Below are positions 1-64,000 of a stretch of DNA of 64,000 nucleotides, piece after piece (position 1 is the first letter of the stretch; every line of letters starts with the position of its first letter). The notes below the pieces were generated by a model that saw nothing but the letters and a program-made list of their open reading frames with translations, had not been told where the DNA came from and ran no database searches. Made by a program: the position numbers and the translations under genes. Origin of the DNA: a virus; the IMG/VR virus record IMGVR_UViG_3300010401_000004, positions 6,831 through 70,830 of that record. The stretch is one strand, 5' to 3'.

Positions 1-428
1 ACCTGCCCGCCCTTAGCAGCGATAGCACATTGGTCAACATTCTTTCCCGGTCGCACGAGGATGTCTGGATTTGACCCAACCCACTTAGACTCTAGATTCG
101 CATAGTAATTGTGCATGATGTTCAATGCAGCTTTTTGCGAATTGGAGTTGGATATATTCGCGGTGGGAATTATTGACCACGCGCCTGAAATTGGGTTACG
201 AACCGGAAACTGGTCGCCCGCGAAAAAAAGTTCCACCTGAGTTCCAATGTTAAGGATTGATCTCCATGCAAGAGAATCTTTATTCCAATAGTATTGAAAC
301 TTCTTTTTGAGCGCGTCTGTGATTTTGCTGCTTGGGAGTTTGGCCCCGTCGCGGAGATCGATAAGGGGACGCAAAGGAGCTAAGTTTGCCGAGGGATTAT
401 TTCCAATTGATTGTTGAGGTGCCGCCAT
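1..428 (-). CDS. Portal protein, N-terminal part (runs off window)
   Basis: Hand-translated from ATG at 428: MAAPQQSIG...LFFAGDQFP...ALNIMHNYYANLESKWVGSNPDILVRPGKNVDQ. Resembles P22-like portal N-termini; lies downstream of TerL. Confidence 0.6.
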   Translation of the reverse strand, partial: MAAPQQSIGNNPSANLAPLRPLIDLRDGAKLPSSKITDALKKKFQYYWNKDSLAWRSILNIGTQVELFFAGDQFPVRNPISGAWSIIPTANISNSNSQKAALNIMHNYYANLESKWVGSNPDILVRPGKNVDQCAIAAKGGQ

Positions 429-574
429 TTATACCACAGATGAATAGTGCTTACGGCGAACAATGTAGCCGATTGGCGTTACTCCTCGATAGTAGCGTTC
501 AGTGATAGACCCGCCGTGACGCGCAAACGTCATTACGGGTCGCTTTATTTTAACATAGGGGAACGTCATTCAGA

Positions 575-2145
575 TTAAGTTTTCAGTGCTAGAAAATCCT
601 TTGTCACCTGATTCATGTCAGGCTCTTTCGCGTCCAGCCTATTTGCCCGTTCGGTGGCTATCTCTGCGTCGGGAAATATCGCCCTTAGCGTGCCAATTAA
701 CATCGGAGCAGTAAAGACGGCTTGCTCAACGTACCAATCTGTTTCTATTGGCTTATCTTCGTGTGTGAAGGTGAAGCGGAAGGCCATTACGAAAGATGCT
801 TCTCAGCAATTTCCGCGCCCGTAGCCGTAAGATTATGCCACGGAAACTGATCCAACATTCGATCCGTTACGCCTAAAATCAGCCGCGTGTAGTCAAGCGC
901 AACCTCCGGTAATCTGGCCCCAAAGGTATCTCCTGACGCCTGTACCAATTCCACAGCCTTTGTGTAGGCTTGCTCTACTTCCTCAATTCTCGTCATTTTA
1001 ATTCTCCTGTTGCAACTCAAACGGCATCGGCAATCCCCTATGATGCCGATCCAGCCAATCCAGCGCCTCTGACTCTGGTTTCCCTGCGTCTATGGCAAAC
1101 TGTTGATATGCTCCCCATAGGTCGGGATAGCCAGCCTTGAGACGTTCGTGGTAAGCCTCCTGAGTCTCTTCTGGCTGGGCTTGGGCCTCTTGCGGCAGTC
1201 TCGCGGAAATAGCGTAGTTCTTGTCCTTCGTCGCGGCGTGATCCAGTACGGCCAGATTCAGCACGTCACGCGCTTTTCGCTCACTCTCAAGCCTTCGCTC
1301 TGCTTCCGCAGCACGACGGAGCGCGGCGGATAGCTCACGCTCCAATCGGCGAAGTTCTCTCCTCGAAACGAAGAAAGGCATTTACTCTGGCACAGCTTGA
1401 ATGATCGAATCCGTGACTGTGGCGTTCGTCAGTTGAACCAAGCCCGTGACGGTTGTCAGTGACAAGACACGCGCATCCGTAAAACTGCCGTCATACGTGC
1501 CGAGCGTGATTGCCAAGTCGGTGCGGGCTTTCATCGGAACCTGATCCGCGTGGCATGTTGCGTTGTCCACGGCGGAAATAAGGCCCGCCACAGTATCGGA
1601 TGCCGCCACGCTAGAATCCGTAAGCAGGGCATACCCGCTATTAGTCGAAACATTTCCCGCGCTCAAGACGGTATCGCCAACGAGACGATTCAAAGGAATT
1701 GCGTCAGCATGAAGTCCTACAGGTGCAGCCATTAGCTTTTCTCCTTGTTAATTCTCGAAACTGCTTGCTCAAATTGAGCTAATCGAGTGTCGCCAGACTG
1801 CGGCGCACTCCCGTTAATGATTGATTGCGCGTGAGAAAGATATTTCTCTTTGTGCGTAGCAACACAGTGATCGAAATCAGGGTCGCTGATGTCCTTCACG
1901 CCATCCCACGCGAGACGTGCAATGTCCAACAGGGATAAAGGTACAGATGCTTCCGCTGCAACATCAGGGTTCTTTTGTTCCGCCGCTTGACGCGACTCGA
2001 CGTGAGCGCCGTGCACGATTACAGGCGCAGATGGCGATGGCGCGGGAGATAATGCGGGCGCACCTGTGACGGTCACTGCCGGCTTACTCGCAGCGTTCTT
2101 TACGGGCTGGGCCTCTACAGGTGCTTTAGTTGATTTATTCTTCAT
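575..2145 (-). CDS. Five small hypothetical genes between TerL and portal (575-787, 787-996, 998-1381, 1382-1732, 1732-2145)
   Basis: Abutting co-oriented ORFs; AAGGAG before ATG 2145. 1382-1732 is Ala/Thr/Val-rich (possible virion protein). Confidence 0.6.
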
Positions 2146-2292
2146 CTTGAAACTCCTTACGAAGTAATCGGCGCTCAATGTTGACGCCTCCGGTGATCGC
2201 AAAGGTTTGCTCAACTGTCTCAACATAGAGAGCCGTGTCAGTGCGTAGAAGCAAACGCATGTCGCGCGAGATTATGGTTGGGGCGAATTCGT

Positions 2293-2481
2293 TCACGGTT
2301 TCGGGAACCTCGCTTTGTGGCGGAATTTCTTTGGAGCGCTTTCCGGCAACCCCTTTGGACTTTGATGGCCCAACATCTCACTTGCTTTCGATTTTGTAAG
2401 AGAACCTTTCGACCCGATAGAGCCGTGTGCAATTCCTTGAAATAACCGAAACTGAGATTTAGACGTGGCCTTGTTCGGCAT
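2293..2481 (-). CDS. Small basic protein (DUF3008-like)
   Basis: MPNKATSKSQFRLFQGIAHG...KGLPE pattern; TTGACG-17-CAATAT just upstream. Confidence 0.5.
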   Translation of the reverse strand: MPNKATSKSQFRLFQGIAHGSIGSKGSLTKSKASEMLGHQSPKGLPESAPKKFRHKARFPKP

Positions 2482-2514
2482 CGGGTCTTATATTGCTACC
2501 AAAACCTCTGCCCG

Positions 2515-4476
2515 TCAATATGAATCTTCCTGCACCAAATTGCCTGAGTCGTCGAAAATCTGCCACGCCGCGTTTTGTTGTACCTTCTTTTTAGCTTGGG
2601 CCAACTGAAAACTTATCGACATTTCACGCTCAGGGCTGTAGTCGTCCTTCAATGTTTCAGGTCTGTACTTCTCTGGCGTCACTGCTCGGATTTCTTCTTG
2701 CTCCGTCAACGCATCAGCATCCACGCCGAAGGTGGACATCAAGCCTCTCAGGCCATCGACAAAATCATCGTCGATCTTCTTCTGTCCTGTATTTCGATGC
2801 GAGTACAGCGGCATTTCATAACGACACCGAGCTAGACCATCAGCATCTTTCGCGCCGGTAACTCGCAGCTTCCCGTTGCCGTCTAAATACAATTCCCCCT
2901 GGCCATCCGCCACCACAAAGTACATACGAGGCTTACCCATGATTGGCATCCCGGCGTGAGGATGGCCCTTTGGGTACTTTCTGAATGGATGGGGTTTTTT
3001 CTTATCCACTTCCAAGAGATTTTGTATCTGCGGTACACCTGAACCTCTTGCTGCTTTCCATTTCTTATAGAAGATTTGCAACTCTTCCGGTAAGTCAATC
3101 ATCAGCGTGTTTTGCACTGAGGACGCTTCGTGAGAGAGTTTTGACTGCTCTATCTGTCTTTCCTCAATCCTCATGTGTTGTTGAAATAACTTCGTTGCGG
3201 CCGCGACCCGTCCGGGACTCACTAACTCCGCTGGGATACTTGGGTCATAGGGAAATTTCGGTAGTACAACTTCCCCGATAACAAAGTGAGAATCATCGTG
3301 AGGGCAAGTCTTGTCAGGGCGGGTAACGAAGGCTACGGCGGAGGGATGGTCTCTGGTAGTTCCAGTATCGAAGCCTCGCCCTTTGTGCCATCTCGCCGGA
3401 ATAAAGAACCCGTTTTCATCCTGCATTTCAACATATGGAAAACCCCGCGCCATCTCAGATCGGGTAATGATATGATAAACCTCATCCCACTCTCGAAAGT
3501 CTTTATCTTCCCCAACCTTCGTAACGTCCTGCTGGGCTTCACGGTCAAATAAGTCTTTCCCAATCTGGTTTAGAACTGATTCGCAGTATTCCAACGGAAT
3601 AGCCGGATCGAACACTTCTCCTGCTGTAATTGTCCATCGTTTCCCACCGTCAGGAAGATCGACCTTCTCCGCGTCATACCATTTCATTAAAGGATACGGC
3701 CCTTTGAAGTCTCTATCTGAAAGCATGTCTGCCCGGTGATCCATTACCATTGCGCAAATCGAGTCTCTATGAATCAGGTTTTGTGCAAAAAGAATTGTGG
3801 TGTTCGCATATCCCGCAAAGATGATTTCAGATTTTAGTAGTTCCAGGTTCTTCGCAATCACGTCAGGGCTTTCACCGAGAGAGTCAATGTCATCCAGTAC
3901 GATGAGATCGAAGCGCGTATCATCCTCTGACTTAAATCCTCGATTAGAACCTTGTAAGGTGATCGGAATAATCGTCTGCCCGCCTTCGGTTAGGAGCCGA
4001 TCCTGTGACCACGAGTTGAAAGCGTTGCGATATTTCTGAACTCGTGGTTTTAAGTGCGGGTAGTCTTGAAGCAGTTGGGAGTTCTCAAGTTTGCGGCGAA
4101 TGGAATTAAAGTGTTTAGTAGCTTTGTCGTCCGTACCAGAGACATACCCAATAGACATCTTCCGCTTGCGAGCGAGTAACATAACAACCAGCGTCTCTGC
4201 GGACGTACTCTTACCCACTCCGCGCGGTTCGCACTCAACCCGCGCACGGTAGTAGGTTTCCGGCTGAATGGCCCAGCCCCAATCCCAATAGTCTTTTTGA
4301 TAACTGGTAAATGGACGTGAGAAGGGTTTCGGAAAGTATCGTTTAATCCACCCGTCCCATCCGAGAGATTCCAGCCACTTAGCTTTCATCTCTGGCGGCA
4401 TAGAGGGCCACAACTCAGCCCACACCTGCTCATGTATCACCTCCGCAAGGATAGGATCATCAAGGATGGAGGGCAT
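2515..4476 (-). CDS. terL: Terminase large subunit
   Basis: Walker A EPRGVGKST, Walker B LIVLDDID, nuclease motifs GFDTG and DDFVDGLR; 653 aa. Confidence 0.92.
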   Translation of the reverse strand: MPSILDDPILAEVIHEQVWAELWPSMPPEMKAKWLESLGWDGWIKRYFPKPFSRPFTSYQKDYWDWGWAIQPETYYRARVECEPRGVGKSTSAETLVVMLLARKRKMSIGYVSGTDDKATKHFNSIRRKLENSQLLQDYPHLKPRVQKYRNAFNSWSQDRLLTEGGQTIIPITLQGSNRGFKSEDDTRFDLIVLDDIDSLGESPDVIAKNLELLKSEIIFAGYANTTILFAQNLIHRDSICAMVMDHRADMLSDRDFKGPYPLMKWYDAEKVDLPDGGKRWTITAGEVFDPAIPLEYCESVLNQIGKDLFDREAQQDVTKVGEDKDFREWDEVYHIITRSEMARGFPYVEMQDENGFFIPARWHKGRGFDTGTTRDHPSAVAFVTRPDKTCPHDDSHFVIGEVVLPKFPYDPSIPAELVSPGRVAAATKLFQQHMRIEERQIEQSKLSHEASSVQNTLMIDLPEELQIFYKKWKAARGSGVPQIQNLLEVDKKKPHPFRKYPKGHPHAGMPIMGKPRMYFVVADGQGELYLDGNGKLRVTGAKDADGLARCRYEMPLYSHRNTGQKKIDDDFVDGLRGLMSTFGVDADALTEQEEIRAVTPEKYRPETLKDDYSPEREMSISFQLAQAKKKVQQNAAWQIFDDSGNLVQEDSY

Positions 4477-4478
4477 GA

Positions 4479-4724
4479 CTACGCTCTGCGCATGGCTCTT
4501 AGCACGGCACGTTTATTTGGTTGCCGATCATTCCAATCATGCAGATTAGTGTTTCGGGGACATTTAACCACTCGCCCTAGAGCGTTATAGGCAAGCCTGA
4601 ATCTTTCAGTGCTTACCCCTCCCGTGACAGCTTTAATTGCGTCCACGGCGCACATACCCTTCCCGCGCCGTCCCCAGCGATGACGTGACAGTAAATCCGC
4701 AGCGGTTAGGAGATCATCGTTCAT
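4479..4724 (-). CDS. DUF6197-like protein
   Basis: CAVDAI...LHDWNDRQ..RAVLRAMRRA pattern. Confidence 0.55.
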   Translation of the reverse strand: MNDDLLTAADLLSRHRWGRRGKGMCAVDAIKAVTGGVSTERFRLAYNALGRVVKCPRNTNLHDWNDRQPNKRAVLRAMRRA

Positions 4725-5002
4725 GCCGTGTCAAATCCTTTGAGCGAAACCGGACTATCATACATCTGACTTGCCCGTGGTTTGCGAGGGCGGTTGATGA
4801 ATGCTGTGCCGAGTTGTCCAATGGCGTCACCCATGCCGCCTTCCTGCGGGGGTTGGGGCGGAACCGGCATGTCCATTGGTTGAATGTTTAGCTCAGGCGG
4901 TGCGCCGAAGTTCGCGGGAGGTTGTGGAGGTGACGGAAAGTCTGCCATGCCACCTTGATAAGGCGCGAGTGAAACATCGGTTAAAGGGTTACGTCGGATC
5001 AT
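4721..5002 (-). CDS. Pro-rich small protein
   Basis: 93-aa Pro/Gln/Met-rich ORF coupled to neighbours by ATGA overlaps. Confidence 0.55.
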   Translation of the reverse strand: MIRRNPLTDVSLAPYQGGMADFPSPPQPPANFGAPPELNIQPMDMPVPPQPPQEGGMGDAIGQLGTAFINRPRKPRASQMYDSPVSLKGFDTA

Positions 5003-5202
5003 GCGCGTTTCTCCAGTCCTGCTAACACATAGCGGTAAGACTCGAATCGCTCACCTTGTGGCCCGTACACAGTCACAGGTTCTTTATTGTACGGAACGAT
5101 CATATTTTCAGGCACCTCAGGGCACATCTTGATTGGCGTGTCGAAATAAATCGCATCACCCGTTTCGTGCCGCTTGCCGCAATAGGGACATCGTTCAATC
5201 AT
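4999..5202 (-). CDS. Small putative Zn-binding protein
   Basis: CPYCGKRH...C; coupled ORF. Confidence 0.5.
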   Translation of the reverse strand: MIERCPYCGKRHETGDAIYFDTPIKMCPEVPENMIVPYNKEPVTVYGPQGERFESYRYVLAGLEKRA

Positions 5203-5513
5203 GGATTTCTCCTAATTCTACGCTTCCCGCTTCCTACCTGCATAACGATAATCGTTTGCGCGCATGACGCCACGCCATCAGGGTTAGATGCCTTCCAGAG
5301 AATTGAAGTGTGACCAAGAGGAAAGGGATTAGTCAAAGGCAAGTTGTCGCTCCGCGCTCCGATAACTGTTAGCGATCCGGAATCATCATGAGCTACGGCG
5401 GGGGTGATTATGATTGTCGCGTACCGCTGGTTCTGATCGTTGTAGCGCGTGATGTCGCCGGGGCAAACAATGATAGGTTGCGAAAGTGTAAGTAGAATGA
5501 GTAGTAGTTTCAT
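5199..5513 (-). CDS. Secreted single HYR (Ig-like) domain protein
   Basis: Hydrophobic N-terminus, then PIIVCPGDI...AHDDSG...PFPLGHTSILWKAS...SCAQTIIV, matching the HYR consensus. Confidence 0.75.
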   Translation of the reverse strand: MKLLLILLTLSQPIIVCPGDITRYNDQNQRYATIIITPAVAHDDSGSLTVIGARSDNLPLTNPFPLGHTSILWKASNPDGVASCAQTIIVMQVGSGKRRIRRNP

Positions 5514-5728
5514 TTTCCATCTTCCTGTGGTAGGTCTTCCTGTGGTAGCTCAGTCGCCCACTCTTGCTGAAACTTGTAAAGCAGTTCTTCGTATCGGCGT
5601 ACAAGATTTGCCCGATCTGGGTGTTCACTTATCGCTTGTCGAAATGCGCGGTAAGCATCACGCAGTTCAAACACCGAATTCGCCCACAGCGCTGGGGTCG
5701 ATTTTTTACTCATTGCTGATAACTCCAT
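5510..5728 (-). CDS. Hypothetical protein
   Basis: Coupled ORF. Confidence 0.45.
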   Translation of the reverse strand: MELSAMSKKSTPALWANSVFELRDAYRAFRQAISEHPDRANLVRRYEELLYKFQQEWATELPQEDLPQEDGK

Positions 5729-8700
5729 GCTCTCGGATTCGGCCTCTCTGGCCGTTGTGGACGCTCAGGGCGCTTTGGGATAGACAGACCGGGTTTGAAG
5801 CCATAGCTGATTAGTCTGTCTCTCACTTCCTTCTGTTGCTCTAGTGGTAACAAATCGACCGCAGCCGCTTTCTCACTGATAATCTTTTTCAACGCTTCCT
5901 GCTGTTCAAGCGTTGCGGTCGAGTACACAGTCAGCGCGTCTTTATGGTGTTTCGGATCGTACAAGGGTAGTCGCTTTACATCTTCTTGCAATCTCATTTG
6001 ACCACGAGACGATAATATACTCTTTTCTTTCCTATCGTTAATCACGCCTTGCGACTTTAGGGCTGCAAGCGATTTTGAAACGTCAATTCCTTTTCGTGAC
6101 TGCGCTCTCAGTTCTGATAATTGTTGGCTTTGATCTATTTCTTCCTGCGTGCGTCCCTCGTCGGGCGACATTTGATCGGCAAGGAATTTACGCGCCAACT
6201 TCTCCGCTCTCGTTACAGGCTTCTCCGGTGAAGATTGATAGGTCTGCACTCCCACACCAAATAGAGTTGGAAATGCTTCTGCGATTCCCCTAACTACCCC
6301 ATCCTGCTTAATCGCCTCTTGAAAATCTTGAAATGGAAGTGGAATGAGCGTTCTAGTTAAGTCTTTTCCGGCTTCAAACTTCTTTCCTGAAAGCCTATTC
6401 TTACCTTCCAGATAATCCCAGCCATACCCAAATCCCGGCGCGGCTTTAGACCGTGCAAAGTCCGCTGCAATCTTTCCTTTGTCTGCGCCTTCGTAAGTCT
6501 CGCCACCTTTAATTGCTCGACTCATGCGGTACATGAATCTCATTGGTTGTTGTAGTCCTGCCAGCATGTCGTAACGAGTTTCACCCGCTTTGATTTTCAG
6601 GAAATCCGCATCGTCAGGATCGAGATTTACATTAGCGCCCGCTGCTTTCGCTAACGCTAAAGTTGATGCTACGCCAAAGAGAAACTTCGCATTGTCCGCC
6701 ATCTGCAAACGTCTTGCGCCTTTGGGAGTGTTGGCCCATGAACCGGGATTGAACATCTTGTTGAGAAACTGTACCCGTGAAGCAATTAGACGCGGAGAGA
6801 ATAAAGCAACGTTCAATGCCGGTGCGGCTTGGTTTCCTTTCGTTCCCAGCGATCCCCTTCCCGTAATGATGTTGATGTACTTTGCCTGAGATTTTAAAGC
6901 ATCATCCAGGTCTTTACCTTTCAATCCCATGTCCTCTAAAGCCTTAGCCTGACTTTCAAAGATTCGCATTCGCTGAGAATCAAGGAAGGATACAAAGGTT
7001 CGTTCTGAGAAGTCTTTAACACCTTTCACGATACGGAGAGGGTTGACTTTCCCTTTTGCTAGCGTGTCTATCGCGCTTGACCCTAAATACCCTTCCTCGT
7101 GTTTCGACAACTGCGGACTGTCCTTATCAACTCCGGTAAACTCCACCCCTGCTCGCTTGGCCTGATCGAATCGCGGACTGTTTTTAATCGCATTCTCTAC
7201 GTTTGCAAATCCATGTGATGTAAACGCCTTGAGCATATCCACCCCCGCACGCCCAGAGAGAATCGGATGCTGATAGACACCGATTCCGCCTTGACGCATG
7301 ACAGCAGAGACATCAGCCATAGACAGCATCGTCTTGGGGATGTTGCCAAATCCCGCAACAGTGTCGGCTACTTTCCCTGCTGTGCTTCGATTCGCCCGAT
7401 ACATTTCACGGTCAAACTTTGCTTTGAGTTCATTGACGCCTTTTTGTAGCCGGAAAGTCTCGCGATTGTAAATCGGTGTTTGCCGTGGATTCTTGGGGGC
7501 GTAGTTTCCCGTCGCCATGCGGGATTCCAAATCGGCTTGCTGTTTCAATAGTTGAGTTTGGCGGTTCTTGTCCCAGCGGCTCAATACATCATCAGGTTGA
7601 TGAAGCGTGCCGCGAATCAGTTGAGCGATTTCATCTCTGGAAACGTCATAATGGTCTTTAACGGCACCGTAAACTTCATCCACAAGGGCTTCCGCAGAGT
7701 TAATTCCGGCTTTAACCCGATTGCGCGCCATCTTCGCAATAATTGGCGTGAGTTTGCCTTCCGGATCGATAGCCGCGAGCAGAGAAGGCTGCACGCCGGA
7801 GCGAGTTTCTAGTTTTGCTTGCGCTAATTGTGCTTTCAGCGAGGCGAATTCATCGTCTAATACTGCTTTCGTCTCTCCCCGGCGTGTTTGACGTTGAATT
7901 CTCCCGATCTGCTTCTGAATCTGCGCGGATTTTGCTCTGTCGTTTGCTTCTGTGAGTTGCTGCTCAAGGTCGGTAATCTTCTGGGCTTGTTGCTCGTATC
8001 GGGAGCGCTCATCAGGGGTCAAATCTCGCCCCTTTGCCGCCTTTGCCCTTTGTACTAACGAGACGAGATCGTAATCCTGGTTAATGGTAAGTTTCTGTGC
8101 CGCGAGAGTGCGGCCTTTTTCCGTTCCGCTAGCCTTCGTCGCTCGCGTGATGCGGTCAAATTCCCTCTCTAGCGCATCTGCTTGAGATCGTTTCGCTTGG
8201 ATCGTCTCAGCATCAGTCGCGTCACCAATTGCTTTCATTACCTGAGAGTGCTCATTCTTGATTTCCTGCGCTCGCACAACCAAAGAAGCCGTTTCCTCAT
8301 CATTCAGTGAGCGGGGTTTGTTAAGCACTTCATCTGCGAGCAGTCCCGCGCGTTCCGGTTTCGCAGCGGCTAATGATTGCTGCCATCCTTTGCGCTCAGC
8401 TTTCGGGAGTTCAGGCAGGTCTAGGGCTTCACGGTCTGCGCCCATTGAGGCTTTCTTCGCTGCCGTCGTGGCCGGTTCCGGGGTGAAGTAAGGGTCAGGG
8501 GGTATCACAGGAGTAGCCGTCACTCCCTCAGCCGCACCTGCCTCTGTGGGTTTAGGCTCTAGTTGAGGGGAGGTGGCGCGCAAAAGATTCTCCGGCACCC
8601 TCGCGCCTTGAGCCTGAGCACGCGCAATCACATCTTCAGGGTTGTGTTTAGCAGATACAGGGCGCTCGATAAGTGAAATCGCGTCCGTGATCGCGCCATC

Positions 8701-11286
8701 GCGCTTCACAATGATCGCGTCTGCGCCAGTATCTCGGTGAACTGCTTCGGCGGCTTCCTTCAATGTCGAGGGTGCGCGACCCAAAACTGTTGTCGCTTTC
8801 GATATCAGCAACTGTTCAGCGTCGTGGAGGGTTTTTGCCTCAAGTGAGTTTTTGGACGTGAACGGGATTTCGTGGACTTTGCCAACGAACTGCTCCGACA
8901 GATCAGCGGGATCAACTTTCGTTGTGTAGCCCGCTGCCCACTCTGGCTGATTGGTCAACATCGAGCCGGGGCGCACAGTATCTTGGGCACGCCGTCGCCC
9001 GTGATAAAGCACCGTCCCTTCAGGTACAGATACTCCCTGCTCAGGAACTGCGGTAGGAGTGGAAAGAGAGGGCGTAGATTGCGCTTGCGGTGCGCCCTCT
9101 GTCGGCGGAGCTTTTATCGGGGCACTCGTAGCGGATTCTGTCGGTTGCACTATGTCCGACTGTGCGGGTGGTGTTGCGGCCCCTTGCAAATTGGATGCGA
9201 TACTTAATTTCGCAACAGCGTGAGGGAAAACTACAACCTGCGGTTCGGCAAAATTCGCCTCGGCAGGAATGTCAAGGCCGTCATAACCCTGCCTAACGTA
9301 TCGATCTTGAATTAACGCCTCGTAATTGAGTGGTAATACGCCGCTTTTGTCCCTGAGACTTTCGATTTCTTTGTCGAATTCGCTTGCTGTTATCTGTTTA
9401 AGGTTGAGATCGCGGTAGGCTACCTTCAGCACTTTTGGCGCACCTGGATTTAGAATTTCACCTGTGTTGATATTCTGAAAAGTTCCATCGCCACGCGGTT
9501 CCATTGTAGGGCTGTGATAAGACAGATCGGAGAATGTTTTAGCAACGCCGGGATCGCGTGAGATATACACGCCGGGGCCGAAATACCCATTAGACGAAGG
9601 CTTTAATTCCGTAAGTGCTCCGCGAGGCGTGCCGTGATAAGCGGTTCCGCTTTCCGGTGTTGCGGCCTGAACTTGTGTCTGTCTCGCTAGGGTTTCAGCA
9701 CGGGATTCTGATTTGAATTGACCCTTGCCTTCGCCTCTGATTTTGCGAGGTTGTAAGTCAACGTGCCGGACTGATTCAGGCTGAGATAACTGCTCGGCAT
9801 TGGCGCTAACAATATCTGCCGCATTACCTCGGCGTCCGCTTGTAAGATCGCCCGCTTGAGTGGCGATGGTATTCGCTTCACTTTGCGGAGTATTTGCTTG
9901 ACCTTGCGCAGTACTGCTTTCTGTTCTTGCTGGTTCACTTGCTATCCTTTCTGCTCTGCTTAATTCCGGCCTCTCAGCACCGCCCGACAACGCAAATAAC
10001 GCGTTAACTGCGGCATTCTTTCCGTGCGGCTCGTTACCAGCGATCTTGTCAATTATCTCAGTTCCACCGCCAACCAATCCAGCCTTAGTCAACCTTCGGC
10101 CAATCTCGTTCAAAAGTCCCTGCTTCACTGGTAGCGGAATTTCAAATAGCCCGCCAATCGCCGCGCCAACGCCCGTCTCCTTGAGTATATCTTTGAACTC
10201 CGCATCTCTACCTTCCGCCTCAAGATATGACTGCAATCCAAACGCTACCGGCGCAGGGACACCTAATCTCGTGAGGATCATTGCTGGAGCACTTGCTATC
10301 GCCCCACCGGCGACATCTTGAGCAGTCTGGCTCACGACTCCACGGTTAGCGTCTCGGTCAATAGTCTGCGTGGCCCGATTAAGCCGATTGGCCGTCTCAT
10401 TCAGCTTATTAGCCGCACCTTCTGTAACCGCATTTCGTTGAAACGGATCATGCGGGATACTTCGTGCCAAGCCCGCGCCTTGCTTGAGCAGTCCCGCCGC
10501 GCCTTTAGCTGTTATCTCATTCGCGTAATCAACGGCATCAGGGGCGAGAATCGAAGGCGGTAGCAACCCAGCCGTGCCAATGCGAGTTAACGCTTCCACT
10601 GGCCCGCGTAGTGACTGCTTGGCTTCGGTTGCTGACCTAGCTTGCGCTGCACCCGTACCCATCATGTCGCCGCTTAACTTTGCTTGTTCCTGCGGCGTGA
10701 GATCAAATAGCTTGCGGCCAGAAGTCGGTGCTTGCACTCTACGGCGGAGAGGCTTGACGGTGACGGGTGAGGCAGGCGCTGCTGGTTGCTGTGACGGTTC
10801 TGGCTGGTCAAATAAATCCGCCAACGGGTCAACGGGTTTATTCGGTCTTTGTCCGCCCGTAGCTTTCACGTACTGCGCTGCTGTCATGTTTCCATCTGAG
10901 ATATTCGGTATCTGCCCGGTGCGCTCATAGTGCTGTTTCGCTCTCGGCCCTCCGAAGTAATAGAGACGCCTCGAAGTTGGGTCGGCCCCACCCTCAGCAA
11001 AGTATCTCAACCCTGCCTCGATATTCTCATCTGGATTCTTGAGATTGTACTGACGCCCTCCCACGGTACGGACAGAACCGCCTTTTACGTCGGGCATGAC
11101 TTGACCAAACCCTAACGCGCCTTTTGAACTAGCACGCACGTTGACGTTATGACCAGATTCTATCTGGGTAGTCTTGAGGTAATCGTCAGCAATGTCAGGG
11201 GCAATTTGGGCGCGTTGGGCAATACGCCTTACACGCTCAGAAGGATCGACGGGATCAAACAAATCAGCAAGGGGATCATCTGGCAT
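5710..11286 (-). CDS. Large internal virion/ejection polyvalent protein: SLT domain, two ART-like domains, helical/coiled-coil C-terminal half
   Basis: SLT motifs QIESG..SSKGALGFGQVMP..NIEAGLRY..YFGGP; ART-like YHGT..GYFGPGVYISRD..GYDG..QVVVF; second LYHG..AAGY..GADAII. Start placed at ATG 11286. Confidence 0.8.
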   Translation of the reverse strand: MPDDPLADLFDPVDPSERVRRIAQRAQIAPDIADDYLKTTQIESGHNVNVRASSKGALGFGQVMPDVKGGSVRTVGGRQYNLKNPDENIEAGLRYFAEGGADPTSRRLYYFGGPRAKQHYERTGQIPNISDGNMTAAQYVKATGGQRPNKPVDPLADLFDQPEPSQQPAAPASPVTVKPLRRRVQAPTSGRKLFDLTPQEQAKLSGDMMGTGAAQARSATEAKQSLRGPVEALTRIGTAGLLPPSILAPDAVDYANEITAKGAAGLLKQGAGLARSIPHDPFQRNAVTEGAANKLNETANRLNRATQTIDRDANRGVVSQTAQDVAGGAIASAPAMILTRLGVPAPVAFGLQSYLEAEGRDAEFKDILKETGVGAAIGGLFEIPLPVKQGLLNEIGRRLTKAGLVGGGTEIIDKIAGNEPHGKNAAVNALFALSGGAERPELSRAERIASEPARTESSTAQGQANTPQSEANTIATQAGDLTSGRRGNAADIVSANAEQLSQPESVRHVDLQPRKIRGEGKGQFKSESRAETLARQTQVQAATPESGTAYHGTPRGALTELKPSSNGYFGPGVYISRDPGVAKTFSDLSYHSPTMEPRGDGTFQNINTGEILNPGAPKVLKVAYRDLNLKQITASEFDKEIESLRDKSGVLPLNYEALIQDRYVRQGYDGLDIPAEANFAEPQVVVFPHAVAKLSIASNLQGAATPPAQSDIVQPTESATSAPIKAPPTEGAPQAQSTPSLSTPTAVPEQGVSVPEGTVLYHGRRRAQDTVRPGSMLTNQPEWAAGYTTKVDPADLSEQFVGKVHEIPFTSKNSLEAKTLHDAEQLLISKATTVLGRAPSTLKEAAEAVHRDTGADAIIVKRDGAITDAISLIERPVSAKHNPEDVIARAQAQGARVPENLLRATSPQLEPKPTEAGAAEGVTATPVIPPDPYFTPEPATTAAKKASMGADREALDLPELPKAERKGWQQSLAAAKPERAGLLADEVLNKPRSLNDEETASLVVRAQEIKNEHSQVMKAIGDATDAETIQAKRSQADALEREFDRITRATKASGTEKGRTLAAQKLTINQDYDLVSLVQRAKAAKGRDLTPDERSRYEQQAQKITDLEQQLTEANDRAKSAQIQKQIGRIQRQTRRGETKAVLDDEFASLKAQLAQAKLETRSGVQPSLLAAIDPEGKLTPIIAKMARNRVKAGINSAEALVDEVYGAVKDHYDVSRDEIAQLIRGTLHQPDDVLSRWDKNRQTQLLKQQADLESRMATGNYAPKNPRQTPIYNRETFRLQKGVNELKAKFDREMYRANRSTAGKVADTVAGFGNIPKTMLSMADVSAVMRQGGIGVYQHPILSGRAGVDMLKAFTSHGFANVENAIKNSPRFDQAKRAGVEFTGVDKDSPQLSKHEEGYLGSSAIDTLAKGKVNPLRIVKGVKDFSERTFVSFLDSQRMRIFESQAKALEDMGLKGKDLDDALKSQAKYINIITGRGSLGTKGNQAAPALNVALFSPRLIASRVQFLNKMFNPGSWANTPKGARRLQMADNAKFLFGVASTLALAKAAGANVNLDPDDADFLKIKAGETRYDMLAGLQQPMRFMYRMSRAIKGGETYEGADKGKIAADFARSKAAPGFGYGWDYLEGKNRLSGKKFEAGKDLTRTLIPLPFQDFQEAIKQDGVVRGIAEAFPTLFGVGVQTYQSSPEKPVTRAEKLARKFLADQMSPDEGRTQEEIDQSQQLSELRAQSRKGIDVSKSLAALKSQGVINDRKEKSILSSRGQMRLQEDVKRLPLYDPKHHKDALTVYSTATLEQQEALKKIISEKAAAVDLLPLEQQKEVRDRLISYGFKPGLSIPKRPERPQRPERPNPRAWSYQQ

Positions 11287-11287
11287 C

Positions 11288-12505
11288 TCAATAGATAGTA
11301 GCACCTTCCTGCTCAAGGTATGCTCTGGCTTGCGCTGCTGTCATGCCTAACCGTCTGGCGGCATCAGGGAGTTTGGATTTACTGATTCGCTGGCCCGTAT
11401 AGCGGCCTGGCCTAGCTTTCGGCTTCGCCGCTTCAACATCTCGCTTCGTGCGCAGGTCTGATGCTGCCTTGTCTGCCGCGTCGGCCTCTGCGCTGAATCG
11501 GGTTATGTCTGCTTGATACGTCGCAGACTTGGCCTGATTTCGCAACCCTTCCGCCTTCGTCTCATACTCCTTGATGCGCTTGTCGTAGTTGCTGATAAGT
11601 TGATCTCTATCAACTCCGCGATTCTCTGGCTTTGTAACCGCCTCTGACGCCAGCTCCGGCACTTCCTGCCATGTCTGCCCGTTGTCATCGGACTTCAAGG
11701 TTACTGTTGAGCCGTCCGCTTTCTTGCGCTCTCGAATGAGTGGAGGCTTAACCGTGCCGCCCCTGGTTTCCGTGGCTCGATTGTGCCGTGCCGTCTCTTC
11801 CATGCGGAATTGCTCACGCGCACTCTGCTCCTGCTGTCTCTGGGCTTCAGCCTTCAACTTCTCCTGCTCAAGTACCGGTTTCTGTCGAAGGTTCTCTAGC
11901 TGCGCCTGTTCTGCCTCTAAACTGATTTCATTCCCTACCTGCTGCCGATGTTGGCCAACACGCGCTTGAGACTGTAAGGCGTCAATACTCACCGGGGAAA
12001 CCCCTCCTACCGTCCCACCCGCAGCACCAGCCGATAGCAACTCAGCCGCACTCGCCCCTGGATGCGTCCGGGCATACTCACCCATCGCAATGAGCGCACC
12101 TTTACCAATAGACTTCAAGCGATCACCTAACCCGTGGTGCATCTTTGGCGGAAGAATCTCGCCATCAATTACCTTACTACTCGGGAAGTCTTTCGCGGCT
12201 CGCTCGTCTGTTTTCAAGTCCTCAATGGATTTGTCAATGCCTTGTAAGCCTTTGTCCGATCCAAGACGCACGCGAATAGGTTTTGGTTTGTACTCAGGCT
12301 CAGGAGGCAGTGGGGCTTGGGACATCGCGGCATTCATACTCACAGGCGCAGGCATTCCGCCTTGAGGCTGGGTCTGTAGCGACTCGGGCCGCATCTGAAT
12401 GCTTTGATTGATTTGTGGAGGTGGAGATTCTATCGGCTGTGCGCCAGCTCTCATTGCTTCCATCAGGCGCTTAAGACGAGGGTCGTTAGTGTAGTCGTCA
12501 ATCAC
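11288..12505 (-). CDS. Putative ejection (DNA transfer) protein
   Basis: 405 aa with Pro/Gln N-terminus, Gly/Ala hydrophobic segment and coiled coil; directly upstream of the large ejection protein. Confidence 0.6.
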   Translation of the reverse strand: MIDDYTNDPRLKRLMEAMRAGAQPIESPPPQINQSIQMRPESLQTQPQGGMPAPVSMNAAMSQAPLPPEPEYKPKPIRVRLGSDKGLQGIDKSIEDLKTDERAAKDFPSSKVIDGEILPPKMHHGLGDRLKSIGKGALIAMGEYARTHPGASAAELLSAGAAGGTVGGVSPVSIDALQSQARVGQHRQQVGNEISLEAEQAQLENLRQKPVLEQEKLKAEAQRQQEQSAREQFRMEETARHNRATETRGGTVKPPLIRERKKADGSTVTLKSDDNGQTWQEVPELASEAVTKPENRGVDRDQLISNYDKRIKEYETKAEGLRNQAKSATYQADITRFSAEADAADKAASDLRTKRDVEAAKPKARPGRYTGQRISKSKLPDAARRLGMTAAQARAYLEQEGATIY

Positions 12506-12511
12506 GCACGC

Positions 12512-12540
12512 ATAGTAAACCTGAATTCAGTTTGGTGCAA
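12512..12540 (-). promoter_or_regulatory. Sigma70-type promoter for leaderless ejection-gene transcript, with palindrome in spacer
   Basis: TTGCAC-17-TACTAT, 6 nt before the GTG start; CTGAATTCAG palindrome at 12521-12530. Confidence 0.6.
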
Positions 12541-12654
12541 TGGAAAGTTAAAACCCGTATTTCCAAATCGCAACTGTCGCAGCGAGCATCGCAATCCAGA
12601 AGAATGGCTCACGAGCGACGGCTAGCGCAAACTCTTTCAAATAAAGCGGCTTTC

Positions 12655-12951
12655 TCACTTCCGCTCCTTAGGCTTCAACAGTGGCTTGCGTGGTCTGTGG
12701 GTGCTCATCTTCTCCGCAACTCCACGTGACGGCCCTTGCGAAGCTAACGGCTCAGAAAACACATTCACCGTCGCGCTAACTTTCCCTTGCCGCTCCTCAA
12801 CCGTGATCATCCCCTTCGGGGCCAACCGCATCTCGCCGAGCAAGTTAGATCGCAGATATTGATTCAACGAACGCGGCATAGCCCGCACGGCTTCCCATAT
12901 ATCAGAATCCAGACGGACGGAACCGAGAACTGATTTCTTAATTTCGCTCAT
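12655..12951 (-). CDS. Ribbon-helix-helix-like DNA-binding protein
   Basis: SVRLDSDIWEAV..SLNQYLR, Arc/CopG-like. Confidence 0.5.
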   Translation of the reverse strand: MSEIKKSVLGSVRLDSDIWEAVRAMPRSLNQYLRSNLLGEMRLAPKGMITVEERQGKVSATVNVFSEPLASQGPSRGVAEKMSTHRPRKPLLKPKERK

Positions 12952-13602
12952 TTCCGTTCGCTCAGAATCGCTTGGTTCATAAGTTTTAGGCCGCGTTCAA
13001 TCCGAGCCATCATCTCGGGATCGTCTCCGCATGTAGGGTGTCGAATGCTGACGATTTCGTCCCCGCGCATCTCAATACACACGCCGTTTGGGAAAATGTC
13101 AGCGAGCGAAATACGGCTGCCTGACAACACAACGTCGTCATAATCCGTCTCGCGTAAAAGGTATTTAGCGGTTTTCATTGTTCAGATTGGGTTCATTTGC
13201 TTTTCACGTGTACGTATGGCGGTTGGCGCTTATAAACCTCTGCGTCTTTGTGCTTTTTCGCCTCAACGCGAGCATCCTTCAATCGATCAAAGTAGGCTTC
13301 TCGAATCGTGCCATCTCTAGCGTACCATCTAGCGAAATATGCTAATTTCATTGTTCAAATTCCTGTTGGCAGTGTGAGCAGTAGAGAGATAATTCAACCT
13401 CGCATGATGGACAATCGCGTTTATCCCGTTCGTTGTACGCTTTCTGGTAACGATCCAGTTGGAAGATCAGAAAGTTTACGTCATCGAAAACCTGCCCAGG
13501 CGTCAGGTTCAAATCATCTGGCGTAAAGATCGCGAGCCATCGCTTGCGAATCTCCGTCTCGATTTCTTTGTCTAGCGTTGCTGAAACTGTCATCACCGTC
13601 AC
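12948..13602 (-). CDS. Small hypothetical genes (12948-13178, 13193-13351, 13348-13602)
   Basis: Co-oriented small ORFs; the last has CxxC..CxxC. Confidence 0.5.
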
Positions 13603-13684
13603 AGCGTGCGCAGGTTTTCGGTTGTCATACCGCCCACCGTAACACGGTCACACGTATAACGCAAGCTATTTCTCGTAACACGTA

Positions 13685-14287
13685 TTACGACGCACTCGAT
13701 CCAGTCTTATCCTCAACCAAAAACACCGCAAATGCGCGATCTGCAAGTAGTTGGGCTTCGGGTTCTGGAATGCCGCTCTGCAAACACTTCCCAATGTAGC
13801 GTTTACGAAGTGATTCAGCGGAATCGTCACCAGGTAAAACTATCGATTCGGTTTTATCCGTGAAGAGCTTATGGTATTTTCCCAAATCCCGTTTCGCCTC
13901 GTGGGCGCTGTACAATTCAACCTTTGTAACTTTGCCCGTGTCTTTATCGAAGGCCAGCGACTTGATTAGTTTAGAGACGCCGCGCTTCTTAGCTTCAACA
14001 AGGCTGAATGAGCCATCGTCTTCCAGTACTTGACCAATGTCAGCTTCGGCAAAAGACGACAGCCCGGTTAAGACTTGATCGGCGGAAAGTATAAACGGCT
14101 TGAGGCGTTCGTTGATTGCGGCTTTGATTAAAGGTTTCTGAAGGTTCTCAACGGAAACTGCGTTTAGGGTCGCGTAGTTACCTTTATACCCGGCCAGTTG
14201 AGCAGCGCGAACACCATTTTTAGTTTCGAGGTAGTGTTCGACAAATAGCTTTTGCTTAATCGTAAGATTTTCAAGACCGGCACTCAC
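13685..14287 (-). CDS. terS: Terminase small subunit
   Basis: LTIKQKLFVEHYL..NGVRAAQLAGY..ENLQKP.IKAAI, Terminase_2-type N-terminus. Confidence 0.88.
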   Translation of the reverse strand: MSAGLENLTIKQKLFVEHYLETKNGVRAAQLAGYKGNYATLNAVSVENLQKPLIKAAINERLKPFILSADQVLTGLSSFAEADIGQVLEDDGSFSLVEAKKRGVSKLIKSLAFDKDTGKVTKVELYSAHEAKRDLGKYHKLFTDKTESIVLPGDDSAESLRKRYIGKCLQSGIPEPEAQLLADRAFAVFLVEDKTGSSAS

Positions 14288-14341
14288 TAGAACTTTAATC
14301 TACCCTCTCCCTCACTAGATTGGCAAGGGGAAATGTGACGA

Positions 14342-14806
14342 TTAGGTTTGCGTTGCCCATTTCTCAAGTTCAGGCCACTCGTCATTAAGGGTTTTCGGGA
14401 TTAACGCGTCAACTCCACGTACTTTAATCTCGGCCAGCCAAGCAAGGTACTGACTCCACGCTTCAAAGCGAACAATCAGCGCAACGTCAAAGGCGTCAGC
14501 CAGCTTCAATAGCGTGCCGATTTGCGGATTGTAACTTGCGACTTCTAGATGTTCTAGTCGATTGATCGTTGCAAAGCTCACGCCCGCCTTGTCGGCAAGC
14601 TCCTCCTGCGTCCAACCACGATCCTCTCGAATCAGCCGAACCTGAGAGCGGATAATCCAACAAAGCGAAGTGTCTAAGTAGGCATCTCGGAAGTTTTTAC
14701 CATGCAGGTCAAAGGCAAGCTGCCGCAGATCGATTTCGGCAATCTCCTGAGATACCTGATTGCGAAACTTTACCCGCTTTGCTTCTCGATTGGGACTCTC
14801 TATCAC
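14342..14806 (-). CDS. XRE-family HTH regulator
   Basis: IREDRGWTQEELADKAGVSFATINRLE..TLLKLADAFD. Confidence 0.85.
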   Translation of the reverse strand: MIESPNREAKRVKFRNQVSQEIAEIDLRQLAFDLHGKNFRDAYLDTSLCWIIRSQVRLIREDRGWTQEELADKAGVSFATINRLEHLEVASYNPQIGTLLKLADAFDVALIVRFEAWSQYLAWLAEIKVRGVDALIPKTLNDEWPELEKWATQT

Positions 14807-14894
14807 TTTACCTTCCTTGATCCAGCCTACTAATGCACGGCGGGTTCCACCTGCTTTCCCTCACCCTTCCCCCATCGCGCTTCTCTTGCCTTCT

Positions 14895-15056
14895 TTAGAC
14901 TCTTTTGTGAGGCTGTTTAGCTTCAAGGGGTCTTACGCGCTCGCGGTCATAATACGGTGAATTGCACGATGCACAGTTCTTTGGCTTCTCCGTTGACCGG
15001 GGCCACCATTTATGACCACAGCGGAGGCAGAGGAGTTGTTTAAGGGTTTGAGTCAT
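14895..15056 (-). CDS. 53-aa zinc-ribbon protein (below ORF-track cutoff)
   Basis: Hand translation MTQTLKQLLCLRCGHKWWPRSTEKPKNCASCNSPYYDRERV... Confidence 0.65.
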   Translation of the reverse strand: MTQTLKQLLCLRCGHKWWPRSTEKPKNCASCNSPYYDRERVRPLEAKQPHKRV

Positions 15057-15167
15057 GCCTCGTCTGACAATCCTCTCGCGGCAAGCGTCACAGTGTTGAT
15101 CCGTTCGAGTTCGTCAAGAACGAGCTTGGCGTGTGTTTGGGTCTTATTCATCCTGACTCGTCTTCCT

Positions 15168-16208
15168 TTATTGACGTTCCGCTTGAAACCGAGCTTCTAG
15201 TTCTGTTTCTGATTTGCCTATCGCACATTCTTTGCAAGTCGCCCAGCCGTGCATACACGAATCGCAAATTTCCTTCTCGCAATCGTAGCAGGGGAAAATC
15301 AATGTACTTATCGGATGCGCCTCTTCGCAGTTATCGCAAAGATACCCTCGTTTCATTAGCTCTTACGCCTTTCCGTTATGGTTTAACGCCTTCACACATT
15401 AGCATCAAGCAATCGTGAGTTGCACACCAACGATAAAGCTGCGGCCCGTGGTTCATCGGCTCACCCAAGACACACGCGGAGTACGATTCTCGCGGCAATT
15501 CGCCTAACTCTTGCTCTGCTTCTGTACGACCTCGCGGTTTAGCGGCAACCTCAATCCGATTACATTCCGCGTTCACTGCGTTAACAATCTGGTCAGCCGC
15601 TTCAGGCGTTGAGCATGTACCAATTCGCTCACCGTCCATGTAAACTTCTGTTCCGCGTCTCTCGTATCTTAGTAGTTGCATGATAATCCTTCCGTTTGTT
15701 CAGGCTCGGGCGTTACTTGTCTGCCCTCAGCGTTGTAGCCACGTCGCTTAGCTTCGGCCAATAAATCGTTAAATGGGAACCGTTGCAGCACCGCTGGCCG
15801 TGTCCACTCTTCGATAAACGTTGACTCAGGCATTTGACGCAGCTCTTTAGTGTTAGCAGCGCTCAAATTTAACTTGTGACAATCGCAAGAGCACCGCTTC
15901 CAGCCCCCGGTGCGCAATTCGATTTGACCAACACAATCATCGTGATCGTAAGAGTCACACGGCCACAGATCGCCCATGTCCCGGTGATGCGGATGATAAG
16001 ATTTGAGTGCTCGCGTAACCCACTCTTGCTCAGTTGAGATTGAGGACGTTAGCGAACGGAAGCGACTACGAGCGGCCCCCGCAGCGCAAGCCGGACAAAC
16101 GCGGCCAAAGTATGCAGCGATGCGCCGAACGCGCGCCTGACCTCGCCCGAAATAATCAACCGGGTTAGAAGCGTTAAGAGAATGCCCGCAAGTGAATGTG
16201 TTTCCCAT
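15168..16208 (-). CDS. Three Cys-rich hypothetical genes (15168-15356, 15376-15681, 15669-16208)
   Basis: Co-oriented ORFs with Cys clusters. Confidence 0.55.
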
Positions 16209-16215
16209 ACCCAGA

Positions 16216-16245
16216 ACTATACGCCAAGCTATATAGACAAGTCAA
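16216..16245 (-). promoter_or_regulatory. Sigma70-type promoter, leaderless
   Basis: TTGACT-18-TATAGT, 7 nt before ATG 16208. Confidence 0.65.
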
Positions 16246-16283
16246 CACCTATTTTGATTTATTTTCAGATACGACCGGTCTGC

Positions 16284-16559
16284 TCACTTCCGCCCCTGAG
16301 GGGTGCCCAGAGAGTCGCGCAACTCTTTTACTTTCGGCGTGAGCCATCCACAGCCATTACACCAGTCGCAAGGGTAAGTACAGCCACAAGGCACGGTGAG
16401 CGCAACGCAACAGCCCACAGCAAACTCTCCACCCGCAAGGTCTTGTTTCAACAGCGACACGCGCCATTCATCCCGCGCAAGGTGCATCATATTTCCGAAG
16501 CCGATTTGCACGCCCAGATTGTGAACTGCTCGCGCCTGTTCTCTATTATTCTCGCTCAT
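16284..16559 (-). CDS. Hypothetical Cys-rich protein
   Basis: CGC..CDWCNGCGW. Confidence 0.5.
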   Translation of the reverse strand: MSENNREQARAVHNLGVQIGFGNMMHLARDEWRVSLLKQDLAGGEFAVGCCVALTVPCGCTYPCDWCNGCGWLTPKVKELRDSLGTPQGRK

Positions 16560-16843
16560 TTCACCTTCGGCCTCCCGCGAGCCTTCTTCCCGTTAGCCTG
16601 ATTCCGCTTTCCAGCCTCTTGCCGCTTCGGATTGATTGTAAAACTCTGTGCGGCCTTCAAAGGCACCCGAACGCTGGGTACGTCGATCTCTACCGTTTGA
16701 AGCCTTCCTGCGGCGATTGCAGCCCAAACAGCCTGCCTTGTGACGCCTCGCAGGACAGCAACCTCATTCACCCGCAAAGCAATTTTGCCGTTGTGGTGCG
16801 CGAATCGAATCTGAGAAACACGATCCTCAGTACCACTAACCAC
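16556..16843 (-). CDS. Excisionase-like HTH protein
   Basis: VNEVAVLRGVTRQAVWAAIAAGRL plus basic tail. Confidence 0.65.
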   Translation of the reverse strand: MVSGTEDRVSQIRFAHHNGKIALRVNEVAVLRGVTRQAVWAAIAAGRLQTVEIDVPSVRVPLKAAQSFTINPKRQEAGKRNQANGKKARGRPKVK

Positions 16844-16850
16844 CTTTTCA

Positions 16851-17360
16851 GTGAGAGAGGAAATGAGAATGGAGCCAACAGTAGGGCAAACCGTCAGGCC
16901 GCGACTCGGGCCTAAGCCACCGGGAATTAGAAACGCCCGCGAGCTTCATGTAATCACAGAAGTGAAGAAGCTCGGACTTTGGGATGGCGACTTCAACCAA
17001 GACGACGACGGTTATTTCCACAGTCAGACCGAAATCGACAATGAAGGCGGGTACTGGATTAAGACCGATAAACTACGCGAATGGTATGCGTGGATTTGGT
17101 TTCGACCGGAGAAGGGATAGCTAATGATTAAGGTAACACTCGATTTAACCGCCGAACAAAAGGTGGCAATCCAACCGCTGACCGATGCGATGACAGAGGC
17201 GATTGGCGGGGTGCTGGGCCAATGTTTTGTTATCCCAACAGACAGCCGCTATGGGCAAGTGGATTTATATTATATGACCCGCGAACAGCACGCAATCATT
17301 GATGCGGCAATCATAAAAGCACTGAAACTTGAAAGGGGTAACTACGATGCAATATCATGA
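16851..17360 (+). CDS. Two plus-strand hypothetical genes (16851-17120, 17124-17360)
   Basis: Adjacent ORFs with GAGG/AAGGGA RBS, divergent from the HTH gene. Confidence 0.5.
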
Positions 17361-17834
17361 GTTTGAGCCAACAACAGTTAATGCCCGTATTCGTCTCTCA
17401 GCTTCACGGAGGGCGTCGGCTTGGGCATTGTATTGCGCTGCGGCCCCTAACGTAAACACGTCGCCTTCGCGCGTTGCTGCCGCTTTCTTCGCCGCCTCTC
17501 TCGCCATCTCTGCGCAGATGGAGGCGGGGTTGGGTGGTGCGGGGAGGTTACGAAGCGGCCCCTTGTCCACACCTTCGCCCATTGCGGTTAGTTGCGCGAT
17601 TAGATGTTTTCGGAAGCCAGGATCGCGTTGCGCCACGTTGTAGACGATCTGTTCCTCTGTCCCTGTTGAAGCGCGGCGTGACCATGCTTCGATTGCCTTC
17701 TCAGGCGAATTGTGAATTGCCGCACAAGTGCTGTTTGTACACGTCACGTAGAAAGCCGCATCCTTGTAATTTTGTAGTTTCGCGGGCGCTCCGCAGAACG
17801 GACACGGCGGCAGGTGTGGTTTATTGATGCTCAT
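17355..17834 (-). CDS. Lar-family restriction alleviation protein
   Basis: LPPCPFCG...VTCTNSTCAA...AIEAWSRR. Confidence 0.75.
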   Translation of the reverse strand: MSINKPHLPPCPFCGAPAKLQNYKDAAFYVTCTNSTCAAIHNSPEKAIEAWSRRASTGTEEQIVYNVAQRDPGFRKHLIAQLTAMGEGVDKGPLRNLPAPPNPASICAEMAREAAKKAAATREGDVFTLGAAAQYNAQADALREAERRIRALTVVGSNS

Positions 17835-19083
17835 CAGTTTCTCCAATCGGTTCGCCAACTATCGGGCTATCATCTTCCCATAGCCGGATAATTCTATTCG
17901 CCTCGGTGAGTTGCTGTTGTAGTGACTTTATTTCTTCGTGCGCGGCGGAGTAACGCGCTGCTAAATGGTCGATAAACCCGTTCGTCAGCGATCCGCTATT
18001 TACGATTGCGTACCTCTCTTTGATTTCTGTTAGTCCTGGCTGCGACGGCCACGGGTCGATGATTTTATCATCCGTCACGACCACAAAATGATAACGTGAC
18101 GAGATCGATGTTGGGCCTTGAGCGATTATCGGTAGCCATGAAGGAACGAAGTCAGGCGGCGACGAGCCAAACATGAGCAAGCCGTAACCCATCTCGCTCA
18201 ACCATTCATCGCAAGCACTGGGCCATGCTTCTTTGTGAGACTCGCAGAAGTCGGGCACGTCCTCATAGCGTATCCCTGTCACTATTGCGATACAGCAACG
18301 TAGGCAGTCGTGATTGTTACGCTGTTCTATTCGCTCGATTTTCGAGATGATTGGGCGTGGAGTGGCTCTATCGCGTAGCGCGGCAACCGCAGCAGTACTT
18401 GGACAAAGGTTGCGCAGAGTTTCCCATCCCTCATCACCTTCTGCAATATGCTCACACGCCCTGACTCGCTCCATCTCCTGATCGGCAGATTCCTTCAGGC
18501 GCTTCGGACAATTCTGCTCATGGCGATCTCGACACTCTGATTTGAAGCAAACATAGACCGTAGTATTAAGATCGATTCGACAATCCGCACAAGCCATGTC
18601 TGTCGCGTCACTGCAAATTGAACATACCTTCTCCTGCATTCGCGCCCGTTCAGCACGGAGAGAATCAGCCAGGGCGGGAATGTCTGCGCGGGCGTGGGCG
18701 ATGAACTCGTTGTCGCGTTCGGTTAACCCTACGAACGAATCCGCTCCATCCTCGCAAATAAGAGAGGTGGAATTGCCTCGCGTGCCAACGCAATTTGGAG
18801 AGTCCGATTCCCACACCCACGGCCCCGGCGTCGCCGCCTCACACCGCTTTCGTATCTCTTCTAGTTCCTGCTCTGTTAGTCCCATCCTTCGGCGCGCGCT
18901 CTCAATATCTTGCCACTCCAGCTCACCTACAGCACGGGAGGCGTGGGCATCCAGCATTCGGGCCACGTCACGGATATTTTCTACGGGCCATTCCTTTGCC
19001 TCGCCGTTTCCGTTGACCATCCAGTTATGAAAGAACCGCAGCGACTCGCGGCTTGGTTCTGGCAGTTCTGTTTCATCAGCCAT
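17821..19083 (-). CDS. Ead/Ea22-like mosaic protein with C-terminal papain-like domain
   Basis: AATPGPW..DNEFIAHARADIPAL; CxxC cluster; QRNNHDCLRCCIA..HFVV..IIDP. Start placed at ATG 19083. Confidence 0.65.
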   Translation of the reverse strand: MADETELPEPSRESLRFFHNWMVNGNGEAKEWPVENIRDVARMLDAHASRAVGELEWQDIESARRRMGLTEQELEEIRKRCEAATPGPWVWESDSPNCVGTRGNSTSLICEDGADSFVGLTERDNEFIAHARADIPALADSLRAERARMQEKVCSICSDATDMACADCRIDLNTTVYVCFKSECRDRHEQNCPKRLKESADQEMERVRACEHIAEGDEGWETLRNLCPSTAAVAALRDRATPRPIISKIERIEQRNNHDCLRCCIAIVTGIRYEDVPDFCESHKEAWPSACDEWLSEMGYGLLMFGSSPPDFVPSWLPIIAQGPTSISSRYHFVVVTDDKIIDPWPSQPGLTEIKERYAIVNSGSLTNGFIDHLAARYSAAHEEIKSLQQQLTEANRIIRLWEDDSPIVGEPIGETDEHQ

Positions 19084-22000
19084 TAGCTTTGATCCTTCCA
19101 GCAATCCTCGCATACCGTAAACGTCGTACCGCCCTCTGCCTTTGTTCTCAGCTTGTCGCACTTTAGGCAAGGATAGATTCTGCCTGTTTCTATTTGCTGA
19201 ATACAGGTTTGGCAGGTCACGCCAACAGCCGTTCCTACGCTGGAAATATCTTGCGACGTAAATCGATTGCCAACACCACAAGCGTATTTACCTGTCTCTA
19301 TTCGATAGTGAACCTTAGCCATCTACCTTTCCTCCTTCACGCTCAAGCGCAGCAATGATTTCGTTGGCGGCTGAATAGGACACTTCTGCGGCCCAACTGC
19401 GTGTACCTGCGCGGTCACTGGCCCCCACTCCATAATGCCGCTGTCCATCGACTTTAGCGGCTCCTGTCCCACGCTCTCATCCGCTCCTTTTAGACACTTC
19501 GGATCGTGAACAAACAAGTCGTACATCACGCCTTCTAGTTCGTGACAGCCTTCCAGCCCGGCGCATTTCGGCTCCACGCTCTCAGCCGTTGCTTGGGCCG
19601 AGGCGGTCTTGTCCGCTCCGCAATCGCATGAACGGATCGCCGGCATGAATATCGCGCACTGAGCAGAATGCTCATTATTCACGCTTGCACCTCACTTTCA
19701 ATATATTGAGCAACCTCTTCGGCTTGCCATTCAGAGAGTTGCTTGGAGCGCCCGGCTCTCAGCCATGACGTTATCTCTTTGAGACTGAGTTCCCCGCGCC
19801 GAATTCCTTGTATGAAAGGTTCCGCTTTTTGTTCTAGTTTTTCTATTTCGCTGGAGAAAACTGCGGACTCCGCCACCAGCACTCCATTAGCTCTCGCTCT
19901 ATTCAACATGTCTTGATGTTTCATCAGTAAGCCTCTGGTATTTGATAGTTATCCTTCGCGCATAGATACCGAACCGGTAGCCCGTAAGTCTTGATGAACC
20001 ATGCGCGATTCTTTTCGCTTAAAACCTTCCCATTGCGAGCGTGTACGCAGCCGTGGCAGTCACAATCACAACGCTTTGGGTCAGGGCAATTCTTATCGTG
20101 AGGCAATGTCTCGTAATGAACAGGGTGCCGACCGGGGATTGTCTTGTCGAATCTCTCATGCCTCTCAGGGCGTGGCTGGTTGTCTTGTTCACTCATGATG
20201 ATTGCTCCCTAGCTTTCAGCGTGCGTAACGCGCTTTCCCATGCCTGAGAGGACATCGGGCCGCTTCCTATTGCGGGTTTGTTAGTTCGCCGCTCTCTGCG
20301 CTTCCATGCGCGCTTACAAGTTCCGCACGGTTCGTTTATTTCCTGAGCCACGTAGATGTAAACCCATTCGCCATCATCATGAGCAAAGGCATTCGGCTCA
20401 ATAAACAACACTTCTTCCTGTGGACTCATGATTTACTCCTCACTTCATTAGCTTCAATCTCAATCCCTTCACGGGTGAACAGGTTGACCAATCTGGCGTA
20501 GATTGATCTCGGTGTTGCTTGGCGTGCACGGCTCATTTCTCGCTTCACTTCTATCAGCACCTTCCTTGCTAAGTCGGCGCGGGCGCATTCAATGTGAACG
20601 GTTGCGCATCCTGTGAAATGTGTGCGGCCATCACGGTTCAGTTGTTCACTCATTGCTCCTCCAAACTATTCTGGCACCGCTTCGGCGCGTGCCGAAATCG
20701 GGCTGTCAGAGTGAAAGTTAATATCAACACGCTCCTGTCCGGTTCCTAATGCAGACCAGTAGTGACCATCGTCCATTTGCTCAAGATGAAAAATGCACTC
20801 TCCGTTCCGGTTGATGATAATTTCATCAACGGTGCCATCTTCGTTGTAGCGAAGTTCTGTTCCTGCCGGCGTCTTAATGCGCGGCTGTCTATGCCGCCGT
20901 CGATTCTTGCTCATGCTTCACCTACAATCTCTCTCGCGCGGCTGACCCAGCAGGAGCCTCCGTGGATAATCTTTCGTTCGCTTCTACCGCGAGACTTACA
21001 TTCCACGCACTCAACAACTCCGCGACCATAAGCGTAGCCTTCTCGTATCGCCTCACGCAGCACTTCCATTACAGGTTCATACTGAGCAGCGATGAGTGCG
21101 GCAACTTGGTCAACGAACATCTGATAATCCATTGGACTCTTAACCGCGATAGACAACTCCCCGGCCCGGCGAGCGTTCGCTATTGCTCTGGCAGCGCGAG
21201 CTTCAAAGCTGTCTATCTCGACAGGCTCCCAAGCTCCCGCTGCCTTCCTCGCGATGGTGTCGGTCATAGTTTCAGTACCCCTCGAATTCCGGCAGAGCGT
21301 CATAGTCAGATTCCTTCATTAGCGACGCCGTAACGGTCAAAGTGATCGGCTCGCCGCGACCAAAGTCGGGATCGGCGTATGCTGCCAGTTCTTGCCTAAT
21401 GTTCTCAAGCAACCCTTCGATGGTGTTTTCCGTTGGGCCACCCATGTTGTTATTATTAAATTTGTACACTGGAATCATCAGTTCACTCATTGCTGGCTGT
21501 CCTCTCTGTTGGGGTCGTCTCGCCGTGCTTGCATGTACGCCACATAGGCTGAGTAGCAACGCGGACAGAGATAGAATCGACCCTTGACGCAAACGCAGTA
21601 ATCAATATGAAAACAATTATCACAGCGATCCATCACTCACCCCTTCTCTGCGGCGTAGGATGCCGCGCTTACGGTTGTTCATATTGTGTTTCGTAAATAT
21701 CTTCGTGTGTGATTCCTTCTGCGATCATTCCCAGCGCCATTCGCACATTGTTTTCTCGCGTGACAAGCGGATGGTTAATCCACGATCCGATAGGCCGGCA
21801 GGAACGCTCTGCAATCGTGACGTTTGTTCTCTCGCTGCTTTAACACGGCCATTCCAAAATGCGATATCGCCAACAAGTCCTAAATGATTCATTGACGCTT
21901 CCTCGATCTCGTTACATATCTCCGCATCTCTCGCTGCTTGATCTGCTCGGGCCTGTGCGAGTAGAGCGTTGACGCGATCTAAGACTGCGGCTTTGCACCA

Positions 22001-22141
22001 TCCGCCTAAGTCTCGCGGTTTGGCAATGTCGGGAGCCATGAAAGCCCCGTCTTGAATTAACAACAGGCGATCCGCCTCTTCACCCGCGCCATTGCGGAAT
22101 AGATCGTCAACGAATTGTTTTGCGGCTTCTTGGTCGTTCAT
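19083..22141 (-). CDS. Array of about ten small hypothetical genes
   Basis: Tightly packed minus-strand ORFs: 19083-19322, 19323-19682, 19679-19924, 19924-20196, 20193-20429, 20426-20653, 20666-20914, 20911-21303, 21272-21592, 21725-22141. Confidence 0.55.
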
Positions 22142-22151
22142 GATTATTGAT

Positions 22152-22640
22152 TTACCTCTCGCCTTGCTGCATTCGTGCGAACGCTTCAACATTTCCCATC
22201 GCGTCATTGACTGGATTGTGATCGTGATGAGTAACTCTCAGATGTTTCCAGTCCCGTGCTGGTGTAAAGAAGTTGCCCCGTAGCCCCGCGTAGAAATCTG
22301 AGATTCGCCGAGATGAATGCCCAAACGGGTTGCGATTCAAGTGACGCCAAAAGCCATCGTTAATCCACTGCCAGTCGTATCCGTTATTGTCCGAAACGAA
22401 CACGTAGGGTGCCTTGAATTGCTGTAGCCATTCCTCGAACTGCTTGAATACGATTGACGGATCAGCAACGGCTAATTCAGTCGGTAAAGGCACTGCGGGA
22501 TTCGACGGATCAGGTGAACTCTTCCAGATGACGCCATGAAAAGTCTCGCGGGTCTTGTATTCAACCGCGCCAAATTCAGTTAGCTTACCTACCGAGGGAG
22601 CGCCACCGTAGGCTTCGCAATCTACAAATATCAAACTCAT
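22152..22640 (-). CDS. DEDDh 3'-5' exonuclease (Rv2179c/DUF5051-like)
   Basis: FVDCEA, SDNNGYDW and HNPVNDA motifs. Confidence 0.8.
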   Translation of the reverse strand: MSLIFVDCEAYGGAPSVGKLTEFGAVEYKTRETFHGVIWKSSPDPSNPAVPLPTELAVADPSIVFKQFEEWLQQFKAPYVFVSDNNGYDWQWINDGFWRHLNRNPFGHSSRRISDFYAGLRGNFFTPARDWKHLRVTHHDHNPVNDAMGNVEAFARMQQGER

Positions 22641-22644
22641 TGAT

Positions 22645-23360
22645 TTATTTCCCCTCCATAGCTTTATCAGTAAGAGCTAATGCTTCGCGGAGTGCTAACA
22701 GGTTTCCTTCGCTTGGCTCCATCATCGGGCCCCGCTGTAACACCTTGCCGTCAGGTTTGAGCACGGAACAGTCATCGTGAACCGCTTGCGCTACCTCTCT
22801 GAGCGCTTCAAACGCTGCTTCTCTTTCAGGGGAGTAGGCGGCTTTGGCTCCCGCGTCGAATGCGCGATGTAATCTGTTTTCAAGGTAGACGCGAGTCAGA
22901 GTCGGCGGGCAGTTGTACGGATTGGCGGCGTCCTTGCCTACGAGAGACGCTAGCCATTTATCCCATGCTATCGCCAGCGGATGCCTCTCCGTTGCTTCCC
23001 CGAGTACGCGATCTAATGTTTCGTGGTCTTTGGTGGTGGTCATCGCACCTTCGCTTTCATATCGAGCTTCGTGCGGTCGTATAATCCTAGCCGTTCACAA
23101 ATTCGCATCATCTGATTTGGCGCATTGCGCTTCTCGTTGAATATCAAAGCACCTGCACAGTGGACTGAGTTTTCGTTAGCAATGTAATCGCCGCTGCCGT
23201 CCTCGTCGCTCTCGTCAATGTCCGCCGTCTTGTGGCAGGGAAACTTGCCACTAGCAAACTCTTTGAGGCGTTGCAAAGTGAATCCGCGTTTCATGTTTGC
23301 GGTATTTAGAAACGGGCACATATCGCACGGCGATGTCATGGTGTACTTCAATCTATTCAC
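22645..23360 (-). CDS. Two hypothetical genes (22645-23043; 23040-23360, DUF6283-like)
   Basis: Second has PCDMCPF..FPCHKT..HCAGAL. Confidence 0.55.
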
Positions 23361-23763
23361 CTTTCACTGCCTCGCGTGCAGCAAGACAGATTGCCATTGG
23401 TAGCGAAGCATGTTGCGTTCTCCCAAAGTGCTGGTCTGAATTGAGCGTCTTGGGTGAGAACTCAACGTACCACTTGTTCACGTTCCGCATTAGAACAACA
23501 AACCCCTCCCCTTGCATCTTCTCGACTACCTGCATTGCTGCTGCGATCTCGGATGAGAAGTGCGGGGCGTTCTCTTCGTTGCCGGATTCTACTTCGGTAA
23601 ATATTCCCTCTCGAATGTAGTCGCGCGCTCTCGAGTTACTCTCAATCACGGCCGGGCTTAAGAAAAAGACGCCAGCACGCCCACGCCAATGCTTCCACCC
23701 CATCACCTTCTCAGCTATTTCCGCATCCAGTTCCCGATCAGTCTCTATGGGTTTAGTGGTCAT
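23353..23763 (-). CDS. Phage ABA-sandwich domain protein
   Basis: RELDAEIAEKVMGW..PHFSSEIAAAMQVVEKM..PMAICLAA. Confidence 0.75.
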   Translation of the reverse strand: MTTKPIETDRELDAEIAEKVMGWKHWRGRAGVFFLSPAVIESNSRARDYIREGIFTEVESGNEENAPHFSSEIAAAMQVVEKMQGEGFVVLMRNVNKWYVEFSPKTLNSDQHFGRTQHASLPMAICLAAREAVKGE

Positions 23764-23945
23764 TGGGTGTCTGCCTCTTTCAGTTCATACGGGAACTCTT
23801 TTTCGTGCTCGATGGCTCGTTTGACCATTTGAGGCCGCAGCAAGTCACGCATCTGATCGCCTAGAGTTTCACGGCTCATTCCTTTTACTCCCTCTCTCCG
23901 TAACTCGTCCTGCTAAACCGGGCTATCAGGGTTAGTCATGGCTGC

Positions 23946-24140
23946 TCATTTCTTCCTCGACTTCTTGCGCGGCCCCATCTTTGTTTCGCGTTTATACCGT
24001 CGCGCCTCAGCCATGTCTACCAGCATCACGCCGTGCTCTGTTGATGTCACTAAGGCACCATTTCTTGCGGCAGTATAAAGGGCGGCTGGGGTGCGCCGAA
24101 TGCGCCTTGCGGCTATTGGAATAGTTACTCTATCGTCCAT
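23946..24140 (-). CDS. Excisionase-like HTH protein
   Basis: VTIPIAARRIRRTPAALYTAARNGAL plus basic tail. Confidence 0.6.
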   Translation of the reverse strand: MDDRVTIPIAARRIRRTPAALYTAARNGALVTSTEHGVMLVDMAEARRYKRETKMGPRKKSRKK

Positions 24141-24148
24141 GCCTAAGC

Positions 24149-24217
24149 ACTTTACATTAGCCGTTTTGTTTTGTCAAGAGAAAAGTCCTTGACTTGTAAC
24201 TTTGTGCGGGGTAGTAT
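24149..24217. promoter_or_regulatory. Divergent sigma70 promoter pair
   Basis: Minus: TTGACA(24177-24172)-17-TAAAGT. Plus: TTGACT(24189)-17-TAGTAT. Confidence 0.7.
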
Positions 24218-24248
24218 GCGGGGCGGAATAGGAGAGATTCGTAACGAC

Positions 24249-25686
24249 ATGAACTACGACGAAGATTATCCACAAGATGGCGAGTGCGGTAAAGATAAAT
24301 ACGACGAGTCCGCGCACCTGATAGGCGAAGAGGTTTTCATCAAGGGGCTCGGTTACATCGTTTGGGACGAAGCCAACGAACAGGCCGCAAGAGGGTTGGC
24401 AGAAGAGATTGAACGGATTAGTCCTGAGCGGCGTGTTGAGGCTCGTGGTGGCGCTGGTCGTATTGCGTCACTTGGCGAGCCGTTGCATCAAGCGGGAGAT
24501 GATCCAACCAAGTGTAAATGGTGCGGCACTGCGTTGAGCTAGTGAAATACGTGACTTGTACCACACATGATCAGCCCTCGCATTGCGCAGATTGCCACTT
24601 ACGACACAAGGCAATGACGGCCTCCATGAAACCGGGTGAGGCTTTAGACGCGATTATCGACGCCGCTCTGCGCTATCGCCCGAAGTCTAAAATCAAGAAA
24701 CCGCGCAAGCGCAAGACGAAGAAGAAACGGAAGCAAAATGAGAAACGGGAGTCAAAGATATAATTCCCATAAAGAAATAGGGGTCGAACCATGAAACCCG
24801 CCCTTCGCCTAAGCACCGACCCAGAACCCACTGAGGCTGAAATCTATCAAGCAAAGATAGATCAATCTGCGCGAGAGTGGCGGGGTGAAATGAATCAACC
24901 GTGGCAGTCTATAAAACTCTCACCTGAGCGCAAACCATTACTCCACCCTGATGATGTGGTGAGCTATAAGGTGATCGATGTCTATGTGCCGATGTCGAGA
25001 TGGCGCAGGGTGTTGCGATGGTGGCGGGGTGTGGAATAATTTTCTTTCCCTTGCGTCAACTTAGTTGTTGACTTTTCTGTTTACATCGCTTAGAGTGGTT
25101 TCCGATGAGTAGACAACGAGAATGGCAGTTGCGGAAAACGGCAAAAGGGCTATGCCGTGCGTGTGGTCAGAAGGCCGCGACCAGAGAAAACGGCAAGCAG
25201 TACGTCCACTGCTTAAAGCACCTTGTTGAAGCCAGAGAGCGATCACGGGCAAAGCTAAAGTGCAAGACGCGATACGAAACCGGGAGCTACGATCTTGAGC
25301 GATTAGCAAAACCACGTAGCCGGAACCAGAAAAAGAAGTGAGGGAACGAAATGAAACAACTACTATGTGGCTGCACTGACTATCGCCCCTGTGAGGAGCA
25401 CGAACTGGACGATGAAGATCGTTGCGAACTCCGCGAAGGCGAGGATCGGTGTCCTAATCGAGCAACGCAACAGGTTGAGGAGCCATATACGCCGGGGCGT
25501 TTCACCATGCGAGTGTGTGATAGCTGCGCGAAGTCTCAGATTGAATTTGGCTATCTACCTGTGATCGATCCGTTTACTCAAGCCGCCGATGAAGCCTGCA
25601 CCCAACTCGCGGATCAATTTGAGGCAATAGATCGCAAGCACGGCGTCAGCCATGATTATTCTGTATTAAGAGGAAGGGTCGCGTAA
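24249..25686 (+). CDS. Small plus-strand genes (24249-24542, 24518-24763, 24791-25039, 25105-25341, 25351-25686)
   Basis: Co-oriented ORFs; 25105 is preceded by TTGACT-17-TAGAGT and has CxxC..CxxH. Confidence 0.55.
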
Positions 25687-26334
25687 GCGATAGGGGAATT
25701 ATGAGTGAACAAGAACAAGCATTGCGCGACGGGCTAGACATCGTGCGACAGTTACTAGAAAACCAGCGACACTGTGAAAGATCGTTATGCGCTGGCTGTG
25801 AAGATGCGCGCGCAAACGTGCTGATAATGGTCAACGAACTGTTGGAACGTACAAAGACGCCATGATCGACCACCTTCTATCATCACTGCATGAACTACCG
25901 GAGAAGCGCATGAAAAAACAAGACGCACTCGACGCCGCGATATTTGTATTCTGCATCATTGTGCTGGTTATTGTGTTTAGTCTGGAGCAGCAATGAGCGC
26001 CAAATGCATCCACTGTCAAAAGGTATCTCAGGTTAAGCGCGTAAAGCACTCAGCCTGTCCGGCCTGTGGTACGTGGAATTCACTGTTTCGAGTGTTGAAG
26101 CCTAAGAGGAAGAAATAATGTACTACGACAACGGGTGGGAAGAATCATGAAAGATGAGACTTTAATCCTTGACTTCGATAGCGGGGAAATCAAGCGCAAG
26201 CTCATGAGTAAGAGGGATACGCGCCAAAGGAAAGGCTTAACGCGCCCGTGGCACAATAACTGCTACGCGCGCGAGGCCAATTTGAAATTTCATGTTAAAC
26301 ACATCTAACTCTCTCTCTATAAAGAAGTTAAGTG

Positions 26335-26426
26335 TTAGACAGTGGCACGACAACGCTTGGACAATCGCGGACAGTGTTTAACACGCCTGTCCAAAGGTGT
26401 CCAACGGGTTGTCTAACGCTTGTCTA
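26335..26426. repeat. Phased inverted iteron-like array, candidate replication origin
   Basis: GACA at 26338, 26349, 26360, 26370, then TGTC at 26388, 26398, 26410, 26421; central TGTTTAACA; AT-rich flank at 26280-26335. Confidence 0.6.
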
Positions 26427-26438
26427 GGGGTTAAGGCT

Positions 26439-27353
26439 TTAGGTGTCAGCAGTTACGTGGAAATCATCTACTACTTTCAAACCGTGACGGTGAGTTCTTT
26501 CGTATAGGCCGGGAGAAATGGCGTCTAAAACTTTATTTTTCAGGCACTCAGTGATGACTCTATCACCTGTTTTGTCACTGACTCCAAAAGCTGAGGCCCA
26601 CCCTAAAATCTCAGTTCGCATGATTGATGAACCGGCAGCAAGGGACTCAATTTTTAGCTTAATCGCATCACGAGGCTTGGCACTATCGAGCGGGACAAGG
26701 ACGCCTTGCGCGCCGAATACGTAGTGGAAGGCTTCTGCGGCGGCATTGCGAGGCGAGATGTTAACAGCAATGTTTCCTGTGCCCTCATCAAGTTGCACGG
26801 TGATGATCGTATCCGAGTATGCGCCCCATGCGACCGAGCCTAAGATTAGCTCTCTTGAGTGCTTGAAACTCTCATCAGTTTTCATTTTGGGCGAGTGAGC
26901 GATTCCGAGAATGGTAATGTGACGCGTGGAGCACAAAGTTGCGCTTCGTTTTAGCAGCCCAGCGACTGGGGCGTAGCTGTTGCCCTTATCACCCGCCAGT
27001 GTTTGAAATCCCTCAACCACGAAGAAAACAGAATCAGAATGAATCTTGAGTGAGGCGTCTATTACCGCGTTAATTGTAATTACACCTTGTAATTCCTCTT
27101 GACAGATAACCCGCGTGATCGCACTGCACAGTCCCAACCGTTCTAGCGTTCGATTCACCGATGACCGCGAGCGATCCAAACTTACATACGAATATGGAAC
27201 CGGAAAAGATTTATGCCCAAACACATCTCGCCCTTCTTGCCACGCTGCGAGGGTTTGGAAAACAAGGGTTGTCTTGCCGGAACCAGACGAGCCGCCAAGT
27301 AAATGAACCTCGTTCGCCGGGAGGATTCCGTCAACCAAGAATTCAGGGGTCAT
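26439..27353 (-). CDS. RepA-like (AAA_25) helicase/ATPase with C-terminal wHTH
   Basis: FLVDGILP..LLGGSSGSGKTT, FFVVEG, ILGIAH.PK, LGSVAW. Confidence 0.8.
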   Translation of the reverse strand: MTPEFLVDGILPANEVHLLGGSSGSGKTTLVFQTLAAWQEGRDVFGHKSFPVPYSYVSLDRSRSSVNRTLERLGLCSAITRVICQEELQGVITINAVIDASLKIHSDSVFFVVEGFQTLAGDKGNSYAPVAGLLKRSATLCSTRHITILGIAHSPKMKTDESFKHSRELILGSVAWGAYSDTIITVQLDEGTGNIAVNISPRNAAAEAFHYVFGAQGVLVPLDSAKPRDAIKLKIESLAAGSSIMRTEILGWASAFGVSDKTGDRVITECLKNKVLDAISPGLYERTHRHGLKVVDDFHVTADT

Positions 27354-27506
27354 TTTGATTCTGCGATGGCAAGTAGCGCGTGAATCTCAGCTATCTTAAG
27401 TAGATAAGATAACTCTTTTTCTTTAGACAGCGCATCGAGTGCGTCCATTTCATCGAACACGTCAACCGCGTTACATAAAGTAAAATCAGATTTTTCGTAG
27501 TGAGAC

Positions 27507-27692
27507 TTAGGCGGCTTTTCTTTTTCCATTTTTGTTTCGCTTGTACCGGTCAATACTGGATTGGCGAATCGCCAAAGATGTACCCACCTTGACCGCGTTC
27601 AGTTCCCCGGCAATAACCAACTGACGAATTCGGCCTTGAGTAAGGTTGAGCAACCTTGCGGCTTCGCTTGTGGTCAAATATCCAGCAATCAT
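27507..27692 (-). CDS. Excisionase-like HTH protein
   Basis: YLTTSEAARLLNLTQGRIRQLVIAGELNAVKVG. Confidence 0.85.
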   Translation of the reverse strand: MIAGYLTTSEAARLLNLTQGRIRQLVIAGELNAVKVGTSLAIRQSSIDRYKRNKNGKRKAA

Positions 27693-27699
27693 GGCCGAA

Positions 27700-27794
27700 A
27701 GCATACTATCAGTGGCGTTAATCCGTCAAGCCAAAAATAATTAACGCTGGCGTTAAAATTTTCCTTGACACCCTGAATCCCCTCATGCTATAAC
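27700..27794. promoter_or_regulatory. Divergent promoters with operator palindrome
   Basis: Minus: TTGACG-18-TATGCT. Plus: TTGACA(27765)-18-TATAAC. Inverted repeat TTAACGCtgGCGTTAA at 27741-27756 and half-site TGGCGTTAA at 27713-27721. Confidence 0.7.
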
Positions 27795-27809
27795 ACTTCC
27801 CACAAAGCG

Positions 27810-28414
27810 ATGACTACCAACACCACTGACGACATACTCCGCGCTGCACTAAACGCCGCCGCAGATGCCACTGACACAATAGCACCGGGACAGGGGGATG
27901 CGTTGAGGCGGTTTGCGAGTGAGAAGTGCAGCAACGCCGCACACGTTCTCCTGACCCCGCAGACCTGCACCTTCCGCCATGAAGATGACTGGCCGTCATG
28001 TCCCGTGTGCGATGGCGGGTTAGCGATCTGTCGAAACTGCGGTAAGTACGAATTGGAGTTAGACGATCCGGTCTGCCGCGCCAGTCAGGGCGTACATGAC
28101 GGCGACACATGCATGAGAGGCGGCAATGGCCCCTGTGAGGCTTGCCAGTGGGCGGAGAACGCGAGCAAGCGCCCCTTCCCTGAGCAATCCACCTACGACC
28201 TATCCGAACAGCAAGCAGGGGAGAGTGCAGCATGAGGGTGTGCGTACTCCGTCCCGACCGGCCAGCGGAAAGTAACGCTGCGCAGGGGATACCGTGTTGC
28301 GGGGAGTGTCTGAGTCGCTATGATGCTGAGCGCCGAGACAATCTCAGTTTCCGGGAGCGAGTATTTCTACACGAATTGATTAAGGCGAGTGCGGACAGAG
28401 AAGATGGCGAATAA
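27810..28414 (+). CDS. Two Cys-rich hypothetical genes (27810-28235, 28232-28414)
   Basis: Coupled ORFs after the promoter. Confidence 0.55.
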
Positions 28415-29414
28415 GTATTCACATTCCATGCTGGCAATGTATCGGGCTTGCGCTCTCAAGTTCAAGTATCGCTATGTGGACAAGCTAGTTCCCTTGCAAG
28501 CGGAGTCTCGCCACGATGCCGACTTTGGCAATGCGTGGCACGCAGGATTAGCCGCCCTGTACGCTAAGGATGGTTCAGTGAAAAAGGCACAGGAGGCTTT
28601 TGCCGCCGACTATGCTGAGAAGAGTTACCCCGCAGTGCTGCCTATTCGTTCACAGGGCAAGACTTTTTCCAACGGCCTTGCCGCCCTTAAAGGTTACGCC
28701 TACAAGTGGCGCGAGGAAGATGCACACATGACGGTATTGGAAGTTGAGCAACGGACAGATAGCGAGGCTGATAAGACCATCCTGAAACTTGATCTAATCA
28801 TGCAGGATGATCGTGACGGTCAAATCTATCCGTGGGATCACAAGACAACATCCAGCTACTTAGATAACGACTTCTGGAAACGCTATGAGCCAAATTCGCA
28901 GGTGCGATTCTACGCCGATTATGCCAAGACTCGATTTGGCGACTGCGGCGGCTTTGTAATCAATGCGGCTACCTTCAAGCATCGCAGCCGGGCCTACACG
29001 CCCCGGCAAGGGCCACAAAAGGGCATTCAGTTGCCTGCTGGCGACTGGTTTGACTTTGCCCGGCTGGTGTTGAATCCAAATGCTGATTGCATTCAACTGG
29101 AACGTGACAATTTCACTTATTGGACGGCGCGCATTGAAGCCGACAAGTCTAGCGGTCAATGGGGCTACAACACTGATTCGTGTCATCAATATGGACGTGA
29201 GTGCGAGTATTTCAAACTCTGCTCCGCTGGCTATTCGTGGCCCCGTGACGAGGAACTAATACTTGGCTACTACCGGCAAGCCTGTCCAAAGATATTGCCC
29301 GAGGGCCGTTGTCAGCTGGATTTGAACCATGAGGGCGATCATGATTCATCTATCGCTGTCGCCCCTGATTACACCGTGGAAACAGAAGGAGAAGTTGAAT
29401 ATGCCGTTAGTTGA
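28404..29414 (+). CDS. PD-(D/E)XK Cas4/RecB-like exonuclease
   Basis: YSHS..C, FGNAWH, KLDLI, DHKTT, QVRFY, C-terminal C..C..C. Confidence 0.85.
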   Translation: MANKYSHSMLAMYRACALKFKYRYVDKLVPLQAESRHDADFGNAWHAGLAALYAKDGSVKKAQEAFAADYAEKSYPAVLPIRSQGKTFSNGLAALKGYAYKWREEDAHMTVLEVEQRTDSEADKTILKLDLIMQDDRDGQIYPWDHKTTSSYLDNDFWKRYEPNSQVRFYADYAKTRFGDCGGFVINAATFKHRSRAYTPRQGPQKGIQLPAGDWFDFARLVLNPNADCIQLERDNFTYWTARIEADKSSGQWGYNTDSCHQYGRECEYFKLCSAGYSWPRDEELILGYYRQACPKILPEGRCQLDLNHEGDHDSSIAVAPDYTVETEGEVEYAVS

Positions 29415-30321
29415 TATGAAAGCAAGGCCGCAATACACCATTTGGCTTAACGGCCCCGCTGGCAGTGGTAAAACCCGCGCCGCTTTGGGTTTCCCGAAAG
29501 TCATGGCCGTGACATTCGATCCAACCGGATTAGATATCATTCATGAACCCGAGAATGCGACACTGCGGGAAAATCTCATCTGGCATTGCCCTCTCAATGG
29601 CATTCCACTTTCAACTGTATTTAAGGTCACAGAGCAACCAGAAGAGGAAAGTCTTTATGGTGCATTAGCTCTAGCTCGCAAATTGGCAAGCGAAGGCAAA
29701 ATTGAGACAGTTTTAATTGACGGCTTCACTTATCTTGCAAGTCTCAAGTGGGATCACATTTGCCAAGACGAGCAAATCGAGACACGCAAAGGCAGGTTAG
29801 ATACGCAGAAAATGTATGGCCGTCTCAGTGTCTATTTGAATCAGTTTGCACTAAGCAACTTGCTCCCGCTGGCAACGCGCAACGGGCTTAACGTAATCGT
29901 CACTTGCCATGTGCAACGGGAAAGTAAGTCTACGGTTGAGGGTGTAAGCAATCCCAATGATCCTGACTACGAGCGCACCAAACGGCAAATCAATCTTGAG
30001 TCTGATCTAAATCCACAAGTGATAGGTGGTTTCAGGCAGACCGTAGAAGGGTTGCCGTCCGCTCTGATTTACCTCGATCACAAGGTAGAGACAGACACCG
30101 AGGGCAAAGAAACGCTTAACTATTATGCTTATTGTCGCAAGACTTTTGTTAAGTCACTTGACTCACAAGTGAACAGCAAGAATCGCTACGGGTTGCCGAC
30201 AATTCTGAAACTGACCAACGCAAATTTCTACAAAACGCTACTGAGTAAACTACCTGCAAACGGTAGCCAACCGCAACGGGCTGAGGCCCAACCAACCGCT
30301 AAAGGAGAAAAAGGAAAATGA
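29401..30321 (+). CDS. AAA_24/Sak4-like recombination ATPase
   Basis: GPAGSGKT, VLIDGFT, VTCH; sits between exonuclease and SSB-like gene. Confidence 0.8.
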   Translation: MPLVDMKARPQYTIWLNGPAGSGKTRAALGFPKVMAVTFDPTGLDIIHEPENATLRENLIWHCPLNGIPLSTVFKVTEQPEEESLYGALALARKLASEGKIETVLIDGFTYLASLKWDHICQDEQIETRKGRLDTQKMYGRLSVYLNQFALSNLLPLATRNGLNVIVTCHVQRESKSTVEGVSNPNDPDYERTKRQINLESDLNPQVIGGFRQTVEGLPSALIYLDHKVETDTEGKETLNYYAYCRKTFVKSLDSQVNSKNRYGLPTILKLTNANFYKTLLSKLPANGSQPQRAEAQPTAKGEKGK

Positions 30322-30956
30322 GTTACGCTGAAAACGAAGTTGCAGAAGAAGTGACAGACGACGCCCCGGCATGGGTGAAAGAAGGAACCGAATCGGACGA
30401 TCTGGCCATTGCCGGAGAGGACGTGTCTCAGGCTGAGGCGATGTCCAACGAGGACTATATCGAACCGGCCAAAGGCGTGACCTTTGAAATTACAAAGGCA
30501 TTGATAGACACGTTCACGCCTCGCGATAAGGACACGTGGATGAAGCGGTCGCTAAAATTGTATGTGGCCGTAGACAAGAGCGGCGTGGACGGTAAGGGCC
30601 GATACGCTCGCAAGGTTTTCTTCCCTCGCATTTTAGTCCAAGTCAATCGTGATGATTACGATTTCACAAAAGACTGGTACAAACCGAAATCAGGCGGCGC
30701 GTGGGGCGAATATAACGAACTCCTGACGGCACTCGGCTTTCCCAACAATCCAGCCCCGACCAACGATGCGGCCTTTCGCAAGAGCCTTATCGGTCGCAAG
30801 TTCGTCGCCGACATCAGCAAGGACAAGCGACAGGCTTACGATGCCGACAAGGGCAAGTACGTGAAAATTGACGGCGAATACGAAAACCATCTGCGCAACC
30901 TGAAACCCGTGAAGCTGGCAGCCGCACCGGAAGCCACTGAGGCAGCCGTAGCATAG
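30318..30956 (+). CDS. SSB-like (DUF669-type) protein
   Basis: Acidic N-terminus, GRYARKVF..LTALGF..LIGRK; follows Sak4-like gene. Confidence 0.6.
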   Translation: MSYAENEVAEEVTDDAPAWVKEGTESDDLAIAGEDVSQAEAMSNEDYIEPAKGVTFEITKALIDTFTPRDKDTWMKRSLKLYVAVDKSGVDGKGRYARKVFFPRILVQVNRDDYDFTKDWYKPKSGGAWGEYNELLTALGFPNNPAPTNDAAFRKSLIGRKFVADISKDKRQAYDADKGKYVKIDGEYENHLRNLKPVKLAAAPEATEAAVA

Positions 30957-30969
30957 GCGGAAAGGGGCG

Positions 30970-31389
30970 ATGGTGGGGTCAAATTCCGTTTCCTTTACCC
31001 TGCCATCGCTTCCCGGCTCTTTGAACGTACTCTATGAACTCAACCGGCCTGACAGTGGACTACCGCGCAAACGGCTCAAGGCTGAGTGGGCGCTGTGGAT
31101 TAGTAACATGATGCCCTATGTTCCAGCCTTTCGGGTTCAGGAGAATTCAATCTTGCGGATAGACCGCTGCTATTACTTGCCGTGGTTTTATCGTAATGGT
31201 CACTGGCGCAAAGTGGACGTGGTAAATATGGACGCCTTGTTGTTCAACTTAATCAGCCGCAAAATCGGGATAGACGATCTCTACGTGAAGCAGGGCTTTA
31301 TGGATTCCAGGGACTCTAATAAGAATAAGGTAATTGTAACCCTGACAGAGATCATGGAATCCGAGTGGCAGCTAGTCCATCAGGACTGA
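30970..31389 (+). CDS. RusA-like Holliday junction resolvase
   Basis: LPGSLN..RKVDVVN..IGIDD.YV; one catalytic Asp looks substituted. Confidence 0.65.
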   Translation: MVGSNSVSFTLPSLPGSLNVLYELNRPDSGLPRKRLKAEWALWISNMMPYVPAFRVQENSILRIDRCYYLPWFYRNGHWRKVDVVNMDALLFNLISRKIGIDDLYVKQGFMDSRDSNKNKVIVTLTEIMESEWQLVHQD

Positions 31390-31399
31390 GAGGGGTGGG

Positions 31400-31906
31400 G
31401 TGATGAGAATTGGATACTCAGAGGACGAGGACTATCCGGGCCAGTTTGAGCTTTGGCAGGCGAACTGTCGGCGCTCACTTCACGGGCGAGCGGGGCAAGA
31501 AGCATTGCGCCGACTAGAAGTAGCGTTATTGGCGCTACCTGAGAAGCGGCTAATTGCCGACGCTCTCCAGAACGCTGAAGGTGAGGTCTGCGCGTTGGGC
31601 GCAATGGCATTGCACGAGGGAGTGGCGATGCCACGGGACGAATTCGCCGATGGTGAAGTCTACGGGACTGAGGACATGGAAGAGTTTGGCGAGAACGAGT
31701 TGGGCATTCCGCGCTTGGTCGCATGGAAGATCGTCGAACTGAATGACGAGCAGTTGGGCGGCATGACTCTTATTACTAACGAAGGCCCATACCGTTGGCC
31801 GTCCGAGAAGCCGAAAGGCTGGATTCCCATCACGCCGGAAAGTCGATACGAACAGGTCTTAGCGTGGGTGCGCAGGCATCTTGACCAAAACAGGACAGTA
31901 ACTTAG
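31400..31906 (+). CDS. Hypothetical protein
   Basis: 168-aa ORF with RBS. Confidence 0.65.
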   Translation: MMRIGYSEDEDYPGQFELWQANCRRSLHGRAGQEALRRLEVALLALPEKRLIADALQNAEGEVCALGAMALHEGVAMPRDEFADGEVYGTEDMEEFGENELGIPRLVAWKIVELNDEQLGGMTLITNEGPYRWPSEKPKGWIPITPESRYEQVLAWVRRHLDQNRTVT

Positions 31907-31999
31907 TTTCACGACACTTACGGGGGCCAGTTGTCGTGGAAGATGGCGGGCGGATCGGATTACGGTTTCACCTCCCGTAGCAGGCTCGCTCGCCAGAGA
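31907..31999 (+). ncRNA. Two-hairpin kissing/pseudoknot RNA motif (copy 1)
   Basis: Stems 31907-16/31932-41 and 31944-52/31987-95; loop TACGGGGG (31919-26) complementary to CTCCCGTA (31972-79). Confidence 0.55.
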
Positions 32000-32020
32000 T
32001 TGGTTCTTTGAAGTTTAAGT

Positions 32021-32430
32021 TTCACCCTTCGGGGTGAATCAAGTGAGGATTTATCGGACGCGAATCTTCGGATTCAGTTCGCCTGTTTCGGGCGTCGGCT
32101 TGATCGGCGTATAGCCAGCAGGAACTATCCTCCGGTGTCGCAGACCTACGGGCAATATGCTGGCGCGAAAGCGTGACTGCGGGCCAACCGATTGAGGCGT
32201 AAGAGATCGGCGTTGCCGGAAATAACGTGACTCCGGTGCTAACGGTAGCGCGGCGTATTAGGGCAGTGACCTATCAACGGTTGCTGTGCGAAAGCGACAA
32301 GCGGGCTGTGCGAAAGCCCTGCATGTAGAAACCATGCGCGGGTGAGCGGTGAAACCCCGTCTCAGGAAACCGCGTCTCTGCTCTGCGAATAGGCTTGACT
32401 TTTTGGCCGTGGGAGAGAAACGGCCACTTT
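32021..32430 (+). ncRNA. Large (~400 nt) structured non-coding RNA, family unknown
   Basis: No plus-strand ORF in the track; two cUUCGg hairpins, three GCGAAAGC, many nested stems. Confidence 0.7.
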
Positions 32431-32447
32431 GAAGGGAGTGTCTAGAA

Positions 32448-32684
32448 ATGAGTTGCGGAACAAAACTTGACGGACGTTACGGCAGCTACGAGGAACGGGA
32501 AGAAATCGTGCGGACGCTTGAAAATGACGGCGAACATTATCTCGCAGACCACGTTCGGCGCGGTGATTGTCTTGGGGTAATGGATTTGCACCGAGCGGAA
32601 GATATTCTTGATCGTCACGGGAAGTCTCGATACTTCGATTATCAAGAAGAGCGGTGTCGATGCCCTGACGAGGATGACTATTAG
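32448..32684 (+). CDS. Hypothetical protein
   Basis: AAGGGAG RBS. Confidence 0.6.
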   Translation: MSCGTKLDGRYGSYEEREEIVRTLENDGEHYLADHVRRGDCLGVMDLHRAEDILDRHGKSRYFDYQEERCRCPDEDDY

Positions 32685-32738
32685 TTCTGGCCGATGAACG
32701 TCGTGAGGCGTGGAATTCAGTTTCAGGGGAGTAGTAGT

Positions 32739-32777
32739 GATGGCAAAGTGCCCCGTAGCAGGTTCGCTTGCCAGAGA
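32739..32777 (+). ncRNA. Partial copy 2 of the 31907 motif
   Basis: 24/26 identity between 31974-31999 and 32752-32777, with compensatory stem changes. Confidence 0.55.
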
Positions 32778-32791
32778 AATTTAGGTTGAAA

Positions 32792-33064
32792 ATGAAGCCA
32801 GACTTTTCCAAAGATGAGGCACTTGTGGCGAGCGCGATTTTAGAGGCTCGGCATATTCAGGAATTTATCTGGAGCGATCAATCACTGTCCCGCAAGTCAT
32901 TTGACCCTGAGTCTTGGCGGATTGTATTTCAAAAACGGGTGGATGCCATCGCGGCAGTCAATCTCGCTTCGCCAAGCGCGAAGGTGGAGTTAAGGAAGCG
33001 GCTCTTACAGCAAGCCGCGCTTTCCATTAAAGCTCTGGTAGTGATTCTGAGGGAGGATATTTGA
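32792..33064 (+). CDS. Hypothetical protein
   Basis: ORF between the two 29-nt repeats. Confidence 0.6.
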   Translation: MKPDFSKDEALVASAILEARHIQEFIWSDQSLSRKSFDPESWRIVFQKRVDAIAAVNLASPSAKVELRKRLLQQAALSIKALVVILREDI

Positions 33065-33071
33065 AAGTTCT

Positions 33072-33151
33072 GGCCGATGAACGTCGTGAGGCGTTGTGGG
33101 GTGTAAGTCAAACAGCGTCCCGCTACTCGTTAAAGAGACATCGGCCTACCA
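33072..33151 (+). ncRNA. tRNA-like cloverleaf RNA ending in ACCA
   Basis: GGCCGATG/CATCGGCC closing stem, three arms, 3' TACCA; lacks canonical D and T consensus. Confidence 0.55.
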
Positions 33152-33168
33152 AGATATATGAAATTCAG

Positions 33169-33305
33169 AACGGAAGGCCGAGCATGAAAAAATGCCCTGC
33201 TCCGCTTCGGCGGCGAAAACTCGGGACGTGCTTAGCGGGCAACTGCGGCAGGCGGCAGATCTTCCGTTTAATTTTGCGGGACGGTCAGCATCCGTAAGGA
33301 CTGAC
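33169..33305 (+). ncRNA. Multibranch structured element plus pseudoknot/hairpin
   Basis: AACGGAAG/CTTCCGTT enclosing cUUCGg and GCAA hairpins; TTGCGGG/TCCGTAA with GTCAG/CTGAC. Confidence 0.5.
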
Positions 33306-33319
33306 AAGGCGAAACAAAA

Positions 33320-34572
33320 ATGACGGCACTTGTCGTAACTCTTCAGCTAATCAATTCGGGCAGCGGTGAGAACCCTCGCGCCACGATCTCAGTTGAGTAC
33401 GGAACTTTTGATCTCGAATCGGATCGCGGCTGGATCGAGAGGACGCTAAAGTGCTGGGCCGATCAGCTTGCGGTCGATCTCAACATGCGAAACCGCGCAC
33501 GGTTGCCAGTTCAGTTTGAAGAAAAGGAACTCTAAAGGAAAGCGGCATGGCAATAGCAATCTTAAAAGATCAACGCGAGCGCGCAAAGGCTGAGGGTAAG
33601 TTTCTGTTTCAGGTGTCTCTTGATGCTCGTTACGTCCCTCAAGAATTGAAAGAGAAATTCAAGGGCAAGGTTTTTATGGGTAAATGGGAAATGACTGGCC
33701 CAATGTCCGCAGAGGACGCGGTGAAGGTGTGGCGATTGTTTCAGAAGTTAACTGCACACAAGAAGATTTAGCGCCACGCGGGTCGCGCATTCAATACTCA
33801 AGGGAGAGCGATGGCAAGTCTTTTTGAAGAGTGGAAATCGTATCGCCAGCGGGTTATTCCGCCGACCGCGCCAGATGTTCAGGTTGTAGAAAGCAAGCGA
33901 GCGTTCTACGGCGGCGCATTCTGCTTGTTCAATTTAATGACGCGAACGGTATCAGTAGGCGATGAAGTAAGCGGCGCTGATATGGAATTCATGGAAAGCA
34001 TTGACCGCGAGTTCAAGGAGTTCTATCTGCGAATGGAGGAAGGCAAAGAATGAGCGACGTTAATTGTCAAGCAGTTGAAAGACCGTGGGGCCGGAAAGAG
34101 CGACTGGCGTTCTGGTTGTTTCCGAAAGATTACAAGGCATTGCCGCAAGCACCGTTCACACACAAGGACGTGCTTACCACTCGGATCATTTGCCACTTTG
34201 GAATTATCGACAGGCTGAGGATTCTAGTCTCAGGACGCACGTTTGTCGAGGCGCGAACGGTCTGTGAAAACGAAGTCGGAGATTGTAAGACGGCAAGCAC
34301 GGTATTCGTTCTCTCGCCGTGGGATAAGGACAGCTATCATGGCTGAATCAGACTTGGGCATGGTAATCGCATCGAACAATCTTGACGCCGATAGGCGGGT
34401 AGCGAGGCGGAACGAACGCATGGACGAAATTTGGGAACAGCACAATTCCAAAGTCAACACAATCATCGGCAAGTTAACGATGGCTCGCGGCATTCCTATC
34501 GTAAAAGAGGCGCACCAAGACTTGATTGATTTTGCGATTTGGTTTGACGAACAAATGGACGGAGCGGAATAG
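33320..34572 (+). CDS. Five small hypothetical genes (33320-33535, 33547-33771, 33811-34053, 34050-34346, 34339-34572)
   Basis: Co-oriented ORFs, mostly with RBS. Confidence 0.6.
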
Positions 34573-34601
34573 TTATCGAATCTAACCTCTCCCTTGAGCC
34601 A

Positions 34602-34612
34602 GTTCTTTAACA
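34602..34612 (+). promoter_or_regulatory. boxA antitermination element
   Basis: GTTCTTTAACA matches the GYTCTTTAANA consensus; immediately upstream of the RNA cluster. Confidence 0.6.
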
Positions 34613-34616
34613 AGTT

Positions 34617-34690
34617 TGCGCGGCAAGCGAACTCGCGGAACCTTAGCCGGGTTCTGAGTTGTCAACACCGTGGCTCGGGACTGCCGCGCA
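34617..34690 (+). ncRNA. Three-way junction RNA with kissing loops
   Basis: TGCGCGGCA/TGCCGCGCA stem; loops TAGCC and TGGCT are complementary. Confidence 0.55.
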
Positions 34691-34696
34691 TCTAAT

Positions 34697-34859
34697 CTCG
34701 TTCTGTTGGGGAGTGGCGGCGTGGACGGTGACACAGCCTAACTCCAAATCCTGTGAGGCTCTTGGGTAACAGGTAGGGCCAACTTAGAAGAAAAGAGCAC
34801 CCAATGAGAGTAACCCTGAGAGCGCGGTTCGATTCCGGCCCGCTTCCCGACAGAACGGG
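34697..34859 (+). ncRNA. Enlarged tRNA-like RNA
   Basis: 20-bp terminal helix, GG-containing D-like arm, CTCCAAA loop, ~60-nt extra arm, GGTTCGATTCC T arm; no encoded CCA. Confidence 0.6.
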
Positions 34860-34883
34860 GTGATATTTGAAAGGAGAATACCG

Positions 34884-35006
34884 ATGATTGAATACCATTG
34901 TGAAGATTGTGACTTTGAAACTGACGACGCGGCAGCGGCAGAGAGCCATACCCGCCTAACTGATCACTCAGTAGAAGATGTTGAGGTTCCCGAGCCTACA
35001 GATTGA
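34884..35006 (+). CDS. 40-aa C2H2-like zinc-finger protein (below ORF-track cutoff)
   Basis: AAGGAG RBS; MIEYHCEDCDFETDDAAAAESHTRLTDHSVEDVEVPEPTD. Confidence 0.65.
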   Translation: MIEYHCEDCDFETDDAAAAESHTRLTDHSVEDVEVPEPTD

Positions 35007-35019
35007 TATTTGAAAATAT

Positions 35020-35129
35020 GCCGCCAGTGGAGCAGATAGACATGCTGTTTGAAGTTTAACCTTCGAGCAGATAAGTTGGAACGCTCGTGAAATCCTGATC
35101 CCGCTGATTCAATTCAGCAAGCGGCTCCA
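35020..35129 (+). ncRNA. tRNA-Leu(UAA)-like non-canonical RNA with CCA end
   Basis: GCCGC/GCGGC-T-CCA; Leu-type GTGG..TAGACA D region; 8-10 bp anticodon stem with TTTAAC loop; T arm GCTGA-TTCAAT-TCAGC. Confidence 0.55.
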
Positions 35130-35131
35130 GT

Positions 35132-35329
35132 TTCAAGGGCTGGAAATCCTAAGGAAGGAAAATCGGAGGAGAAGTGAGAGAAGTAGACAATCTGGCCCTT
35201 GAATTCAAATCGACTGTTGCGGGTTACAAGTTTCCCGCAGCGCAAGGGAGCGGTTGCGAAGGCTTCGCCGCCGGTCGGGCCGTTCCCTTTTAACCCTGTC
35301 CGGGGTACTTACGTCTCTGAGGCGGCGGC
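35132..35329 (+). ncRNA. Structured elements: 13-bp stem with purine/GGA-rich loop, then two stems with possible pseudoknot
   Basis: Pairings 35132-44/35191-203, 35215-23/35234-42, 35244-55/35278-89, 35267-73/35323-29. Confidence 0.5.
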
Positions 35330-35349
35330 TGGGAATTGAAGGTGATTAA

Positions 35350-36033
35350 ATGAATACGCCAAACTTAGAGCAAGCGATCAAGGCGGGTGATAGGGTTCGG
35401 GTTGAGTTTTGGCCGATGAAAGATGATCTGCTTGGCACCGTCCTTTACATCCCGACTCAACCCGGCGATTCATGGATCGTCTGCACGGAAGATCGATTGT
35501 TTTACATACAACACTTTGCCGCGATTTCAAAACTGGTGAAAAGATTTCCTGAGACGTTGTAAGGACGGAGAGCAATGGAAAGACTAACAAGTGATGTAAG
35601 CCATGAGTGGCACGTTGCGATAAACAAATTCAGCACTGAAAAAGTTGATACTTCTGACTGGCCGCACTTCATGTATGAGGCAAAATCCGTTGCTGACGAG
35701 GTTCCGCGTATGGCCTCAATGTTCAAGCAGGAGCGTGAAGGCAGACTAAGACAGTCGCATCAACAGTGTTCGCATTCCGCGCCCGAACCCGTAGCCGACA
35801 ATCATCTTTCTTGTGCGCTTGGTAAGCGTTGCTCAGAATGTCCATACTTGATAGCGCTCGATAACGCCAAGCTGTCACCCGAACAAATTGACGCCGCGAA
35901 AGCGTGGACATGCGCAACGCACATTCTGATGAACGGCGGTGATGCGGCAATGGAAGGCTATTTACTAACCGAAGATGACAAGATGTTCTGGCAGAAAACT
36001 TATCAGGGAATGGCAATGTCGGATTCGGGCTAA
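35350..36033 (+). CDS. Two hypothetical genes (35350-35562, 35575-36033)
   Basis: ORFs with RBS. Confidence 0.6.
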
Positions 36034-36045
36034 CTTTCGCCTTCA

Positions 36046-36110
36046 CCGGCGGAACCGAGAAGGGGTAAAGCTCTAGCCGAGCCGCGGCAGACGCTAACTT
36101 TATCTCTTCT
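36046..36110 (+). ncRNA. HDV-like ribozyme candidate
   Basis: Order P1-P2-P3-P1'-GG-CTAA-P2' with a 13-bp P2; P1 and L3 shorter than canonical. Confidence 0.35.
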
Positions 36111-36130
36111 TTTGGAACGAAAGGACAATA

Positions 36131-36956
36131 ATGGGACTACCAGCCGTTAAGTTTGAGGCGCAACTGCACCTTGTTGAATGTTGGGCTTGCCAGATGATGT
36201 TTGGCGTAACCAGCTACTTTGAAAGTAGGCGGCGGGAAGATCACCAGACATTCTATTGCCCCGCTGGTCATGGACAAGTTTGGGCCGCCGAAACCGATTT
36301 GGAAAAGGAACGCCGCAAATCGCAGATGCTTGCCGATCAGGTTCGCATGGAACGTGAGGAGCGGTTGAAAGTCGAGCGTAAACTAAAGCGCGTTCATAAC
36401 GGCACCTGTCCGCATTGCAATCGGTCGTTTGCGAACTTGGCGCGACACATGAAATCTAAGCATGAGAAAGGGAAGTAATGGCTAAGAAAATCTCCGCAGT
36501 ACAACGTCTCGTTACCTTCGCAATGGAAGTAAGCGAGGAAGAGTTAAATCAAGTGTTGGAAGTGCTGGCCGCGATTAAGGCGAGCAGGTTTCCAGTGAAG
36601 AAGGGAACAAGGACTCGAAAGGCGGATAAGAGATCGCCCGCGTTACAAGCAGCGATTGACGACGCTAATAACGGGTGACGAATAGCACCATGAAAGGGTT
36701 GAATATGATTGATCCAAAAGAACTCGCAACTAACGCGCTGACAGGGCATTGGCCTCCGCATTATGGAGTGACGAATAATACCGAGAGGATCGAGTTGCTG
36801 GCGCGGGAGTTGGAGAAGTTAGCTGACGAAGCGGTTGACGCCGATGCGCTAACAGAACGCGCCGATGATGCCGAGGAGAATTTAGCCGAAGCCGACGACG
36901 AACTAAAAGAGCGCAAAACCTGCACGACCTGCGATCTATGCGAGGAGCACAAATGA
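36131..36956 (+). CDS. Three small genes (36131-36478 Zn-finger, 36478-36678, 36675-36956)
   Basis: First has CWAC, CPAGH and CPHCNRSFANLARHMKSKH. Confidence 0.65.
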
Positions 36957-38038
36957 GCCTCACCATTCCCGCTAAAGACCTGTCCGCTGCGTTGTCTCTT
37001 GTTCTATCCGCCACGGAGCGTAAAGGGACGATTCCGATACTGAGCTATGTACTAGTTGAGGGAAGTAAGGGTGTAGTCAAGCTCACCGCTACGGACATTG
37101 ACTCTACCTTGCAAACCGAACTGACGGCAGAATGTGACGACTTCGCATGGTGCGTGCCAGGGGCGAAGTTAGCGGCGCTCGTTCAACTTATCTCTGGGGA
37201 CATCAACCTAATCGAATCCAAGGGCCGCATCCTCGCCAAATCGGGCCACACTGAGCACCGCTTACCCTTCCAGCCACGTGAAGCGTTCCCGGCGATAGAG
37301 AGCGCCCCGAATCGATTAGGAAGCCTTAGCGGGCCTCTATTCGCGCAATTACTCCTTACAGCTTTGATAGCCACAGAGACAAACCCCGACGGCCCCGGCT
37401 GGTGGCTGAATCTTGAACTAATCGCAAAGGATGGGAAGTTGACCGTTACCGGATGCTCGAATGCGAGGGTGTCGAGTGTGGCGGTGGATTTCTCCGGGGA
37501 ATTCGAGGCGAACATTCCGTTGAGAGCATCACGGATACTCGCTACGTTCGCTGAGACGGCAGAGTCAGTAGAGATCGCGTGTTCTAATAATCTGTTAAGT
37601 CTCTATTCCTCCACTGGCGCGGCACATTCTCGGTTGTCTAACTTGAAAATGGCTGAGTGGAGAATTTTAGTTAGCCCTGCATATGAATATGCCATTGAAC
37701 TCAATCCTGAGACTGTTTTACCTCCACTGAAACGCGCTCTCTTGGCTTCGGACTCCGGTGCGGTGAGTATCAGTCTAAGTAAATCAGAAGCCATCCTAAC
37801 CGCCACGGACAACGACGCCCAGCGGGAAGGACGAGAGATCGCGTCAATCACTTCTAATCTAAATGGCTCTACTTACGATCTCCGTCTTATGGGTGAACAA
37901 GTGGTGGATTACTTGAAACTCTGTAAGTCATCCGTAGTCTGGCAGATCAATGCAAACAATTCCGCCATGATGTTTCGGTTGAAAGAGAACGCAGACTTTC
38001 AGTGGGACTACATTCAGACGACGTTGAGAGTGAGATAA
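36953..38038 (+). CDS. dnaN: DNA polymerase III beta sliding clamp homologue
   Basis: KGTIPILSYVLV..LTATDID..AFP; ~360 aa. Confidence 0.85.
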   Translation: MSLTIPAKDLSAALSLVLSATERKGTIPILSYVLVEGSKGVVKLTATDIDSTLQTELTAECDDFAWCVPGAKLAALVQLISGDINLIESKGRILAKSGHTEHRLPFQPREAFPAIESAPNRLGSLSGPLFAQLLLTALIATETNPDGPGWWLNLELIAKDGKLTVTGCSNARVSSVAVDFSGEFEANIPLRASRILATFAETAESVEIACSNNLLSLYSSTGAAHSRLSNLKMAEWRILVSPAYEYAIELNPETVLPPLKRALLASDSGAVSISLSKSEAILTATDNDAQREGREIASITSNLNGSTYDLRLMGEQVVDYLKLCKSSVVWQINANNSAMMFRLKENADFQWDYIQTTLRVR

Positions 38039-38041
38039 GGT

Positions 38042-38752
38042 ATGAAGCCGTATTATGAGGCTGAGGGAATGGTGATTTATCACGGGGATTGCCGCGAGAT
38101 TTTACCCGAACTGCCGAAGGTGGATTTAGTGCTGACCGATCCGCCTTATGGAATTTGTGTTGTGCAACGCACCTATCGCAACAAGAAAAGCAAGCCAGGG
38201 CGAGCGTTGGCCCACAAACGGTTCTATGATGAAAGCCATGAGTGGGACAACCAGCCGCCTGAAGAGGTTGTTATTAACGCAACGTGCAATGCTGCGGTAC
38301 GTGCAATAGTTTGGGGTGGAAATTATTTTAACTTACCTCCATCTAAATGTTGGCTTGTTTGGGACAAGATAAACGGTTCAAATGATTTTGCTGACTGTGA
38401 ATTAGCGTGGACTAATCTTGATAAGGCTGTGCGAAAGTTTGCTTATATGTGGAATGGAATGCTGCAAGGGAACATGAAAACCAAAGAGAGACGAACTCAC
38501 CCTACCCAAAAACCAGTACCGCTAATGATATGGTGCCTGACTCTCGTGCCAACCGCCCAAACCATCCTCGACCCCTTCATGGGCAGCGGCACAACCTTAA
38601 TCGCCGCCAAGCAACTCAACCGTAAAGCTATCGGTATTGAGATTGAAGAAAAGTATTGTGAGATCGCAGCGCGGCGATTAGACGATACGGCGGTATTGTT
38701 TCAACCTGCACCGCGAGCGTCGGAAGAGCCGATTGATTTATTCGCGTCATGA
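38042..38752 (+). CDS. DNA N6-adenine/N4-cytosine methyltransferase (beta class)
   Basis: TDPPY, HPTQKP, LDPFMGSGTT. Confidence 0.93.
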   Translation: MKPYYEAEGMVIYHGDCREILPELPKVDLVLTDPPYGICVVQRTYRNKKSKPGRALAHKRFYDESHEWDNQPPEEVVINATCNAAVRAIVWGGNYFNLPPSKCWLVWDKINGSNDFADCELAWTNLDKAVRKFAYMWNGMLQGNMKTKERRTHPTQKPVPLMIWCLTLVPTAQTILDPFMGSGTTLIAAKQLNRKAIGIEIEEKYCEIAARRLDDTAVLFQPAPRASEEPIDLFAS

Positions 38753-38816
38753 CAATCATCATCCACCCTCAGATATGGCCCTGCACAAACGGCAAGCGGT
38801 TGGGACGAGGTAAACC

Positions 38817-39119
38817 ATGAGATTATATGTATCCGGCCCAATGACGGGCCGCATTGAGCTTAACTACCCGGCCTTCACTCAGGCCGCGCAATTACTCCGT
38901 GACGCTGGTTACGAAGTAGTTAGTCCGCATGAACTCAACCCGCAAGATGCTGAGTCATGGATTGAATGCATGAAGGTTGATATCCGCGCACTGCTTGACT
39001 GCGAAGGCGTGGCGACTTTAACGGGCCATGAGAAGTCAAAAGGCGCAACGCTGGAAAATACCATCGCCGCTGCTATGGGGATGGAAATCAAATCGCTGGC
39101 TGACTGGCTAGAGCGGTAG
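38817..39119 (+). CDS. DUF4406 protein
   Basis: LYVSGPMTG..NYPAF..SKGATLE. Confidence 0.8.
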   Translation: MRLYVSGPMTGRIELNYPAFTQAAQLLRDAGYEVVSPHELNPQDAESWIECMKVDIRALLDCEGVATLTGHEKSKGATLENTIAAAMGMEIKSLADWLER

Positions 39120-39134
39120 AGTGCTACTTACGAA

Positions 39135-39389
39135 CTAATCCGGGTCAGTGTGGCGATCGTCAATCTTCCGCTTCCGCCGAAACGCCGCTTTGACTTCACC
39201 TAGCACCGCACTCAAATCCCTACTTCTCCATGCGCCGTTCAATTCTCTAACTTTAGCCGGAACGGTACTTGGAAACCGAATGTAGTAGTAACCATGCGCC
39301 GCCCAAAGTTTCGTGCGATTCTCGATTGCGTCGCCACAGATTGATAGAATACGAGCGCGTAGCCATGCAAGAGTTTCAGTTGGTTTCAT
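39135..39389 (-). CDS. Hypothetical protein
   Basis: Last ORF of the minus-strand late block. Confidence 0.45.
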   Translation of the reverse strand: MKPTETLAWLRARILSICGDAIENRTKLWAAHGYYYIRFPSTVPAKVRELNGAWRSRDLSAVLGEVKAAFRRKRKIDDRHTDPD

Positions 39390-39587
39390 ATTTCACCCGT
39401 TATTGTTTTTATCCGGTGGCGGCACCCAATCATGCCGGGCCTTCGCCGAGTCGTACCAGAATTTTGACTACTCGCTGCACCGACTTCAAATCTTTTCCTG
39501 CGTCAACCTGCGCTCGCAACCAGTCTCTTACGCAACGAGGAGGGCGCTCAACAGGTTTGGGTTTGGACTTCACAGTATGGGCAGCCC

Positions 39588-41081
39588 TTACGGTCGTGCA
39601 ATGCTGCTTCTGAAAGTCTGCTGCGCCGGTGCTCGCAGTTTCGGCTCAACCGTGGCTGATACCTGGAAGATTGTATTCAGCATTTGGCGGAACTCTAGCG
39701 CGGCCTGACTTCCCTTTACTCCCGGCGTCATCATTGCCCAGCTATCTTTTGAGAAAAGTAAGTTGTTTGGAAAGCCGATCAAGATAGTTGCCTCTCCGCC
39801 TGCCGGAATCTCAAATCCTGCTCCACCAGCAAACTGCTGAAGCCGCTGTTGCTGTTCGCCGCTGCGATCAGGGAACAGTGCCCCAAGCGCCGGGCCTAGC
39901 GTCCCACCAGCCAGCGCCACACCAGTCGGCCCATCCCGGCCAGCCAAGCGAGGAAAGGCGGTGATCGCTGCCGTGCTGATAGACAATACGAAGTAGAAGG
40001 CTCGTGTCAGTTTCGCCCGTTTACTATTTTCTTGATGCGTCTGCATGATGGCTTGAAGTTCCGCAGGTGAGATCGGATTGATTGCACCACCAGCGAACTT
40101 GAAATACCGACTCGCAAGCGCATGACACGCCGCAAAATCAAAACCAGGGATCGCCAGTGCCGCATCGTCGCATTGACCCGGATTTGGGTAGCCCCACAAC
40201 CGCCTTACATTGACTCCGACTACTTCCGGCGCTGAGGTCTGAGCAACGACAGTGACACGAAAGAATGTGACCTGATCCTTGAGGCCGTCGAACATCTTTA
40301 ATTCGTCGTAGGACACAAGGGTTGGAGCAATCACTTGAATGTCGTTTGGCCCAAGCATCCCTTGTGACGGCGGGGCCGCTTCCACAATCGGAATAGACAA
40401 GTCAGGCGGCGTAGGCTTAGGCCGCTGCGCTTCAATAGGCATTGCAGCCGCTACTAGAATCAACGAGAGGAAGATTTTAGACAACATCACTTGACACCTT
40501 TCTGAGATTTGCAACTTTGCAACTTACCATCCTTCAACCTAACCCGCTGCCCGACTCTCACCTTACAGAACTTACTTCGCGGGAACCGATGCGCTCCACA
40601 CTGTACCGTGTTTCGTTCGATGCGAGTCACGCGGCAGGTCTGTGAGTGGGCGGGCACGCTCAGGGTAAGCAGGAACGCTATTAAATGAAGGTGCGCCAGT
40701 ACCTTTTTCTTCTTAGCTGCCATATTCAGTTTCCTTCTTGCCTCTTCTTAGCGGCTCTTGTGTTTCGTAGCAAAATAGTTACTGGCTGCCTGACGCACCG
40801 CAAACTTAATCCCAATCCTTAATATACCATCGCCCGCCTCGTTGTCTGACATAAGGCGCGACGATACTCATAGCTTCCTTCGGAGTCTTGCCTTCTTGGA
40901 AACATACTATTCTCAACCACTCAGACCAACTTTCATCGTACTTGGGAATTCTGATGTTGTACTCCTTGAAGGCTATTATCTTCACTTGCGCAAACCAGAC
41001 GTGAAAGTCCTTTGGATTAGACTGTCCCAAGCTGATGGTTGGGAAAACAAGCAATAGGAAGATGGCAAGTTTGAGTTTCAT
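39588..41081 (-). CDS. Three signal-peptide-bearing proteins (39588-40487, 40487-40723, 40806-41081)
   Basis: Each begins with basic residues, a hydrophobic stretch and an AxA/S/G-Q cleavage-like site. Confidence 0.6.
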
Positions 41082-41082
41082 T

Positions 41083-41379
41083 CTAGACCTTGCCTACGCC
41101 CGCCTCAACAGCACTTGCCAACTTCGCGGGCATTGTAGGACTGGCGATCTCTGCCTCAGACTTCGCGGGCATTCCCAAAGCGGCGATCACCTTATTGTAC
41201 AGGCCATACTTGTTGATAACTGACCAGACGATCATCACGCCTACGACGCCAGCGGCCATCAACAGTTCTGCGCCCTGGTTCTCAGTAACCCAGCCATGCG
41301 CGACCAGAAACACGATGATGCCTTGCAGAGCGTGGCGAATGATGCCTGCCAAGATTTCCTTGAATCGTTCTTTGTCCAT
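41083..41379 (-). CDS. Putative holin
   Basis: Two TM segments, IIRHAL..GWV..IVWS pattern; in lysis cluster. Confidence 0.65.
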   Translation of the reverse strand: MDKERFKEILAGIIRHALQGIIVFLVAHGWVTENQGAELLMAAGVVGVMIVWSVINKYGLYNKVIAALGMPAKSEAEIASPTMPAKLASAVEAGVGKV

Positions 41380-41422
41380 TAGTGGCCTCCATAGAGAGTG
41401 AAAAATTGTTCAAATCGCGGTA

Positions 41423-42205
41423 TCAGTGTGTCCCACAGATCTCCATCGTTGCAGCGGCAATGTCTCCGTCGGTTTCCGTGAACACTTGCCGCGTTCTCGC
41501 AAGCAGTCGTGCAAGTCGCCCTTTACCTAGCTGAAACTCCTTCGCGATGTTAAGTCGAGGTTGCCGCTGTCCTGCTGCCCATACAATCTGACATATCTCA
41601 ACGATTGAGATATCACGGTTCTTTGCGGACAGTTCTGCCATCCCTAAATCTTTCTTCGAGAGATTGCAAGCAGGATGGGCAGGTTGAACGTTATCGTAAG
41701 TATGCGAACCGCCCTTACTAACGGGAACTATATGATCTAAGTGCCACTTAGCGGGATCGACGGGTGTTTTGCAGATACCACATATTCCGTGCGCCGCCTC
41801 TAGCACTCTATTCCTGTCGATTAGCTCCGCCGGAAGATTTGCAACGCGCGCACGTCGTAACGGGTTATGCCCGCTCTCGCGATGACATCGTTTGCAATGT
41901 TTCCATCCGTCCTTATCCAGATAGGTATTCGCCCTGTCAAAAAGGTGGCCATGTTTGCAGTGCGTAACGCGACGGCAAACATGTTCAAATGCCTCACGTT
42001 TGTATTGCCCACACTCAAGACATCGCTCAAGTTGGACATCTGCGATTGGTGCCGACTCAAGATGGGTATAGGTACGGCCTCGTAATGCCGACGCAATCGC
42101 CTGCTTAGTTACGCGATGCTCATTGGCCAACTCATCGTAGGTAACGCCACCCGCTCGATATCGGTCACGCATCTCTGCAACTAGACTGTTGGACAACTTA
42201 CCCAT
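41423..42205 (-). CDS. HNH endonuclease with HTH and Zn motifs
   Basis: CGICK..HLDHIVPVSKGGSHTYDNVQPAHPACNLSK; THCKHGH..CKRC. Confidence 0.9.
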   Translation of the reverse strand: MGKLSNSLVAEMRDRYRAGGVTYDELANEHRVTKQAIASALRGRTYTHLESAPIADVQLERCLECGQYKREAFEHVCRRVTHCKHGHLFDRANTYLDKDGWKHCKRCHRESGHNPLRRARVANLPAELIDRNRVLEAAHGICGICKTPVDPAKWHLDHIVPVSKGGSHTYDNVQPAHPACNLSKKDLGMAELSAKNRDISIVEICQIVWAAGQRQPRLNIAKEFQLGKGRLARLLARTRQVFTETDGDIAAATMEICGTH

Positions 42206-42779
42206 AAGACTCAAAAAACTTGGCAAAGTAATCAATGAGCGAGTCGTACAAATCACCACGCTTGACCTGCTTCGTTGGTCCAGTGTACATCACGGCCCTG
42301 AATCTGTCTGTACCTTGCTTCGATAACAGTTTGCGCGCAGCGAGTCGGCCACTTGAGAATGGATCGTTGTTCGATACGGCCGGCTTCCCGTCGGCATCGT
42401 AAAAGACAGTGCCCCAAACATCCGCCCAAGCAAGCCCGTCCATCGTGAATTCTTTCGCCGCAACGGAGCGCATCGTCCACAAGAAATTCATTTGAAAAGT
42501 CGCCAAATCCCACGACTTCATTTTCATCTCTGTGAAGTCCCACCAAACGAGCGCCTTATCGTTGCCGTTGGTGTTTGGGACTGACCGCAGATTGAACGAC
42601 GCCTCGCAAAGATGCGTGAAGCTAATCAGCGCCGACGAAATCTTCTCAGCCCTTGCGATTTGCAAATGAAGATCGGCAGCTTCTTGTGAAATAGGCGGAC
42701 GGCCATTTGGCGACAAGGTTGTTATCGCAGTCAGCGCCTCATTAATCCCGCTTGATGCTATCGCTTCATCAAAGGTCAT
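42198..42779 (-). CDS. Lysozyme/transglycosylase-like protein
   Basis: EASFN..NTNG..DLATFQMN resembles ESxFN..DxGxFQIN; follows the amidase. Confidence 0.5.
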   Translation of the reverse strand: MTFDEAIASSGINEALTAITTLSPNGRPPISQEAADLHLQIARAEKISSALISFTHLCEASFNLRSVPNTNGNDKALVWWDFTEMKMKSWDLATFQMNFLWTMRSVAAKEFTMDGLAWADVWGTVFYDADGKPAVSNNDPFSSGRLAARKLLSKQGTDRFRAVMYTGPTKQVKRGDLYDSLIDYFAKFFESYG

Positions 42780-43393
42780 TCAGCTTTCCGCTTATCGAGG
42801 TAGTAGCCGACTAGAAGTAGAAATCGGTTTTTGGGATAGTTGACGCCAGGATCGGTATGTCCCGTGCTGGGATAAGCCTTCTGTATTTCGGCGTGGCTGG
42901 TAATCCCTTTGGCCCCGGCCTTTATCTCAGCCGCAGTCAGCCACACCACAGGAATATCAAACTTGAGGCAGAGTTGTGCAGTAATCTTTGTACAGTTGTC
43001 GATGACCTGCATTGAGTACCCGTCGCCCCATTCGAGGGCCGTCTGAGCCGCTTTTCCGCATTGCTCGATATGTACGCCATCTTGGTTCGCTCCGATGGCC
43101 CCAGCGGCAGTGTCAGAGTCCTTGACGCATTGAATGATTTCTCTGTCGTCAACGACGTAGTGACTAGAGCCTTTCCGTGGCGGATTCTGGAAGTATGTGG
43201 CAATGGCCCGCGCGCCGCCTTCTACCTCAAGGCTCTCCGTACTATGCACGACTATTAGCCTGACTTGTTTGGCGCGACCCTTGATCTGGTACTTGGCGGG
43301 AATATACTCGAAATTATCTGTGTCTCGCATCCCCGCCATTCTAACGCCCTCGCATGGTGAAGCGCAAGGGAATTCTACAGTTCTCGAATTCAT
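42776..43393 (-). CDS. Endolysin, N-acetylmuramoyl-L-alanine amidase (Amidase_2)
   Basis: IVVHSTE, SSHYVVD, HIEQCG, ITSH, HTDPG. Confidence 0.92.
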   Translation of the reverse strand: MNSRTVEFPCASPCEGVRMAGMRDTDNFEYIPAKYQIKGRAKQVRLIVVHSTESLEVEGGARAIATYFQNPPRKGSSHYVVDDREIIQCVKDSDTAAGAIGANQDGVHIEQCGKAAQTALEWGDGYSMQVIDNCTKITAQLCLKFDIPVVWLTAAEIKAGAKGITSHAEIQKAYPSTGHTDPGVNYPKNRFLLLVGYYLDKRKAE

Positions 43394-43520
43394 GAAATAT
43401 ATTTATTTTCAGTGGCGATTTGCTTAGTGTTTCCGTGAACCGAGAGGCAGAAATGGCCTGTTCTGCTTATGAGGCCACTTGACAGCCGTGTTATAATGTA
43501 CATGAAAGTGAGAACAGCAC

Positions 43521-43814
43521 ATGACAGACCTTAACAAACGAGTAGTCAGAATCACAGGCGCAAGACGGCACGAGAAGTCACGCACCCGTGCAGTCATCCT
43601 GAGTCTTGAGCCGCCCGCGTCGGTAGGCGTGAGGCTTCAAGGGACGCGACAGACGTATCGACTTGAAGGCGAGTCGATTTATGAATTAGCGGTACGGCAT
43701 CACGAGGCGCAGATCGAGAAACGCGCCAAGCGAATCGCTAAGGACGAACTTAAACCCATGCGGAGCGCCAGAGCAAAGGCCCGCAAAGAGATGGCAAAGG
43801 AGTTGAAAGCATGA
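43521..43814 (+). CDS. Basic hypothetical protein
   Basis: Downstream of TGnTATAAT at ~43489-43497. Confidence 0.6.
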   Translation: MTDLNKRVVRITGARRHEKSRTRAVILSLEPPASVGVRLQGTRQTYRLEGESIYELAVRHHEAQIEKRAKRIAKDELKPMRSARAKARKEMAKELKA

Positions 43815-44287
43815 AGACCATAGGCGGACGTGAACGAGACAGCCAGAAATCTAAAGTGTACGGATGGGAAGCAAGACTGCAACTACCTGACACTGCGAAT
43901 AAAAAGCTAACACTGAAAGAATGCGCGCAGATGGTCAAGCGTGTCTATAGGCTTTATGATCAGCCCGCGCCTCGTGTAGTTGACGGGCGGGGAACACGCA
44001 ACGCCCACGGCTCACCGTGGCGAGTGAGTCTTCCTCGTTGGGCACGCACAGGTCGCGTGGTACTTCATGAAGCTGCACACGGGCTAACTAAAATCTACTG
44101 CCCCGGCAAGGCTGCACACGGCCCTGAGTTTGTAGCCATCTTCGCGGAGTTACTGAACATCTTCTACGGCGTCTCCCTGTTCTACCTTGAAGGGGAATCT
44201 ATCAAGAGTCGCGTGAGCATGGCGATCGCATCGTACAAACCCGAACACGTGAAAGCGAGAAGTAATGTTACTACCAAAAGGAATTAG
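43811..44287 (+). CDS. HEXXH metallopeptidase (SprT/Rv0185-like)
   Basis: VVLHEAAHGL..AHGPEF. Confidence 0.75.
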   Translation: MKTIGGRERDSQKSKVYGWEARLQLPDTANKKLTLKECAQMVKRVYRLYDQPAPRVVDGRGTRNAHGSPWRVSLPRWARTGRVVLHEAAHGLTKIYCPGKAAHGPEFVAIFAELLNIFYGVSLFYLEGESIKSRVSMAIASYKPEHVKARSNVTTKRN

Positions 44288-44525
44288 AACAGACCGTGCA
44301 TTCTGCGTTCACTGCGGCGGCAAAGGCTGGCTCCCCACACCTGAATCACTGCGGGCTGAACGGGTTAAGGCCGGACTGTCTCTAACTGCGGTCGCAAAGG
44401 AAATGGGGATTGCAAAGTCTCGACTATCATCACTAGAAACCGGGCGCTGGGACTGGAATGCTGATCTCGTGAATAACTTCCGCACAGCGGTAGCCAAGCT
44501 AAAGCAAGCTATACGCCTCGCATGA
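44265..44525 (+). CDS. XRE HTH protein
   Basis: LRAERVKAGLSLTAVAKEMGIAKSRLSSLETG. Confidence 0.8.
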   Translation: MLLPKGIRTDRAFCVHCGGKGWLPTPESLRAERVKAGLSLTAVAKEMGIAKSRLSSLETGRWDWNADLVNNFRTAVAKLKQAIRLA

Positions 44526-44600
44526 GGCATTGCAACATAAATCGCGGGACTGCCGTCAGGGTGACTCTTGGCGGCTTTCTGGTGTGATATAATTTCAAAA

Positions 44601-45329
44601 ATGGCAGACTTGGGATGGATAGATAATCAGGGCCAGTTAAGGCCGCGCGATTGGGAAGAACACTGTAAATACTTCCGCAAAATACCCGCGCCTCAAGGAT
44701 GGGAGCATAAGCCGCAGACATGGGCCGAGTATTGTCGCATGGTTGTCGCCGCGCCTGATTGGCCAACTACTCAGCGGCTAATGGAGCAGTACCACGACGC
44801 ATTCGAGCTGAACTCCCTATCACCTGTTTACCCTCAAGCCCAAAAGCAGCCCAAGCTGCCTCCTGTGCCTCGCGCAGTGTACGATCCGCCTCGTGAGAGT
44901 CAGACCGTGCTGCGTACTAAGCGCCGCCGACTTCTTCAAATGAAGCCGCATTGTTTTTGGTGTGGTTGTCTTGTTGTGGAAACATTAAACGAGATACCGA
45001 ACAAGGCGACTATTGACCATCTCTATTCACGACACCATCCATACAGGACACGACGCCACAGCGAGGCGCACGCGGTTTTACACGTACTCGCTTGCTATGC
45101 TTGTAATCAGAGTCGGGCTATGTGTGAATTGAAAGGAATACCCTTCATTCCTCGATTGGCGGAGCGGTTAGAAATTGCCCGATTAGCTTGCGCGGTAAAC
45201 CCTGTCGATGTTGCCATCCCTGAATCACGGCACTTTGTAAGGCGAAGGGGCGCTCCCGTGCACCCTCGTCGCGTACTTTGCACAATCGAAGAGGCCATTG
45301 CTTTCGCGCAAGAAAACCCTTCACGCTAG
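44601..45329 (+). CDS. HNH-domain protein
   Basis: CFWCG..ATIDHL..LACYACNQSR; TGATATAAT 7 nt before ATG 44601. Confidence 0.75.
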   Translation: MADLGWIDNQGQLRPRDWEEHCKYFRKIPAPQGWEHKPQTWAEYCRMVVAAPDWPTTQRLMEQYHDAFELNSLSPVYPQAQKQPKLPPVPRAVYDPPRESQTVLRTKRRRLLQMKPHCFWCGCLVVETLNEIPNKATIDHLYSRHHPYRTRRHSEAHAVLHVLACYACNQSRAMCELKGIPFIPRLAERLEIARLACAVNPVDVAIPESRHFVRRRGAPVHPRRVLCTIEEAIAFAQENPSR

Positions 45330-45385
45330 CCCCACCCCTCTCACGCTGCTGGATTAGTAGGGCCGGTCTGCTGTGAGGGGAAGGC

Positions 45386-47211
45386 TTACGATAGACACTT
45401 CGGCCACGGCCCGTGATAGCCCATGCCTTCAAGCACGGCGCGTTGGAATTCGTAGGCCGCATCCTCTGCGATGATTAGCTTGGCGATGATGTTCTGAGGC
45501 TGGTTGAGGTTCCCGCCTTTATCGAGGAAGCGTTCGATGCCTTCACAGGTAACTTCAAATAACTTGGCAACTGAATCGCCGTCGATGATGATTTTTGTTT
45601 GACACCCGAGGTCACATATAGGGGGATTACCGTTAGGCATGGATTATCTCCTTTTGGGTTCCTTGTCTTGCTCTCGCTGGGTTTGAAGTCGAATTAACTT
45701 CTCACGATCATCGTGAATATAAACTTCATGCTGCCCGATCTTTTCTTGCAGGTCGTGGATGGCCGCACGTTGATCGGCGTCACGCAAAAGAATCGTTGTG
45801 CTGAGATTTGAGACTTGAACCTCAAGAGCGATTACGAAGCTGAGAACGGCCCCGCCAATGACTACCAGGATGGCGAGCAGCGGATACGGCAAAAACACGC
45901 CCTTAGCTTGCTGTGCTACCATTTGCTCCTCCGCTCGCGGCATAAACCAGCGATGCCATAAATTTTGCATGGGTTCATCCGGTCTTGTCTCTGGTAGCCG
46001 ATGGAGTACGTGTACATTCGTAAGTGGTTGACTCATGCGAACAGTTTCAATCTAGTGAATCCTTGTTTGGTGACGGTTCACTTCTCGTTTGATTTCATTT
46101 CCCGATAGGGAAGCCCCAGACCTCCCAGCCGATCAGAAACAACAGAAACCACAGTAGCAGATGCCCGCCAAAGGGTCGATAGTTTGCCGGCGTCCAGTTC
46201 ACCCAGCCTCCGAACACCAGCCAGATCAGCATCAGAATCCAGAAGACGATCCCGATTGATAGCGTCCCACCACTTGCAAATAGAAATACCATAGTGTCCC
46301 TCCTACCTCTTACTAACGTACAGAACAACACCAGCTAAAACGATTCCTTCGGTTGTCAAAAAGCCTAGCACGGCGATCACGGCAGCGATGATAAACCACA
46401 GACTCTTTGCGCCTTCGGTCTTACCTCCCATGTTAGTCAGCGCCACAATCAACTTCTTTTGATCTTCACGCATTTCAATGAGCATTGGATCGGCTACTGC
46501 CTGCTTTCCCGCGTCTTCATAGCGGGCCTTTTCCAGAGCCGCCATCCTGTTATTATTTTCCCGATCACGGGCCGCGTCTCGCTCGGCCAAAGCTGACGCG
46601 GTATCCCTCAGCACGGCTCTAATATCGTTTGCGGTAGTTTCGGCTGCTCGCGCCACCAGATCAACGGCGGCTTGAGTCCGAGCAGCCTCTGTGAGCCGGG
46701 CCATCTCATCATTGGCGCGAAATGCTGCCAGCTTGTCCTGCTCCATCTGGTGAACTGTAGCGTCGTGGCGCTGATGAACATCTGCAAGTTTCTCAATCCA
46801 CTTGACCGTTTCTCTGACTACCCTAATCTCCGCATCGACATAGCGGTCGCGCATTGTGTTGAGCGCGTCGGCAGATTCCTTGTTCGCTTGAACGAGGGCA
46901 ATAACATTAGCAGTCGGATCGATCACGGGCGCGCCCGTCGCATCCACCCCTAACCCTGTAGCCTTCCCACTCATTCGACATTATCACCCCTGTCTGTGTG
47001 ATGCCGCACATTAGTTACTCGCATCCGATTCGGGCGGCTTTTGCGCCTCAATTATCGCTTTTGCCAACTCAATCGCGCCTTCAAGTCTCAACAGGTTCAT
47101 TTCTCCCTGCATCATAGATTGTTTAGCTTGGTTCAAAAAGTCCACCTGCTGCGCTCGTTGCGCCTCAAGGTTTTCAAGTCGCTTCTCAAGTGTTAGCTCT
47201 TCTTCAGGCAT
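45386..47211 (-). CDS. Small membrane/coiled-coil genes (45386-45640, 45644-46036, 46095-46292, 46303-46974, 47011-47211)
   Basis: TM plus coiled-coil proteins after the tail fibre; possible holin, spanin or chaperone roles. Confidence 0.55.
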
Positions 47212-47221
47212 AAATTATCCT

Positions 47222-50200
47222 TTAAGCTAGATTTGTCGTGCGAGCTACTTCCAGCCACGCGCTTCCCGTTGAAATAAAAAGTATCGAACTAAAGTGTGAC
47301 GCTGTCGTGGCCTGTGTTCCCGATGTTTTGAAACTAGCCGCGAAAGTAACCGTGACCGTGCCCGAAGCGTCGGCAGTTGTTTCGAGTAGCAACAAATCAC
47401 CTGCCGTCCCCGCTGCGCTCGGTGTCCAAGTTGAAGTCCCACTCGTAGTGAACGATACCGCAAGCACTTGATTCGAGTTGGTAACGTCAATAGTCATCGC
47501 GTTGGAGTACGTTTGACCGGTCTTTGGAGCGATATTCAATTTCCCTAAAGTCGGAATGGCGGTGTTGCCGACGTTGAGCGAGATCGCCGTCGCTACTCCT
47601 CCGCTGGTGACGTTGAACTGCTCAGCCGAACCTACGGAGAACGCCACCGTGGGAGCTACATTACCCCCCACTACAAATCGTCCGTTGGTGAAAAAGCTGC
47701 CGATGAGGTTTGGCCCGGTGCTGTCATACCAGCTTTGCACGGTAGCATTGCCCGCGTAGGCCGTAACCGCTAGAGTCCCGCCAGACGTATTCACGCTGCC
47801 CATGCGGATTGTGCCGTCGTAGGCAATTTTCATGCGCTCCACCGGGCCAACTGTGGTGGGGGTAGTGGCGAAAGTCAGCGAACCTTGACCAAGCGCGCCA
47901 TCATTGTAGCCGCAGATGTATCCAACACGATGGTCAACACCGGCCATTGCTCGGTTGTAAAAGGCTAACAGCCCAGTCCGCGCAATCGTGTTGGTGATAG
48001 ATGCCCCAACCTCGACATAGCCCGGCGCGCCTGCGCCACCATCCACGAATAGCGTTCGCCCCTGCGCATCGTCCGTGACGCTTAGAGCAGTCAGTCCGAT
48101 ACCTACGTTGCCAAGATTGTCGAGATAGACGCGAGTGTCTAATGCGGAGTTAGTCGTCGGAGCCTGAGTAGCGAGAAATGAGCCGTCCGCTATATTAAAC
48201 GTGTAGGTAGTGTCAGTGTTGTTGTTGACTACGGGGCTGGCAGCGACGAGAAAGTACGTTGACCCTCCCGCTGCGGTAGCGTAGATATTCCGTCCTGTAA
48301 CAAGAGTATTTGTGGTGTATTGGTCAGAGCCGGTTGGGATAGTAATAGTGATTTTCGTGTGCGCGGCGTCCGCTGTGACAGTATTCGATACCGGACTCGC
48401 GTCTGTTTCGCCTCCCGCCGTCACGTAAGTCATCTTGAAACTATGAGTCCCCGCTGTGACTACACCCGTCGCATCCGCAACCAGGGAGGCGGAGAGAGCG
48501 GCAGGCGCAAGAAGTAGTGCTTGCAGATTTAACGATCCATTACTCGCCTTTGTCCATCGGCTGAAATTGACCGACGATCCTCTCAGGTCGATAGGCTCAG
48601 TGAAAATTACCTGAGCGCCATTGTCCGTAATACTGCTGTTGCCGATAGCGGTCGAAGATGTGGCCTTTGGAACGAGATTCGTTGTAAGCCCACTTAACCC
48701 GCCCGCCGGCGACCACGACCCGTCACCTTTAAGCGAATCACTGGCACTCCCAGACAGTTTTGGCAGATAACCATGTTTCAGCGTTGAAGAGTTGTTGGTT
48801 GTGATGTCCGAAAACGAAATGTTGGCCTCGGTAGGCTGCGCTTTGCTGATTACTCCGTTAGTGGAAATGGCAGTCAGAAAGTTGTTTGAGGCTCCCGCGT
48901 CAGCTTGCACCAGTGTCGCATTCGCATTCGGGAACGTATAGAAGCGATCAGCCGTCAGCGGCCCGCCGTCAACAGGGCTCGCCGTGAAGTCACAGATAAT
49001 CTGCCGCGTGAATCCATCTGATTGAGTCCACGAGAGACGACCATACGTGCCCAGCGGTCGATAGCTGTAGAGGCGGATGCTGCCGTTGCCGATTGTGGAG
49101 AGGGCTGTTGCGGACTGAGCAGTTGATTCGAGGAAGCCTGCGCCAGCGGAGCCGGTGGTAGAGATACTTTTCGTTCGCAACTGCTGTGTGAACGTCCCAA
49201 TCTGAGTCTCATCAATCGTAAGAGCTAACGTTTGAACTGAAGGCGTCGCATCGGTAGAAGTGTAAAACTTCATCTGCGATGGCGCGCGGGTCGCTGCTAT
49301 CGTTCCCGTAGAGTCCACCCGAATAGAGGCCGATTGGATGAATCCGCTTCCTGTGTATGCTTGGAAATTCAGCATTCCTACCGTGTCGCCGGTAACAATC
49401 GTCGTTGCCGCTGAGGGAGTTCCACGGGCACGGTTAAGATTTACTAAGGCCGCATTTGATCCTGCTATCCCAGTTCCAAACCAAGCAGAGGTTATACCTG
49501 AATCAACGAGATTCTTTGAACTCGCTACCACGAGATCTGCGTTAAGTAATGTCGATGTAATCGTGTTCGTGTAAGGCGATCCCACAACTAACTTATGGTT
49601 TGTATAGTCCCATGTGAAGGTTGAATCGTTACCGTCTAATTTGCCCGTCGAGTCTTTATAGAAAACGACCCCACCTTGCTGGCTCCATGTTCCCGTTCCT
49701 GTGCCGCCGTAGGTCACAGGCAGCGGAGTGGCTAGCGACGGAACCGCTGGATCGTTCGCACCCAAAGCAATGGGTGCAGAGGCGGACGCGGGCGCAACGG
49801 AAAGTTTCACCACTCCAAGATTTGTAGTAGAGGCGTAATCATTTTTCCCTACCGCAAGCGGATGCGTAGTGGACGCGGCAGCGACTGAGAGATAGGTAAT
49901 ACCCTTAACTGTTGGACTGGCGTTGTTATTTGTCGTTAGCGTATTGAAGTAGGCTTGAACTTGCGCGCTAGTCCAGTACACGGCGGGCGGGTTAACGATG
50001 ATCGACGCTTCGTTCTCTATCGTTAACTGCTCAAAGGTAATCACCCCACCGGGATACCCATCCTCTGCGGGAATGAACCAGTTAGTGAATAGGAAGTCTT
50101 TAGCTGTATTCCCTGAGAAGAACCTTGCCGAGACTTGAATGCTTTGCGGGGTGGCGATTTGCGCGTCTAAGGTGGTGAAAATATCTTCCGCGTTAACTGT

Positions 50201-50380
50201 AATTACATTAGACGTGATGGAACAATCGAATGAAATGTAGAAATCAGTCGGGCCGGGAAGGACGGTGTTACCGTTTACGTCGAGAAATTCCTGCGAGTAC
50301 CACAGACGGAGAGTTAGAGGCGGAGAGTCCCGCAGCCTCGTAGTCGGATAAACCTGAAATGATGATAACGTGAGCGCCAT
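47222..50380 (-). CDS. Tail fibre / receptor-binding protein
   Basis: 1052 aa, Thr/Ser/Gly-rich; ASxTxxGxxxLS repeats, GNVGIG, ERMKI motifs. Confidence 0.8.
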   Translation of the reverse strand: MALTLSSFQVYPTTRLRDSPPLTLRLWYSQEFLDVNGNTVLPGPTDFYISFDCSITSNVITVNAEDIFTTLDAQIATPQSIQVSARFFSGNTAKDFLFTNWFIPAEDGYPGGVITFEQLTIENEASIIVNPPAVYWTSAQVQAYFNTLTTNNNASPTVKGITYLSVAAASTTHPLAVGKNDYASTTNLGVVKLSVAPASASAPIALGANDPAVPSLATPLPVTYGGTGTGTWSQQGGVVFYKDSTGKLDGNDSTFTWDYTNHKLVVGSPYTNTITSTLLNADLVVASSKNLVDSGITSAWFGTGIAGSNAALVNLNRARGTPSAATTIVTGDTVGMLNFQAYTGSGFIQSASIRVDSTGTIAATRAPSQMKFYTSTDATPSVQTLALTIDETQIGTFTQQLRTKSISTTGSAGAGFLESTAQSATALSTIGNGSIRLYSYRPLGTYGRLSWTQSDGFTRQIICDFTASPVDGGPLTADRFYTFPNANATLVQADAGASNNFLTAISTNGVISKAQPTEANISFSDITTNNSSTLKHGYLPKLSGSASDSLKGDGSWSPAGGLSGLTTNLVPKATSSTAIGNSSITDNGAQVIFTEPIDLRGSSVNFSRWTKASNGSLNLQALLLAPAALSASLVADATGVVTAGTHSFKMTYVTAGGETDASPVSNTVTADAAHTKITITIPTGSDQYTTNTLVTGRNIYATAAGGSTYFLVAASPVVNNNTDTTYTFNIADGSFLATQAPTTNSALDTRVYLDNLGNVGIGLTALSVTDDAQGRTLFVDGGAGAPGYVEVGASITNTIARTGLLAFYNRAMAGVDHRVGYICGYNDGALGQGSLTFATTPTTVGPVERMKIAYDGTIRMGSVNTSGGTLAVTAYAGNATVQSWYDSTGPNLIGSFFTNGRFVVGGNVAPTVAFSVGSAEQFNVTSGGVATAISLNVGNTAIPTLGKLNIAPKTGQTYSNAMTIDVTNSNQVLAVSFTTSGTSTWTPSAAGTAGDLLLLETTADASGTVTVTFAASFKTSGTQATTASHFSSILFISTGSAWLEVARTTNLA

Positions 50381-50385
50381 TCATT

Positions 50386-51048
50386 TTACGGGATAAACCG
50401 AGCAAAGATAGTGGCGACACATGTGCTGCCTGAATGATTATAGATGTACATCTGGCTTATCGGGATCGTATCAGACAACGCCCCAACGGCGGTCTGAACC
50501 ACAGGAGTAGTTATAGCCACTAACGCCCCGTCCGTATTGGTTACAGTAGAAGCCCATCCCCAGTAGGTAGCCGTGGAGCAGGTAACACTAAGATAGGTAC
50601 ACGATCCTGTCGGCTGAAATCCCGCGGCTTGAATCAAAGAGAGAACCGACACCGCCGTTGCGTCGTTAGTGATCGAGTCATTACCGGCAAAGAATGGATA
50701 TTGCTGGGCCATCGTGCCTCCTTAGATTCCAATCGCCCCAATGATTACCCATAGTGACGCACCGGCCACGCGAGTACATACCGCTGTAGGGCCGGTATCT
50801 CCGATTCGGTAAGTATTCCCATTGGCTAGAATCGTGCAAGATGCGCGCTGGGTGGCTCCATCAATTGACGTGATGTACACGGGCGAATTTGAGTTCGCGT
50901 CCAACGTAATCGCCAACGAACCCGCGCCGCAAATTACGAGGTTGTCAGTTGGCAAAACCGTGTATGCCCCAGTCGGTTTAGCCACCGTTGCGGTCGCGGC
51001 TTGCAGGTTATCAAAGACTGGAACCTCTGATGCTTTATTCGATGCCAT
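50386..51048 (-). CDS. Two 108-aa putative virion proteins (50386-50712, 50722-51048)
   Basis: Beta-rich ORFs within the tail module. Confidence 0.6.
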
Positions 51049-51057
51049 AATGTCTCC

Positions 51058-52098
51058 TTACGCTAAGGCAGTCGTGCGAAACAGTTCACACCAAATCGTG
51101 CCATTACTCATGAACGCAATAGTGCTGTGCGTGCTTAGAGTCGTTGCTTGCGTGCCTAAGCTGTGGAACGTGGAAGCGAAAGTAGTGGTGACTGTGCCAC
51201 TCGCGTCCGCGTTCTGGGTAATGAATAGCAAATCACCCGCCGTGCCCGCCGCTGATGGGGTCATAGTACAGGTTGCCGACGTGCCATTCGCCACCGCGAT
51301 AATGTGATTGGAAATTGTCACGTCAATGGTCATTGACGAACTGTAGGTGTCGTTGGTCTTGGGAAGAATTCCCAGCTTACCAGCCGCAGCTACCGTCAGA
51401 GACGTAGCCGAAGCAACGCCTAAACTTGGCGTTACCAGCGCGGGGCTATTACTCAGCACCACCGCCACCGTTCCCGTGCTGGCCGTGACGCCCGTTCCGC
51501 CCTGAGCTACCGCTACAGTATTGAGTGCAGCGGAGAGAATCTTTCCTGCGGAGTCAGTTAAGGTTGTTGGCCCTGTGCCTGCGGTCAACCCCCCACCTGT
51601 CGTGGTAGCTGCAACAGCAACCGACCCTGACGTAGCGCCCGAAAGCGTGATGCTCTGAGTGCCCGCAATCGCCCCTGTAGTGTCGGCAATCGTAACAGTG
51701 GAATTCTGGCCCACTTTACCTGTAGTGCCGTCAAACCGAACTATTGCATTATCAGTTGAGGATGCTGGGCCTTCAAAATCTCCCGTGCCACTGCGGTCAA
51801 ACCCTGAGACGCCAAACCACACGCCTGACTGACTTAGTTGGCAAATCACCGCGTCATATTGCGACGGCAAAGAGAAACTAAATGTCCCATCACTTACTAA
51901 TACCGCATTAGCGGATGAATCAGTCTTCTCAACAATGATTTGATAAAACGCACCATCCCCCGGAGAGATTGGCAGCGCGGCGGTAAACGCTCCCGCAGTG
52001 GCATCGCAAAAAGCGTGATCAGTGTCAAGATTGATATTCCCGGCAGCAGTTAGTGTCTGCTCGACTAGCTGGCGGCTGATTGATCCAATGGCGCTCAT
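51058..52098 (-). CDS. Tail fibre-like protein
   Basis: GPASSTDNAIVRFDGTTGK, VAQGGTG motifs; C-terminus paralogous to 47222-50380. Confidence 0.75.
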   Translation of the reverse strand: MSAIGSISRQLVEQTLTAAGNINLDTDHAFCDATAGAFTAALPISPGDGAFYQIIVEKTDSSANAVLVSDGTFSFSLPSQYDAVICQLSQSGVWFGVSGFDRSGTGDFEGPASSTDNAIVRFDGTTGKVGQNSTVTIADTTGAIAGTQSITLSGATSGSVAVAATTTGGGLTAGTGPTTLTDSAGKILSAALNTVAVAQGGTGVTASTGTVAVVLSNSPALVTPSLGVASATSLTVAAAGKLGILPKTNDTYSSSMTIDVTISNHIIAVANGTSATCTMTPSAAGTAGDLLFITQNADASGTVTTTFASTFHSLGTQATTLSTHSTIAFMSNGTIWCELFRTTALA

Positions 52099-52109
52099 AA
52101 TAGTTCTCC

Positions 52110-52682
52110 TTAGTTGAAGCCGAAGCGTTCCTGAAATGTCTCTACAGGTAAAGCCGGAAGATTCCCCGGCTTCACATCGTCACAGTATGGCTGGTATGGA
52201 ATGCTGTACTCATCAATAAGATTGAATACATCTCTATCTGAGAGATCGTACAAAGGCGCAACCATGCGAGTCGGGCCTAGCTGAAATTCTCGTTCAAATA
52301 CCTTCTTCACCAACGGATGTGAATCAGTTTTCCGATACCCGAAAAAGGTGTAGTCAAAGTCGTAGTGGAATTGAGGCGTGGTCACGTATCCTACTGGTTT
52401 TCCGTTTTCTGAAACGTCTCGCAACATTGGGAGTCTCGCATTCCCAATAGCGTACTCTGACACTACGGTATCTTTCACTCGATACCTGATTGCCGGAGCA
52501 TAAGACATCACATCTAATTCCCATTCACGAATAATCTTCTCTACGAATGGATCGAGTTCATCGTAGAAGTGAAGGATTGGAATTGGTCTGATGTCCATAA
52601 TCATCTTGAGTAGTACAAGACTCTCTTTCCCAAACGAGCAGAGTAGAACCGGGTTCTTAGCTTTTAAGAGAATGTCTCTCAC
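52110..52682 (-). CDS. PAPS-reductase-like (PP-loop) protein
   Basis: LCSFGKESLVLL, GYRKTD, PLYDLSDRDVF. Confidence 0.7.
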   Translation of the reverse strand: MRDILLKAKNPVLLCSFGKESLVLLKMIMDIRPIPILHFYDELDPFVEKIIREWELDVMSYAPAIRYRVKDTVVSEYAIGNARLPMLRDVSENGKPVGYVTTPQFHYDFDYTFFGYRKTDSHPLVKKVFEREFQLGPTRMVAPLYDLSDRDVFNLIDEYSIPYQPYCDDVKPGNLPALPVETFQERFGFN

Positions 52683-53416
52683 ATTAAGGCCGCTCCGCCG
52701 ATTTGCGCCCCTGCTCCGATAATCTGCCCCAACAAATCCACCTGTTGAACTGTCGTACCCGATCCCGTAGCTGACCCAGCGCTTGTCCCTTCACTCGTTC
52801 CTGCCGACCCGCTTAAAGTCGTACCACTACTCGTTCCCCCTGACGTGCCTGACGACGTTCCAGTAGAGGTTCCAACTTGGTTCCCGGTCGTTGTTCCCGT
52901 GCTCGTTCCTGTCGTTCCCGTTCCTACTAAATGGGGAGCGGTCAGATTCGCCAATGTTCCTAGTTGTCCGGCTCGTTGCTGATTCGCATCATAAAACGCC
53001 CCTCGATAAGCTTGAGACTCATCCTGATTGATGTTTCGCTCTCCTGCGCGCTGAATAGCCTCCTGCATCGCCGGAGTAGCGTACCCCCCTAACGGATTTA
53101 TGAAAGATGATCTTAGTTTATTTCTCGCATTTCCAGCTTGAGACGCGATACCCGGATCGATCTGCGGTCTCCACCCTCTTAGAGCTTTAATATCTTCCGT
53201 GTCAGGAGCGGTCAGGAAGTCGTAGGTGTTTTGATTATTAAACCCCTGATTGCTTGTTTGGTTATTAGTCTGATTGAATCCACCCGTGTTTTGCGTGTTG
53301 AAGGTGTTTTCGTTTTGAGTGTTAAAGGCTGAATTGTTCAGCGTATTAAAGGCAGAATTATTACTCGCATTCTGTGTCTGCTGAGTGTTCTGAGTTGTAG
53401 TGTTGTGTCGTGGCAT
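52679..53416 (-). CDS. Putative small ejection protein with N/Q/T and G/T/S repeats
   Basis: Follows GNAT gene; C-terminal LLGQIIGAGAQIGGAALM. Confidence 0.6.
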   Translation of the reverse strand: MPRHNTTTQNTQQTQNASNNSAFNTLNNSAFNTQNENTFNTQNTGGFNQTNNQTSNQGFNNQNTYDFLTAPDTEDIKALRGWRPQIDPGIASQAGNARNKLRSSFINPLGGYATPAMQEAIQRAGERNINQDESQAYRGAFYDANQQRAGQLGTLANLTAPHLVGTGTTGTSTGTTTGNQVGTSTGTSSGTSGGTSSGTTLSGSAGTSEGTSAGSATGSGTTVQQVDLLGQIIGAGAQIGGAALM

Positions 53417-53419
53417 AAG

Positions 53420-53458
53420 AAAAACGCCGCGAGAAAGGGTTTAACCTTCCCACGGCGC
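53420..53458 (-). terminator. Intrinsic terminator-like hairpin
   Basis: GCGCCGTGGGAAGG/CTTTCTCGCGGCGT stem followed by a T run. Confidence 0.6.
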
Positions 53459-53478
53459 TCTGAATTTCAGATGGCCTT

Positions 53479-53979
53479 CTACGCTGCTTTCAACGCGGCG
53501 ACTATATCACGAGTCATGTTCATTCGTCGCCACTCAATTACTCGGCCTCGATACATGCCTTTAATCAGCCGCAGGCCGTCTTCACGAAACCCAAGTGTGC
53601 CACAGAGGCGACGGGTTGGCAAGTTCTTTTTGGCTACCCAGACAAAGAGTTCTTGAGTGCCTAAATCCTCGAATGCGCGATCCCTTAGAGCGAGACAATG
53701 GGTGACGACCGTTCCTGCATTGCAACGCGGCCTCGCCATGAAATCCACTTCCATTCGCCCCTTTGCCCTGAGGATGAACATCACGAGTGCGATAAGCTCC
53801 CCGTCGAACACTCCAAACGTCGCCCGACTCTCTTCTTTTGCACTTTCAATGAAGTCCTCAAACGTCGGCGGCCCGAATACTCGATCTGACTCCTTAAACC
53901 AGCGCGGACTATTCACTACCCATAAATGAGCGTCAACGAAATGGTTTCTATCTTGAATTGGATCGAGTCGGCGGATCAT
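53479..53979 (-). CDS. GNAT-family acetyltransferase
   Basis: VWVAKKNLPTRRLCGTLGFREDG, RimJ-like motif. Confidence 0.75.
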   Translation of the reverse strand: MIRRLDPIQDRNHFVDAHLWVVNSPRWFKESDRVFGPPTFEDFIESAKEESRATFGVFDGELIALVMFILRAKGRMEVDFMARPRCNAGTVVTHCLALRDRAFEDLGTQELFVWVAKKNLPTRRLCGTLGFREDGLRLIKGMYRGRVIEWRRMNMTRDIVAALKAA

Positions 53980-54002
53980 GAAGTAATAACTTGATTTCCC
54001 CT

Positions 54003-54535
54003 TTACAATCCCAGCGTCCGGCAGCGTTCGTAAAATGTCCCGCCATCCGCAAGGAAGGTTAAGATTGCCCGCTTGCTCAAAGTTCCGACGATAGTCCCGA
54101 TTCCCGATAGTCCAGTGCCGAGTGTCAACGTCCGGGGCAATACTCCGTCGTTCAAAACAATCAAAGTCAATTCCTGTCCGTCAACCGGCGTCCCGGAAAT
54201 GTTTAGCGTTGTGGTTTGGGCAATCGTCCATCTTGCTTGAGTGTGCTGGACTGTAGGGTCTATCGCCAGAGTGACGCTTGTGCCCGGACTTAAGTCGAGA
54301 ATAGAACGCCCGCCGATGTTCGACATTATGCCGCGCCCCTCTTTGTCAGGGTCGTGACGTGGCCGTCTGATCTGCGGTACTTGAGTTCGCCGAATTCGCA
54401 ATAGAGCAATCCCTTGTGCTCCATAATCAAAGTCTCTTCTTCGCCCTGAGGCGGAGGGAATAATAAGGTTTCAGTGCCTTCGTCATCGCGATACTTGATC
54501 GCGCCCTTTGCGTCCCTGAAGAGTCCTGCTATCAA
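54003..54535 (-). CDS. Two small virion genes (54003-54326, 54326-54535)
   Basis: First resembles the fibre C-terminal module (PVDGQELTLIV..FYERCRT). Confidence 0.55.
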
Positions 54536-56265
54536 TTTATCACCTCCGTGTATTCATGAACGAAATCAGTCCCGAAGTGGTTGTCTAAAAACTTAACCAG
54601 TCTCTCCATGTCCACCCTTAGCCTTCGACCTTTGTAATTTACTTCATCGTGAATCCATTGACCATCTTTATCGTGGGGCGACAATAAGGTTATGTTGCCC
54701 GACGAGTCGCAAACTTTCATCTCGCCAGCCGCGACAAAGAAGCACGCCGCATTAGTCAGCGTTCCCGCTGGGGCTGTGCCGTTTGCGATAACAAGTTGAT
54801 TCGTCCCTTCTGTGGTGCCACGTGTTGCGGTTGTGCCAATCTTAAAACTGCCCACTTCAGTAAACCGAAACTTCTCCGCACTCCCACCTGTGGCAATTTT
54901 AATTATCCCGCCCGCAGAATCCACCATCAAGGTGAAAGCTGAGGACGCATACATGTACGAATCGTTCGCGGCTAGTGCCCCATAGGCACTTGTGGTTGAA
55001 CTGTACTGGCCGAGATAGAAGGTGTAGGTGTCGCTTCCGACGAAGAATCTGCTTTGCGCTGATGCCCCGGCAGTAGTATTGCGGATCGCTAACTCAGTTG
55101 CGGCGTTCTGGTCTTTGCGAAACTCAGCCAGATACCCCGGCGTAGCTGTTCCGAACCCCACCCGATTATTTGCAAGGTCAAGAACCATGAGCGATCCACT
55201 CGCACCGGCTGATTCTCTGAAATTCGCAATGTTGGCATCTACCGCTATTGTGAGCGATTTAGCACTAGCGGTTGTGTCAGTGAAAACAAGTGATGGCGCA
55301 GTATTCGAGATCGTCTGATTCGCCGTGAAGACATTTGCCGTCCCTAATCCCGCGAGCGTGTCCGTGATGATCGGGAAGGTGTAGGTCTTAGTTGCCGTAC
55401 CTGAGAATGTATAACCCGCATAAGCCGGAGCAGTCGCAACACCACCTGAGAGCAATGGTTGGCCCGCCGCGACATCTGCGAGTTTAGAGAGTGCCGTTGC
55501 CCCTGAGGCATAGAGAAGATCACCTACAGCGTAAGATGCTATTCCCGTACCGCCATTTGCTGCCGGAAGTGCCGTACCGGATAAAGTGACAGCTAACGTT
55601 CCGCTGGTGGTAATTGGATTGCCTGAGATGCTTAGAAACGCCGGGACGGACATATCCACACTTGTCACCGATCCGCCACTAGACGCAGCCCATGATGTAA
55701 TACCCGTTCCGTCCGTTCTTAAGACATACCCACTCGTACCGGCGCTTGTTGGTAAGGTAAGCGTCCATGTCCCCGCCGCCGCTGCGGGTTGAACCGTGAC
55801 CTTCCCTGATGTATTGCCGGAAAGTGAAAGGACGCCAAGTGTTGTCCCGGCTAGACCTAAACTTAAAAGTTCGCCAGGGCTGGCAGTGCTAATGCCTACG
55901 CGATTATTCGTAAGGTCTAAGGCCAGTAAGGAGCCTGATGCTCCGGCTGATTCCCGAAGATTGGCAACATTCGCATCCGTGATAATGGTTAACGACTTCG
56001 CGGAGGCTGTTGTGTCAGTGAGAGTTAAAGACGGTGATGCGCCAGACAGCACGACATCTTCCGGCAAAGACAAGGTGACGGTCGATCCGGCACTCACAAC
56101 TGTAACTTGACTTGTTGTGCCCGCTATCGTAATCGCCGGCCCGAGCAGTCCGTTGACGCTGACTATCGCCGTGCCGGTTACAGGGATATTCGACGGTGGT
56201 AACGCCCCCTTATTCTGGTATTGAAGATACACATAATCAGGGTCAATGTTGAGATGGCTTTTCAT
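54532..56265 (-). CDS. Tail fibre-like protein with internal duplication
   Basis: Two copies of TDTTASAKSLTI..RESAGASGSL..NNRVG; ANGGTG motif. Confidence 0.75.
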   Translation of the reverse strand: MKSHLNIDPDYVYLQYQNKGALPPSNIPVTGTAIVSVNGLLGPAITIAGTTSQVTVVSAGSTVTLSLPEDVVLSGASPSLTLTDTTASAKSLTIITDANVANLRESAGASGSLLALDLTNNRVGISTASPGELLSLGLAGTTLGVLSLSGNTSGKVTVQPAAAAGTWTLTLPTSAGTSGYVLRTDGTGITSWAASSGGSVTSVDMSVPAFLSISGNPITTSGTLAVTLSGTALPAANGGTGIASYAVGDLLYASGATALSKLADVAAGQPLLSGGVATAPAYAGYTFSGTATKTYTFPIITDTLAGLGTANVFTANQTISNTAPSLVFTDTTASAKSLTIAVDANIANFRESAGASGSLMVLDLANNRVGFGTATPGYLAEFRKDQNAATELAIRNTTAGASAQSRFFVGSDTYTFYLGQYSSTTSAYGALAANDSYMYASSAFTLMVDSAGGIIKIATGGSAEKFRFTEVGSFKIGTTATRGTTEGTNQLVIANGTAPAGTLTNAACFFVAAGEMKVCDSSGNITLLSPHDKDGQWIHDEVNYKGRRLRVDMERLVKFLDNHFGTDFVHEYTEVIN

Positions 56266-58361
56266 TCCCTGACTCCCTGACTGGCGCTTTGAATAACAAT
56301 TTCATGAAGCTGGTCTATTGAACCAGAGAGTTCGTTGTACACCCCTTCAACTCTTAGCGTTGACTGAGCAAGGTTAGGGCAATTTACAAGTAACTGCTTA
56401 GACTGAGTAACTGTTGTGCTGGAGGGGACTGTGACTGAGCCGGTAAGACTACTTGAGTTTCCATCCTCCAACGCTGTGACTGGAATTGACTCTCCGGATT
56501 GTGCTCCAAACACTCCCACCGATCCGCCAATACTGCTCATTGTAACTCTTACTCTTTTGACTACATGCGACCGCAATTCATCGTCATAGTCACTGAACGG
56601 TGGAGCAACGAACCAGTGGATTCCAAGTGAATTGTCGGTAACGTCAAACCCCGCCGTAGCAATGGAAACTATATCTCCGCTGAATCTTCCACCCTCCAAG
56701 AAATACAACATATTGCCTATAGTCGCTGCCGAGGTAACAATCATGTCCTTTTGAGTGTTGGTCAGCGTCACTTGCCCGATCCAGTCATTCTGTCTCAATC
56801 CGAATAATAAAATCTTTGTCGTCCAGAACCCGTCATCATTCAGTGAATCCGCAGAGTGAAAGTAACACACGGCATTATTCTGCGGGTCGTAAGCTACCAG
56901 AACATGGCCCGGGTTCCAGGTATCGGTTATTTCTGAGACCTTTGCCGCGAAATCGAATTCCTCTGTTCCTGAAACGCCTTGCGGAGTAGAGCGCGCTGGG
57001 CCTTGCACTGAATGACCATAGAGAGTGTCATTAACAAAAACTAACTGATTCGCATTCGCAAAACCAACCGACCAGAAGGGTTGAATCAATACTGGAACCG
57101 TATCGTCATTTGTCCCTTGCGCGATCTCAAGATGGTTCGTAGTGAGTAAGTAGATTCTCCCTGCGGCTGAAACCGCTCCCACAATCGTTTCTGGTGGGGA
57201 TGAAGCGAAGGCTATATCTGTCGGCGCAGCTTCGATGTTTCCCGGCTTAGAAGGGAAGATAAATGGGCCGGGGGATGATCCGTTCGTACCCTGACATGAA
57301 ATAAACACCGGAACATTATTCAACCCTTGAACGAAATTAGCCGCAACGGGAGGATCGTTATTGAAAGTGATTGTATAACTTCCCTCTACTTCTGCATCTA
57401 ACCATTCGATTACTTGAGTAAATCCCGCAGTGTTTCCAGTGTATTGATCTAGAAAGAACCACGGGCCTTCCAAGTAATTCAAATCCGACCCTTGCGTGTC
57501 AGCGTATCTCGTGACATAGACATTCCACGCATTTTGCCCGTTAGTGGTATCCATTGCCGGAAACGTAAGGTTAACTTTGTCGTTCGTGGCAATCGTGACT
57601 ACGACTTTAGGTGAAGGGTTGTTGTAGCCAAGAGTCTGAGTCCTCGCGGGGGCAATTACGATTGAATAATTCCCCGCTTGCATTCCTTTCGTTCCGCCTG
57701 CCACGGCAGCAGCGGTAGGGGCGACGGAAGTTGCCATCCCTAGAGTGAAGTTTGTGTAAGTGCCCGCCCCGGAGTCGTAGAGAGAAATCTTCGGCGCACG
57801 GGTCACGGCGAGACTGGATGATAACGCGACTCCGTTTAATCGAAACGTCCCTTGCCCGCAGGACAAGAGAGTCCCTTTATCCAATTGAATCGTATTCCCA
57901 AATATCTGCGTGCCGCGATTCTGTCCTACGGCGAAGATTACCGGATACCTGTTTGCGGTTAAGTTGGAAGCATTAGCAGAAGCACTACCCCACGCAATGT
58001 AAGACGTGTCGGAAACTACCTGCTTAACCGCCATTAAACTGTTGGTATGCGTTGCGGGATCGACTATTCCAACCATCTGACCGGGATTAAGTTCAGAGAG
58101 GAATACCGTGCCGGTTCCGGTGACAGTGGGCGATCCGCTTGCTATTGCCACGGTTCCGGTTAAAGCCGAAGTCGCAATAATCTCAGCCGGATCGGGTGCG
58201 GCTGATCCTGAATAGCATTGCACATAAGTCAGCGGGTCAGTGCCTTTGATGATGGCATTGTCCATCCGATAGATAACACCGTCATTTATCACGCCCGATC
58301 TCGGCTGGGTGGGCCAGAACCGGCTAGGGCGGCAAACTCTGGTAGTGAGGTTCTTTCCCAT
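56262..58361 (-). CDS. Tail hub/nozzle protein (P22 gp10-like position)
   Basis: 699 aa, beta-rich; follows adaptor genes. Confidence 0.6.
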   Translation of the reverse strand: MGKNLTTRVCRPSRFWPTQPRSGVINDGVIYRMDNAIIKGTDPLTYVQCYSGSAAPDPAEIIATSALTGTVAIASGSPTVTGTGTVFLSELNPGQMVGIVDPATHTNSLMAVKQVVSDTSYIAWGSASANASNLTANRYPVIFAVGQNRGTQIFGNTIQLDKGTLLSCGQGTFRLNGVALSSSLAVTRAPKISLYDSGAGTYTNFTLGMATSVAPTAAAVAGGTKGMQAGNYSIVIAPARTQTLGYNNPSPKVVVTIATNDKVNLTFPAMDTTNGQNAWNVYVTRYADTQGSDLNYLEGPWFFLDQYTGNTAGFTQVIEWLDAEVEGSYTITFNNDPPVAANFVQGLNNVPVFISCQGTNGSSPGPFIFPSKPGNIEAAPTDIAFASSPPETIVGAVSAAGRIYLLTTNHLEIAQGTNDDTVPVLIQPFWSVGFANANQLVFVNDTLYGHSVQGPARSTPQGVSGTEEFDFAAKVSEITDTWNPGHVLVAYDPQNNAVCYFHSADSLNDDGFWTTKILLFGLRQNDWIGQVTLTNTQKDMIVTSAATIGNMLYFLEGGRFSGDIVSIATAGFDVTDNSLGIHWFVAPPFSDYDDELRSHVVKRVRVTMSSIGGSVGVFGAQSGESIPVTALEDGNSSSLTGSVTVPSSTTVTQSKQLLVNCPNLAQSTLRVEGVYNELSGSIDQLHEIVIQSASQGVRE

Positions 58362-58964
58362 CTACACCCTCACAGACTCAGCCGCAGCGGCCAATAGCGC
58401 CCCTCTCAACAACTCTGCGCCAATAGTGAGAATGTCGCTGAGGATTTCATCCGGCACGTCAACGACGTCAGTGGCGTTTGTGGGGATTACAGGGACGCAG
58501 GGGATATTCAAAGTCATGCTTCCAGTGAAGCCAGAGGACGGATCGTAGAGTGCACCCGCTTCCCTTTGACCTAAAGTCACCCCGCCTGACATAGAGTAAT
58601 ATCCATAGTTATCATACGGCGCACTTGCTAAACTTGGATCGATGAAATCCCCCCAATTCCTTACCCATGAGTAGGTTTTAGTGAGATCGGCGGGGTCGAT
58701 AAAGCTGGAATCTTCAAGGTACGCAGTCAACACATCATCCGATAACGTCGCTACGCCATTAACCATCGTCACGGTCTTGGCGCGTTTCAGGATGCTTCGC
58801 TTTCTTTCGTCCTTCGCCACCTCTTCCCCGGCTTGTTGAAAGATAATCGGAATCAAAGTCTCAGCTATCCCCTGAGTGTCGATGTTGGCAAACTGCGCCG
58901 CCTGAGAACCACGCTGCGCCTCGTACATCATAGTGTAGATAAGCTGAGTGTAGGTTTGGCTCAT
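58362..58964 (-). CDS. Head-tail adaptor-like protein, paralogue B2
   Basis: IAETLIP..YDPSSGFTGSMTL; similar to 59821-60390. Confidence 0.6.
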   Translation of the reverse strand: MSQTYTQLIYTMMYEAQRGSQAAQFANIDTQGIAETLIPIIFQQAGEEVAKDERKRSILKRAKTVTMVNGVATLSDDVLTAYLEDSSFIDPADLTKTYSWVRNWGDFIDPSLASAPYDNYGYYSMSGGVTLGQREAGALYDPSSGFTGSMTLNIPCVPVIPTNATDVVDVPDEILSDILTIGAELLRGALLAAAAESVRV

Positions 58965-59119
58965 GTACCATGCTCCAGGGTGCGAGCAAAACAAAAAGTG
59001 TGCACTGCCCAGTAGTGAAATGTTACCCAGTCACCACGCTCAAGGGCTTCTCGCCAGCACCGAATTGAACCAGCAAGGAAGTCTTCATTACTGACAGCTA
59101 GTAAATTTTGCACCCTCAC
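58961..59119 (-). CDS. 52-aa ORF coupled at both ends
   Basis: GTGA and ATGA overlaps; VRVQNLLAVSNEDFLAGSIRCWREALERGDW... Confidence 0.5.
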   Translation of the reverse strand: MRVQNLLAVSNEDFLAGSIRCWREALERGDWVTFHYWAVHTFCFARTLEHGT

Positions 59120-59820
59120 GCGGCCTCACTCTGAATCACCGTCGTTGCAGTATTGACCGACGTGTTCCCTTGTTTAATCGCCTGCACCCACGCGGTAAAC
59201 ACCCCGCCAAACCGTGAGAACTTATCGTCTAACTCCATCAATGCGCCATCGACATAAGCAGGCGCGAGGACTTCCGGTAATGCAATAGTTGTTGACAAGC
59301 TAAGACTGAGAGCGCTAGGCCGTGCATAGGTGCAGACATCTATAATTACAGAATCAACTGTGTGGTAGATTCTTCGATCATTTATCGCATACCAATAAAC
59401 TGGAATCTTCCACATACCATTCGGATTAAGTACCCGATCACGTATCTGCTCTAACTGGTTTTCCGTGCAGGGTTCAAACGTAGATGAGTCTCTTACCGCC
59501 CCTCTCATGCCGATGATTTGATTTCCACCTGAGCCGGTCGAGGGGATAAGTTGTCCATAGGTTAAAGCCGCAGTCACGTCACCAAGTATTTGCCTCCATT
59601 CATGGTTCGCGGTTGAAGCGATAGCAGCGGACAGTTGAGCTTCGGCATTGAGAATGGCATCAAGGAGTTGCGTGTAAGCGAATGGAGACTTTATCGCAAT
59701 CTCAGCCTTCGTAATTGGATTAACAATATACGAAGTCTCCACGCCTTCAATCTGCTCACCACGCAGAGAGCCGGAGAGGACGCCGACTTGTCGTAAAATA
59801 GTTGAATAAGTAGTCGCCAC
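59116..59820 (-). CDS. Head-tail adaptor-like protein, paralogue A2
   Basis: SYIVNPIT..IPVYWY..AYVDGAL; similar to 60387-61094. Confidence 0.6.
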   Translation of the reverse strand: MATTYSTILRQVGVLSGSLRGEQIEGVETSYIVNPITKAEIAIKSPFAYTQLLDAILNAEAQLSAAIASTANHEWRQILGDVTAALTYGQLIPSTGSGGNQIIGMRGAVRDSSTFEPCTENQLEQIRDRVLNPNGMWKIPVYWYAINDRRIYHTVDSVIIDVCTYARPSALSLSLSTTIALPEVLAPAYVDGALMELDDKFSRFGGVFTAWVQAIKQGNTSVNTATTVIQSEAA

Positions 59821-60390
59821 TTATGCCCCTTGCTTCATCCAGAGATCGCCTTTGATCGCCTTCGCTACGTTCAATACTAAATCTTGCTCAATTTCTCCGT
59901 TTACCGTAATCGCGGTCGAAGCCGTTGCGGGTAATGTCGGTATCTGCGGAGTCGTTAAAGTAATGTTTCCTGTATATCCTGACGATGGACTATATGCCGT
60001 ACCTGGTTGGGTGTAATAGAACTGATTTGCTCCCGAAGATTGCACAGCAAGGAAATACCCTAAAGTCGAATCCAGTGGTCTAATAAATTCCGGCCACGAG
60101 TTTGCAAAGCGCATCTTCTTGGCTACGGTGGAATCCAGCGGATCGGCTACAGAAGCGAATTGCAGGTGATGAACTAAGGCCGTAGTTGGTAAGGCCGCAT
60201 TGCCATTCACCAGTCCCACAGTCGAAGTCACCATGACTAGTCCTCTACGCGTCGGATCGCTCGCAGCACTGTCTATCGTGAAATAGATGACCCGAGGTAT
60301 TAGCGTCTCGGCAATCACGTCCTTGTTCAGCCCCTCATCGCCAGCGAGAAAGCAGCCCTGATCTAAAAGTGATTGTAAGGTTAAACTCAC
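59821..60390 (-). CDS. Head-tail adaptor-like protein, paralogue B1
   Basis: IAETLIP..YSPSSGYTGNITL. Confidence 0.6.
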   Translation of the reverse strand: MSLTLQSLLDQGCFLAGDEGLNKDVIAETLIPRVIYFTIDSAASDPTRRGLVMVTSTVGLVNGNAALPTTALVHHLQFASVADPLDSTVAKKMRFANSWPEFIRPLDSTLGYFLAVQSSGANQFYYTQPGTAYSPSSGYTGNITLTTPQIPTLPATASTAITVNGEIEQDLVLNVAKAIKGDLWMKQGA

Positions 60391-61094
60391 GGCGTCGGCA
60401 CGCTCCCCGGTACAGACGTTAATCCACTACGAATCGCGGTAATCGCCGCATCGAAGTATTTGTTATACAACTGACCCTGTTCTGCAAATTCATCGTCTCG
60501 TAACAACATCGCCAGCGCCCCTGCGACATAGGCTTGAGTCAGAGCATCAGACAAAAGAATGTTTCCATTGCTATCGAATGACGTGCTTTGCGTAGCTCGG
60601 TTGTAAATACAACACTCCACTTTTACCGTCGTTCGGGTGTGCTCAATTCTTCCCCCTGGCATGTTATACCAGTAAACGGGACAGACATAAGTAGTGTTCG
60701 CATTTCTCGCCCTACGTCGCACCATATCTAACGGCATCATGGAGCAGGGAATGGAGTCACTTGAATCTATCACCGCGCCCCAGATGCCGATAATTGGAAT
60801 GAAGCCCGTATCAACTGATGGCAGTGTCCCGGCGTTCGCAATGCTCCCTGTGGTAGAAGCGATGTACTGCCTTAATGGACTGTCCCCTGTGTCCGCGACG
60901 GCTTGAATGAGACGGCCTTCTGTGTCGATAATGGCGTCTTTAATGCTGGTAAAGTTAAAGATCGTTGATTGAAATTGAGTGGCCGTAAGAGGGTTGACAA
61001 CATACGACGCCTCAAGCAAGGTGTCAGAAGTACCTACCAGCGCATTGATGCGCAATGCAACTTCTCGCAATACCGTGTTGTAAGGTACGCTCAA
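60387..61094 (-). CDS. Head-tail adaptor-like protein, paralogue A1
   Basis: SYVVNPLT..CPVYWY..AYVAGAL. Confidence 0.6.
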   Translation of the reverse strand: MSVPYNTVLREVALRINALVGTSDTLLEASYVVNPLTATQFQSTIFNFTSIKDAIIDTEGRLIQAVADTGDSPLRQYIASTTGSIANAGTLPSVDTGFIPIIGIWGAVIDSSDSIPCSMMPLDMVRRRARNANTTYVCPVYWYNMPGGRIEHTRTTVKVECCIYNRATQSTSFDSNGNILLSDALTQAYVAGALAMLLRDDEFAEQGQLYNKYFDAAITAIRSGLTSVPGSVPTP

Positions 61095-61840
61095 TACCGC
61101 CCCTCCGATGCGCCAACTCTCGCGGTCATGTGGTCGTTTGTAAGACTTCTGACGTATCGCTGAAAGCCATCTTGTAATGCCTTTTCATCGTAGCTAAGAG
61201 ACTCGGCAAACTCTTTTCTTCTGATTCGATTCTCGGCTTCCGCATCCCACCATTCACTCTGAGGCAAGAGACTTAACGCCGCCTGCGTCTCAATCAACGG
61301 ATGAAATTGATTTATCACCGGACTCGCATCAATTCCCGCATCATCAGCCCATGCGCCAATGGAATAAGAAATCGTGTAAGTTGCCGATAACGCCGGCGTC
61401 GGTAACACTCGCACCCACATCGCGTCCTCTCCACCTTTGCGAAAGAAGGCCATGCGTTGCGCGGTATTCGGAGTGCCGTCATAGTACCCTGCCCAACTCG
61501 CAAGGTTCTGAGGATAAGGCCAGTCAACATTCATGTCATTTAAGACCGTGAAGTCTATTGACCGAGTTATCGTAGAAGTGTTTTGAGGATAGTATGTGAG
61601 GACTTGTAAGGGCTTGCCGAAATACGACGTAACAGGGAGTAGATAGTCTTGTTGACCACCGACTACGTTAAGCTGTAGTTCGTCTATGGCCCATGATGCG
61701 CCAGTGTCCGAAAGTTGGTTGAATAAATCTTGTGTCTTATTTACTACCGCTTGCAGCACGGCCCGCCCCGACGGTCTTTGAGCGCGAGGCTCACCCAGCT
61801 TTAGCCGGGTGTTAGAGGCCATGTTTGCGATAGTCGCCAC
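61091..61840 (-). CDS. Head-tail adaptor protein
   Basis: GQQDYLLP..RVLPTP..FHPLI pattern seen in podovirus adaptors. Confidence 0.6.
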   Translation of the reverse strand: MATIANMASNTRLKLGEPRAQRPSGRAVLQAVVNKTQDLFNQLSDTGASWAIDELQLNVVGGQQDYLLPVTSYFGKPLQVLTYYPQNTSTITRSIDFTVLNDMNVDWPYPQNLASWAGYYDGTPNTAQRMAFFRKGGEDAMWVRVLPTPALSATYTISYSIGAWADDAGIDASPVINQFHPLIETQAALSLLPQSEWWDAEAENRIRRKEFAESLSYDEKALQDGFQRYVRSLTNDHMTARVGASEGRY

Positions 61841-61843
61841 ACA

Positions 61844-63695
61844 TTACTCCAATCCTGCGTCACGTCGCAGTTTCTCCCAGGTCTTGTGATGCACACCTTC
61901 GGGTCGTTCACCAGTGAGATCGTAGGTCACGGCGTCAGATTCGGTCGCAGGTTGCAACGAGGCCAGCCGCGCTTCCAGTCTCGCGATCCTTTGAGCGTCA
62001 TCTTTTCTCGCGTCAGCCATGATCTGAGCAAATCGCTCCATGTCAAATCCCTGATTCTGACTTGCGATTCCTTGCAAGGCGCTTTGAAGGTGGTGGCCCA
62101 GAGCGAGGTTTTGATCGGCCAGCGACTTCATCGGCTGATCCATTCTCTCTACTTCCAACTGAACCAATAGCAACTCAGCCAGCGGAGAGTACTTAGCGGG
62201 TTCCTGACCGGGACTCGGGGTGGCCCGTAATGCCGTGTGCTCCTGATCCAGTTTACTCATGGCCCAATCGCGGAACTCAAAACATGCTCGGAGCATTTGA
62301 TCGGCAATCTCAGCCGACTCAGGAAATGTTGTTTTCCCCTGAGTAATCTGGTCTTCTAGTCCCTTCAAAGTGGGTTCCCGGCCGTCACCAAAGTAAACTT
62401 CGTCTAAGACATCTAGAAACCCTTTCTCGCCGGGATTGAATGAGCGGAGTTCCTTCCACTCCTTCCCCTTGAGACTGGAAATTTCCACAATACCCCTGCG
62501 GCGTCCCTGATCGTTCATTGCCGCTGCCATGATGTTACTGAGGGCATCGCCGGGGTAAACCGGGATTTGGGCGAGATTAGGGGAGCGGTATCCAGCTTCC
62601 GTTGGCCGTTTCTGTTCCAGAGGTACACCATCAAGCTCAAGACCGGTACTGTAATTGACTCCCGGTGGTAAATTGTCCACAGGAAAGAACTCGACCCCCA
62701 TTTCCAGCGGCGTAATAAACCCTCGCGGTAAATAACCGCGACCGTAACGGAGCAGACAGGGACTATTGAGTTCTTCACCGCCAGCCCTCAACCAGTCCAT
62801 TTCCCACTTGCGGCGTTGAATAATTATGTCGCCGGGAAACACGATCCAACGATTCAATTCCCGGCCTGCGGTTCTAGAGTCAACAAACCTGATGTCAGGT
62901 GATACTTGTGGTGCTACGCTCATTGATTGCCTTTCTCTGTTCGTTAATGTATTGCAGTCCCCACGCGCGAGCTTGGGCCAGCGCGGCCGGGGATAACGGT
63001 TCGTGCGGGTTACATTCGGCGTCCTTATTGCGAAGCGAAATAACCCGCCGCAGATTAGTTAAATCGGATTGATCGGGAACTCTATACCCGCCCCACGGCC
63101 CAAACTTGTTCTTCGTGTGCTTACTGAATACTCCAATCACATAAAGCAGGTTGTACCATCCATCTCTCGGTGCGGGGCCAACCATATCACGTCTGACAAA
63201 TGGAACCAGATTCATTTCTCCGCAGTGACGGCAGATGTTAATAACGCCCTCCGACTTGTGCGGATCGATCCAGTCCAACAGCTTGCAATAACGACAAGCA
63301 GGCGAAGGAATATCAGTCGGCACATTCAAATACCTTGAAGCGTCCCACGATGCCTCATACTGTGCGGGTTCAAATCTCTCTTCCAACACCCAACGCGGTG
63401 GTGAGATTTCCACATAATCATCGCCGGGGAGATCGTACCTGTAAGCGCAATACTTCTGTTGAAACTCCCCTTTAGTCGCGTTACCGAAAGCGTCCCATTC
63501 GATATTTACCCACTTCCGACACTCTCTAGCCCAACGCAGTCGGACGATAGGTTCATTTAGAATCGTAGTGCCGACTATTTTATCTATCTGCTTTTGGAAC
63601 CCCTCCACATCGACAGTCGGCGGAGACTGCACCATCAGCGAAGGCCATTCGCTTGGCTTATCCAGTGGGCCATGAGATATGAGTATCGGTTTCAT
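61844..63695 (-). CDS. Two hypothetical genes (61844-62923; 62895-63695 with two CxxC)
   Basis: Long ORFs between head and adaptor genes. Confidence 0.7.
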
Positions 63696-63757
63696 GGAAA
63701 TTTGAAAGGGCCAGAGTGAAAGGGTAAGCTCTGACCCCTCCGCAGTCAGCCACGTTC

Positions 63758-64000
63758 CTAGCCGACAACCTTGTAGCTAATCGAAAGCAGACCTGAGCCA
63801 GTGCCGGTAATGAATGGCGCATCTGCATTGTGAACGACGATAGCTGCCGCTGTGACCATCGTAAGTGAGGCCTCAATACCTCCCACACTGGTGTACGACA
63901 CGCCCGCAGTCGTAGTGACTACTGCCGCAGCGATGTCTGCCGTCACCTTCGTGCCTGAGCCGTCCGTATAGCGAAACTCCACCGCTCCACCATTAGCGTA
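63758..64000 (-). CDS. Virion protein, C-terminal part (possible head decoration protein)
   Basis: Open frame entering from the window edge; hairpin at ~63707-63739 downstream. Confidence 0.5.
   Translation of the reverse strand, partial: YANGGAVEFRYTDGSGTKVTADIAAAVVTTTAGVSYTSVGGIEASLTMVTAAAIVVHNADAPFITGTGSGLLSISYKVVG

Follow-up and report, generated by a model that had tools for sequence, protein, structure and literature searches.

Short stem-loops that stabilize or process transcripts between genes are known from REP/BIME elements, the RNase III sites of T7 early RNA and boxB of the lambda nut site. A lambda nut site consists of boxA and boxB, where boxB has a GNRA-like pentaloop on a 5-bp stem, and lies near a gene for an arginine-rich N-like protein. 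UUCG loops are an RNA-stability motif, and from general knowledge of Rho and RNase E, a G-rich and C-poorer composition would protect a long untranslated stretch. The origin region of phage G4 spans 139 nt, E. coli primase prefers CTG, and ColE1 RNA II is a structured pre-primer RNA of ~550 nt.

PMC13037366 describes GCGAAAGC as an extraordinarily stable DNA mini-hairpin at the priming site of phage G4. The large RNA GOLLD has a profile in Rfam; many members exceed 800 nt, the 3′ region is conserved, and the genes often lie beside tRNA islands (PMC12286853). Here, a hairpin-rich, non-coding gap in the genome of a tailed phage is described and compared with these systems.

Genomic setting

The window, the whole stretch of DNA analysed, is 64,000 nt long and comprises bases 6831–70830 of a phage record that is complete at 70,830 bp and has direct terminal repeats (DTR). 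Among public runs, the stretch is carried by one soil-metagenome DNA run, possibly its source, whose contigs show no variants across it; no RNA run is among the runs listed with it. The genome is densely packed, and no other gap in it approaches that between genes gp168 and gp78 (Table 1) in length. Within the window this is the longest intergenic region; its 56.2% GC also exceeds that of every other one >100 nt (42–53.5%) and the window mean of 51.5%. Its + strand is G-rich and C-poorer (175 G, 129 C).

The gap lies within a recombination/replication module. A PD-(D/E)XK exonuclease and a Sak4-like annealing protein are encoded 5′ of gp168 on the + strand. Also on the + strand, gp78 is followed by a run of small genes and, beyond them, by genes for a beta-clamp-like protein and a DNA methyltransferase. 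Products encoded elsewhere in the genome include terminase subunits and an endolysin, besides many proteins without a known family. A simple consensus scan of + strand positions 31000–33500 detected neither a sigma-70-like promoter nor a canonical terminator; on that limited scan, the gap would be co-transcribed with its neighbours.

A 149-codon ORF with a TTG start (32362–32811, − strand) runs antisense to gp78 and extends into the gap; since gp78 itself starts with ATG behind a GGGAG Shine-Dalgarno sequence and has a metagenomic relative, the antisense ORF is probably spurious. Further non-coding stretches of ~250–310 nt occur at 34950–35198 and 34573–34884 in the same block of small early genes, which is thus packed less tightly than the rest of the genome. 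Two short strings, GATATTTGAAA (three copies, at 33056, 34861 and 35004) and CTTTGAAG (two copies, at 32006 and 32427), lie just before the ribosome-binding sites or start codons of small + strand genes and may be a shared translation-initiation or regulatory motif.

Table 1. Features of the gap and its surroundings, in window coordinates. Pair probabilities are from the partition function; "quoted" marks strings listed by the earlier note and confirmed here.
Feature	Position	Strand	Description
gp168	31400..31906	+	upstream gene; phrog_25637, function unknown
ORF-free gap	31907..32447	+	541 nt; no + strand ORF of at least 40 codons; stops in every frame
Hairpin right after gp168 stop	31907..31941	+	arms TTTCACGACA / TGTCGTGGAA, 90% complementary; no T-run; not called a terminator
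26-nt repeat CCCGTAGCAGGYTCGCTYGCCAGAGA, copy 1	31974..31999	+	part of a ~120-nt module duplicated before the next-but-one gene
H1	32021..32038	+	7-bp stem, C(UUCG)G loop; pair probability 0.89; quoted as TTCACCC-TTCG-GGGTGAA
Closing stem of the earlier note	32039 / 32393	+	TCAAGT / GCTTGA; quoted
Pseudoknot of the earlier note	32045 / 32127	+	GAGGAT / ATCCTC; quoted
H2	32062..32075	+	5-bp stem, C(UUCG)G loop; pair probability 0.24; quoted as GAATC-TTCG-GATTC
H3	32080..32094	+	CGCCUG-UUU-CGGGCG; pair probability 0.65; quoted as CGCCTG/CGGGCG
String pair	32100 / 32188	+	TTGATCGG / CCGATTGA; quoted
String pair	32114 / 32158	+	GCCAGCA / TGCTGGC; quoted
HPa	32156..32175	+	UAUGCU-GGCGCGAA-AGCGUG; contains GCGAAAGC
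GCGAAAGC, three copies	32165, 32288, 32310	+	quoted
String pair	32210 / 32243	+	GCGTTGCCG / CGGTAGCGC; quoted
HPb	32280..32298	+	GUUGCU-GUGCGAA-AGCGAC; contains GCGAAAGC
HPc	32303..32319	+	GGGCU-GUGCGAA-AGCCC; contains GCGAAAGC
H7	32320..32338	+	UGCAUG-UAGAAAC-CAUGCG; pair probability 0.53
String pair	32321 / 32333	+	GCATG / CATGC; quoted
H9	32404..32426	+	UGGCCGU-GGGAGAGAA-ACGGCCA; pair probability 0.95; quoted as a 3′ hairpin
gp78	32448..32684	+	downstream gene; no family; one 40%-identical metagenomic relative
26-nt repeat, copy 2	32752..32777	+	16 nt upstream of the ATG at 32794
HPd	38424..38440	+	same loop, in the DNA methyltransferase gene; AGGCU-GUGCGAA-AGUUU, 5-bp stem including two G-U pairs

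Coding potential and known RNA families

The gap is non-coding, as the earlier note had proposed for this stretch, and has the marks of neither a gene nor a pseudogene. Stops of mixed types occur 7–8 times in each + frame and 4–8 times in each − frame, and no single stop-codon reassignment opens any frame. Six-frame scans of the gap gave no PHROGs match at E<=1 and no credible Pfam match (one spurious 8-residue hit of 14 bits), and six-frame tblastn against 20 related loci gave nothing below E=0.048.

No Rfam family was matched when the covariance-model search suggested earlier was run: under cmscan, none of the 4227 families in Rfam 15 reached its gathering cut-off anywhere in the window. At E<=10, positions 31700–32700 gave only WT1-AS_5, a spurious lncRNA match (11 bits, E=9.6). 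Across the phage genome, neither ROOL (RF03087; gathering cut-off 99.1 bits) nor OLE (RF01071; 50 bits) matched at E<=10, and the control genomes also gave no match to either. Group-II-D1D4-1 (RF01998) was likewise absent at E<=10, and the Acido-Lenti-1 model had no match in the genome. ARAGORN detected no tRNA and no tmRNA. The Rfam cmscans held no match to group I or group II introns, RNase P or tmRNA, in agreement with the earlier failure to recognise RNase P, tmRNA or intron cores by eye. An intron interrupting gp168 was rejected, as gp168 homologues align over residues 1–161 without a second exon. CsrB-like sponging was also dropped, no enrichment of GGA being apparent by eye.

The gap resembles GOLLD and ROOL in being phage-borne, non-coding, several hundred nt long and of unknown function. 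It differs from them in having no covariance-model match, no sign of a stable global fold and no ARAGORN tRNA genes. It is at most 541 nt long, versus 574 model positions for ROOL and >800 nt for many GOLLD members (PMC12286853). GOLLD itself was rejected on the zero Rfam matches at gathering, the 541-nt length and the lack of an ARAGORN tRNA. GOLLD and ROOL are often near tRNA islands (PMC12286853), and a weak tRNA-like element lies 2.3 kb from the gap.

That element (34706–34852, + strand) falls in the non-coding gap 34573–34884. It has a 9-bp acceptor-like stem, GGGGAGUGG/CCGCUUCCC, closing ~140 nt, and a T-arm-like CGG-UUCGAUU-CCG. It matches Rfam tRNA-Sec weakly (16.3 bits, E=3.3), gives nothing by ARAGORN and folds at an MFE z of −0.73. 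The element may represent a tRNA that has decayed or carries an insert, or else a structure that only resembles a tRNA.

Search for homologues

A 'distant' blastn search of INPHARED found no match to the gap. Twenty phage loci reached through gp168 (30–79% identity, best segment) held no similar DNA by blastn or nhmmer. BLAST against the whole records of nine related phages, five found via gp168 (G001–G005) and four via the large terminase at 67–74% identity (G006–G009), gave only chance matches of 18–27 nt, one of which falls within a nuclease gene. The gp168 homologue of the closest relatives is followed by a different gene or by opposite-strand genes. Exact scans of IMG/VR gave one chance match to the H1 18-mer and none to a 20-mer of the 26-nt repeat; the tandem-hairpin pattern matched only an unrelated giant-virus tandem repeat. 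Relatives of gp78 were absent from viral contigs, and the one metagenome locus found was irrelevant. A search of bacterial genomes yielded only gp168 relatives of <=36% identity, in Burkholderiales, Rhodobacterales and Rhodanobacter contigs. The gap showed no paralogy with the rest of the window.

The feature, real and somewhat unusual, is thus far known from one genome, within the reach of searches that covered the large collections by exact word or protein anchor only and that may have lacked records very close to this one. Neither of the outcomes that the earlier note named as refuting it arose: there was no strong match to a known family, and no homologue turned up in which the pairings are lost. 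Apparent gaps at two of the related loci (L004 and L005) proved to be minus-strand genes, and the gaps of G001 that were read are unrelated to the gap studied here. One of these, a 519-nt AT-rich gap in this closest relative (G001:C1:25580-26098), carries reiterated GCGTAAGT and GCATACA together with terminator-like hairpins and has the look of a control region or an origin. Its sequence is unrelated to the gap studied here.

Global fold

The strings that the earlier note listed are all present, within 1 nt of the places given. From them it had drawn ribozyme- or scaffold-like complexity, and this part found no support. The MFE of 32010–32440 on the + strand is −159.1 kcal/mol versus −157.8 ± 6.5 in shuffles (z −0.19), and the minus strand gives z −0.46. 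In sliding windows of 100 and 200 nt the best z is −2.2, at 31900–31999 and 32025–32124, and windows in the central 32075–32275 fold worse than shuffles (z +0.3 to +1.2). Potential helices of at least 6 bp (G-U allowed) number 168 in the 410 nt, versus 178 ± 15 in 150 dinucleotide shuffles; for at least 8 bp the count is 26 versus 26.7. The enclosing helices, pseudoknot and closing stem proposed before exist as strings, but in the partition function these long-range pairings form at a mean probability of 0.02–0.14.

A new-family RNA of ~400 nt folded as a whole, similar to a ribozyme or scaffold and built of nested long-range helices plus a pseudoknot, is quite improbable in our view. Some general features would suit it. 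The gap is long and GC-rich, which is what GC-IGR pipelines select for (PMC6429828, PMC8632094, PMC8723152). UUCG and GNRA-type loops are present, and no known family explains the gap. Large ornate RNAs, GOLLD and ROOL among them, are indeed encoded by phages (PMC12286853). Beyond intergenic length, GC content and loop types, however, a globular ncRNA has no positive support. The whole region and its central windows fold no better than shuffles, long-range helices are at shuffle level with low pair probabilities for those named, and with no homologue found there are zero covarying long-range pairs.

The gap is also like the GC-IGR/DIMPL candidates in being the longest intergenic region and the GC-richest long one, the property by which those are selected (PMC6429828, PMC8723152). 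Those pipelines name motifs only after covariation among homologues; the gap, for which no homologue was found, would stand as an unclassified intergenic region.

Local hairpins

Three features exceed chance: two C(UUCG)G hairpins, an excess of short hairpins and a family of GCGAAAGC hairpins. The + strand of the 70.8-kb genome contains only two perfect hairpins with a stem of at least 5 bp and a UUCG or GNRA loop; both have UUCG loops and both lie in the gap, 41 nt apart (H1 and H2). The minus strand has three perfect tetraloop hairpins, which are scattered. H2 competes with alternative hairpins at 32033–55 and 32044–70. H9 lies 9 nt upstream of the GGGAG Shine-Dalgarno sequence of gp78.

Local hairpins were defined as stems of at least 6 bp, G-U allowed, with a loop of at most 9 nt. 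The hairpin richness noted earlier was confirmed by this measure: the 410-nt region holds 16, versus 7.0 ± 2.7 in dinucleotide shuffles, none of 150 reaching 16. In a genome scan, window 32021–32430 has 17 on the + strand (genome mean 5.5, sd 2.7), a number attained by 0.18% of genome windows, and 7 on the − strand. The genome-wide + strand peak is the gap itself, with 19 in the 410-nt window at 31921; the next independent peak has 16. When pairs were limited to a span of 30 nt, the MFE z was −2.15 on the + strand (2/200 shuffles as good) and −2.11 on the − strand. Since the two strands are equal by this measure, the hairpin excess consists partly of plain inverted repeats, equally usable by DNA.

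A ~100-nt tandem unit within the gap was considered and rejected (a 36-nt match at 69% identity, E=0.61, with no support from MAFFT).

The GCGAAAGC hairpin family

Three hairpins of the gap (HPa–HPc) and one in the DNA methyltransferase gene (HPd) form a family. GCGAAAGC itself occurs three times within 153 nt of the gap and six times genome-wide on both strands. The longer string CTG-N(1-2)-GCGAAAG occurs four times in the genome, all on the + strand and three of them in the gap, and not in the relatives. The 13-mer GCTGTGCGAAAGC is present twice in the gap, 22 nt apart. HPb competes with a 9-bp hairpin at 32263–87.

In an alignment of HPa–HPd (n=4), 22/24 cells pair and 3/6 pairs change on both sides. 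The inner three pairs are near-constant; the outer pairs vary yet still pair. In a post hoc test on these four hand-picked sequences, 13/500 shuffles reach the paired share and 12/500 the covariation score, and in slid registers only 33–50% of cells pair. The test is suggestive of a hairpin family with compensating outer stems.

Such hairpins could act in DNA. The single-stranded + strand would extrude GCGAAAGC-type mini-hairpins that mark a priming (ssi) site or part of the phage replication origin, on the model of hairpin I of the G4 complementary-strand origin; in a variant, the gap would yield a ColE1 RNA II-like primer transcript for an R-loop origin. We consider this quite improbable. 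By inspection only, the gap does show the sequence arrangement of a G4-type origin or ssi, namely a GCGNNAGC mini-hairpin within a hairpin and a primase trinucleotide just 3′. In G4, whose record annotates the primer at 3970–3997 and the origin at 3998, GCGAAAGC lies in an 8-bp hairpin, GGACGGCG-AAAGC-CGCCGTCC, followed by CTACTG. In the gap, each GCGAAAGC lies off-register in a 5–6-bp hairpin with CTG 0–8 nt after the stem. The gap is thus like the G4 origin and plasmid ssi sites in its off-register GCGAAAGC, its CTG just 3′ and its several hairpins per intergenic region. The clustering of three GCGAAAGC copies, the position in a recombination/replication module, with exonuclease and Sak4-like genes upstream of the gap and a beta-clamp-like gene downstream, and the span-limited z, equal on both strands, also fit. 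Mini-hairpin sequences are frequent in phage replication-initiation regions, according to PMC13037366.

The differences weigh against it. G4 is an ssDNA phage with an 8-bp stem, whereas this is a 70.8-kb dsDNA tailed phage with terminase genes, and its 5–6-bp stems include G-T pairs. No AT-rich unwinding stretch is present (GC 56%), nor are there iterons beyond the 13-mer pair, and the turning points of cumulative GC skew lie near 24 kb and 38–40 kb, not at the gap. The preference for CTG is that of E. coli primase and may not be that of the host of this phage. UUCG loops are a stability motif of RNA. Clusters of three degenerate GCGN(1-2)AGC motifs were found in 7/10 genome strands scanned (2, 2 and 4 in the others), so a conserved degenerate mini-hairpin cluster in relatives was rejected as being at chance level.

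The likeness to ColE1 RNA II is one of layout only: similar length, non-coding sequence, a G-rich sense strand, several 5′ stem-loops and a replication context. The gap differs in having no sequence or Rfam match to it and no antisense promoter in the scan.

Taken more broadly, the gap could be a new phage-specific nucleic-acid element. It would be either a ~430-nt orphan structured RNA made from the module ahead, or a G4-like origin or priming region of GCU-G(N)GCGAA-AGC hairpins that switch to GCGAAAGC mini-hairpins. This, too, is unlikely.

Duplicated flanks

The first 120 nt of the gap (31900–32020) are a diverged copy of the intergenic module at 32678–32795. The second module runs up to the next gene's ATG (TTGAAAATGAAG); at that place the first reads TTGAAGTTTAAG (TTT) and then runs into H1. 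The 26-nt repeat CCCGTAGCAGGYTCGCTYGCCAGAGA has only its two copies in the genome and is found in 0/4 relatives. A 42-nt gene-start fragment at 32670–32711 duplicates 33053–33094 at 86% identity. These duplicated flank fragments indicate that the neighbourhood has been rearranged.

The duplicated fragment is the start of the gene at 33061 (coding KVLADERREA), placed in the intergenic region after gp78. It appears partly again at 35405–35420, inside the gene at 35350. The 29-nt core of the duplication splits the metagenome assembly graph into unitigs of 70,353 nt and 412 nt.

The gap might accordingly be a non-functional patchwork: a scar of illegitimate or homologous recombination plus decayed sequence, in a block of small early genes prone to shuffling, with the hairpins and repeats as by-products of local duplication. 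We regard this as a serious but rather unlikely reading. It would account for the diverged module copy with its changed ATG place, for the 86% gene-start duplicate with its assembly-graph break, and for the 13-mer repeat 22 nt apart, which could be a slippage duplication. The element is missing from 9/9 related phage records and 20/20 related loci, and its global MFE is not better than that of shuffles. However, random-level stop density in six frames and the lack of a detectable protein family do not suit a recent pseudogene, the rest of the genome is tightly packed, and the GC content is above, not below, that of coding DNA. Nor would drift be expected to produce the local hairpin excess (0/150 shuffles) or the compensating outer stems of HPa–HPd.

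A proposed hairpin-bearing spacer or leader

Our preferred reading, held tentatively and at somewhat less than even confidence, places the gap in the early/replication transcript of the + strand as untranslated RNA with independent stem-loops: a spacer behind gp168, or else a long leader for gp78 and its small downstream neighbours. It fits the finding that structure is seen locally but not globally, and it fits the UUCG caps, the repeated hairpins and a composition rich in G and poorer in C. The stretch would act as a string of independent short stem-loops rather than one globular fold. Through its hairpins and base composition, this long stretch without translation may resist Rho loading and ribonucleases. 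Stability caps would be provided by the UUCG hairpins at the 5′ end, and a protein of the phage or its host would bind or process the RNA at the repeated GCU-G(N)GCGAA-AGC hairpins. We infer the transcription of the gap, its direction and every functional role given to it here. Several points count against a spacer or leader: no homologue was found, the minus strand reaches a like z when spans are limited, the hairpin-family test was post hoc on four picked sequences, and the duplicated flanks fit a functionless patchwork.

Like REP/BIME elements, T7 RNase III sites and boxB, the gap would place short independent stem-loops inside a polycistronic transcript. Unlike REP/BIME-type elements, its motif is not genome-wide, with four copies here and none in relatives. 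The repeated hairpins share with lambda boxB a U-A closing pair and a G...AA loop form; their loops are 7–8 nt, not 5. A lambda-type nut site was rejected on this loop length and on the lack of a recognisable N-like arginine-rich protein among the neighbours; no boxA was identified either. In layout, the gap is nearest to unclassified long GC-rich intergenic regions and intercistronic hairpin arrays and, more speculatively, to mini-hairpin priming signals.

As a worked example, the locus shows that a complex fold cannot be deduced from long-range pairings found by hand in ~400 nt of G-rich sequence. Should the GCGAAAGC hairpins work on single-stranded DNA, a priming signal of small ssDNA phages would extend to a 70-kb tailed phage. 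If the gap is functional, it would be an example of a densely packed phage keeping a long untranslated stretch inside an operon, and the molecule that binds its repeated hairpin motif could be looked for.
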